From: a virus
Taxonomy: Duplodnaviria; Heunggongvirae; Uroviricota; Caudoviricetes
DNA: 4,489 nucleotides
Virus record (IMG/VR): IMGVR_UViG_2675903606_000011
Strand: one strand, 5' to 3'
Part shown: positions 1 to 4,489 of the stretch, piece by piece
How positions within the stretch are numbered: position 1 is the first letter of the stretch
Layout of the letters: each line of letters starts with the position of its first letter
The notes under the pieces: generated by a model
What the model saw: the letters and a program-made list of their open reading frames with translations, nothing else
The model's database searches: none
What the model was told of the DNA's origin: nothing
Program-made: the position numbers and the translations under genes

Positions 1-182
1 GTGGCCCGCCAGGTATCTGCATCCAGCTCTTCACCGGTATACTCTGCATCCGTCAGATAAACCGCGATCGCAGGAAAATCCTCTTCGTCAAAAACAACGG
101 GGCGACCATCAAACAGCGTCGCCCCGTGTTCATGCTGCTCGAGTGCATCCAGCACTGCCGCACGGATATCAGTATGTTTCAT
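1..182 (-). CDS. U: Tail tube terminator protein, lambda gpU homolog (5' part only; runs off the window start)
   Basis: My reverse-complement translation from the ATG at 182-180 gives MKHTDIRAAVLDALEQHEHGATLFDGRPVVFDEEDFPAIAVYLTDAEYTGEELDADTWRA..., open to position 1. This closely matches the lambda gpU N-terminus as I recall it (MKHTELRAAVLDALEKHDTGATFFDGRPAVFDEADFPAVAVYLTGAEYTGEELDSDTWQA). The ATG overlaps the Z stop (ATGA, TGA at 181-179). Not in the ORF track because it is truncated at about 60 codons. Confidence 0.85.
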   Translation of the reverse strand, partial: MKHTDIRAAVLDALEQHEHGATLFDGRPVVFDEEDFPAIAVYLTDAEYTGEELDADTWRA

Positions 183-754
183 CGTTTTATCGCAATCCTC
201 AGCTGTTGTTTCAGCGCGTATGCCAGTTCTCCGGGCAGACGTTCACGCCGGATACGGTCAACGTTTTCATCAAACGCCTGTTTCAGTGGGGCCGCCATCG
301 GGATTTTCACCACCTGAATAGGAAGGCGATTACGCTTTTTCCTGCCCTTGTCGTCATTGCCCTTCTCATATCTGGCCTGGGGAAGACGTTGCATAACATG
401 CCAGCGCCCATTATTTAATCGCTGGATAAATGCCCGCTGATAACGATGCTGACCGGCTTTGAGTATGCTGTCCGGACGACGCCCCAGCATTCTGATCCCC
501 AGCTTAATCACAGGAAGATCACCGCGGTTAACGATAATTTTTGCATTCGGATTTCTGACCGTGGCCCGTTTCAGTCTGGACCGTTCCTTTACCAGTTTCC
601 GTCTCACCCTGGTTTCCCGGGCAACCTGTGATGAAGACTGATTAATCGCCGTTGTGGCCACGCGGTTAATCGTCATTGCTGAAGCCGCCGGAATGGCGTT
701 TTTACGAACCCGGCTCAGATTATCAATCGCCTGAGCAAGCCCTTTTATCGCCAT
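179..754 (-). CDS. Z: Tail completion protein, lambda gpZ homolog (191 aa)
   Basis: ORF track 179..754(-). N-terminus MAIKGLAQAIDNLSRV..., internal FIQRLNNGRWHVMQR and C-terminus VVKIPMAAP...RIRRERLPGELAYALKQQLRIAIKR match lambda gpZ from memory. Length matches lambda Z (192 aa). ATG at 754-752 is preceded by GGGTGA; position after FII is syntenic. Confidence 0.9.
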   Translation of the reverse strand: MAIKGLAQAIDNLSRVRKNAIPAASAMTINRVATTAINQSSSQVARETRVRRKLVKERSRLKRATVRNPNAKIIVNRGDLPVIKLGIRMLGRRPDSILKAGQHRYQRAFIQRLNNGRWHVMQRLPQARYEKGNDDKGRKKRNRLPIQVVKIPMAAPLKQAFDENVDRIRRERLPGELAYALKQQLRIAIKR

Positions 755-769
755 AATTTCACCCTGCGT

Positions 770-1123
770 TTATCGTCGCCGGTTAACTGCGGGGGGTTGC
801 CCACGGTTGAGCCAGAGATAACAGCTTCCCCCGTCATCCGGAGAAACACGATCCACCCAGAACATCTCGCCGTTAATGGTCAGCGTGTCACCACGCCGCA
901 CGGCACGCACCGTATCCGTCCGCACAAATAATGACGGGCTGCTTCCTTCAATACGGACCCCGCCACCGGCAAAACCCAGCGACTCCGGATCGTCAAAAAC
1001 CCCCTGAACTTCGCCGCCACGTTGTGCTCCGGAGGTGAACTGCGCACGGATCCCCATCACTTCAACGATCGTACTGTCCACCCCGGCAAGGGCAGCATCA
1101 AAGGCATTCTGAAAATCACGCAT
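770..1123 (-). CDS. FII: Head-tail joining protein, lambda gpFII homolog (117 aa)
   Basis: ORF track 770..1123(-). MRDFQNAFDAA..., GVFDDPE, VRIEGSSPSLFVRTD, RRGDTLTI and C-terminus FWVDRVSPDDGGSCYLWLNRGQPPAVNRRR are near-identical to lambda gpFII as I recall it. Same length as lambda FII. ATG at 1123-1121 overlaps the FI stop (TGA 1118-1116) by 8 nt. Confidence 0.9.
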   Translation of the reverse strand: MRDFQNAFDAALAGVDSTIVEVMGIRAQFTSGAQRGGEVQGVFDDPESLGFAGGGVRIEGSSPSLFVRTDTVRAVRRGDTLTINGEMFWVDRVSPDDGGSCYLWLNRGQPPAVNRRR

Positions 1124-1499
1124 ATTCAGCCGTTCCGTGCTGTATCATAGCCGTTGCCAGTGATGATGGCACCAGAACACGCATACCCCGTAACGCCAGC
1201 TCAACGGGACGACCTGTCTCCGGGCAATACCCCATTACTTGCAGGCACTTCCGTACCCGGACGGCTTTAACATCATCCGGAGCATCCGTGTTGTTCAACT
1301 GCTCACCATCGTCTGTGTGATTTTGATCAGCCCCGCTCTCATCAGAGTGCATAATGCCCTCCGGGGAAACAGCAAGCTCCTCTTCCCACTCAGACACACG
1401 TTGAGCAATATCCGCAGCACTCCCCGACATATCCGCCTCGCGCCCCAGCAGGCCAGCCAGTTGACGAAGACGATTCAGATTTTCTTCTTTTGTTGCCAT
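1116..1499 (-). CDS. FI: DNA-packaging/head assembly accessory protein, lambda gpFI homolog (127 aa from the revised start)
   Basis: ORF track gives 1116..1547, but its first 16 codons start at a GTG inside a GC hairpin. The in-frame ATG at 1499-1497 (MATKEENLNRLRQLAGLL...) is preceded by AGGAGG (1510-1505) with a 5-nt spacer. The product has a lambda FI-like layout: helical N-terminus, acidic low-complexity linker (SDESGADQNHTDDGEQLNNTDAPDD), compact C-terminal domain; lambda FI is 132 aa. Identity to lambda is moderate; the call relies on synteny plus pattern. Confidence 0.8.
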   Translation of the reverse strand: MATKEENLNRLRQLAGLLGREADMSGSAADIAQRVSEWEEELAVSPEGIMHSDESGADQNHTDDGEQLNNTDAPDDVKAVRVRKCLQVMGYCPETGRPVELALRGMRVLVPSSLATAMIQHGTAEYA

Positions 1500-1504
1500 C
1501 TCAG

Positions 1505-1510
1505 CCTCCT
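1505..1510 (-). promoter_or_regulatory. Shine-Dalgarno (AGGAGG) for FI
   Basis: Minus-strand sequence ACAGGAGGCTGAG-ATG read directly; the SD sits 5 nt upstream of the proposed FI ATG (1499-1497). Confidence 0.7.
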
Positions 1511-1513
1511 GTG

Positions 1514-1543
1514 AAAAAAGACACGGGGGCATTTCGCCCCCGC
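1514..1543 (-). terminator. Intrinsic-terminator-like hairpin plus U-tract between E and FI
   Basis: Minus-strand RNA reads ...UAA UCCGUGAG CGGGGGC GAAAU GCCCCCG UGUC UUUUUU CACAGGAGG...; 7-8 bp G/C stem (plus 1525-1530 pairs with 1536-1541), 5-nt loop, then a U6 tract (plus-strand A6 at 1514-1519). It lies 8 nt after the E stop codon and just before the FI SD. Probably read through under Q antitermination; may act as a partial terminator or 3' stabiliser. Confidence 0.45.
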
Positions 1544-1550
1544 TCACGGA

Positions 1551-2579
1551 TTATTTCACCTGTACCACCACAAACTCATCAGGATCCGGCAGCACCATCA
1601 GCGGAGCGGACTGCGTCATGGTGAATTCACAGGACGGATCGCCCACGGTCAGCCAGTGTTTCGGGTAACGGGAAGAAGCCACCACTCCTTCAGACAACGC
1701 CTGTGCATCCTTAATGGCTCCATAGCAACGAATCCCCTCTGCCGCCGTATTCCCCAGCACCAGCATGCCCTCCGGCAGATAACGTTTTTCGGTACCGTCC
1801 TCTGCCACATAAGACGTTTTCGCCACCACAATGGCCAGATCGCCGTAATACCCCTTGAAGGACACCACTGCGCCCAGATCTTTCACTGCCGTTTCGAGTT
1901 GTGAATTTGAGCCGCGACGGGTATCCAGTTTTTCGCGGAACAGCTTAAAGCCATTCAGCAGACGCCAGACCGTACCGTCCATAATGGCGATATTCACAAG
2001 GCCGCTGGCCTGATCGCAGTAGAGGTCAATATCATGCGTCGGATCAAACGTATCACGGTCCTGCTCAGACCATTTTTTACCGTCAGCCTGCTCAATGTTA
2101 TTTCCTTCAGAGCGCCCGAAATCCACCTCAACCGTGTCAAACTGATCCCCTTCCATGGTGTATTTGCCATACAGCACGGCATTCACCGCCTGCATTTCTT
2201 CCACCTGGACAATGGCGTGCTCTTCCTGTTTGAGGTTATCGGTAATGATACGCAGACGACGGTAGGCCGGGTCGTTCAGCTGAGCCGGATCTTCACCAGG
2301 AAGGCGCTCAACCGCCTGCTGGTAATTAAATTCGTGTTTGGGCTTGACGTAGCCCGGACGTAACACGCGGGTTTCACCACCACGATGGCGCAGCACTTTT
2401 CCTTCAACGATCGGGGAGACATAGGCCGCCACCGGCGTTTTTCCGGTAATTTTGTCCAGCATCACCTCTTCGGTGTGGAAATTCACCGTACGGCGGAAAA
2501 ACAGCTCCAGAAACAGCGCACGGAATTTCACTTTTTGTTCGGTATAACCGAGTAACTGGCGGGTCGTAAACAATCCCAT
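1551..2579 (-). CDS. E: Major capsid protein, lambda gpE homolog (342 aa)
   Basis: ORF track 1551..2579(-). Long runs identical or near-identical to lambda gpE as I recall it: YVSPIV, PGYVKPKHE, DPAYRRLRII, VQVEEMQAVNAVLYGKYTM, KLDTRRGSNSQLETAVKDLG, MVLGNT, YPKHWLTVGDPSCEFTMTQSAPLMVLPDPDEFV. Lambda E is 341 aa. ATG at 2579-2577 is preceded by AAAGGAA; TAA stop at 1553-1551. Confidence 0.95.
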   Translation of the reverse strand: MGLFTTRQLLGYTEQKVKFRALFLELFFRRTVNFHTEEVMLDKITGKTPVAAYVSPIVEGKVLRHRGGETRVLRPGYVKPKHEFNYQQAVERLPGEDPAQLNDPAYRRLRIITDNLKQEEHAIVQVEEMQAVNAVLYGKYTMEGDQFDTVEVDFGRSEGNNIEQADGKKWSEQDRDTFDPTHDIDLYCDQASGLVNIAIMDGTVWRLLNGFKLFREKLDTRRGSNSQLETAVKDLGAVVSFKGYYGDLAIVVAKTSYVAEDGTEKRYLPEGMLVLGNTAAEGIRCYGAIKDAQALSEGVVASSRYPKHWLTVGDPSCEFTMTQSAPLMVLPDPDEFVVVQVK

Positions 2580-2597
2580 AAATCAGTTCCTTTCATT

Positions 2598-2629
2598 AAA
2601 AAATCAGTCAGGCCACCGCGGTGGCCTGA
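2598..2629 (-). terminator. Perfect 22-nt palindrome (hairpin) followed by a U-tract, between D and E
   Basis: Plus 2608-2629 tcaggccaccgcggtggcctga is its own reverse complement. On the minus-strand RNA it forms an 8-9 bp GC-rich stem with a tight CGCG loop, followed by CUGA and UUUUUU (plus-strand A6 at 2598-2603). It starts about 8 nt after the D stop and ends about 18 nt before the E ATG. Confidence 0.4.
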
Positions 2630-2636
2630 TAACGTG

Positions 2637-2984
2637 TTACGGCAGCGCCGCGTGACTCAGGGCACTGCCGGTAAAGGCGTTGGCCTTTTTGTGTTCATCC
2701 ACACTTTCAGGCCAGCGGATTGCCTCCGTCGCAAAGGTCCCCGACTTGTAATACGTCAGCACCGCCTCTGTGCCTTCAAGCGGCAGTACCAGTATGCCAA
2801 CCGCACTACCGGCTTTCTGTCCATCCCAGACAACCAGTTTCCCGCTGGCTTCATCCGGCATCAGGGGCGTCAGTGCCGGTGTTGCCTGAGAAATCCCGCT
2901 GCTGCCTGTGGCGGTATGAGCCGGATCATTACCGGCAAAAATACGTACTTCTGCACGTTGTTCAGTGATGGTTTTCGTTACCAT
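2637..2984 (-). CDS. D: Head decoration protein, lambda gpD homolog (115 aa)
   Basis: ORF track 2637..2984(-). Motifs NDPAHTAT, TPLM, KLVVWDG, AVGIL, YYKSGTF match lambda gpD from memory (SDPAHTAT...MTPLM...KLVAWDG...AVGIL...FYKSGTF). Lambda D is 110 aa. ATG at 2984-2982 with GAGG upstream; TAA stop at 2639-2637. Confidence 0.9.
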   Translation of the reverse strand: MVTKTITEQRAEVRIFAGNDPAHTATGSSGISQATPALTPLMPDEASGKLVVWDGQKAGSAVGILVLPLEGTEAVLTYYKSGTFATEAIRWPESVDEHKKANAFTGSALSHAALP

Positions 2985-3020
2985 ATTGTAAAAACCTCAT
3001 ATTGATGGTCAGCACTGACT

Positions 3021-3623
3021 TCATGGCATGGCCATGAGCATTTTCACGTCCGCATCACCGTCTGCTGACGTCTGTGACACGCCACCCCGCACCGCTGCCG
3101 GTGAATGATTCGCCATGAAATGTTCAAACAGGGCGGTTGTGGATGCAGAGACCGGTTCTGCTTTATCCGGCGATGAGGACAGAATGTCGCGGGCAGCCTC
3201 CACCGTCATTCCGGGAAACGCCGCCAGTTTTTCAGCCTGCGCCTCAGCCCCTTTTGCCTCATCCAGAGCCATAATCTGATCACGGAGTGAGGGTCCGGCA
3301 TCCGCCAGTGGTGCAGCCGCAAGGATCGGGCGGGCTTTTTCCACCGTCATCTCCGGCATCGCCGCCAGCGTTGCCGCCAGTTGTTCACGACCGTTCGCTT
3401 CTTCACACGCCATAATGCGATCGGCTTCACTCTGCGTGGATGCCACCGGCTGCTGTGGTGCTGCCGCGGTCAGAATCGCCCGGGCCTGTTCAACGCTCAT
3501 GCCCTGTTGTCCTGCCAGCATCGTGGCAAGGTGTTCACGTCCTTTCGCTTCCTGACACGTCAGGATCCCCATCACTCGCTGGTTCTCCTGCGCGGCAGCT
3601 TCCGTTGCAGTTAATTGCGGCAT
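3021..3623 (-). CDS. Nu3: Nested in-frame scaffolding protein, lambda Nu3-like (C-terminal 200 aa of C, from internal ATG)
   Basis: Internal ATG at 3623-3621 (Met248 of C) is preceded by a perfect AGGAGG (3633-3628, 4-nt spacer), which itself encodes Gly-Gly of C. The product MPQLTATEAAAQENQRVMGILTCQEAKG... (200 aa) shares the C stop. In lambda, Nu3 is encoded in the same frame within the 3' part of C (about 200 codons), so size and position match. Independent expression is inferred from the SD, not demonstrated. Confidence 0.6.
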   Translation of the reverse strand: MPQLTATEAAAQENQRVMGILTCQEAKGREHLATMLAGQQGMSVEQARAILTAAAPQQPVASTQSEADRIMACEEANGREQLAATLAAMPEMTVEKARPILAAAPLADAGPSLRDQIMALDEAKGAEAQAEKLAAFPGMTVEAARDILSSSPDKAEPVSASTTALFEHFMANHSPAAVRGGVSQTSADGDADVKMLMAMP

Positions 3624-4364
3624 AGTGCCTCCTGTATCATGTGTGTTCAGCGCCGCATCAATCCGCTGCTGCATGTCCTGGCGAATCTCTTCCGGCAACG
3701 CTTCAAACTGATTGCCATCCACCTTGTGCGCCCCTGAGTAAATCAGCGTGATATCCACACCGGCCTGCGCCAGATGACCGGCATAGCTGACATGGCTCAT
3801 CATCACGCCAATGGAGCCGATACGGGATGTCTGGGTAACCAGCCGTCGGGAGCAGGCCGACGCCAGCAGCATGGCTGCAGAACAGGCCGTGTCATTGCAC
3901 AGTGCCCAGACCGGCTTCTGCTGACGGAGGCGGTAAATCATGTCAGCACAGTCAAACGCACCGGCGGCCTGCCCGCCCGGACTGTCAATGTCCAGCAGTA
4001 CACCCCGCACCTGGCTATCCGCCATTGCCTGCTGAAGACAGGCGACAATGCCGTCATAGCCTGTCATTCCGGAAAATGGCCGCATACCCCCCAGCCGGTG
4101 CACCAGCGTGCCTGTCACCGGCAGTACAGCAATACCGTTCACCACCTGGTAAACACGGGCCGGTCGTTTACCTCCGGCCATGTACTCGTCCGTTTCAGCC
4201 AGCATTCCGGGTGCATCAAGCTGTACCTGCTGTTGTGGTACCGAAAGACTTGCTGCCCCCATCTCGCGCCCGAGCGCGCAAAAGAAAACCCGCGCATAGG
4301 CGGGCTCCAGAAGCAGCGGTTCATTGAATGCTGCGGCAATAATGTGTGAAAGATTACGTCTCAC
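3021..4364 (-). CDS. C: Prohead protease / minor capsid protein, lambda gpC homolog (S49/ClpP-like), 447 aa, apparent GTG start
   Basis: ORF track 3021..4364(-). The N-terminal two thirds match lambda gpC from memory: AFNEPLLLEPAYARVFFCAL, VVNGIAVLPVTGTLV, MTGYDGI, GVLLDIDSPGG, AGAFDCADMI, KPVWAL, SRRLVTQTSRIGSIGVMM, ITLIYSGAHKVDGN. The first codon is GTG (plus 4362-4364 = cac); there is no in-frame ATG upstream of the conserved AFNEPL motif, and an in-frame TAG lies 12 codons upstream. GAGGAG sits 10 nt upstream. Stop TGA at 3023-3021. Confidence 0.9.
   Translation of the reverse strand: MRRNLSHIIAAAFNEPLLLEPAYARVFFCALGREMGAASLSVPQQQVQLDAPGMLAETDEYMAGGKRPARVYQVVNGIAVLPVTGTLVHRLGGMRPFSGMTGYDGIVACLQQAMADSQVRGVLLDIDSPGGQAAGAFDCADMIYRLRQQKPVWALCNDTACSAAMLLASACSRRLVTQTSRIGSIGVMMSHVSYAGHLAQAGVDITLIYSGAHKVDGNQFEALPEEIRQDMQQRIDAALNTHDTGGTMPQLTATEAAAQENQRVMGILTCQEAKGREHLATMLAGQQGMSVEQARAILTAAAPQQPVASTQSEADRIMACEEANGREQLAATLAAMPEMTVEKARPILAAAPLADAGPSLRDQIMALDEAKGAEAQAEKLAAFPGMTVEAARDILSSSPDKAEPVSASTTALFEHFMANHSPAAVRGGVSQTSADGDADVKMLMAMP
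3168..3578 (-). repeat. Three tandem copies of a roughly 40-50 aa motif in the C/Nu3 C-terminal domain (coding repeat)
   Basis: C residues 263-303 RVMGILTCQEAKGREHLATMLAGQQGMSVEQARAILTAAAP; 316-352 RIMACEEANGREQLAATLAAMPEMTVEKARPILAAAP; 363-399 QIMALDEAKGAEAQAEKLAAFPGMTVEAARDILSSSP. Consensus IMxxxEAxGxExxAxxLAxxPxMTVExARxILxxxP, period about 47-53 aa. Seen directly in the translation. Confidence 0.75.
3628..3633 (-). promoter_or_regulatory. Internal Shine-Dalgarno (AGGAGG) for the nested Nu3-like start
   Basis: Minus-strand ...ACA GGA GGC ACT ATG CCG... read directly from the sequence. This is the strongest SD in the window and lies inside the C reading frame. Confidence 0.6.
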
Positions 4365-4489
4365 GTGGTGTTGTCTCCTCTTCCGGCCTGCGACTCTCCG
4401 CTATCTGCTGCTGATACGCCTGCGCTATCCACACCGGACGTGAGAGTCCGGCTTTTTCCCGCTCTGCAGATTCCCTGACCTGCTGGCGG
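4354..4489 (-). CDS. B: Portal protein, lambda gpB homolog, C-terminal 44 codons only (5' end outside the window)
   Basis: My reverse-complement translation of 4489..4354 in the one protein-like frame gives ...RQQVRESAEREKAGLSRPVWIAQAYQQQIAESRRPEEETTPRET with TAA at 4356-4354. It overlaps the C start by 11 nt; allowing for the C N-terminus being about 3 codons shorter than lambda's, this reproduces the 20-nt B/C overlap I recall for lambda. The call is by synteny and frame quality; I cannot verify the portal C-terminal sequence from memory. Confidence 0.6.
   Translation of the reverse strand, partial: RQQVRESAEREKAGLSRPVWIAQAYQQQIAESRRPEEETTPRET

What the first reader, a model, noticed from the sequence alone, without database searches (positions are those of the whole stretch)
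1..4489. Complete lambda-type head module in canonical order: a lambdoid (pro)phage structural region
Every sizeable minus-strand ORF is a recognisable homolog of a lambda head gene, in the exact lambda order (B, C/Nu3, D, E, FI, FII, Z, U) and with lambda-like junctions. The proteins are diverged from lambda, roughly 50-80% identical by eye in conserved blocks, so this is a relative of lambda rather than lambda itself. If the window comes from a bacterial chromosome, it marks a prophage whose late operon is on the minus strand, with terminase upstream (higher coordinates) and tail genes downstream (lower coordinates).
Basis: partly seen in the sequence, partly recalled or inferred. Interest (0 to 1): 0.4.

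Follow-up and report, generated by a model that had tools for sequence, protein, structure and literature searches.

The report
Phage 21-like lambdoid prophage head genes
This is an ordinary, well-known stretch of head and head-tail-joining genes from a lambda-family (phage 21-type) prophage of E. coli; its only unusual feature is a rare in-frame 54-codon deletion in the head protease gene.

Summary
All real genes are on the minus strand, in lambda order: end of B (portal), C with a nested scaffold gene (Nu3), D, E, FI, FII, Z and the start of U. Every product hits its lambda-named Pfam and PHROG family.

The module is not "complete". Nu1, A, W and 92% of B are absent, and Z and U are tail genes. 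It is phage 21-type rather than lambda-type:
- 91% DNA identity to phage 21.
- 97-98% to isolated PhiR12 phages and to prophages found in over 1,500 complete E. coli genomes.
- Protein identity to lambda is 32-80%.

The window is an entire 4,489-bp contig of a draft bacterial assembly (GCA_001284505.1), so its own flanks cannot be read.

One feature is uncommon. Gene C has an in-frame 162-bp deletion between short direct repeats.
- It removes the last third of the S49 protease fold.
- It keeps the catalytic Ser and Lys, and the ribosome-binding site and start codon of the nested scaffold gene.
- The same allele recurs in one other draft assembly. I found it in none of 5,426 complete E. coli genomes and in none of the four phage or prophage relatives whose C gene I examined.

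Verdict: already known, low interest.

The parts
4354..4488 (-). 3' end of the portal gene B (last 44 codons plus stop). It overlaps the start of C by 11 nt.
   Evidence: Read from the sequence. 100% identical to the C-terminus of the 530-aa portal of the O55:H7 prophage, 95.5% to phage 21 and 42% to lambda B. PHROG portal family phrog_537, 2.6e-9. No Pfam hit for this short fragment.
3021..4364 (-). Gene C: head maturation protease (S49 family) fused to a C-terminal scaffold domain. 447 aa with a GTG start. Carries an in-frame 54-codon deletion relative to all relatives examined.
   Evidence: Pfam Peptidase_S49 5e-22, but only profile positions 3-95 of 154 are matched. phrog_53 head maturation protease, 2e-197. 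99.6% identical to the 501-aa O55:H7 protein, 94% to phage 21 gp5 and 47% to lambda C.
3650..3657 (-). Deletion junction: the single retained copy of the 8-bp direct repeat TGCGGCGC. Relatives carry 162 more bases here.
   Evidence: Alignments show one 162-column gap at window position 3649/3650. The two breakpoints in the relative lie in an imperfect direct repeat of about 20 nt.
3021..3623 (-). Nested in-frame scaffold gene (lambda Nu3, phage 21 gene 6), 200 aa. Its ATG at 3623..3621 follows AGGAGG at 3633..3628.
   Evidence: Same length and start as gene 6 or 'scaffolding protein' annotated in both phage 21 records. 91% identical to phage 21 gp6. PHROG head scaffolding families.
3174..3590 (-). 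Three diverged tandem copies of a 40-45-aa motif in the scaffold domain (Tri1 3590..3456, Tri2 3431..3312, Tri3 3293..3174). Lambda has one copy.
   Evidence: Pairwise local alignment scores of 68-122 against shuffle maxima of 37-44. Annotated as Tri1, Tri and Tri3 boxes in phage 21 record M81255. Not detected at DNA level by TRF.
2637..2984 (-). Gene D / shp: head decoration protein, 115 aa.
   Evidence: Pfam HDPD 4e-22. 93% identical to phage 21 SHP and 51% to lambda D. This matches the published 49% identity between SHP and gpD (PMC7602432).
2608..2629 (-). GC-rich hairpin followed by a U run in the D-E spacer.
   Evidence: Terminator-like site. Fold energy -18.4 kcal/mol, z = -3.0. Lambda has a hairpin with a U run of unrelated sequence in the same spacer.
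1551..2579 (-). Gene E: major capsid protein, 342 aa.
   Evidence: Pfam Phage_cap_E 2e-65 over the full profile. 100% identical to the O55:H7 prophage protein, 94% to phage 21 gp7 and 61% to lambda E.
1523..1543 (-). GC-rich hairpin followed by a U run in the E-FI spacer.
   Evidence: Terminator-like site. Fold energy -22.9 kcal/mol, z = -3.1. Lambda has a hairpin of different sequence at the same place.
1116..1499 (-). Gene FI: DNA-packaging chaperone, 127 aa. The ATG follows AGGAGG.
   Evidence: Pfam Packaging_FI 4e-14. phrog_92, 9e-47. 100% identical to the O55:H7 prophage protein, but only 47% to phage 21 and 32% to lambda.
770..1123 (-). Gene FII: head-tail joining (head closure) protein, 117 aa. 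Overlaps FI by 8 nt.
   Evidence: Pfam Phage_attach 3e-18. phrog_82, 5e-51. 92% identical to phage 21 and 70% to lambda.
179..754 (-). Gene Z: tail completion protein, 191 aa. Has a 14-aa insert relative to lambda, phage 21 and PhiR12_2_star.
   Evidence: Pfam Minor_tail_Z 1e-48. 98% identical to the O55:H7 prophage protein, 68% to phage 21 and 69% to lambda.
1..182 (-). 5' part of gene U (tail terminator): first 60 codons. Start overlaps the Z stop as ATGA.
   Evidence: Pfam Phage_tail_U 4e-24, profile positions 1-61 of 130. 100% identical to the O55:H7 prophage protein and 80% to lambda U.

Best explanation
The window is the middle of the late (virion morphogenesis) operon of a phage 21-type lambdoid prophage in an E. 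coli-type draft genome. It is transcribed right to left.

By homology with lambda, the gene products would act as follows (inferred, not tested here):
- The portal (B), the C protease and the scaffold made from the internal start in C nucleate the prohead.
- E builds the shell.
- C then degrades the scaffold.
- FI helps the terminase dock the filled-DNA complex on the prohead.
- D/SHP trimers stabilise the expanded shell.
- FII closes the portal and provides the tail-docking site.
- Z and U finish the tail.

This particular copy carries a 162-bp in-frame deletion in C, made by recombination or slippage between short direct repeats. It removes the C-terminal third of the S49 fold and leaves the catalytic Ser162 and Lys214 and the nested scaffold gene intact. 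I infer that the protease is probably crippled. If so, this prophage copy probably cannot mature heads on its own unless a co-resident lambdoid prophage supplies C. I put that at about 55% likely. It is not shown.
For: - Gene identities: Pfam and PHROGs.
- Order and junctions.
- Near-identity to isolated temperate phages and to chromosomal prophages that carry terminase upstream and tail genes downstream.
- Bacterial draft-assembly origin.
- Phage 21-type features: a 603-nt nested gene 6 with three Tri boxes, an FI/FII overlap, and 91-94% protein identity in C, scaffold, D, E and FII.
- Deletion: one 162-nt gap against relatives. The Pfam S49 match stops at profile position 95 of 154. The full-length relative aligns to B. 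subtilis SppA through the deleted segment.
- The same allele, with 4 SNPs, is in a second assembly, so it is not a one-off error.
- In lambda, every gene represented here is essential (PMC10695390, Table 1). C is the prohead protease (Medina et al. 2010, as cited in PMC3224144).
Against: - The window's own flanks do not exist, because the contig ends inside B and inside U. Prophage status therefore rests on relatives.
- No experiment or structure model shows that the deleted C is inactive. The deletion is in frame, both catalytic residues remain, and the allele has persisted in at least two isolates.
- Both records that carry it are short-read draft contigs.
Confidence: 0.95

Rival explanations
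1. The prophage is fully functional, and the 447-aa C protein is an active protease. On this view the last third of the S49 fold is dispensable for prohead maturation.
For: - The deletion is in frame.
- Ser162 and Lys214 are kept, and they align with the catalytic positions of SppA.
- The ribosome-binding site and ATG of the scaffold gene are untouched.
- All other genes are intact.
- The allele is present in two assemblies that differ by 4 SNPs.
Against: - The deleted segment is conserved from lambda to SppA, including the GLADEL motif.
- It covers Pfam profile positions 96-154.
- I found no copy of the junction in 5,426 complete E. coli genomes.
- Each of the four phage and prophage relatives whose C gene I examined (lambda, phage 21, PhiR12_2_star and the O55:H7 prophage) has it full length.
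Confidence: 0.3
2. The 162-bp deletion is an assembly or sequencing artefact, and the real genome has a full-length C gene.
For: - Both contigs that carry it are short contigs (4.2-4.5 kb) of short-read draft assemblies.
- E. coli genomes commonly hold several near-identical copies of this module (median 2, up to 6 places per genome). That invites mis-assembly.
Against: - Two separate assemblies give the same junction while differing at 4 other sites.
- The perfect repeat at the junction is only 8 bp, far below assembler k-mer sizes.
- The gap is a clean multiple of three, between direct repeats, as expected of a real slippage or recombination deletion.
Confidence: 0.07
3. The segment belongs not to a complete prophage but to a phage-derived remnant or a satellite that keeps only capsid genes, such as a cryptic prophage fragment or a capsid-forming island.
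For: No flanks are available for this contig. The C deletion hints at decay.
Against: - It is 98% identical over its whole length to modules inside full-length prophages and plaque-forming phages.
- All nine reading frames, the nested scaffold frame included, are open with no frameshift or premature stop.
- The contig ends fall inside B and U, not at gene borders. That fits assembly breaks in sequence repeated elsewhere in the genome.
Confidence: 0.1

Closest known systems
Phage 21 head operon (M81255; complete genome OL657228, genus Jouyvirus): genes 4, 5, 6, shp, 7, ORF1/FI, 8/FII
   Same: - Same gene order.
- The nested gene 6 starts at the same ATG, with the same 603-nt length and three Tri boxes.
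- FI/FII overlap in the same way.
- Protein identities: C 94%, scaffold 91%, SHP 93%, major capsid 94%, FII 92%.
   Different: - FI is only 47% identical.
- Z is 68% and U 85% identical. The megablast match to phage 21 stops at window position 498, inside Z; a more sensitive blastn still aligns 4-322 at about 78%. The right-hand (tail-proximal) part therefore comes from another lambdoid lineage.
- C here lacks 54 codons that phage 21 has.
E. coli chromosomal lambdoid prophages (e.g. O55:H7 USDA5905, NZ_CP039837) and induced phages PhiR12_1 to PhiR12_5 and PhiR12_2_star
   Same: - 97-98.4% DNA identity over the whole window.
- Against the O55:H7 prophage there are 65 substitutions, clustered in Z and D.
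- Identical E and FI proteins, and identical B and U fragments.
   Different: - These relatives have the full 1,506-nt C gene. The window has 1,344 nt.
- PhiR12_2_star lacks the 14-aa insert in Z.
Bacteriophage lambda genes B-C/Nu3-D-E-FI-FII-Z-U (NC_001416)
   Same: - Same order, same strand logic and same Pfam families.
- Nested scaffold gene inside C.
- ATGA overlap of Z and U.
- Hairpins after D and after E.
- An AGGAGG-N4-ATG inside C at the position of the phage 21 gene 6 start.
   Different: - Only 32-80% protein identity, and 68-78% DNA identity in patches.
- One Tri motif instead of three.
- A long Ser/Thr/Ala-rich linker in C that is absent here.
- FI and FII do not overlap.
- The GenBank nu3 start is 210 nt further upstream.
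Signal peptide peptidase A, SppA (MEROPS S49; PDB 3RST, 4KWB, 3BF0)
   Same: The protease domain of the full-length relative aligns over about 213 residues, E = 3e-16. The nucleophile Ser and the Lys position are conserved.
   Different: SppA is a membrane-anchored cellular enzyme with no scaffold domain. The window's protein lacks the last 54 or so residues of the shared fold.

Membership tests
Lambda-type head / head-tail joining gene module | Products belong to the families founded on lambda C, D, E, FI, FII, Z and U | tested here: met
   All seven exceed the Pfam gathering scores. PHROG functional categories agree, and the B fragment hits a portal family.
Lambda-type head / head-tail joining gene module | Gene order B-C(Nu3)-D-E-FI-FII-Z-U on one strand, tightly packed | tested here: met
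   Coordinates compared with the lambda annotation.
Lambda-type head / head-tail joining gene module | Scaffold protein made from an in-frame internal start within the protease gene | tested here: inconclusive
   An AGGAGG-N4-ATG with a 200-codon in-frame ORF is present at the site annotated as gene 6 in phage 21. Use of this start is not shown experimentally here.
Lambda-type head / head-tail joining gene module | Terminase (Nu1, A) and W upstream; V, G, T, H downstream | not testable with these tools
   The window is the whole contig. The feature is met in relatives that are 91-98% identical.
Phage 21-type (Jouyvirus-like) head genes | Three Tri boxes in gene 6, shp-type decoration gene, and at least 90% identity to phage 21 gp5, gp6, SHP and gp7 | tested here: met
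Phage 21-type (Jouyvirus-like) head genes | The whole segment collinear with phage 21 at high identity | tested here: not met
   FI is 47% and Z 68% identical. The megablast match to phage 21 ends at window position 498. The segment is a mosaic, so species- or genus-level assignment cannot be made from it.
Peptidase family S49 (ClpP/crotonase-like Ser-Lys proteases) | Catalytic Ser and Lys conserved | tested here: met
   Ser162 and Lys214 are invariant between the window, the O55:H7 prophage and lambda. Ser162 aligns with the SppA nucleophile. Lys214 aligns with the position that is Ala in the deposited SppA chains. That these chains are the K199A mutant is my recollection, not a tool result.
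Peptidase family S49 (ClpP/crotonase-like Ser-Lys proteases) | Complete S49 domain | tested here: not met
   The Pfam match covers profile positions 3-95 of 154 only. The 54 residues that relatives have here, including the GLADEL motif, are missing.

The most novel reading that the evidence does not exclude
The 447-aa C allele may be a naturally occurring, still functional 'mini' prohead protease. It lacks the segment that lies between the nu3 start annotated in lambda's GenBank record and the gene 6 start annotated in phage 21. If so, the C-terminal third of the S49 fold would be dispensable for head maturation. It would also show that the scaffold is made from the downstream AGGAGG-ATG start. 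A second possibility is that a protease-dead but scaffold-proficient copy is kept because it interferes with, or is complemented by, co-resident lambdoid prophages.
Probability: 0.12. Interest if true: 0.3.

Novelty: already known. Interest (0 to 1): 0.08.

Why it matters
It matters little beyond annotation. The contig can be labelled as the head and head-tail-joining part of a phage 21-like lambdoid prophage, a module present in more than a quarter of complete E. coli genomes.

The C deletion is a small, testable natural variant. It offers a ready-made probe of which part of the lambda-family protease/scaffold polyprotein is needed. It also flags this prophage copy as possibly defective.

Tried and rejected
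- **Tandem repeats.** TRF found no DNA-level tandem repeat for the Tri boxes. They are visible only as protein repeats.
- **RNA families.** An Rfam scan at gathering threshold found nothing.
- **Promoters.** Promoter-like sites are not enriched: 2 found against 2.5 expected. This fits an operon interior.
- **Plus-strand ORFs.** The four largest (191, 141, 123 and 109 aa) have no Pfam match at E <= 0.1. They lie wholly antisense to strongly supported genes, so I treat them as spurious.
- **FI start.** The 143-aa GTG-start version of FI in the ORF list was rejected in favour of the 127-aa ATG start, which follows an AGGAGG and is used in the annotations of relatives.
- **Search for the deletion junction.** An exact 39-nt search found 0 hits in 185,579 GTDB representative genomes. 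BLAST searches of complete E. coli genomes with 161-nt and 48-nt junction queries returned no contiguous full-identity match. The best hits were two pieces spanning an extra 162 nt, and the only single-piece hits were 89%-identical alignments within the undeleted gene.
- **Not run.** I did not run the very large protein homology searches or a structure prediction. The identity of every gene was already unambiguous, and the side question about the deletion did not justify the cost.
- **Technical limitation.** Loci L002, L006 and L007 were not exported to the Python sandbox. Those comparisons were made with the alignment tools instead.
Full report
**1. What is in the window**

The mechanical ORF list and the reverse-strand sequence show a tight array of minus-strand reading frames:
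- A frame open from the contig end down to a TAA at 4356..4354, which is the last 44 codons of a portal gene.
- A 447-codon GTG-start gene at 4364..3021.
- 115 codons at 2984..2637.
- 342 codons at 2579..1551.
- 127 codons from an ATG behind AGGAGG at 1499..1116.
- 117 codons at 1123..770.
- 191 codons at 754..179.
- A frame starting at 182 that runs off the contig end.

Pfam assigns these to Peptidase_S49, HDPD (lambda D), Phage_cap_E, Packaging_FI, Phage_attach (FII), Minor_tail_Z and Phage_tail_U. E-values run from 4e-14 to 2e-65, all above the curated cut-offs. PHROGs give the same functions and place the 44-aa fragment in a portal family.

Nothing else is there:
- Rfam found nothing.
- Promoter-like sites are at the background level.
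- The largest plus-strand ORFs have no family match and lie antisense to the real genes.

**2. What it is related to**

Megablast against phage records gives these matches:
- 97-98% identity over 99% of the window to the PhiR12 phages.
- 91% identity over 84% of the window to phage 21 and several lambda-like coliphages.

Against 5,426 complete E. coli genomes, 2,068 have a match and 1,544 hold at least 80% of the window. Most hold more than one copy (median 2). The best match is 98.4%.

Lambda itself aligns only in patches of 68-78% DNA identity.

Protein identities:

| Protein | vs lambda | vs phage 21 |
|---|---|---|
| B C-terminus | 42% | 95.5% |
| C | 47% | 94% |
| Nested scaffold | 45% (95 aligned residues only) | 91% |
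| D / SHP | 51% | 93% |
| E | 61% | 94% |
| FI | 32% | 47% |
| FII | 70% | 92% |
| Z | 69% | 68% |
| U | 80% | 85% |

The D value matches the published 49% identity between SHP of phage 21 and gpD of lambda (PMC7602432).

The module is therefore phage 21-type from B through E and in FII. Its FI and Z-U parts come from another lambdoid lineage, the one seen in the O55:H7 prophage and the PhiR12 phages. This is ordinary lambdoid mosaicism. Against the O55:H7 prophage, the 65 substitutions cluster in Z (159-364, 590-614) and in D with its downstream spacer (2598-2888).

**3. Where the window comes from, and its flanks**

An exact-protein look-up with the 447-aa product shows that the window is the complete contig CYAZ01000124.1 (4,489 bp) of assembly GCA_001284505.1.

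In close relatives the arrangement is as predicted. Nu1, A, W and B lie upstream, and U, V, G, T, H, M, L and onward lie downstream. This holds in the O55:H7 chromosome, phage 21 and PhiR12_2_star. In the chromosome, lysis genes lie beyond the terminase and host-specificity (J) and tail-fibre genes beyond the tail genes.

The contig ends inside B and inside U. That fits assembly breaks where the sequence becomes repeated among co-resident prophages. This is an inference.

**4. How it works**

This rests on established lambda biology, not on tests here. In lambda:
- The portal B, the protease C and the scaffold Nu3 form the initiator on which E polymerises.
- FI assists packaging.
- D stabilises the expanded head.
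- FII makes the tail-binding site, and Z and U complete the tail (PMC3224144).
- All of these genes are essential (PMC10695390, Table 1).

The nested scaffold gene is recognisable here. An AGGAGG, four bases, then an ATG at 3623 opens a 200-codon in-frame ORF. This is exactly the gene 6 or 'scaffolding protein' of both phage 21 records.

Its product contains three diverged copies of a 40-45-aa motif of which lambda has one. These are the Tri boxes already annotated in the 1990s phage 21 record.

**5. The one unusual feature**

Gene C is 162 nt (54 codons) shorter than in the four relatives whose C gene I examined.
- The gap is single and clean. In the relatives it lies between two copies of TGCGGCGC, embedded in an imperfect direct repeat of about 20 nt. 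That is the signature of a slippage or short-homology deletion.
- It removes residues equivalent to ARRMFAEKV...GLADELINASDAISVMA.
- This is the C-terminal third of the S49 fold. The Pfam match stops at profile position 95 of 154. The full-length relative aligns with B. subtilis SppA through this segment.
- Ser162 (lambda Ser166 by the alignment) and Lys214 are retained.
- The deletion ends about 20 nt before the scaffold gene's ribosome-binding site, so the scaffold should still be made.

How widespread is the allele?
- A second assembly (GCA_021449985.1, a 4,206-bp contig) encodes the identical 447-aa protein. Its DNA differs from the window at only 4 of 4,206 positions. So the allele is real, or at least reproducible.
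- No complete E. coli genome showed the junction. The best hits were always two pieces spanning an extra 162 nt.
- No GTDB representative genome has the junction.
- Phage 21 and PhiR12_2_star both have the 1,506-nt gene.

I infer that the protease is probably impaired and this prophage copy probably defective for head maturation unless complemented. I put that at about 55%. This is not demonstrated.

**6. Comparison with what is known, and novelty**

Everything apart from the deletion is already described: the lambda head pathway, the phage 21 head operon with its Tri boxes and shp gene, and the abundance of such prophages in E. coli. The finding is a correct recognition of a textbook module. 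It rates as 'already known', with low interest.

- The module is not complete.
- Z and U are tail genes.
- Identity to lambda goes down to 32%.
- The junctions are partly phage 21-like rather than lambda-like.

**7. Scores**

Interest is 0.08. The most novel reading still open is that the shortened C protein works, or that it has been kept for a reason. I give that a probability of about 0.12, and modest interest if true (0.3).

Noticed in passing
window 3650-3657 (junction), gene C 3021-4364: In-frame 162-bp deletion in the S49 protease part of gene C, between 8-bp perfect (about 20-bp imperfect) direct repeats. It is shared with one other draft assembly (4 SNPs apart). I did not find it in 5,426 complete E. 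coli genomes, nor in the four phage or prophage relatives whose C gene I examined.
   Followed up: yes
window 3174-3590, minus strand: Three diverged tandem copies of a 40-45-aa motif in the scaffold domain, where lambda has one. They are invisible to TRF at DNA level. They are already annotated as Tri boxes, 'function unknown', in phage 21 record M81255.
   Followed up: yes
window 2608-2629 and 1523-1543, minus strand; L004 4098-4119 and 5164-5181 (lambda): Terminator-like GC hairpins with U runs sit directly after D and directly after E. Lambda has hairpins at the same two spacers but with unrelated sequence. So the position is conserved and the sequence is not. They may act as mRNA-stabilising or partial-termination elements flanking the two most abundant head proteins.
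   Followed up: partly
L004 3331-3345 (lambda genome 5330-5344): Lambda's own C gene has AGGAGG-N4-ATG exactly where phage 21 gene 6 and the window's nested scaffold gene start. The RefSeq lambda record instead annotates nu3 as starting 210 nt upstream, at 5132, where the 21-type genes have ATT (Ile). The deleted segment in the window is roughly the stretch between these two candidate starts.
   Followed up: partly
window 1-497, 1116-1499 and 2598-2888: Mosaic boundaries. The megablast match to phage 21 stops at 498, inside Z. FI is only 47% identical to phage 21 FI but 100% identical to that of the O55:H7 prophage. Substitutions against the O55:H7 prophage cluster in D and in the 3' half of Z.
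   Followed up: partly
window about 323-364 (Z codons about 131-144): Z carries a 14-aa charged insert (roughly YEKGNDDKGRKKRN) that is absent from lambda, phage 21 and PhiR12_2_star Z. It is present in the O55:H7 prophage.
   Followed up: partly
L009 3001-3245 (Aeromonas phage AP1, MT713136, 250152-250396); window 2336-2580: A 245-nt stretch 96% identical to the 5' end of the E. coli lambdoid major capsid gene sits in an unannotated spacer of a 254-kb T4-like Aeromonas phage genome. It is probably contamination or a chimeric assembly in that record.
   Followed up: partly
whole window; L007: The window is an entire short contig. The second contig with the same allele ends at nearly the same places (window 160 and 4365). 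This suggests that sequence beyond both ends is repeated in those genomes, for example through other lambdoid prophages that share the B and U-V sequence.
   Followed up: no

What the first reader, a model, noticed from the sequence alone, without database searches (positions are those of the whole stretch)
1514..1543. Terminator-like GC hairpin plus U6 between the major capsid gene and FI
A 7-8 bp G/C stem with a 5-nt loop, followed by UGUCUUUUUU, sits immediately after the E stop and directly in front of the FI ribosome-binding site. In a Q-antiterminated late operon it is probably read through, but it could partially terminate or form a stable processed 3' end. That would lower FI mRNA relative to E, in line with E being needed in hundreds of copies while FI is a low-abundance accessory factor. 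The spurious upstream GTG start in the ORF track lies inside this hairpin.
Basis: seen in the sequence. Interest (0 to 1): 0.45.

Follow-up and report, generated by a model that had tools for sequence, protein, structure and literature searches.

The report
Stem-loop after the phage capsid gene
A stable RNA hairpin followed by six U's sits between the major capsid gene and the next gene of a phage-21-like prophage. It is real and conserved, but it belongs to a kind of element that phage annotators have already marked, and its function has never been tested.

Summary
On the minus strand, 1543-1523 forms GCGGGGGC-GAAAU-GCCCCCGU. It extends to a 10-pair stem (1545-1520, -17.7 kcal/mol, 0/200 shuffles as stable), directly followed by U6 (1519-1514). 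It lies 7 nt after the E stop and 9 nt before the FI Shine-Dalgarno.

The window is a phage-21-type head operon (C/Nu3, D, E, FI, FII, Z). This hairpin and a second one between D and E are the two most stable local folds on the sense strand.

- About 70 of 73 distinct capsid-gene downstream sequences from E-type phages carry a hairpin at this position. These include lambda, N15, phi80, Chi-like, Aeromonas, Xylella and Rhodobacter phages. Stem sequences are unrelated between clades.
- Stem substitutions keep pairing, and the sense strand folds better than the antisense.
- The U-tract is present in only about a third.

GenBank records of N15, HK97 and P22 already annotate the equivalent element; the P22 note reads [quoted passage not shown].

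My best reading is an intercistronic mRNA hairpin with intrinsic-terminator anatomy. Q-modified polymerase would read through it. It would then protect the capsid message from 3' decay and stop unmodified polymerase. Function is inferred, not shown. Ordinary; low-to-moderate interest.

The parts
1523..1543 (-). Core RNA hairpin GCGGGGGC-GAAAU-GCCCCCGU: 7 G-C pairs plus a closing G.U, 5-nt loop
   Evidence: -16.8 alone; -17.5 in a 25-nt window, the best on the sense strand. Across 13 distinct 21-type sequences, 100% of pair cells are paired.
1520..1545 (-). Extended 10-pair stem (adds A1544-U1521 and G1545-C1520, with G1522 bulged). This register places the U-tract directly at the stem base.
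   Evidence: MFE and centroid -17.7 kcal/mol, z -3.69, 0/200 shuffles. The outer pairs hold in all 13 distinct sequences.
1514..1519 (-). U6 tract (TTTTTT on the sense DNA strand)
   Evidence: T6 or T7 is kept in almost all of 49 21-type haplotypes. The tract is not conserved in other clades.
1551..1553 (-). Stop codon (TAA) of the major capsid gene E, 7 nt before the core stem
   Evidence: Pfam PF03864.
1505..1510 (-). Shine-Dalgarno AGGAGG of FI, 5 nt before the ATG
   Evidence: A ribosome-binding site is annotated at the same place in phage 21.
1116..1499 (-). FI gene (DNA-packaging protein FI, 127 aa), true start ATG at 1499-1497
   Evidence: Pfam PF14000. PGAP and phage 21 annotations use this ATG.
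1551..2579 (-). Major capsid protein gene E (342 aa), bracketed by the two hairpins
2608..2629 (-). Companion hairpin between D/shp and E: TCAGGCCAC-CGCG-GTGGCCTGA, a perfect 22-bp palindrome
   Evidence: -17.4, second best on the sense strand; -17.9, z -4.98. A hairpin occurs at the same junction in lambda, N15 and many relatives.
2598..2603 (-). T6 run 4 nt after the D-E hairpin, upstream of the E Shine-Dalgarno (AAGGA 2592-2588)
   Evidence: In phage 21 and most relatives this tail reads CTGATTTCTG.

Best explanation
The element is an intercistronic stem-loop in the late mRNA. It has the anatomy of an intrinsic (Rho-independent) terminator and lies directly 3' of the major capsid gene. It is a positional counterpart of the stem-loops already annotated after the capsid genes of N15, HK97 and P22, and of the one present in lambda.

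**Shown.** The hairpin exists, is unusually stable, is under purifying selection, and is maintained as a structure on the sense strand across very divergent phages.

**Inferred mechanism.**
1. During lytic growth, Q-modified RNA polymerase reads through the element, so it does not end the operon.
2. Once transcribed, the hairpin blocks 3'-to-5' exonucleases after endonucleolytic cuts downstream.
3. Together with the twin hairpin after D, this leaves the D and E segments of the roughly 25-kb late transcript longer-lived than the downstream FI-to-tail segments. That helps supply the hundreds of copies of E and D needed per head.
4. In the 21-type lineage the conserved U6 additionally makes it a working terminator for polymerase that lacks Q, such as stray transcription in a lysogen.
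For: **Stability and position.** -17.7 kcal/mol with 0/200 shuffles as stable. This hairpin and the D-E hairpin are the top two local folds on the sense strand. In a related complete prophage, the 19-kb morphogenetic region has strong sense-strand terminator-like sites only at D-E and E-FI.

**Selection.** Across 49 21-type haplotypes, hairpin sites average 0.38 minor haplotypes. The figure is 5.0 at E third-codon positions and 9.5 at FI third-codon positions.

**Structure is what is kept.**
- All stem substitutions preserve pairing: one G-C to A-U double change and three changes to G.U, with 100% of cells paired.
- In the lambda clade 95.8% of cells are paired. Covariation is 0.169 against 0.109 in shuffles, and 0/500 shuffles reach the observed value.
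- 48 of 51 plus 23 of 23 distinct capsid-downstream sequences have a hairpin, with unrelated stems between clades. The median best energy is -15.4 against -8.4 for coding controls.
- Loops are often UUCG or GAAA tetraloops.

**RNA of the sense strand.** The sense fold is more stable than the antisense fold in 42 of 51 sequences (Wilcoxon p = 4.5e-6).

**Hairpin rather than terminator is the common denominator.** T counts in the 8 nt after the stem range from 0 to 7. Virulent Chi-like phages, which have no Q system, keep the hairpin with poor U-tracts.

**Precedent for the mechanism.** Selective RNA processing and stabilisation by intergenic stem-loops sets subunit stoichiometry in a Clostridium operon (PMC4423207, abstract seen).
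Against: - No transcript 3' ends, half-lives or read-through measurements were available for this or any homologous site, so the function is entirely inferred.
- From memory, not retrieved: classical lambda work (Sampson et al. 1988 PNAS) concluded that late genes are transcribed about equally and that translation initiation sets the protein ratios. That leaves little room for a large mRNA-level effect.
- A 3' hairpin protects everything upstream of it, not only E. A selective effect therefore also needs upstream cleavage, which is not shown.
- The hairpin always ends only 3-11 nt before the next gene's Shine-Dalgarno, which would also fit a translational role.
- The sequences compared are phylogenetically related, so the counts and p-values overstate independence.
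Confidence: 0.45

Rival explanations
1. Partial intrinsic terminator (attenuator) acting during late transcription. A fraction of Q-modified polymerases stop at the U6, so fewer transcripts reach FI and the genes beyond it.
For: Canonical geometry in the 21-type lineage: a 10-pair G/C stem directly followed by U6. The U-tract is kept in nearly all 49 haplotypes. Leaky terminators are used to balance expression in T7 and in Pseudomonas phages (PMC9163698). The phage L authors list partial termination as one possibility.
Against: From general knowledge: Q-loaded polymerase is built to ignore intrinsic terminators over more than 20 kb, and the Q21 and Q-lambda structures show a nozzle that prevents hairpin formation at the RNA exit. 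Homologous hairpins in lambda, N15, phi80, Trabulsiella prophages and Chi-like phages have weak or no U-tracts yet are conserved. The E stop is only 7 nt from the stem (2 nt in lambda), so a terminating ribosome would mask the 5' arm.
Confidence: 0.2
2. Fail-safe terminator only. It stops polymerase that entered the head genes without Q, from stray promoters or host read-through in the lysogen, and has no role in the lytic mRNA.
For: Good terminator anatomy. The phage L authors suggest this possibility. The element is carried as a prophage in 1555 of 5426 complete E. coli genomes, so silence in lysogens matters.
Against: This does not explain why the hairpins sit precisely on both sides of the capsid gene. 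It also does not explain why virulent Chi-like phages keep a hairpin there, or why many temperate relatives lack the U-tract needed to terminate.
Confidence: 0.15
3. Translational device. The hairpin insulates FI initiation from the heavy ribosome traffic on E by blocking re-initiation or scanning by terminating ribosomes. Alternatively, it keeps the U-rich FI ribosome-binding region free of upstream pairing.
For: Other junctions in the operon overlap or abut, while the hairpins sit in the two largest gaps (51-57 nt; the C-D gap is 36 nt and has no hairpin). Across clades the hairpin ends 3-11 nt before the next Shine-Dalgarno. The hairpin starts within the footprint of a ribosome at the E stop.
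Against: D and E are made in near-equal amounts, yet they also have a hairpin between them. An alternative fold pairing CCGUGA with part of the Shine-Dalgarno is not conserved: the T1546G variants carry no compensating change. No direct data exist.
Confidence: 0.12
4. DNA-level element (protein-binding palindrome or recombination boundary between mosaic modules), or a neutral leftover with no function.
For: The D-E hairpin is a perfect 22-bp DNA palindrome. Head-gene modules are mosaic among lambdoid phages. Identity to phage 21 drops beyond FII/Z.
Against: The sense strand folds better than the antisense in 42 of 51 sequences, and single stem changes give G.U, which would be C.A on the other strand. 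Conservation exceeds that of synonymous sites. RNA-type tetraloops occur (UUCG, GAAA). The element is single-copy in the prophage.
Confidence: 0.05

Closest known systems
Stem-loops / putative terminators annotated directly after the major capsid genes of N15 (NC_001901, 7053-7073), HK97 (NC_002167, 5192-5213) and P22 (BK000583, 6102-6119, noted as 'similar in location to stem-loops in phage HK97 and phage lambda')
   Same: Same position: the first nucleotides after the capsid-gene stop, on the sense strand, before the next head gene. Same build: a 6-11-bp G/C stem, a 3-5-nt loop and a U/C-rich tail. All lie inside a late operon. N15 also has the twin hairpin before its capsid gene.
   Different: The stem sequence here (GCGGGGGC/GCCCCCGU) is unrelated to any of them. 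The U6 tail is better than in lambda, N15 or P22. The phage 21 records (M81255, OL657228) do not annotate it. HK97 and P22 capsid proteins belong to other sequence families.
Canonical E. coli intrinsic (Rho-independent) terminator
   Same: A G/C-rich stem of about -17 kcal/mol, a short loop and a run of six U at the stem base, on the transcribed strand.
   Different: It is internal to an operon that must be transcribed a further 15 kb or so. It has no upstream A-tract. In the core register 3 nt (GUC) separate stem and U-run. Termination was not measured.
Intercistronic mRNA-stabilising hairpins (selective RNA processing and stabilisation; e.g. the Clostridium cellulolyticum cip-cel operon, PMC4423207; from memory also REP in malE-malF and the Rhodobacter puf hairpins)
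   Same: A stable stem-loop lies 3' of the cistron whose product is needed in excess. The hairpin is conserved without a required U-tract across the family.
   Different: It is not a repeated REP-type element, being single-copy in the prophage. No processed transcript has been demonstrated.
T7 T-phi and the SPP1 terminator after gene 13 (leaky terminators after capsid genes of virulent phages)
   Same: A terminator-like hairpin directly after the major capsid gene, with downstream genes still expressed (SPP1: capsid gene ends at 8777, terminator at 8775-8815; T7 mentioned).
   Different: Those phages do not use Q-type processive antitermination, and T-phi acts on T7 RNA polymerase.

Membership tests
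Intrinsic (Rho-independent) terminator | G/C-rich stem-loop of adequate stability with a short loop on the transcribed strand | tested here: met
   10-pair stem, -17.7 kcal/mol, 5-nt loop, 0/200 shuffles as stable. Top hit of the terminator scan.
Intrinsic (Rho-independent) terminator | U-rich tract of about 7-9 nt immediately 3' of the stem | tested here: met
   U6 at 1519-1514 directly follows the extended stem, or lies 3 nt after the core stem. It is then interrupted by CAC.
Intrinsic (Rho-independent) terminator | RNA 3' ends form at the U-tract (termination actually occurs) | not testable with these tools
   No transcript data. Literature searches found no 3'-end map of a lambdoid late operon.
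Post-capsid-gene stem-loop of tailed phages (as annotated in N15, HK97, P22) | Lies in the gap directly after the major capsid gene stop, same strand, inside the late/structural operon | tested here: met
   7 nt after the E stop. E identified by PF03864. Operon context shown in L154.
Post-capsid-gene stem-loop of tailed phages (as annotated in N15, HK97, P22) | The structure recurs at the same position in relatives although the sequence differs | tested here: met
   About 70 of 73 distinct sequences have a hairpin. Pairing is preserved. Annotated counterparts exist.
mRNA-stabilising intercistronic hairpin (selective processing and stabilisation) | The upstream segment accumulates with a 3' end at the hairpin and has a longer half-life than the downstream segment | not testable with these tools
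   Needs RNA-seq, Term-seq or rifampicin chase.
mRNA-stabilising intercistronic hairpin (selective processing and stabilisation) | The hairpin is selected independently of a U-tract | tested here: met
   T count in the first 8 nt after the stem ranges from 0 to 7. Only about 26 of 70 hairpins have 5 or more.
REP/BIME-type repeated extragenic palindrome | Many dispersed copies of a consensus palindrome | tested here: not met
   One match in the 32-kb prophage locus even with 3 mismatches allowed.
Any curated Rfam RNA family | Match at or above the family gathering score | tested here: not met
   Nothing at the site. The only three weak chance hits lie elsewhere.
Hfq-binding 3'-end-derived small RNA | Terminator hairpin with a U tail of at least 6, plus detection as an Hfq-bound RNA species | tested here: inconclusive
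   Hairpin plus U6 is present. A lambda RIL-seq preprint reports only PreS, LPR2 and 6S as Hfq sRNAs, but lambda's hairpin lacks the U6, and no data exist for 21-type phages.

The most novel reading that the evidence does not exclude
The two hairpins bracketing E, with their counterparts in essentially all E-type capsid phages, would form a conserved processing-and-stabilisation cassette. It would carve a long-lived capsid mRNA, with a 5' stem-loop and a 3' stem-loop, out of the antiterminated late transcript. Capsid-protein excess would then be set partly by mRNA decay rather than by translation initiation alone, as the classical lambda model holds. A variant of this reading follows from the stop codon lying within a ribosome footprint of the stem. 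The hairpin/U6 would then act as a translation-gated terminator that stops only untranslated transcripts.
Probability: 0.25. Interest if true: 0.5.

Novelty: new member of a known kind. Interest (0 to 1): 0.27.

Why it matters
Terminator-like hairpins inside antiterminated phage late operons have been noted for about 25 years without an assigned role. The phage L genome paper says "their roles are not known" (PMC8022706).

The comparison made here narrows the question. After E-type capsid genes, it is the sense-strand RNA hairpin that is conserved, not the U-tract. This holds across temperate and virulent phages, and the capsid gene is bracketed on both sides. That points to an RNA-stability or RNA-processing function that can be tested directly in lambda or phage 21.

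There are two practical consequences:
- Gene callers can be misled by GTG/ATG triplets in the stem. Examples are the window's GTG at 1547 and the annotated FI start in phi80.
- Engineered phage or capsid-expression constructs that drop the intergenic region may change the E:FI balance.

Beyond that the element is ordinary.

Tried and rejected
- **Rfam scan of the window at E <= 10:** nothing at the site.
- **Larger fold that pairs CCGUGA (1549-1544) with UCACAGGA and hides part of the FI Shine-Dalgarno** (MFE): rejected. Seven haplotypes carry T1546G without compensation, and the 1513-1510 region varies freely.
- **Terminator for a plus-strand gene:** rejected. The plus-strand ORFs are antisense artefacts. 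The plus-strand hairpin is followed by CTCACGGATT, with no T-run, and folds less well (-15.9 against -17.7).
- **Promoter at the site:** none.
- **Repeated (REP-like) element:** single copy.
- **GTG 1547 as the FI start:** rejected.
- **Literature:** nine full-text searches did not retrieve any 3'-end or half-life data for a lambdoid late operon. Liu et al. 2013 (PMC3718152) and Popovic et al. 2012 (PMC3442539) are not held. The DNA Research re-analysis has no per-gene values or supplements.
- **Lambda's own records** (NC_001416, J02459) annotate nothing at the site.
- **My first G.U count** was biased, because stem limits were chosen on the sense fold. I replaced it with a fixed-window comparison of both strands.
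- **Tandem Repeats Finder** did not detect the Tri repeats at the DNA level.

Full report
**1. What the window is**

The 4489-nt window carries, on its minus strand, a lambdoid head-gene block:
- C/Nu3: 4364-3021
- D/shp: 2984-2637
- E: 2579-1551
- FI: 1499-1116
- FII: 1123-770
- Z: 754-179

. Pfam confirms E (PF03864), FI (PF14000) and D (PF02924).

The DNA is 91-98% identical to phage 21 and to PhiR12-type E. coli phages. It is only about 61% identical to lambda at the protein level in E. The 321 nt around the finding occur in 1555 of 5426 complete E. coli genomes.

A prophage 97.7% identical over the window (L154) shows the expected late-operon layout. It has a lambda-type Q gene 13.5 kb upstream, followed by lysis, terminase, head and tail genes on one strand.

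**2. The observation**

The minus strand reads TAA TCCGTGA GCGGGGGC GAAAT GCCCCCGT GTC TTTTTT CAC AGGAGG CTGAG ATG.

RNAfold gives -16.8 kcal/mol for the 21-nt hairpin. For the 34-nt element it gives -17.7 kcal/mol. There two extra pairs (A1544-U1521, G1545-C1520) bring the U6 flush with the stem. The z-score is -3.69, and none of 200 dinucleotide shuffles folds as well. In a 71-nt context the single-sequence signal is weaker (z -1.8). On its own, then, the fold is suggestive rather than compelling.

A simple terminator scan ranks the site first in the window. Among all 25-nt windows of the sense strand it is the most stable fold. The second is a hairpin between D and E (2629-2608, -17.4), and the third reaches only -13.4.

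One detail needs correcting. The GTG at 1547-1545 abuts the hairpin rather than lying inside it. The ATG at 1499 is the real FI start.

**3. Comparative evidence**

*Same position, different sequence.*
- Phage 21 has the identical hairpin.
- Lambda has an unrelated one at the same place: AUGGCCC-UUCG-GGGCCAU, tail UGUUUCUCU.
- N15 and phi80 have GUGGCCC-NNNN-GGGCCAC.
- An Aeromonas phage has GUGGGGCC-AGU-GGCCCCAC.

*Family-wide count.* I collected 145 loci encoding E relatives from viral contigs and from GTDB genomes, plus named phages at 24-47% protein identity.
- Of 51 distinct 63-nt stretches after the capsid stop, 48 contain a hairpin of -10.7 kcal/mol or better.
- The median best energy is -15.4, against -8.4 for 818 coding-region control windows. 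69% fall below the controls' 5th percentile.
- The three exceptions have little or no intergenic gap where this was checked: the two annotated ones have -4 and 13 nt.
- A further 23 distinct sequences from Chi-like and Aeromonas-type contigs all have hairpins (-12.6 to -19.6), again with quite different stems.

*Selection within the 21-type lineage.* Across 49 haplotypes the hairpin is far more conserved than synonymous sites. The mean number of minor haplotypes per site is 0.38, against 5.0 at E third positions and 9.5 at FI third positions. Every stem substitution keeps pairing: C-G to U.G, G-C to G.U twice, and one G-C to A-U double change in an E. coli/Shigella prophage. All 130 pair cells are paired.

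*Selection within the lambda/N15 clade.* The two outer pairs covary (A-U / G.U / G-C, and U-A / C-G / U.G). 95.8% of cells are paired, and the covariation score exceeds all 500 shuffles.

*Strand.* With identical fixed windows folded on both strands, the sense strand is the more stable in 42 of 51 cases. UUCG and GAAA tetraloops recur.

These data argue for an RNA structure on the late message. They argue against a DNA palindrome or a chance feature. The sequences are related to one another, so the counts are not independent trials.

**4. What is and is not conserved**

The U-tract is lineage-specific.
- T6 or T7 is kept in the 21-type group.
- Across the family the number of T's in the first 8 nt after the stem ranges from 0 to 7, and only about 26 of 70 hairpins have five or more.
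- Salmonella phage Chi and its relatives are virulent and have no Q system. They keep a strong hairpin followed by sequences such as CUUUGAGGAA or AAUUUAAAGG.

So the family-wide constraint is on the hairpin. In this lineage the element additionally looks like a competent intrinsic terminator.

A second constant is location. The hairpin starts 0-20 nt after the capsid stop and ends 3-11 nt before the next Shine-Dalgarno.

A third is pairing with an upstream hairpin. The D-E junction carries one in the window, in phage 21, in lambda (a textbook A-tract/stem/U7 terminator) and in most enterobacterial relatives. In the related complete prophage, the 19-kb morphogenetic region has strong sense-strand terminator-like sites only at these two junctions. 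The next ones lie after J and lom.

**5. Prior knowledge**

- The N15 record annotates both stem-loops flanking its capsid gene as putative rho-independent terminators.
- The HK97 record annotates putative terminators after its (unrelated) major head gene and around its major tail gene.
- The P22 third-party annotation marks a stem-loop after coat gene 5 as [quoted passage not shown].
- SPP1 has a predicted terminator starting at the stop of its capsid gene.
- The phage L genome paper notes a putative terminator at the end of the procapsid module inside the single-promoter late operon. [quoted passage not shown] It offers partial termination, or blocking of non-antiterminated transcription, as possibilities (PMC8022706).
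- Phage 21 and lambda records carry no annotation at the site.

The kind of element is therefore known. This instance is an unannotated member, and the function is open.

**6. Mechanism**

My preferred account (confidence about 0.45) is as follows. The element is transcribed through by Q-modified polymerase and then acts as a 3'-exonuclease barrier. With its twin after D, it prolongs the life of the D and E segments relative to downstream message. Its U6 also lets it stop polymerase that lacks Q.

Steps shown: existence, stability, selection on sense-strand pairing, position, and independence from a U-tract across the family.

Steps inferred: read-through, processing, differential decay, and any effect on protein ratios.

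Rivals:
- Genuine partial termination during late transcription (0.2). It is weakened by what is known of Q antitermination and by the U-tract-less homologues.
- A purely fail-safe terminator for lysogens (0.15). It is weakened by the hairpin's presence in virulent relatives and by its precise bracketing of E.
- A translational insulator or ribosome-binding-site context element for FI (0.12). It is compatible with the constant proximity to the next Shine-Dalgarno.
- A DNA-level or neutral feature (0.05). It is contradicted by strand asymmetry and conservation.

From memory, not retrieved here: Sampson et al. 1988 attributed late-protein ratios mainly to translation initiation on a roughly uniformly transcribed operon. 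Ray and Pearson (1974-75) reported differing functional stabilities of late messages. The first limits the size of any mRNA-level effect, and the second leaves room for one.

FI has a strong AGGAGG Shine-Dalgarno here, and I recall gpFI being made in substantial amounts. I could not verify this.

**7. Verdict**

This is a real, conserved, sense-strand RNA hairpin with good terminator anatomy. It is an unannotated member of an already recognised class of post-capsid-gene stem-loops, and its function remains untested. Interest is low to moderate. The main value lies in the family-wide pattern, which makes the old question of what these intra-operon hairpins do easy to test in lambda or phage 21.

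Noticed in passing
window 2598-2629 (minus strand): A second terminator-like hairpin lies between D/shp and E: TCAGGCCAC-CGCG-GTGGCCTGA, a perfect 22-bp palindrome containing a SacII site, followed by CTGATTTTTT. At -17.4 to -17.9 kcal/mol it is as stable as the E-FI hairpin, so the capsid gene is bracketed. Lambda, N15 and most enterobacterial relatives have a canonical A-tract/stem/U7 terminator at the same junction.
   Followed up: partly
L005 (phi80, NC_021190) 1636-1675: The RefSeq FI start in phi80 is a GTG that forms the 5' arm of the post-capsid hairpin (GTGGCCC...). The N15 homologue starts at the ATG 36 nt downstream, behind a GGAG. The phi80 start is probably mis-set, the same trap as the window's GTG at 1547.
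   Followed up: partly
L096-L110 and other genome-contig loci: Short, low-coverage contigs in GTDB genomes of implausible hosts carry E-FI sequence identical to lambda. Hosts include Chromatium, Kitasatospora, Paenibacillus, Bradyrhizobium, Oceanobacillus and an Akkermansia MAG. Fourteen loci, counting lambda's own record, share its exact 78 nt. This is almost certainly lambda DNA contamination of the assemblies.
   Followed up: no
window 3168-3578 (minus strand, within C/Nu3): The scaffold part of C/Nu3 has three diverged copies of a ~37-41-aa repeat (RVMGILTCQEAKGREHLATMLAG...; RIMACEEANGREQLAATLAAM...; QIMALDEAKGAEAQAEKLAAF...). They correspond to the 'Tri boxes' annotated as function unknown in phage 21 record M81255. 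Tandem Repeats Finder does not detect them at the DNA level.
   Followed up: partly
L154 3610-3628, 5791-5817, 27920-27939 and 28595-28616: In the related complete prophage, the other strong sense-strand terminator-like sites of the late region flank a DUF6645 gene between Q and the holin, and follow J and lom. These are positions typical of moron or accessory genes.
   Followed up: no
L155 (HK97) 3693-3720 and 4444-4463: HK97's record also annotates putative terminators on both sides of its major tail subunit gene. Bracketing by hairpins may therefore be a general mark of the most abundantly needed structural genes, not only capsid genes.
   Followed up: no

What the first reader, a model, noticed from the sequence alone, without database searches (positions are those of the whole stretch)
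2598..2629. Perfect 22-nt palindrome plus U-tract between D and E; the capsid gene is bracketed by hairpins
tcaggccaccgcggtggcctga (2608-2629) is a perfect palindrome. On the late transcript it forms a GC-rich hairpin followed by CUGAUUUUUU, located after the D stop and about 18 nt before the E start. Together with the hairpin after E, the major capsid gene is flanked on both sides by stable stem-loops. Possible roles are RNase processing/stability boundaries, a partial terminator, or a protein-binding operator (a perfect palindrome is also what a dimeric DNA-binding protein would recognise). The palindrome contains a SacII site (CCGCGG), which is probably incidental.
Basis: seen in the sequence. 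Interest (0 to 1): 0.45.

Follow-up and report, generated by a model that had tools for sequence, protein, structure and literature searches.

The report
Terminator-like hairpin between phage capsid genes
A GC-rich RNA hairpin sits between the head-decoration gene and the major capsid gene of a phage-21-like prophage; lambda, N15 and many relatives carry a hairpin at the same spot, so it is real but an ordinary, already recognised kind of feature.

Summary
TCAGGCCACCGCGGTGGCCTGA (2608-2629) is a perfect 22-nt palindrome (expected by chance 0.001 per window). It lies on the late, minus-strand transcript, 7 nt after the D stop and 28 nt before the E start. A second hairpin follows E.

The window is a phage-21-type lambdoid head module (C/Nu3, D, E, FI, FII, Z). 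A GC hairpin fills the D-E spacer in 31 of 34 related loci compared:
- In lambda and N15 types it is a canonical intrinsic terminator (GCCGC-N4-GCGGC-T7) with covariation and sense-strand G·U pairs.
- The N15 record already annotates both the D-E and E-FI stem-loops as putative terminators.

Within the 21-type family the stem is constrained (π 0.027) compared with codon third positions (0.075-0.09), while the 4-nt centre varies freely (π 0.17). Perfect palindromy is therefore incidental.

The U6 run is private to this window. About 300 IMG/VR loci and 1,856 E. coli records carry CUGAUUUCUGAA or close variants instead.

Best reading: a terminator-type RNA hairpin that Q-modified polymerase reads through. 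It would act as a barrier to unmodified polymerase and as a 3' decay barrier for D mRNA. That function is inferred, not shown. An operator, an RNase III site and a dispersed repeat are not supported. Interest is low.

The parts
2608..2629 (-). Core hairpin: 9-bp stem (6 G-C), 4-nt loop CGCG; a perfect 22-nt palindrome
   Evidence: Chance expectation 0.0011. Pair probabilities about 1.0 in 82-422-nt contexts.
2603..2633 (-). Extended stem (GUUA...UGAU, one bulged C) that brings the helix end directly next to the U run
   Evidence: MFE structures (-17.9 kcal/mol).
2598..2603 (-). U6 run, an allele private to this window (relatives: UUUCUG, UUUCUU or UUUCAG)
   Evidence: It raises the recalled d'Aubenton-Carafa terminator score from about 0 (phage 21) to about +24.
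2580..2597 (-). E translation-initiation region (AAUGAAAGGAACUGAUUU, AAGGA Shine-Dalgarno-like motif at 2588-2592); the most conserved part of the spacer
   Evidence: A ribosome-binding site is annotated at the equivalent place in phage 21. π 0.012 for the whole 28-nt spacer segment 3' of the hairpin (2580-2607), which includes this region.
2637..2984 (-). Head decoration gene D (shp of phage 21)
   Evidence: Pfam HDPD, 4e-22; annotations.
1551..2579 (-). Major capsid gene E (gene 7 of phage 21)
   Evidence: Pfam Phage_cap_E, 2e-65.
1523..1543 (-). E-FI hairpin: the scan counts 9 pairs (7 G-C) with a 3-nt loop; RNAfold draws 8 pairs with a 5-nt loop
   Evidence: In the 21-type family stem π is 0.0066 against 0.09-0.10 at third codon positions. 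Both stem variants seen are G·U-compatible.
1514..1519 (-). U6 run after the E-FI hairpin, conserved in 95 of 97 loci
1116..1499 (-). DNA packaging gene FI, downstream of the second hairpin
   Evidence: Pfam Packaging_FI.

Best explanation
This is the phage-21-type version of the terminator-type RNA hairpin that lambda-like head modules carry between the decoration gene D and the major capsid gene E. It forms on the late (minus-strand) transcript.

Shown:
- The hairpin is there and folds stably.
- Its stem, but not its loop, is under constraint in the family.
- Most related head modules carry an equivalent hairpin at the same position.

Inferred:
- RNA polymerase modified by the phage Q antiterminator reads through the hairpin during lytic growth.
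- Unmodified polymerase, for example stray transcription in the lysogen, is stopped there. This should be more efficient in this allele because of its U6 run.
- Once in the mRNA, the hairpin blocks 3'-to-5' exonucleases. RNA ending after D (and, at the second hairpin, after E) would then be long-lived, which fits D and E being the two most abundant shell proteins.

The perfect palindromy is a by-product of a 9-bp stem closing a self-complementary 4-nt loop.
For: - Hairpin and position.
- Not chance.
- Breadth: 31 of 34 related D-E spacers hold a contiguous GC-rich hairpin of at least 7 bp, with at least five unrelated stem sequences (21, Gifsy-1, lambda/N15, Trabulsiella, Methylorubrum types). 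A further canonical example occurs in IMG/VR loci L282/L283.
- The D-hairpin-E arrangement reaches an alphaproteobacterial prophage whose E protein is 29% identical.
- Lambda/N15 type: 97% of cells paired, A-U to G-C double changes at 2 pairs (7 cells), and every departure in the G-C core is U·G on the sense strand. This points to RNA of the late strand rather than DNA.
- The N15 record annotates both stem-loops as putative rho-independent terminators.
- Within the 21-type family (183 loci, 99 haplotypes plus the window): π stem 0.027, loop 0.17, third codon positions 0.075-0.092. All variants still fold, at -8.6 to -16.8 kcal/mol.
- The E-FI hairpin is even more constrained.
- In the first 20 kb of phage 21 (nearly all late genes), the E-FI, D-E and J-stf sites rank highest among the terminator-like hits, all three on the sense strand.
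- Q-lambda works by preventing terminator hairpin formation at the RNA exit channel (abstract of PMC9388147).
- The stem persists in a family whose U-tract is degenerate, which argues for a role that needs only the hairpin.
Against: - No transcript 3' or 5' ends, half-lives or termination assays exist here. The function is inferred.
- In the 21-type family 15 of about 95 IMG/VR and genome loci compared carry one stem mismatch (C·A or A·C on the sense strand), and no compensatory change was seen in the stem.
- One locus has deleted the hairpin (L135).
- Several lineages lack a D-E hairpin altogether (PhAER-5, Providencia, L281, L284-L286), so it is dispensable.
- Stem and loop statistics rest on 18 and 4 sites.
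- In equilibrium folds of 622 nt or more, a long-range pairing with E codons 64-68 outcompetes the hairpin, although it is no better than shuffles.
- The abundant-protein argument does not explain the terminators after I (annotated in the phage 21 record) and after J.
Confidence: 0.55

Rival explanations
1. A leaky terminator used during lytic growth to set transcript dosage. A fraction of late transcription stops after D and after E, so downstream genes receive less mRNA.
For: Terminator-like anatomy. Weak terminators with read-through balance expression in other phages, as described for T7 and LUZ7 (PMC9163698). SPP1 has a predicted terminator directly after its major capsid gene. The E-FI hairpin keeps a U6 run in 95 of 97 loci.
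Against: A stop between D and E would lower E relative to the low-copy genes upstream (A, B, C), the opposite of what capsid stoichiometry needs. The D-E U-tract is degenerate in almost all 21-type relatives. Q-modified polymerase is built to ignore such signals.
Confidence: 0.12
2. A structural insulator for translation of E. The local hairpin locks up the GC-rich spacer so that the AU-rich E ribosome-binding region just downstream stays single-stranded and independent of D translation.
For: The hairpin always ends 15-33 nt before the E start in the enterobacterial and Aeromonadaceae loci compared. The spacer downstream of it is the best conserved part (π 0.012). In the lambda/N15 type, U7-ACGGGA directly joins the hairpin to the Shine-Dalgarno region and is nearly invariant.
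Against: Not tested. Some lineages couple D and E with no spacer at all. It does not explain the similar hairpin after E.
Confidence: 0.1
3. A relic with little present function in this family: a former terminator drifting under weak selection inside an antiterminated operon.
For: Degenerate U-tract in nearly all relatives. Stem mismatches are at appreciable frequency and no compensatory change was seen. One natural deletion. Loss in several lineages.
Against: Stem diversity is about one third of that at third codon positions, while the loop is unconstrained. Hairpins of unrelated sequence are maintained at the same spot in many lineages.
Confidence: 0.1
4. A DNA-level site: an operator for a dimeric DNA-binding protein, or a cruciform.
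For: It is a perfect palindrome. The CGCG and CATG alleles are both perfectly palindromic.
Against: Single copy in the phage 21 genome even with 3 mismatches allowed. Always in the same context, 120 of 120 matches. Many imperfect alleles exist. The central bases are the most variable. Related phages have unrelated sequences sharing only an RNA-type fold with sense-strand G·U pairs. It lies in the middle of an operon, with no more promoter-like sites than chance gives.
Confidence: 0.03
5. An RNase III processing site that cuts the late transcript between D and E.
For: A stable stem in an intercistronic spacer of a phage polycistronic mRNA.
Against: The helix is 9 bp, or 13 bp with a bulge. RNase III substrates need about two helical turns (established knowledge, not tested here).
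Confidence: 0.03

Closest known systems
Stem-loops annotated in phage N15 between genes 7 and 8 (D and E homologues) and after gene 8, as 'putative rho-indep. transcription terminator' (NC_001901)
   Same: Same two positions: after the decoration gene and after the major capsid gene. Same strand. GC hairpin followed by T-rich sequence.
   Different: Unrelated stem sequence. N15 has a short GCCGC stem with T7 directly attached, whereas here a 9-bp stem is followed by CUGA before the U run.
Lambda D-E and E-FI intergenic hairpins (J02459, about 6102-6123 and 7163-7180)
   Same: Same gene order and spacer length (55 nt against 57 nt). A hairpin in each of the two spacers flanking E. The stem is conserved across 20 lambda/N15-type lineages with covariation.
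   Different: The lambda version is a canonical intrinsic terminator (d-score about +31, against about 0 for phage 21 and +24 for this window). There is no sequence similarity.
Predicted terminator directly after the major capsid gene 13 of Bacillus phage SPP1, and leaky terminators that tune late-gene dosage in T7 and LUZ7
   Same: A terminator-type hairpin next to the most highly expressed structural gene, inside a long late transcription unit.
   Different: Those phages do not use Q-type antitermination. In T7 and LUZ7 the termination was measured; here nothing has been measured.
Intercistronic 3' stabiliser hairpins of bacterial operons, such as the REP sequences between malE and malF (recalled from established literature, not checked here)
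   Same: A stable hairpin after the more abundantly needed upstream cistron, proposed to block 3' exonucleases.
   Different: REPs are dispersed repeats. This palindrome is single-copy and specific to this locus.

Membership tests
Intrinsic (rho-independent) terminator | GC-rich stem of about 5-14 bp with a 3-8 nt loop on the transcribed strand | tested here: met
   9 bp, 6 G-C pairs, loop 4, -16.8 kcal/mol.
Intrinsic (rho-independent) terminator | A U-rich tract immediately 3' of the stem | tested here: inconclusive
   In this window CUGA separates the core stem from U6. With the extended stem, U5 follows directly (tail score 4.7, d about +24). In phage 21 and nearly all relatives the tail is UUCUGAA (d about 0). 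The score formula was recalled from memory.
Intrinsic (rho-independent) terminator | RNA 3' ends or termination observed at the site | not testable with these tools
   No transcript-end data for this locus were found in the held literature.
Lambdoid D-E intercistronic hairpin | Lies between an HDPD-family gene and a Phage_cap_E-family gene, on their strand | tested here: met
   Pfam assignments; position.
Lambdoid D-E intercistronic hairpin | The hairpin is maintained in related head modules | tested here: met
   31 of 34 loci. Covariation in the lambda/N15 type. Stem constrained and loop free in the 21 type.
Lambdoid D-E intercistronic hairpin | Sequence homology with the lambda/N15 element (GCCGC-N4-GCGGC-T7-ACGGGA) | tested here: not met
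   The stem and tail are unrelated. The resemblance is in position and fold only.
RNase III processing site | About 20 bp or more of double-stranded RNA | tested here: not met
   9 bp, or 13 bp with a bulge.
Dispersed palindromic repeat (REP/BIME-like) | Many copies at different loci | tested here: not met
   One copy per locus and the same D-E context in all 120 matches. One copy in phage 21 with up to 3 mismatches allowed.
Operator for a dimeric DNA-binding protein | Conserved symmetric half-sites, usually repeated and next to a promoter | tested here: not met
   Single copy. Asymmetric alleles are common. Promoter-like sites are no more frequent than chance. Protein binding itself is not testable here.
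Any curated Rfam family | A match at the gathering score | tested here: not met
   The three matches at E-value up to 10 lie elsewhere in the window and are far below gathering score.

The most novel reading that the evidence does not exclude
The hairpins after D and after E could be decay barriers that carve long-lived RNA species ending after each of the two stoichiometric shell-protein genes out of the 20+ kb late transcript. The D-hairpin-E arrangement, kept from Enterobacteriaceae to Alphaproteobacteria with unrelated stem sequences, would then be a conserved post-transcriptional dosage device of lambda-type capsid modules. In this reading the window's private U6 allele would newly add a terminator, or an Hfq-type 3' end, to it.
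Probability: 0.2. Interest if true: 0.45.

Novelty: new member of a known kind. Interest (0 to 1): 0.2.

Why it matters
It matters little for this locus on its own. It documents that phage 21-type head modules, present in 1,851 of 5,426 complete E. coli genomes, carry their own version of the hairpins that flank the lambda capsid gene. Neither phage 21 record fetched here annotates them.

The broader point is modest but testable. Terminator-type hairpins are kept inside an operon whose polymerase is built to ignore terminators, and the stem persists here even where the U-tract has decayed. That suggests a role after transcription, or a role in silencing stray transcription in lysogens. A few mutants and a Term-seq run on an induced lysogen would decide between these.

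Tried and rejected
- Rfam scan of the whole window at a permissive threshold: nothing at or near the site.
- Operator or dispersed repeat: the 22-mer is single-copy in phage 21, even with 3 mismatches allowed, and always sits in the D-E spacer.
- Long-range pairing: in folds of 622 nt or more the palindrome pairs with E codons 64-68 (window 2376-2391), 6.4 kcal/mol better than the local hairpin. The duplex is no better than codon-shuffled controls (12 of 60) and has no positional counterpart in lambda, N15, Gifsy-1 or others. It is treated as chance. One search timed out.
[quoted passage not shown] PasB maps antisense in the I-J spacer of prophage PP6, and its probe does not match the window. 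It is unrelated.
- Helper-embedded satellite att sites in capsid genes: no link to the hairpin.
- Promoter-like hexamers in the Nu3-D spacer (3012-2985): no more than chance, and the -10 element abuts the D start codon. D is therefore not a self-contained promoter-gene-terminator unit.
- A 40-nt search for the U6 allele in E. coli genomes found nothing. This may be an effect of the low-complexity filter, so the rarity claim rests.
- Strand test from wobble pairs within the 21-type D-E stem: mixed (U·G, C·A and A·C all occur), hence uninformative. The lambda/N15 set and the E-FI hairpin do favour the sense strand.
- Papers that might hold lambda late-transcript data (Liu et al. 2013; Casjens and Hendrix 2015; a third PMC id tried from memory) are not in the library.

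Full report
WHAT THE WINDOW IS

All long open reading frames lie on the minus strand. Pfam identifies them:
- an S49 protease/scaffold gene (C/Nu3, 3021-4364)
- head decoration protein D (HDPD, 2637-2984)
- major capsid protein E (1551-2579)
- FI (1116-1499)
- FII (770-1123)
- Z (179-754)

DNA searches place the window in the phage 21 type of lambdoid head module. It is 98% identical to phage PhiR12_2_star and 92% to phage 21 over 1.7 kb. Lambda itself matches only at protein level (E 61% identical).

THE OBSERVATION

The palindrome tcaggccaccgcggtggcctga is at 2608-2629 exactly as stated.
- It is the longest palindrome in the window. The expected number this long is 0.0011, and 1 of 2000 dinucleotide shuffles reached it.
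- On the late strand it starts 7 nt after the D stop. It is followed by CUGA, then UUUUUU (2603-2598), then 18 nt containing an AAGGA Shine-Dalgarno-like motif, then the E start.
- It folds as a 9-bp stem with a 4-nt loop (-16.8 kcal/mol). The stem can extend to 13 bp with one bulge, which puts the helix end directly against the U run.
- Pair probabilities are 0.9-1.0 in contexts of up to 422 nt.
- The terminator scan ranks this site and the E-FI hairpin (1543-1523, then GUCUUUUUUC) as the two best in the window, both on the late strand.

The observation, including 'E is bracketed by hairpins', is confirmed.

COMPARISON WITH RELATIVES: BROAD SCALE

I extracted the D-E spacer from annotated phages and from one genome per species, and read them.
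- 31 of 34 loci have a contiguous GC-rich hairpin of 7 bp or more in the spacer, ending 15-44 nt before the E start.
- The stems fall into at least five unrelated sequence types:
  - 21 type
  - Gifsy-1 (GAAGGCCGC GAA GCGGCCUUU)
  - lambda/N15 (GCCGC-N4-GCGGC-U7)
  - Trabulsiella guamensis
  - Methylorubrum (AGGGCGCC UCG GGCGCCCU)
- In the Methylorubrum prophage the flanking genes are confirmed HDPD and Phage_cap_E family members with E only 29% identical. The hairpin is kept across that clade while the spacer upstream changes.
- A further canonical example occurs in an AT-rich metagenomic lineage, L282/L283.
- The hairpin is not universal. Aeromonas phage PhAER-5, a Providencia prophage and several distant IMG/VR contigs have no spacer or no hairpin.

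In 20 lambda/N15-type lineages (alignment A2):
- 97% of cells pair.
- The two outer pairs switch between A-U, G·U and G-C, with 7 cells changed on both sides.
- Every departure in the G-C core is U·G on the late strand.
- Only 2 of 500 shuffles reach the observed covariation score.

This is what an RNA structure on the late transcript predicts. A DNA site would not predict it. The N15 record already annotates both the D-E and the E-FI stem-loops as putative rho-independent terminators. The E-FI spacer likewise holds a hairpin in phage 21, Gifsy-1, lambda, N15, 2H10 and PhAER-5, but not in phi80.

COMPARISON WITH RELATIVES: WITHIN THE 21-TYPE FAMILY

From 183 loci (99 haplotypes plus the window), nucleotide diversity is as follows:

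| Region | π |
|---|---|
| Stem (18 sites) | 0.027 |
| Loop (4 sites) | 0.17 |
| Spacer 3' of the hairpin | 0.012 |
| Third codon positions of D | 0.075 |
| Third codon positions of E | 0.092 |

The stem is constrained to about the level of first and second codon positions, while the centre is free. Alleles of the centre are CGCG, CAUG, CGCGU and UGCG. The perfect palindromy and the SacII site are therefore incidental to a stem closing a 4-nt loop.

The constraint is not absolute:
- Two alleles carry a single C·A or A·C mismatch (9 and 6 loci).
- One E. coli/Shigella allele has two wobbles and a mismatch.
- No compensatory change was seen in this stem.
- One contig has deleted the hairpin together with the last seven D codons.

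All point variants still fold at -8.6 to -16.8 kcal/mol.

The E-FI hairpin is much tighter. Stem π is 0.0066 against 0.09-0.10 at third positions. Both stem variants seen are G·U-compatible on the late strand, and the U6 run is kept in 95 of 97 loci.

THE U RUN

Phage 21 has the identical palindrome but the tail CUGAUUUCUGAA.
- None of about 95 IMG/VR and genome loci or 120 further exact-palindrome matches has U6.
- In 5,426 complete E. coli genomes the region occurs in 1,851 genomes (1,856 records). No listed full-length match exceeds 98% identity, which means the two tail differences are always present.
- With a terminator score recalled from d'Aubenton-Carafa et al. 1990, this window scores about +24, phage 21 about 0, lambda +31 and N15 +40. 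These are approximate because modern energy parameters were used.

In the family the conserved unit is the hairpin plus the E ribosome-binding region.

MECHANISM

Shown:
- a stable local hairpin on the late strand
- stem-specific constraint
- positional conservation with unrelated sequences
- sense-strand wobble pairs in the best-sampled type

Inferred: during lytic growth, Q-modified polymerase passes the site. Q-lambda is reported to narrow and extend the RNA exit channel so that terminator hairpins cannot form there (PMC9388147 abstract). The hairpin then forms behind the polymerase and stays in the mRNA.

I consider two roles most likely, and they are compatible:
- a stop for polymerase that has not been modified by Q (insulation of the capsid genes in the lysogen)
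- a 3' exonuclease barrier that makes RNA ending after D, and at the second hairpin after E, long-lived

Two points favour a role that needs only the hairpin:
- The stem persists in a family whose U-tract is degenerate.
- The AU-rich single-stranded stretch lies 3' of the hairpin. A cut there would leave the hairpin as the 3' end of the D-containing fragment.

A leaky terminator for dosage control is plausible after E. SPP1 has one directly after its capsid gene, and T7 and LUZ7 use weak terminators this way. It makes little sense between D and E, because D and E are needed in equal amounts and the genes upstream in far smaller amounts (established lambda capsid stoichiometry).

Other readings:
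- An RNase III site is unlikely for a 9-13 bp helix.
- An operator is unlikely. The site is single-copy, always in the same context, has asymmetric alleles and has unrelated sequences in relatives.
- A relic with weak function cannot be excluded for this family.

WHAT LED NOWHERE
- Rfam gave nothing at or near the site.
- A long-range pairing with E codons 64-68 wins the equilibrium fold in contexts of 622 nt or more. It is no better than codon shuffles and is not conserved.
- The EPEC sRNA PasB, described as embedded in a phage structural operon, lies antisense in the I-J spacer and is unrelated.
- No paper with transcript ends for lambda or phage 21 late genes could be read.

VERDICT

The feature is real and correctly located. 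It is a new, sequence-unrelated member of a known kind: the terminator-type hairpins that flank the major capsid gene in lambda-like head modules, annotated as such in N15. The perfect palindrome and the SacII site are incidental, and the U6 run is a private allele. Function is inferred only. Interest is low (0.2).

Noticed in passing
window 97-127 (minus strand, inside gene U): A 10-bp GC-rich stem (ACGGGGCGAC / GTCGCCCCGT, 11-nt loop) lies inside the coding sequence of tail gene U. On the sense strand it is followed by UUGUUUUUG. Pair probability is about 1.0. The same hairpin is present in lambda U, and in phage 21 U with one G·U pair. It was missed by the terminator scan because the loop exceeds 8 nt.
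   Followed up: partly
window 2617-2620 (centre of the palindrome); loci L009, L074 and others: The CGCG and CATG alleles are both perfect 22-nt palindromes, through a G-to-A plus C-to-T double change at the two central positions. These positions cannot pair with each other in a hairpin. Only one clade has it. It could be a single dinucleotide event or a template-switch correction of a quasi-palindrome. It remains unexplained.
   Followed up: partly
L135 (IMGVR_UViG_2634166457_000005), D-E junction: A natural deletion between GCCCTGA in D and GCCTGA at the end of the palindrome removes the last seven D codons and the whole hairpin. It creates a new D C-terminus (…GSALTDF*).
   Followed up: no
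L156 1-125 (IMGVR_UViG_2648501784_000004): There is a rearrangement breakpoint 6 nt 3' of the hairpin. In place of E there is unrelated DNA ending in a convergent terminator-like hairpin (CCCCCAGCCTAGCTGGGGG + TTTTCT).
   Followed up: partly
window 2336-2580; Aeromonas phage AP1 MT713136.1 250152-250396: A 254-kb Aeromonas phage record holds 245 nt that are 96% identical to the 5' end of E, beginning one base before the E start codon, near the end of the record. It is probably contamination or a chimeric assembly.
   Followed up: no
window 3162-3281, 3303-3422, 3456-3578 (minus strand, C/Nu3): The scaffold part of C/Nu3 contains three diverged repeats of about 40 residues (…IMAxxEAxGRExLAxxLAxxPxMTVExARxIL…). 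They correspond to the 'Tri boxes' annotated with unknown function in the phage 21 record M81255. The DNA-level repeat search barely detects them.
   Followed up: partly
window 2376-2391 with 2611-2625: E codons 64-68 (GCGCCAUCGUGGUGGU) can form a 15-bp duplex, with three G·U pairs, with the palindrome. This duplex wins the minimum-energy fold in contexts of 622 nt or more. It is no better than codon-shuffled controls and is not conserved in other lineages.
   Followed up: yes
L270 (E. coli E2348/69 NC_011601.1 1466261-1466343): The Hfq-bound sRNA PasB of EPEC lies antisense in the spacer between tail genes I and J of a lambdoid prophage. Phage 21 has an annotated terminator in its I-J spacer. 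This is another case of a functional RNA in a late-operon spacer.
   Followed up: partly
window 2985-3012 (minus strand, Nu3-D spacer): Promoter-like hexamers CTGACC-16-TACAAT lie directly before the D start codon, and are also present in phage 21. The number of such sites in the window is no more than chance, and the -10 element abuts the ATG.
   Followed up: partly
window 2570-2669: The 21-type D-E junction is present in 1,851 of 5,426 complete E. coli genomes, with up to 5 copies per genome and 8 places on plasmids.
   Followed up: no

What the first reader, a model, noticed from the sequence alone, without database searches (positions are those of the whole stretch)
3021..4364. GTG-initiated protease gene with a strong internal AGGAGG-ATG start for the nested scaffold
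The full-length C reading frame can only begin at a GTG (4364-4362), with an SD-like GAGGAG at a long 10-nt spacing. In contrast, the internal in-frame ATG at 3623-3621 has a perfect AGGAGG 4 nt upstream. This fits the stoichiometry known for lambda (few copies of protease C, many copies of scaffold Nu3 per procapsid) and would be a simple translational way to set that ratio. The internal SD is dual-coding: it must also encode Gly-Gly (GGA GGC) in the protease.
Basis: partly seen in the sequence, partly recalled or inferred. Interest (0 to 1): 0.5.

Follow-up and report, generated by a model that had tools for sequence, protein, structure and literature searches.

The report
Phage protease gene with nested scaffold
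This is the well-known lambda/phage-21 arrangement in which a capsid protease gene contains a second, in-frame start for the scaffold protein, but this E. coli prophage copy has lost 54 codons of the protease domain, so the protease is probably dead.

Summary
On the minus strand the ORF 4364..3021 can start only at GTG 4364-4362 (GAGGAG, then 10 nt). An in-frame ATG at 3623-3621 follows AGGAGG by 4 nt, and that hexamer also encodes Gly-Gly.

The arrangement is already known. The window is 95% identical to phage 21 genes 5 and 6, whose GenBank record annotates the same GTG, both ribosome-binding sites and the nested gene. It is homologous to lambda C/Nu3.

In 41 lineages (38-100% identity) the internal start is always ATG. 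The rare Gly codon GGA makes up 79% of Gly codons just upstream, against 12.5% gene-wide (p about 1e-25). The dual-coding SD is therefore real and old.

The idea that a weak GTG and a strong ATG set the protease:scaffold ratio is only partly supported. SD energies here are -9.1 and -10.3 kcal/mol. Only 8 of 41 lineages use GTG. The GTG overlaps the portal stop by 11 nt, so coupling is an alternative.

It removes 36% of the S49 domain but leaves the scaffold ORF and its SD intact. It is rare but real, seen in five contigs on two backgrounds. Interest is low.

The parts
4354..4489 (-). 3' end of the portal gene (phage 21 gene 4 / lambda B homologue). Its stop codon TAA is at 4356-4354.
   Evidence: Frame translation. 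Annotated portal CDS in phage 21, M15 and PhiR12 overlaps the protease start by 11 nt.
4375..4380 (-). SD-like GAGGAG, 10 nt upstream of the GTG start
   Evidence: duplex energy with the 16S tail -9.1 kcal/mol. Annotated as a putative RBS of gene 5 in M81255 and OL657228.
4362..4364 (-). GTG start codon of the protease-scaffold fusion (gene 5 / C homologue). It lies inside the portal gene: GTGAGACGTAA.
   Evidence: It is the only canonical start between the upstream in-frame stop and the conserved N-terminus. The same start is used in the phage 21, PGAP and lambda annotations.
3021..4364 (-). Gene 5 / C homologue carrying an in-frame 162-bp deletion: 447 aa instead of 501 aa. It is identical to NCBI WP_053879778.1.
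3879..3881 (-). Codon for Ser162, which aligns with the nucleophile Ser motif of SppA. It is retained.
   Evidence: Alignment to PDB 3RST/4KWB. Invariant column in alignments A1-A3.
3723..3725 (-). Codon for Lys214 (AHKVDG), the candidate general-base lysine. It is retained.
   Evidence: Invariant in alignments A1-A3. Its catalytic role is an inference from the S49 family and was not tested.
3650..3657 (-). Deletion junction: the single remaining copy of the 8-bp direct repeat TGCGGCGC. In undeleted relatives, 162 bp that encode the last third of the S49 domain lie between two copies of this repeat.
3628..3633 (-). Internal Shine-Dalgarno AGGAGG, dual-coding as A-GGA-GG(C), which gives Gly245-Gly246 of the long protein
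   Evidence: Conservation and GGA codon bias across 41 lineages.
3621..3623 (-). Internal in-frame ATG: the start of the nested scaffold gene (phage 21 gene 6). It is homologous to lambda C codon 309 (lambda coordinate 5342).
3021..3623 (-). Nested scaffold ORF (gp6 / Nu3 homologue): 200 aa, 20.8 kDa, pI 4.7. It is intact and co-terminal with the long frame (TGA at 3023-3021).
3153..3596 (-). Three diverged protein repeats of about 46 aa in the scaffold part (the 'Tri boxes' of phage 21), at approximately 3596-3459, 3437-3300 and 3290-3153
   Evidence: Protein self-alignment. Annotated as Tri1/Tri/Tri3 boxes in M81255. Copy number varies among relatives.

Best explanation
The region is the phage-21-type capsid maturation protease / scaffold gene pair (phage 21 genes 5 and 6, homologous to lambda C and Nu3) in an E. 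coli lambdoid prophage. One reading frame gives two co-terminal proteins. Ribosomes that start at the GTG, which lies inside the last 11 nt of the portal gene, make the long protein: an S49 serine-protease domain fused to the scaffold sequence. Ribosomes that start independently at the internal AGGAGG-N4-ATG, just after the protease domain, make the 200-aa acidic scaffold alone. The shared C-terminal part carries the protease into the procapsid together with the scaffold. The internal SD is kept at the nucleotide level (codon GGA) while also encoding Gly. Shown here: homology, synteny, the start sites, and deep conservation of the internal ATG and SD. Inferred: that both proteins are made, and in what ratio. 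The GTG, the distant SD and possible coupling to portal translation would all favour low output of the long form. In this copy a 162-bp in-frame deletion between two 8-bp direct repeats has removed residues 244-297 of the 501-aa protein, about 36% of the S49 domain. It left the catalytic Ser and Lys codons, the internal SD and ATG, and the whole scaffold ORF intact. The long product is therefore most likely an inactive protease remnant fused to scaffold, and the prophage probably cannot mature heads on its own.
For: Pfam assigns S49 to the long ORF. Downstream lie lambda-type D, E, FI, FII and Z genes, and the portal gene lies upstream. The region is 95-99% identical at the nucleotide level to phage 21 and PhiR12 phages, and matches in 2,034 of 5,426 complete E. 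coli genomes (1,866 of them over at least 80% of the region). Phage 21 records annotate the same GTG, both RBSs and nested gene 6. NCBI names this exact protein 'phage head-tail preconnector protein [contains: scaffold protein]'. The protein alignment with lambda places the internal ATG opposite lambda codon 309, which has the same AGGAGG-N4-ATG and Gly-Gly. Across 41 lineages the internal start is always ATG, lies 21-29 codons after the end of the S49 domain, and has GGA as 38 of 48 upstream Gly codons against 12.5% gene-wide (binomial p 9e-26). Serratia phage BZS1 has the protease and the following gene as separate ORFs, and phages Sano and BcepNazgul annotate a nested second CDS. For the deletion: every full-length hit listed aligns in two pieces spanning 1631 bp against 1469 bp in the window. 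The junction and the 8-bp repeats are mapped. Pfam S49 coverage falls from positions 3-151 to 3-95 of 154. B. subtilis SppA (PDB 3RST) aligns across residues 77-289, so the lost segment lies inside the fold. The same allele is found in independent assemblies, including a Logan assembly from raw reads.
Against: There are no expression data. Whether both products are made, and their ratio, is inferred from sequence and from what is known of lambda. Loss of protease activity is predicted and not shown: the catalytic Ser162 and Lys214 codons remain, the deletion is in frame, and the allele sits in at least two sequence backgrounds next to apparently intact late genes. A partly functional protein is therefore not excluded. 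Structure prediction could not help (pLDDT about 40).
Confidence: 0.85

Rival explanations
1. One reading: the protease:scaffold ratio is set mainly by a weak initiation site (GTG plus a distant, imperfect SD) against a strong one (ATG plus a perfect SD).
For: GTG against ATG, and a 10-nt against a 4-nt spacer. GTG is also used by the lambda, Gifsy-1, Trabulsiella, Providencia, Cedecea and Serratia lineages. There is no promoter-like site upstream of the internal start that would offer a transcriptional route. From my own knowledge, unverified here: lambda procapsids hold roughly ten C and many more Nu3 copies.
Against: The SD duplex energies are close (-9.1 against -10.3 kcal/mol), and both spacers are off optimum. 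In lambda and Gifsy-1 the GTG has a very strong SD (-12). 33 of 41 lineages start the protease with ATG, and the internal SD is the stronger one in only 23 of 41. The GTG sits inside the portal gene in every annotated relative (overlaps of 4-20 nt), so coupling to portal translation could set the level instead.
Confidence: 0.35
2. The internal ATG is an ordinary Met codon with a chance SD-like sequence, and the scaffold-sized product arises only by proteolytic processing of the long protein.
For: AGGAGG-N4-ATG alone is only modestly improbable in a 4.5-kb window (10 of 200 shuffles reach one match). C-type proteases are reported to be processed (PMC3224144).
Against: The ATG and GGAG are conserved at the same place in 41 lineages down to 38% identity. 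The GGA codon bias there cannot be explained by selection on the protein. Phage 21, Sano and BcepNazgul annotate nested genes, and BZS1 has a separate downstream gene.
Confidence: 0.03
3. The 54-codon deletion allele is functional: either a shortened but active protease, or a tolerated variant of a viable phage.
For: The deletion is in frame. The catalytic Ser and Lys are retained. The identical junction occurs in two backgrounds 3.6% apart and in five contigs from at least five samples (the contig tables imply up to seven). In the 17-kb contig every called late gene from holin to tape measure has its expected family and length.
Against: 36% of the Pfam S49 profile is lost, and the lost segment aligns inside the crystallised SppA fold. 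No junction-spanning match appears among the best hits from 5,426 complete E. coli genomes, and the junction 25-mer is absent from GTDB species representatives, IMG/VR and JGI metagenomes. Other rare alleles carry different in-frame deletions in the same domain, including one that removes the catalytic-Ser motif, which looks like decay. C is essential in lambda (PMC10695390).
Confidence: 0.12
4. The deletion is an assembly or sequencing artefact.
For: The window is a short (4.5 kb) contig from a draft assembly that probably contains several similar prophages.
Against: The same junction occurs in five contigs from different assemblies and pipelines, including Logan assemblies of raw reads, on two sequence backgrounds. 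An 8-bp repeat is too short to collapse in a k-mer assembly (inference).
Confidence: 0.03

Closest known systems
Phage 21 genes 5 and 6 (head-tail preconnector gp5 / scaffold gp6; GenBank M81255, OL657228)
   Same: 95% nucleotide identity. Same GTG start with the same upstream GAGGAG, the same 11-nt overlap with portal gene 4, the same internal (G)AGGAGG-CACT-ATG and 200-aa nested product, the same three Tri boxes, and the same downstream shp (D), 7 (E) and following genes.
   Different: The window lacks 162 bp (residues 244-297 of gp5). It has the THDTGG variant of the linker in place of SNVRGG, so its SD is AGGAGG where phage 21 has GAGGAGG. Phage 21 itself has only a 6-bp match at the right-hand repeat.
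Bacteriophage lambda C / Nu3
   Same: Homologous S49 protease (58% identity in alignment A1; 53% by tblastn). GTG start overlapping the portal gene B. An in-frame AGGAGG-N4-ATG that encodes Gly-Gly immediately after the protease domain (lambda 5342). A shared scaffold motif, ENSRIMGIL..GREE..PGMTV..AR.IL. The C/Nu3 overlap is established knowledge (Shaw and Murialdo 1980, cited in PMC8508860).
   Different: Lambda has one scaffold repeat and a long Ser/Thr/Ala-rich linker. Its GTG has a much stronger and closer SD (-12 kcal/mol). RefSeq places the nu3 start at 5132 (201 aa, weak SD), which is not the conserved site. Lambda has the complete protease domain.
Signal peptide peptidase A (SppA), peptidase family S49 (PDB 3RST, 4KWB, 3BF0)
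   Same: The protease domain of the undeleted relative aligns to B. subtilis SppA over residues 77-289 (E 3e-16), including the nucleophile Ser motif. Pfam PF01343 matches.
   Different: It is not a membrane protein and is fused to a phage scaffold. In the window the last 56 of the 154 profile positions are missing.
Nested protease/scaffold genes of other viruses (Mu I/Z, P2 gpO, herpesvirus UL26/UL26.5). These are recalled from general knowledge and were not tested here.
   Same: In-frame, co-terminal protease-scaffold and scaffold-only products, so that the protease is packaged through the scaffold's interactions.
   Different: The protease folds and the ways of making the short form differ. 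For example, herpesviruses use a separate promoter, and P2 gpO is processed. No sequence comparison was made here.

Membership tests
Lambda C/Nu3 - phage 21 gp5/gp6 nested protease-scaffold gene pair | N-terminal domain homologous to peptidase family S49 | tested here: met
   PF01343 E 5e-22, 79 bits against a cut-off of 24.9. 95-99% nucleotide identity to phage 21-type genes.
Lambda C/Nu3 - phage 21 gp5/gp6 nested protease-scaffold gene pair | In-frame internal start (SD plus ATG) just after the protease domain, giving a co-terminal scaffold ORF | tested here: met
   AGGAGG-N4-ATG at 3633-3621 gives a 200-aa ORF. It is homologous to the annotated phage 21 gene 6 start and to lambda codon 309. 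It is conserved in 41 lineages.
Lambda C/Nu3 - phage 21 gp5/gp6 nested protease-scaffold gene pair | C-terminal part homologous to the Nu3/gp6 scaffold | tested here: met
   Alignment with phage 21 gp6 and lambda Nu3, and three Tri repeats.
Lambda C/Nu3 - phage 21 gp5/gp6 nested protease-scaffold gene pair | Position in the head gene block: portal upstream (overlapping), decoration and major capsid genes downstream | tested here: met
   The portal end overlaps the GTG by 11 nt. D, E, FI, FII and Z lie downstream with full-length Pfam matches.
Lambda C/Nu3 - phage 21 gp5/gp6 nested protease-scaffold gene pair | Two proteins actually made from the one frame, with the scaffold in excess | not testable with these tools
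   Needs proteomics, ribosome profiling or reporter fusions. The papers that report the lambda data were not available in the library.
Active S49 serine peptidase | Nucleophile Ser and general-base Lys present | tested here: met
   Ser162 aligns with the SppA Ser motif. Ser162 and Lys214 are invariant in alignments A1-A3. The identity of the catalytic Lys is inferred.
Active S49 serine peptidase | Complete S49 fold | tested here: not met
   The Pfam match covers profile positions 3-95 of 154, against 3-151 in the undeleted relative and in lambda C. The deleted residues 244-297 fall inside the region that aligns to the SppA crystal structure.
Active S49 serine peptidase | Proteolytic activity | not testable with these tools
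   An enzymatic assay is needed. The AlphaFold models were too poor to judge the fold.

The most novel reading that the evidence does not exclude
The identical 162-bp deletion in two diverged prophage backgrounds is not mere decay but a selected allele. On this reading, a protease-dead protein that keeps the scaffold sequence is still made from the GTG and is incorporated into procapsids. There it could act as a dominant-negative that blocks head maturation of related superinfecting or co-resident lambdoid phages, or it could keep the prophage non-lytic while the scaffold is retained. A weaker version is that the 8-bp microhomology is a recurrent deletion hotspot that repeatedly inactivates this protease.
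Probability: 0.06. Interest if true: 0.5.

Novelty: already known. Interest (0 to 1): 0.15.

Why it matters
The finding as stated matters little, because it rediscovers the lambda C/Nu3 and phage 21 gene 5/6 arrangement, which is in the textbooks and in GenBank annotation.

Three by-products have some practical value:

- The comparative data show that the internal Shine-Dalgarno is held at the nucleotide level (codon GGA) across gammaproteobacterial phages down to 38% identity. This is a clean example of dual coding.
- The same data place the conserved scaffold start in lambda at 5342, not at the RefSeq nu3 start at 5132. That is relevant to annotation pipelines, which mostly omit the nested gene.
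- This E. coli allele, named 'S49 family peptidase' in NCBI, lacks a third of the domain. Automatic annotation hides what is probably a head-maturation defect in the prophage.

Tried and rejected
- AlphaFold2 models of the undeleted (498 aa) and deleted (447 aa) proteins gave mean pLDDT of 39.6 and 40.3, because the only alignment I was allowed to use was shallow (27-29 sequences, at least 82% identical). I did not use the models and ran no fold search.
- The literature library does not hold Medina et al. 2010 or 2011, Liu et al. 2013 (lambda ribosome profiling) or the Casjens and Hendrix review, and the text searches turned up no paper on phage 21 genes 5 and 6. Procapsid copy numbers and the experimentally determined Nu3 N-terminus could therefore not be checked and are marked as my own knowledge.
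- Tandem Repeats Finder did not detect the Tri boxes at the DNA level because they are too diverged. One repeat finder failed on strand syntax. The repeats were shown at the protein level instead.
- An internal promoter as the source of extra scaffold was considered. No sigma-70-like site lies upstream of the internal start.
- An RNA element was considered. There are no Rfam hits.
- I considered whether the deletion changes access to the internal RBS.
- My automated estimate of the portal-protease overlap picked the wrong frame for some loci. I rely on the annotated records instead.
Full report
WHAT THE WINDOW IS

The 4489-base window is a complete short contig (CYAZ01000124.1, E. coli assembly GCA_001284505.1). 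On its minus strand it carries a lambdoid head gene block:
- the end of the portal gene (stop at 4356-4354);
- the ORF in question (4364..3021);
- homologues of lambda D (2984..2637), E (2579..1551), FI (1499..1116), FII (1123..770) and Z (754..179);
- the start of U.

Each downstream protein gives a full-length Pfam match.

The region is 95% identical in DNA to phage 21 and 98-99% identical to the PhiR12 phages. Related sequence occurs in 2,034 of 5,426 complete E. coli genomes, and in 1,866 of them it covers at least 80% of the query.

CHECK OF THE OBSERVATION

- The long frame is closed upstream by TAG at 4403-4401. It holds no ATG, GTG or TTG before the GTG at 4364-4362.
- The next in-frame start (codon 35) would remove an N-terminal block conserved with lambda C.
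- GAGGAG lies 10 nt upstream of the GTG.
- AGGAGG (3633-3628) lies 4 nt upstream of the in-frame ATG at 3623-3621, and it reads GGA GGC (Gly-Gly) in the long frame.
- AGGAGG-N4-ATG occurs once, against 0.05 expected from shuffles.
- AGGAGG occurs only twice in the whole window on either strand. The other copy is the FI ribosome-binding site.

WHAT IT IS

The ORF is the phage 21 gene 5 / lambda C homologue: an S49 serine protease fused to a scaffold sequence. The nested ORF is phage 21 gene 6 / lambda Nu3.

The two phage 21 GenBank records already annotate the GTG start with its upstream ribosome-binding site, the internal ribosome-binding site and ATG, the 200-aa nested gene, and three 'Tri boxes' inside it. 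NCBI names this exact 447-aa protein 'phage head-tail preconnector protein [contains: scaffold protein]'. The overlap of C and Nu3 in lambda is long established (Shaw and Murialdo 1980, cited in PMC8508860; roles of C and Nu3 in PMC3224144; both essential, PMC10695390).

The lambda C annotation also starts with GTG. In a protein alignment the window's internal ATG lies opposite lambda C codon 309 (lambda coordinate 5342). That codon has the same AGGAGG, a 4-nt spacer, ATG and Gly-Gly. It does not lie opposite the RefSeq nu3 start at 5132.

COMPARATIVE TEST

I collected 160 related loci from IMG/VR and from GTDB species representatives, plus annotated phages. I reduced them to 41 lineages by clustering the protease domain at 85% identity. 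These span 38-100% identity and include Escherichia, Salmonella, Enterobacter, Serratia, Vibrio, Photobacterium, Pseudomonas and Marinobacter.

For the internal start:
- In every lineage an in-frame start lies 21-29 codons after the end of the S49 domain, and it is always ATG.
- 35 of 41 lineages have an in-frame GGA codon within the five codons upstream.
- GGA is 38 of the 48 Gly codons there, against 12.5% of Gly codons across the same genes (binomial p 9e-26).

Selection on the amino acid alone cannot explain this bias. The GGAG core of a Shine-Dalgarno sequence is being kept. The dual-coding claim is therefore correct, and the nested start is an ancient feature of the family.

Supporting variants exist. 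Serratia phage BZS1 has the protease gene followed by a separate 199-aa gene. Phages Sano and BcepNazgul annotate nested second genes.

HOW THE RATIO IS SET

- The calculated SD:anti-SD energies here are -9.1 kcal/mol (GTG) and -10.3 kcal/mol (ATG).
- Both spacers, 10 nt and 4 nt, are off the usual optimum.
- Only 8 of 41 lineages start the protease with GTG.
- The internal SD is the stronger of the two in only 23 of 41 lineages.
- Lambda and Gifsy-1 pair their GTG with a very strong SD (-12).
- In every annotated relative the protease start lies inside the end of the portal gene. The overlap is 11 nt in the window, phage 21, M15 and Gifsy-1; 20 nt in lambda and phi80; 8 nt in Sano; and 4 nt in BcepNazgul and BZS1.

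Coupling of protease synthesis to portal translation is therefore a plausible alternative or additional control. I found no promoter-like site that could drive a separate scaffold transcript.

The statement that a lambda procapsid holds about ten C and many more Nu3 copies is from my own memory. The papers needed to check it were not available.

Every full-length hit listed, including the 99.4%-identical one, aligns in two pieces that span 1631 bp against 1469 bp of the window. The window lacks 162 bp.
- In undeleted relatives such as E. coli M15, the gene is 1506 nt (501 aa). The sequence TGCGGCGC occurs exactly twice in it, 162 bp apart.
- The window keeps one copy, at 3650-3657, and has lost everything between the two.
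- The deletion is in frame and removes residues 244-297.
- Pfam S49 coverage falls from profile positions 3-151 of 154 (121 bits) to 3-95 (79 bits).
- The lost segment lies inside the region that aligns to the crystal structure of B. subtilis SppA.
- The Ser162 and Lys214 codons, the internal SD and ATG (26 nt downstream of the junction) and the whole scaffold ORF are untouched.
- The predicted accessibility of the internal ribosome-binding site is unchanged.
- The other genes in the window are intact and have the same length as in M15.

IS THE DELETION REAL, AND HOW COMMON IS IT?

The identical 447-aa protein is also on an independent assembly (DAFLSA010000146.1). That contig differs from the window at four bases elsewhere.

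A second 447-aa protein (P0005, 96% identical) has the same junction on three more contigs, one of them a Logan assembly of raw reads. In the longest of these (17 kb), every called late gene from holin to tape measure has its expected family and length.

At the DNA level the window's gene is 99.7% identical to the undeleted M15 allele, but only 96.4% identical to these other carriers. The same deletion therefore either arose twice at this microhomology or moved between backgrounds by a short recombination tract.

The allele is rare.
- The junction 25-mer is absent from GTDB species representatives, IMG/VR and JGI metagenomes.
- Among 5,426 complete E. coli genomes, the best-ranked hits to an 80-nt junction probe are all two-piece matches spanning 242 bp. 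No exact junction-spanning match outranks them.

Other rare alleles carry different in-frame deletions in the same domain (41, 29 and 10 aa, the last removing the catalytic-Ser motif). This looks like prophage decay. By contrast, the common length classes (451/452, 482, 501, 551 and 657 aa) differ in the number of Tri-box repeats in the scaffold.

MOST LIKELY MECHANISM AND STATUS

The late mRNA is translated through the portal gene. A minority of ribosomes start at the overlapping GTG and make the protease-scaffold fusion. Ribosomes start independently at the internal AGGAGG-ATG and make the 20.8-kDa acidic scaffold (pI 4.7). Its three repeats and C-terminal tail are shared with the long form, which is how the protease would be taken into the procapsid.

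Homology, synteny, the start sites and their conservation are shown here. Synthesis of both proteins and their ratio are inferred.

In this copy the long product most likely cannot fold into an active S49 protease, so the prophage would need a helper to mature heads. I put this at about 75-85% likely. The main alternative, a tolerated or even selected allele, I put at about 12%.

NOVELTY AND SCORE

The feature reported is already known and already annotated in public records. The deletion allele is a minor, private variant of a known gene. Interest is low (0.15).

The most novel reading not excluded is that the recurrent protease-dead, scaffold-intact allele is selected, for example as a dominant-negative inhibitor of head maturation in related phages. 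I give this about 6%.

Noticed in passing
window 3650-3657 (junction); the missing segment corresponds to L004 4041-4202: There is a 162-bp in-frame deletion between two copies of TGCGGCGC. It removes 54 residues (36% of the S49 profile) of the protease domain. The identical junction is also present in a prophage background 3.6% diverged (L008-L010), so it is either recurrent or was transferred.
   Followed up: yes
window about 3153-3596 (-); relatives P0045, P0104, P0116, P0003, P0002: The scaffold part contains three diverged repeats of about 46 aa (the 'Tri boxes' of phage 21, function unknown). Their copy number is polymorphic among E. coli prophages, giving protein classes of 451/452, 482, 501, 551 and 657 aa. 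The 482-aa class is the commonest, on more than 1000 contigs. Lambda has one repeat.
   Followed up: partly
L001 (lambda) 2333 against 2543, which are lambda coordinates 5132 against 5342: RefSeq and GenBank annotate lambda nu3 from ATG 5132 (201 aa, weak SD, inside the S49 domain). The start conserved across 41 lineages corresponds to ATG 5342 (131 aa, AGGAGG 4 nt upstream). The 131-aa product appears in databases only as 'hypothetical protein'. From memory, later biochemical work and UniProt use the 131-aa form, but I could not verify this.
   Followed up: partly
P0008, P0010, P0014, P0096 (E. coli homologues): Other rare alleles have different in-frame lesions of the same gene. [quoted passage not shown] P0014 loses 10 aa that include the catalytic-Ser motif CSAAMLLASA. 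P0096 lacks the N-terminus and the internal start region.
   Followed up: partly
window 2629-2608 (-) and 1543-1523 (-): Two strong GC-rich hairpins followed by T-runs lie on the coding strand, immediately after the stop codons of the D-like and E-like genes (-18.4 and -22.9 kcal/mol, z about -3.9). They look like intrinsic terminators inside the late operon. Possibly they are read through under Q antitermination, or act as barriers that stabilise the 3' ends of the D and E mRNA.
   Followed up: partly
window 1499-1547 (-): The mechanical ORF for FI starts at GTG 1547 (143 aa). However, the ATG at 1499 has AGGAGG just upstream (1510-1505) and gives the 127-aa protein annotated in relatives. 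The longer ORF would also run through the terminator-like hairpin.
   Followed up: partly
L107-L110, L112-L116, L130, L132, L142, L148 (GTDB genome contigs): Lambda-type C genes appear on short, low-coverage contigs (coverage about 1) of taxonomically unrelated genomes, including Neobacillus, Kitasatospora, Shewanella, Leeuwenhoekiella, Oceanobacillus and an Akkermansia MAG. This is most likely lambda DNA contamination of those assemblies and not genuine prophages.
   Followed up: no
window 1116-1123 and 179-181 (-): Short gene overlaps continue down the operon: FI/FII overlap by 8 nt and Z/U by ATGA. This is consistent with widespread translational coupling in this gene block.
   Followed up: no

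Follow-up and report, generated by a model that had tools for sequence, protein, structure and literature searches.

The stretch of DNA analysed here (4489 nt, hereafter the window) corresponds end to end, as its reverse complement, to the E. coli draft record CYAZ01000124.1 (GCA_001284505.1). Its genes, all of which lie on the minus strand, form the head-to-tail part of a lambdoid late operon and every one of them is backed by a Pfam match (Table 1). The closest phages are PhiR12_2_star (99.1%) and phage 21 (M81255; 95.3%), and the gene order portal-gp5/6-shp(D)-gp7(E)-FI-FII-Z-U is the same in the window and in phage 21. Lambda gives no megablast match to the window, its DNA being too diverged. 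The window is a phage-21-type prophage head operon of E. coli. The C/gp5 gene, whose product exactly matches WP_053879778.1 and CTT82931.1, sits between the portal gene and the genes D and E, that is, at the position expected for a protease-scaffold pair. The portal gene overlaps C, which has its GTG start at 4364, by 11 nt; genes 4 and 5 of phage 21 overlap likewise, which suggests a translational coupling.

Table 1. Features of the window (4489 nt) in the order of transcription; amino acid positions are those of C/gp5.
Feature	Positions	Strand	Amino acids	Remarks
Portal gene, 3' end only	overlaps C start by 11 nt (4354-4364)	minus		
C/gp5	3021-4364	minus	447 aa	GTG start; S49 (SppA/ClpP-like) head-maturation protease fused to scaffold domain
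Junction of 162-nt in-frame deletion	3654-3659	minus	between D236 and A237	54 aa lost
Putative RBS GGAGG	3628-3632	minus		4 nt upstream of nested start; annotated likewise for gene 6 in M81255
Nested in-frame scaffold ORF (gp6 homologue, from its sequence)	3021-3623	minus	200 aa	ATG 3623-3621
Module 1 (Tri1 box)	3456-3587	minus	260-303	ENQRVMGILTCQEAKGREHLATMLAGQQGMSVEQARAILTAAAP
Module 2 (Tri box)	3309-3431	minus	312-352	SEADRIMACEEANGREQLAATLAAMPEMTVEKARPILAAAP
Module 3 (Tri3 box)	3168-3290	minus	359-399	SLRDQIMALDEAKGAEAQAEKLAAFPGMTVEAARDILSSSP
Scaffold C-terminal tail	3024-3167	minus	400-447	predicted helix ASTTALFEHFMANH at 3105-3146; ends DVKMLMAMP
D/shp	2637-2984	minus		Pfam HDPD
E/major capsid	1551-2579	minus		Pfam Phage_cap_E
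FI	1116-1499	minus		Pfam Packaging_FI
FII	770-1123	minus		Pfam Phage_attach
Z	179-754	minus		Pfam Minor_tail_Z
U, start only	1-182	minus		Pfam Phage_tail_U

The ORF nested in C/gp5 begins at an ATG that aligns with the annotated start of gene 6 of phage 21 and encloses three related modules as well as a conserved C-terminal tail. Judging from its position and sequence, it is the homologue of phage 21 gp6 and would be the functional equivalent of lambda Nu3. The whole arrangement (gene pair, nested start, RBS and positions of the three modules) is that of genes 5/6 of phage 21, which encode the head-tail preconnector gp5 and gp6, and the two gp5 proteins share 94% identity outside a gap of 54 aa. 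The original prediction, made from the sequence of the window, had attributed the repeat both to C and to a nested Nu3-like protein; the ATG at 3623, the GGAGG at 3628-3632 and the position of phage 21 gene 6 bear this out.

The three copies carried by C/gp5 are each about 41-44 aa long, and the span initially proposed for them, 3168-3578 (aa 263-399), is essentially exact. Smith-Waterman local alignments between copies give scores of 94, 71 and 100, compared with means of 22-24 for shuffled sequences (z = 14.8, 11.7 and 15.5), and none of 2000 composition-preserving shuffles reached the observed scores; the internal repeat that had been claimed is therefore significant. Because Ala, Glu and Gln abound in the region and no tandem repeat is detected in its DNA, the likeness could be thought to be merely compositional, reflecting chance resemblance between Ala/Glu-rich helical segments without any true duplication. 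This explanation, which deserves almost no credence, is refuted by the shuffles and by the matches to profiles of single-copy proteins. Each copy taken singly matches identical positions of single-copy PHROG scaffold families (E values from 1e-6 to 1e-13). For example, all three copies match phrog_8399 ("head scaffolding protein"), and phrog_8399 and phrog_8940 ("capsid assembly protein") each have three matching stretches in the nested scaffold ORF. Furthermore, the protease domain and the C-terminal tail match the copies at background level only (scores of 15-37 versus 71-100 among copies). The tail helix ASTTALFEHFMANH was also considered as a degenerate fourth repeat and was rejected, its scores against the copies (15-20) being at or below those of shuffled sequences (22-24).

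The modules are built around a near-invariant E-A-K-G-R-E turn, after which come L-A-x-x-L-A, a loop with P-G-M-T and a helix with A-x-x-I-L. The motif P-x-M-T-V-E-x-A-R-x-I-L, which had been ascribed to every copy, is exact in copies 2 and 3, whereas copy 1 reads Q-G-M-S-V-E-Q-A-R-A-I-L. The EAKGRE turn and the hydrophobic pattern hardly vary between E. coli, Vibrio, Xylella and alphaproteobacterial-like sequences, nor do they among the three copies of the window. Over an ungapped core of 32 aa, the copies are 53-62% identical to each other as proteins and 53-68% as DNA, with an identity of only 25-44% at third codon positions. The mean column identity of their DNA alignment is 58%, and Tandem Repeats Finder detected no DNA repeat in 3168-3578. 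The low identity of DNA and of third positions, joined to this lack of any repeat detectable in DNA, indicates that the repeat is old and is a protein-level one, in agreement with the old duplication and diverged DNA copies initially proposed.

Lambda had been suggested to carry fewer copies. Reading and alignment of lambda C/Nu3 confirm it: the lambda proteins contain exactly one module, ENSRIMGILNCEEAHGREEQARVLAETPGMTVKTARRILAAAP, followed by the tail. Over the core, this module is 56-59% identical to each copy of the window, and the window copies are as distant from each other as from that of lambda. Common to both systems are an S49 protease followed by a linker, the module and a conserved tail (ALDRLM...DLLNTPV in lambda, from the alignment with lambda Nu3), and a scaffold of ~200 aa encoded by a gene nested in frame. 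Lambda Nu3 (201 aa; 1133-1738 of locus L003) has its start within the S49 domain, with about 110 aa, among them a Ser/Thr-rich linker of ~60 aa, before its module, whereas 12 aa precede module 1 in the gp6 of the window (200 aa). The two scaffolds are thus of near-equal length despite non-homologous starts. It can be hypothesized that the two extra modules stand in for the N-terminal extension of the lambda protein and keep the scaffold length constant, although this match (200 and 201 aa) comes from two phages and might be a coincidence.

The triple repeat is already known. In gene 6 of phage 21, the GenBank record M81255 marks a "Tri1 box", a "Tri box" and a "Tri3 box" as repeat_region features, with the comment "function unknown; putative". 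These boxes (2471-2574, 2611-2721 and 2752-2865) align with modules 1-3. The annotation presumably comes from Smith and Feiss 1993 (Gene). In the literature library that was searched, no paper mentioned Tri boxes or the structure of Nu3. Besides, three copies are the norm for a common head module of E. coli prophages. Of 5426 complete E. coli genomes, 1866 (among them EDL933, Nissle 1917 and ATCC 25922) contain the 603-nt three-copy region with a coverage of at least 80%, and 58 of 60 evenly sampled E. coli records show one ungapped match of 603 nt. The idea that three copies could be an unusual or unrecorded state is therefore not upheld, since M81255 already marks them and since they are near-fixed in phage-21-type heads. 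The finding, though correct, is an ordinary one, as the Tri boxes are annotated and occur in about one third of the complete E. coli genomes. Three copies, being the fixed norm of the phage-21-type module, are a lineage feature, an outcome that the original prediction had itself named as speaking against it. For the window itself, the triple repeat matters little, as this is how a very common head module of E. coli prophages normally looks.

Relatives outside this lineage mostly display another copy number. A tblastn search of module 2 against 50,697 phage records matched 139 records, including phage 21, whose match (H148) corresponds to its "Tri box" feature. One detectable module was found in lambda, 434, HK630, N15, phi80, HK225 and mEp237, and in the same way in phages of Vibrio, Aeromonas, Xylella and Stenotrophomonas; the annotation of the genes that hold these single-module matches is in every case head maturation protease or scaffold. 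A profile made from 27 modules and searched against 1.84 billion cluster representatives (50% identity) retrieved 1678 representatives at E<=1e-3. The matches typically lie either in short ORFs or in the C-terminal part of proteins that are as long (430-530 aa) as S49 protease-scaffold fusions of the lambda C kind. Among the best 139 new representatives, 129 contain one full module, seven contain two and two contain three, while the only one devoid of any full module is a repetitive protein of 3486 aa. One copy is the norm across the wider family.

Some two-copy proteins (P0115, P0116, P0145 and P0171) are very distant from those of E. coli phages, which indicates that duplication occurred more than once. 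Other two-copy forms (P0016, P0021 and P0022) were made by deletion between or within copies; the first module of P0022 is a hybrid of copies 1 and 2, consistent with unequal recombination between repeats. Such rare natural copy-number variants of the gene in E. coli comprise forms with module 2 deleted as well as a four-copy form (P0024) with near-identical copies 2-4. A chromosomal allele (L008, 98-1546) has lost 19 aa inside module 2 and is annotated as an intact S49 peptidase. Two candidates for stand-alone scaffold genes were discarded: the frame of P0106 is open upstream to the contig end, so that this ORF is either nested or truncated, and P0104 lies on an uninformative contig of 555 nt.

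Comparison of individual modules gives some clues about the history of the repeat. The modules of single-copy proteins and every first copy of multi-copy proteins have copy 1 of the window as their best match, which indicates that copy 1 is the ancestral unit. Second copies match copy 2, and third copies match copy 2 or copy 3. Furthermore, the first helix is shorter in copies 2 and 3, and the copies of E. coli and Salmonella relatives are positionally orthologous. From these matches, module 1 is orthologous to the one module found in lambda Nu3 and to that of distant single-copy relatives, and copies 2 and 3 were added on its downstream side before the divergence of the E. coli and Salmonella relatives.

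Nei-Gojobori dN/dS ratios were obtained from four pairwise comparisons in a set made of the window, phage 21, an EDL933 prophage and strain RMDEC364. They range from 0.09 to 0.41 per module (0.09-0.20 for module 2 versus relatives), indicating that all three copies are kept by purifying selection. Module 3 of the window is an allele diverged from that of phage 21 (dS 0.79, dN/dS 0.17, 11.5 non-synonymous differences), whereas dS is 0.11-0.13 for modules 1 and 2 in the same comparison. This divergence points to mosaicism or to a recombination junction within the repeats. PhiR12_2_star shares the module 3 allele of the window, and its protein is 100% identical to that of the window outside the deletion described below.

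AlphaFold2 modelling of a single module (27-sequence alignment) gives a pLDDT of 85.8 and a pTM of 0.58, with helices at 2-9, 18-25 and 32-41. For the whole gp6 (20 homologues), the mean pLDDT is 69 and the pTM 0.28, the module blocks reaching 75-82 and the linkers 62-65. In this model, helices are predicted at gp6 6-21, 30-37 and 44-53 for module 1 (block pLDDT about 79-82), 66-71, 80-87 and 94-103 for module 2, and 113-118, 127-134 and 141-150 for module 3. The tail has predicted helices at gp6 160-173 and 191-196, with a low pLDDT. Since the module blocks outscore the linkers and the pTM of gp6 is 0.28, each copy is predicted to be an independent three-helix mini-bundle borne by flexible linkers, with no fixed mutual arrangement. 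The earlier description of the copies as a helical motif thus agrees with AlphaFold2, which predicts three helices in each copy.

No Pfam or NCBIfam family covers the module, the only matches being sub-threshold ones to Disulph_isomer, DUF7178 and HHH, and a sequence search of the PDB found no relative of it. An exact match of 10 residues ("AKGREALA") to PDB 9hqv concerns a chain of the Toxoplasma mitoribosome and is therefore a chance one. Foldseek comparison of the whole gp6 model with the PDB returned nothing at E<=0.001; tandem Myb repeats, found at an E value of ~5, were dismissed as reflecting only the layout of tandem three-helix units. Among known small domains, RuvA domain III, UBA/CUE and the domains of protein A may resemble the module in size (~40 aa) and in an up-down-up three-helix topology. 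They are protein-protein interaction modules and those of protein A also occur in tandem. The module conserved at the core of lambda-type scaffolds is yet uncurated in Pfam and NCBIfam.

Scaffolds of the P22 gp8 type possess a C-terminal helix-turn-helix domain that binds the coat protein. No similarity in sequence or fold was found between the module and this helix-turn-helix of P22 gp8. These scaffolds perform the same head-assembly job and, according to general knowledge and to the predicted anatomy of gp6, likewise hold a small helical unit in a mostly flexible and elongated protein.

Taken as a whole, these data are best explained by an ancient tandem repeat of a ~41-aa mini-domain, the core of S49-linked lambda-type scaffolds, whose copies act as interaction units in the procapsid; we give this reading a probability of about 0.6. 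According to it, the modules would be made in two forms, at the C-terminal end of the protease gp5 (C in lambda) and as the body of the scaffold gp6 (the Nu3 equivalent). The three bundles would be strung like beads on short Pro/Ala/Gln linkers. In the procapsid, they would serve as protein-protein units binding each other, the inner face of the coat and/or the portal, and the modules shared with gp5 would carry the protease into the shell. Three copies would make a longer and multivalent scaffold compared with the single one of lambda. In lambda, Nu3 was found to interact with itself, with C, with B and with E (PMC3224144). As no Pfam family or solved structure includes the module, its partner (coat, portal or the module itself) can only be suggested. 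The conserved tail is a candidate coat-binding end; it could be the coat-binding element instead of the modules, which would then be spacers or self-association units.

The modules could also be passive length elements devoid of any specific binding surface, the length of ~200 aa being all that matters and duplication providing a cheap gain in length after the internal start had moved downstream. Several features fit with such a ruler: Nu3 reaches 201 aa with one module and an N-terminal extension while gp6 reaches 200 aa with three modules and no extension, the linkers between modules are flexible, and relatives with two, four or partly deleted modules are annotated as intact genes. However, a pure spacer would not keep the EAKGRE turn and the hydrophobic pattern near-invariant across taxa and copies, and the conservation of this turn argues for a specific surface. 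Purifying selection in each copy (dN/dS of about 0.1-0.4) and the nearly fixed three-copy length in E. coli (58/60 sampled records) also speak against this explanation, which we consider rather unlikely. Another explanation, a role of the modules as HhH-like nucleic-acid-binding units contacting DNA or RNA during packaging, is highly improbable. The window protein has no match to the helix-hairpin-helix family (PF00633) at E<=1, and the HHH match of copy 3 in phage 21 gp5 scores 13.0 bits for a cut-off of 24.

Beyond the reading of the modules as procapsid interaction units, a broader and more tentative proposal can be made. The EAKGRE module could be an uncurated widespread domain that marks S49-linked scaffolds, its copy number being an evolvable setting of valency or length that offsets the position of the nested start and maintains a scaffold of ~200 aa. 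The known copy numbers are one in lambda, N15 and phi80-type phages and three in phage-21-type phages, with rare cases of two and four. These natural versions with one, two, three or four copies would give a clean test of the effects of scaffold valency and length on the assembly of T=7 heads.

A feature more specific to the window than the triple repeat is the 54-aa deletion in gp5. Compared with that of phage 21, the protease domain of the window is 54 aa shorter, the missing part lying upstream of gene 6. The N-terminal Peptidase_S49 domain is recognized (PF01343, E=5.3e-22, 78.9 bits for a cut-off of 24.9; TIGR00706 SppA_dom, E=4e-25), and the in-frame deletion makes it incomplete, taking the last third of it. 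Thus, the window protein covers positions 3-95 of the Peptidase_S49 profile (154 positions), whereas phage 21 gp5 covers 3-151, about 96-151 being lost. Similarly, it covers 2-153 of the SppA_dom profile (208 positions) versus 2-205 for phage 21 gp5, about 154-205 being lost. In full-length relatives, the lost segment (AARRMFAEKV...DAISVMA; 2210-2371 of locus L002) lies between the copies of an 8-bp direct repeat, TGCGGCGC, a configuration expected of a deletion by slippage. The deletion ends 11 codons before the scaffold start and therefore leaves gp6 untouched. The start of lambda Nu3 falls in exactly the S49 segment that is deleted in the window.

This deletion is absent from phage 21 and from PhiR12_2_star. 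Its junction was not found as a single piece among the matches listed from the 5426 complete E. coli genomes, nor in contigs representing one genome per species or in IMG/VR. The same allele is carried by a second E. coli draft assembly (GCA_021449985.1), with 4 mismatches over 4206 nt, which indicates a real but rare variant. The prophage is probably a defective one, with a protease-dead gp5 and an intact scaffold gene. With the protease half of gp5 truncated, this prophage may not assemble heads. Another in-frame deletion, in the E. coli protein P0126 (382 aa), joins the C-terminal region of S49 (…AAVFEGQ) to the middle of module 2 (AAMPEMTVEKARP…); as P0126 is another such allele, deletions at the protease-scaffold junction recur in prophages.

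The window also contains 10 terminator-like sites, compared with 3.9 +/- 2.1 expected. Two strong terminator-like hairpins followed by T-runs lie on the coding (minus) strand between genes, one in the D-E gap at 2608-2629 (TCAGGCCACCGCGGTGGCCTGA + CTGATTTTTT) and the other in the E-FI gap at 1523-1543 (GCGGGGGCGAAATGCCCCCGT + GTCTTTTTTC). They might attenuate transcription of the late operon or stabilise its mRNA. In the ORF list, the FI homologue begins with a GTG at 1547 (1116-1547; 143 aa). The Packaging_FI match and the public gene call fit a start at the ATG at 1499 (127 aa), directly downstream of the hairpin at 1523-1543.
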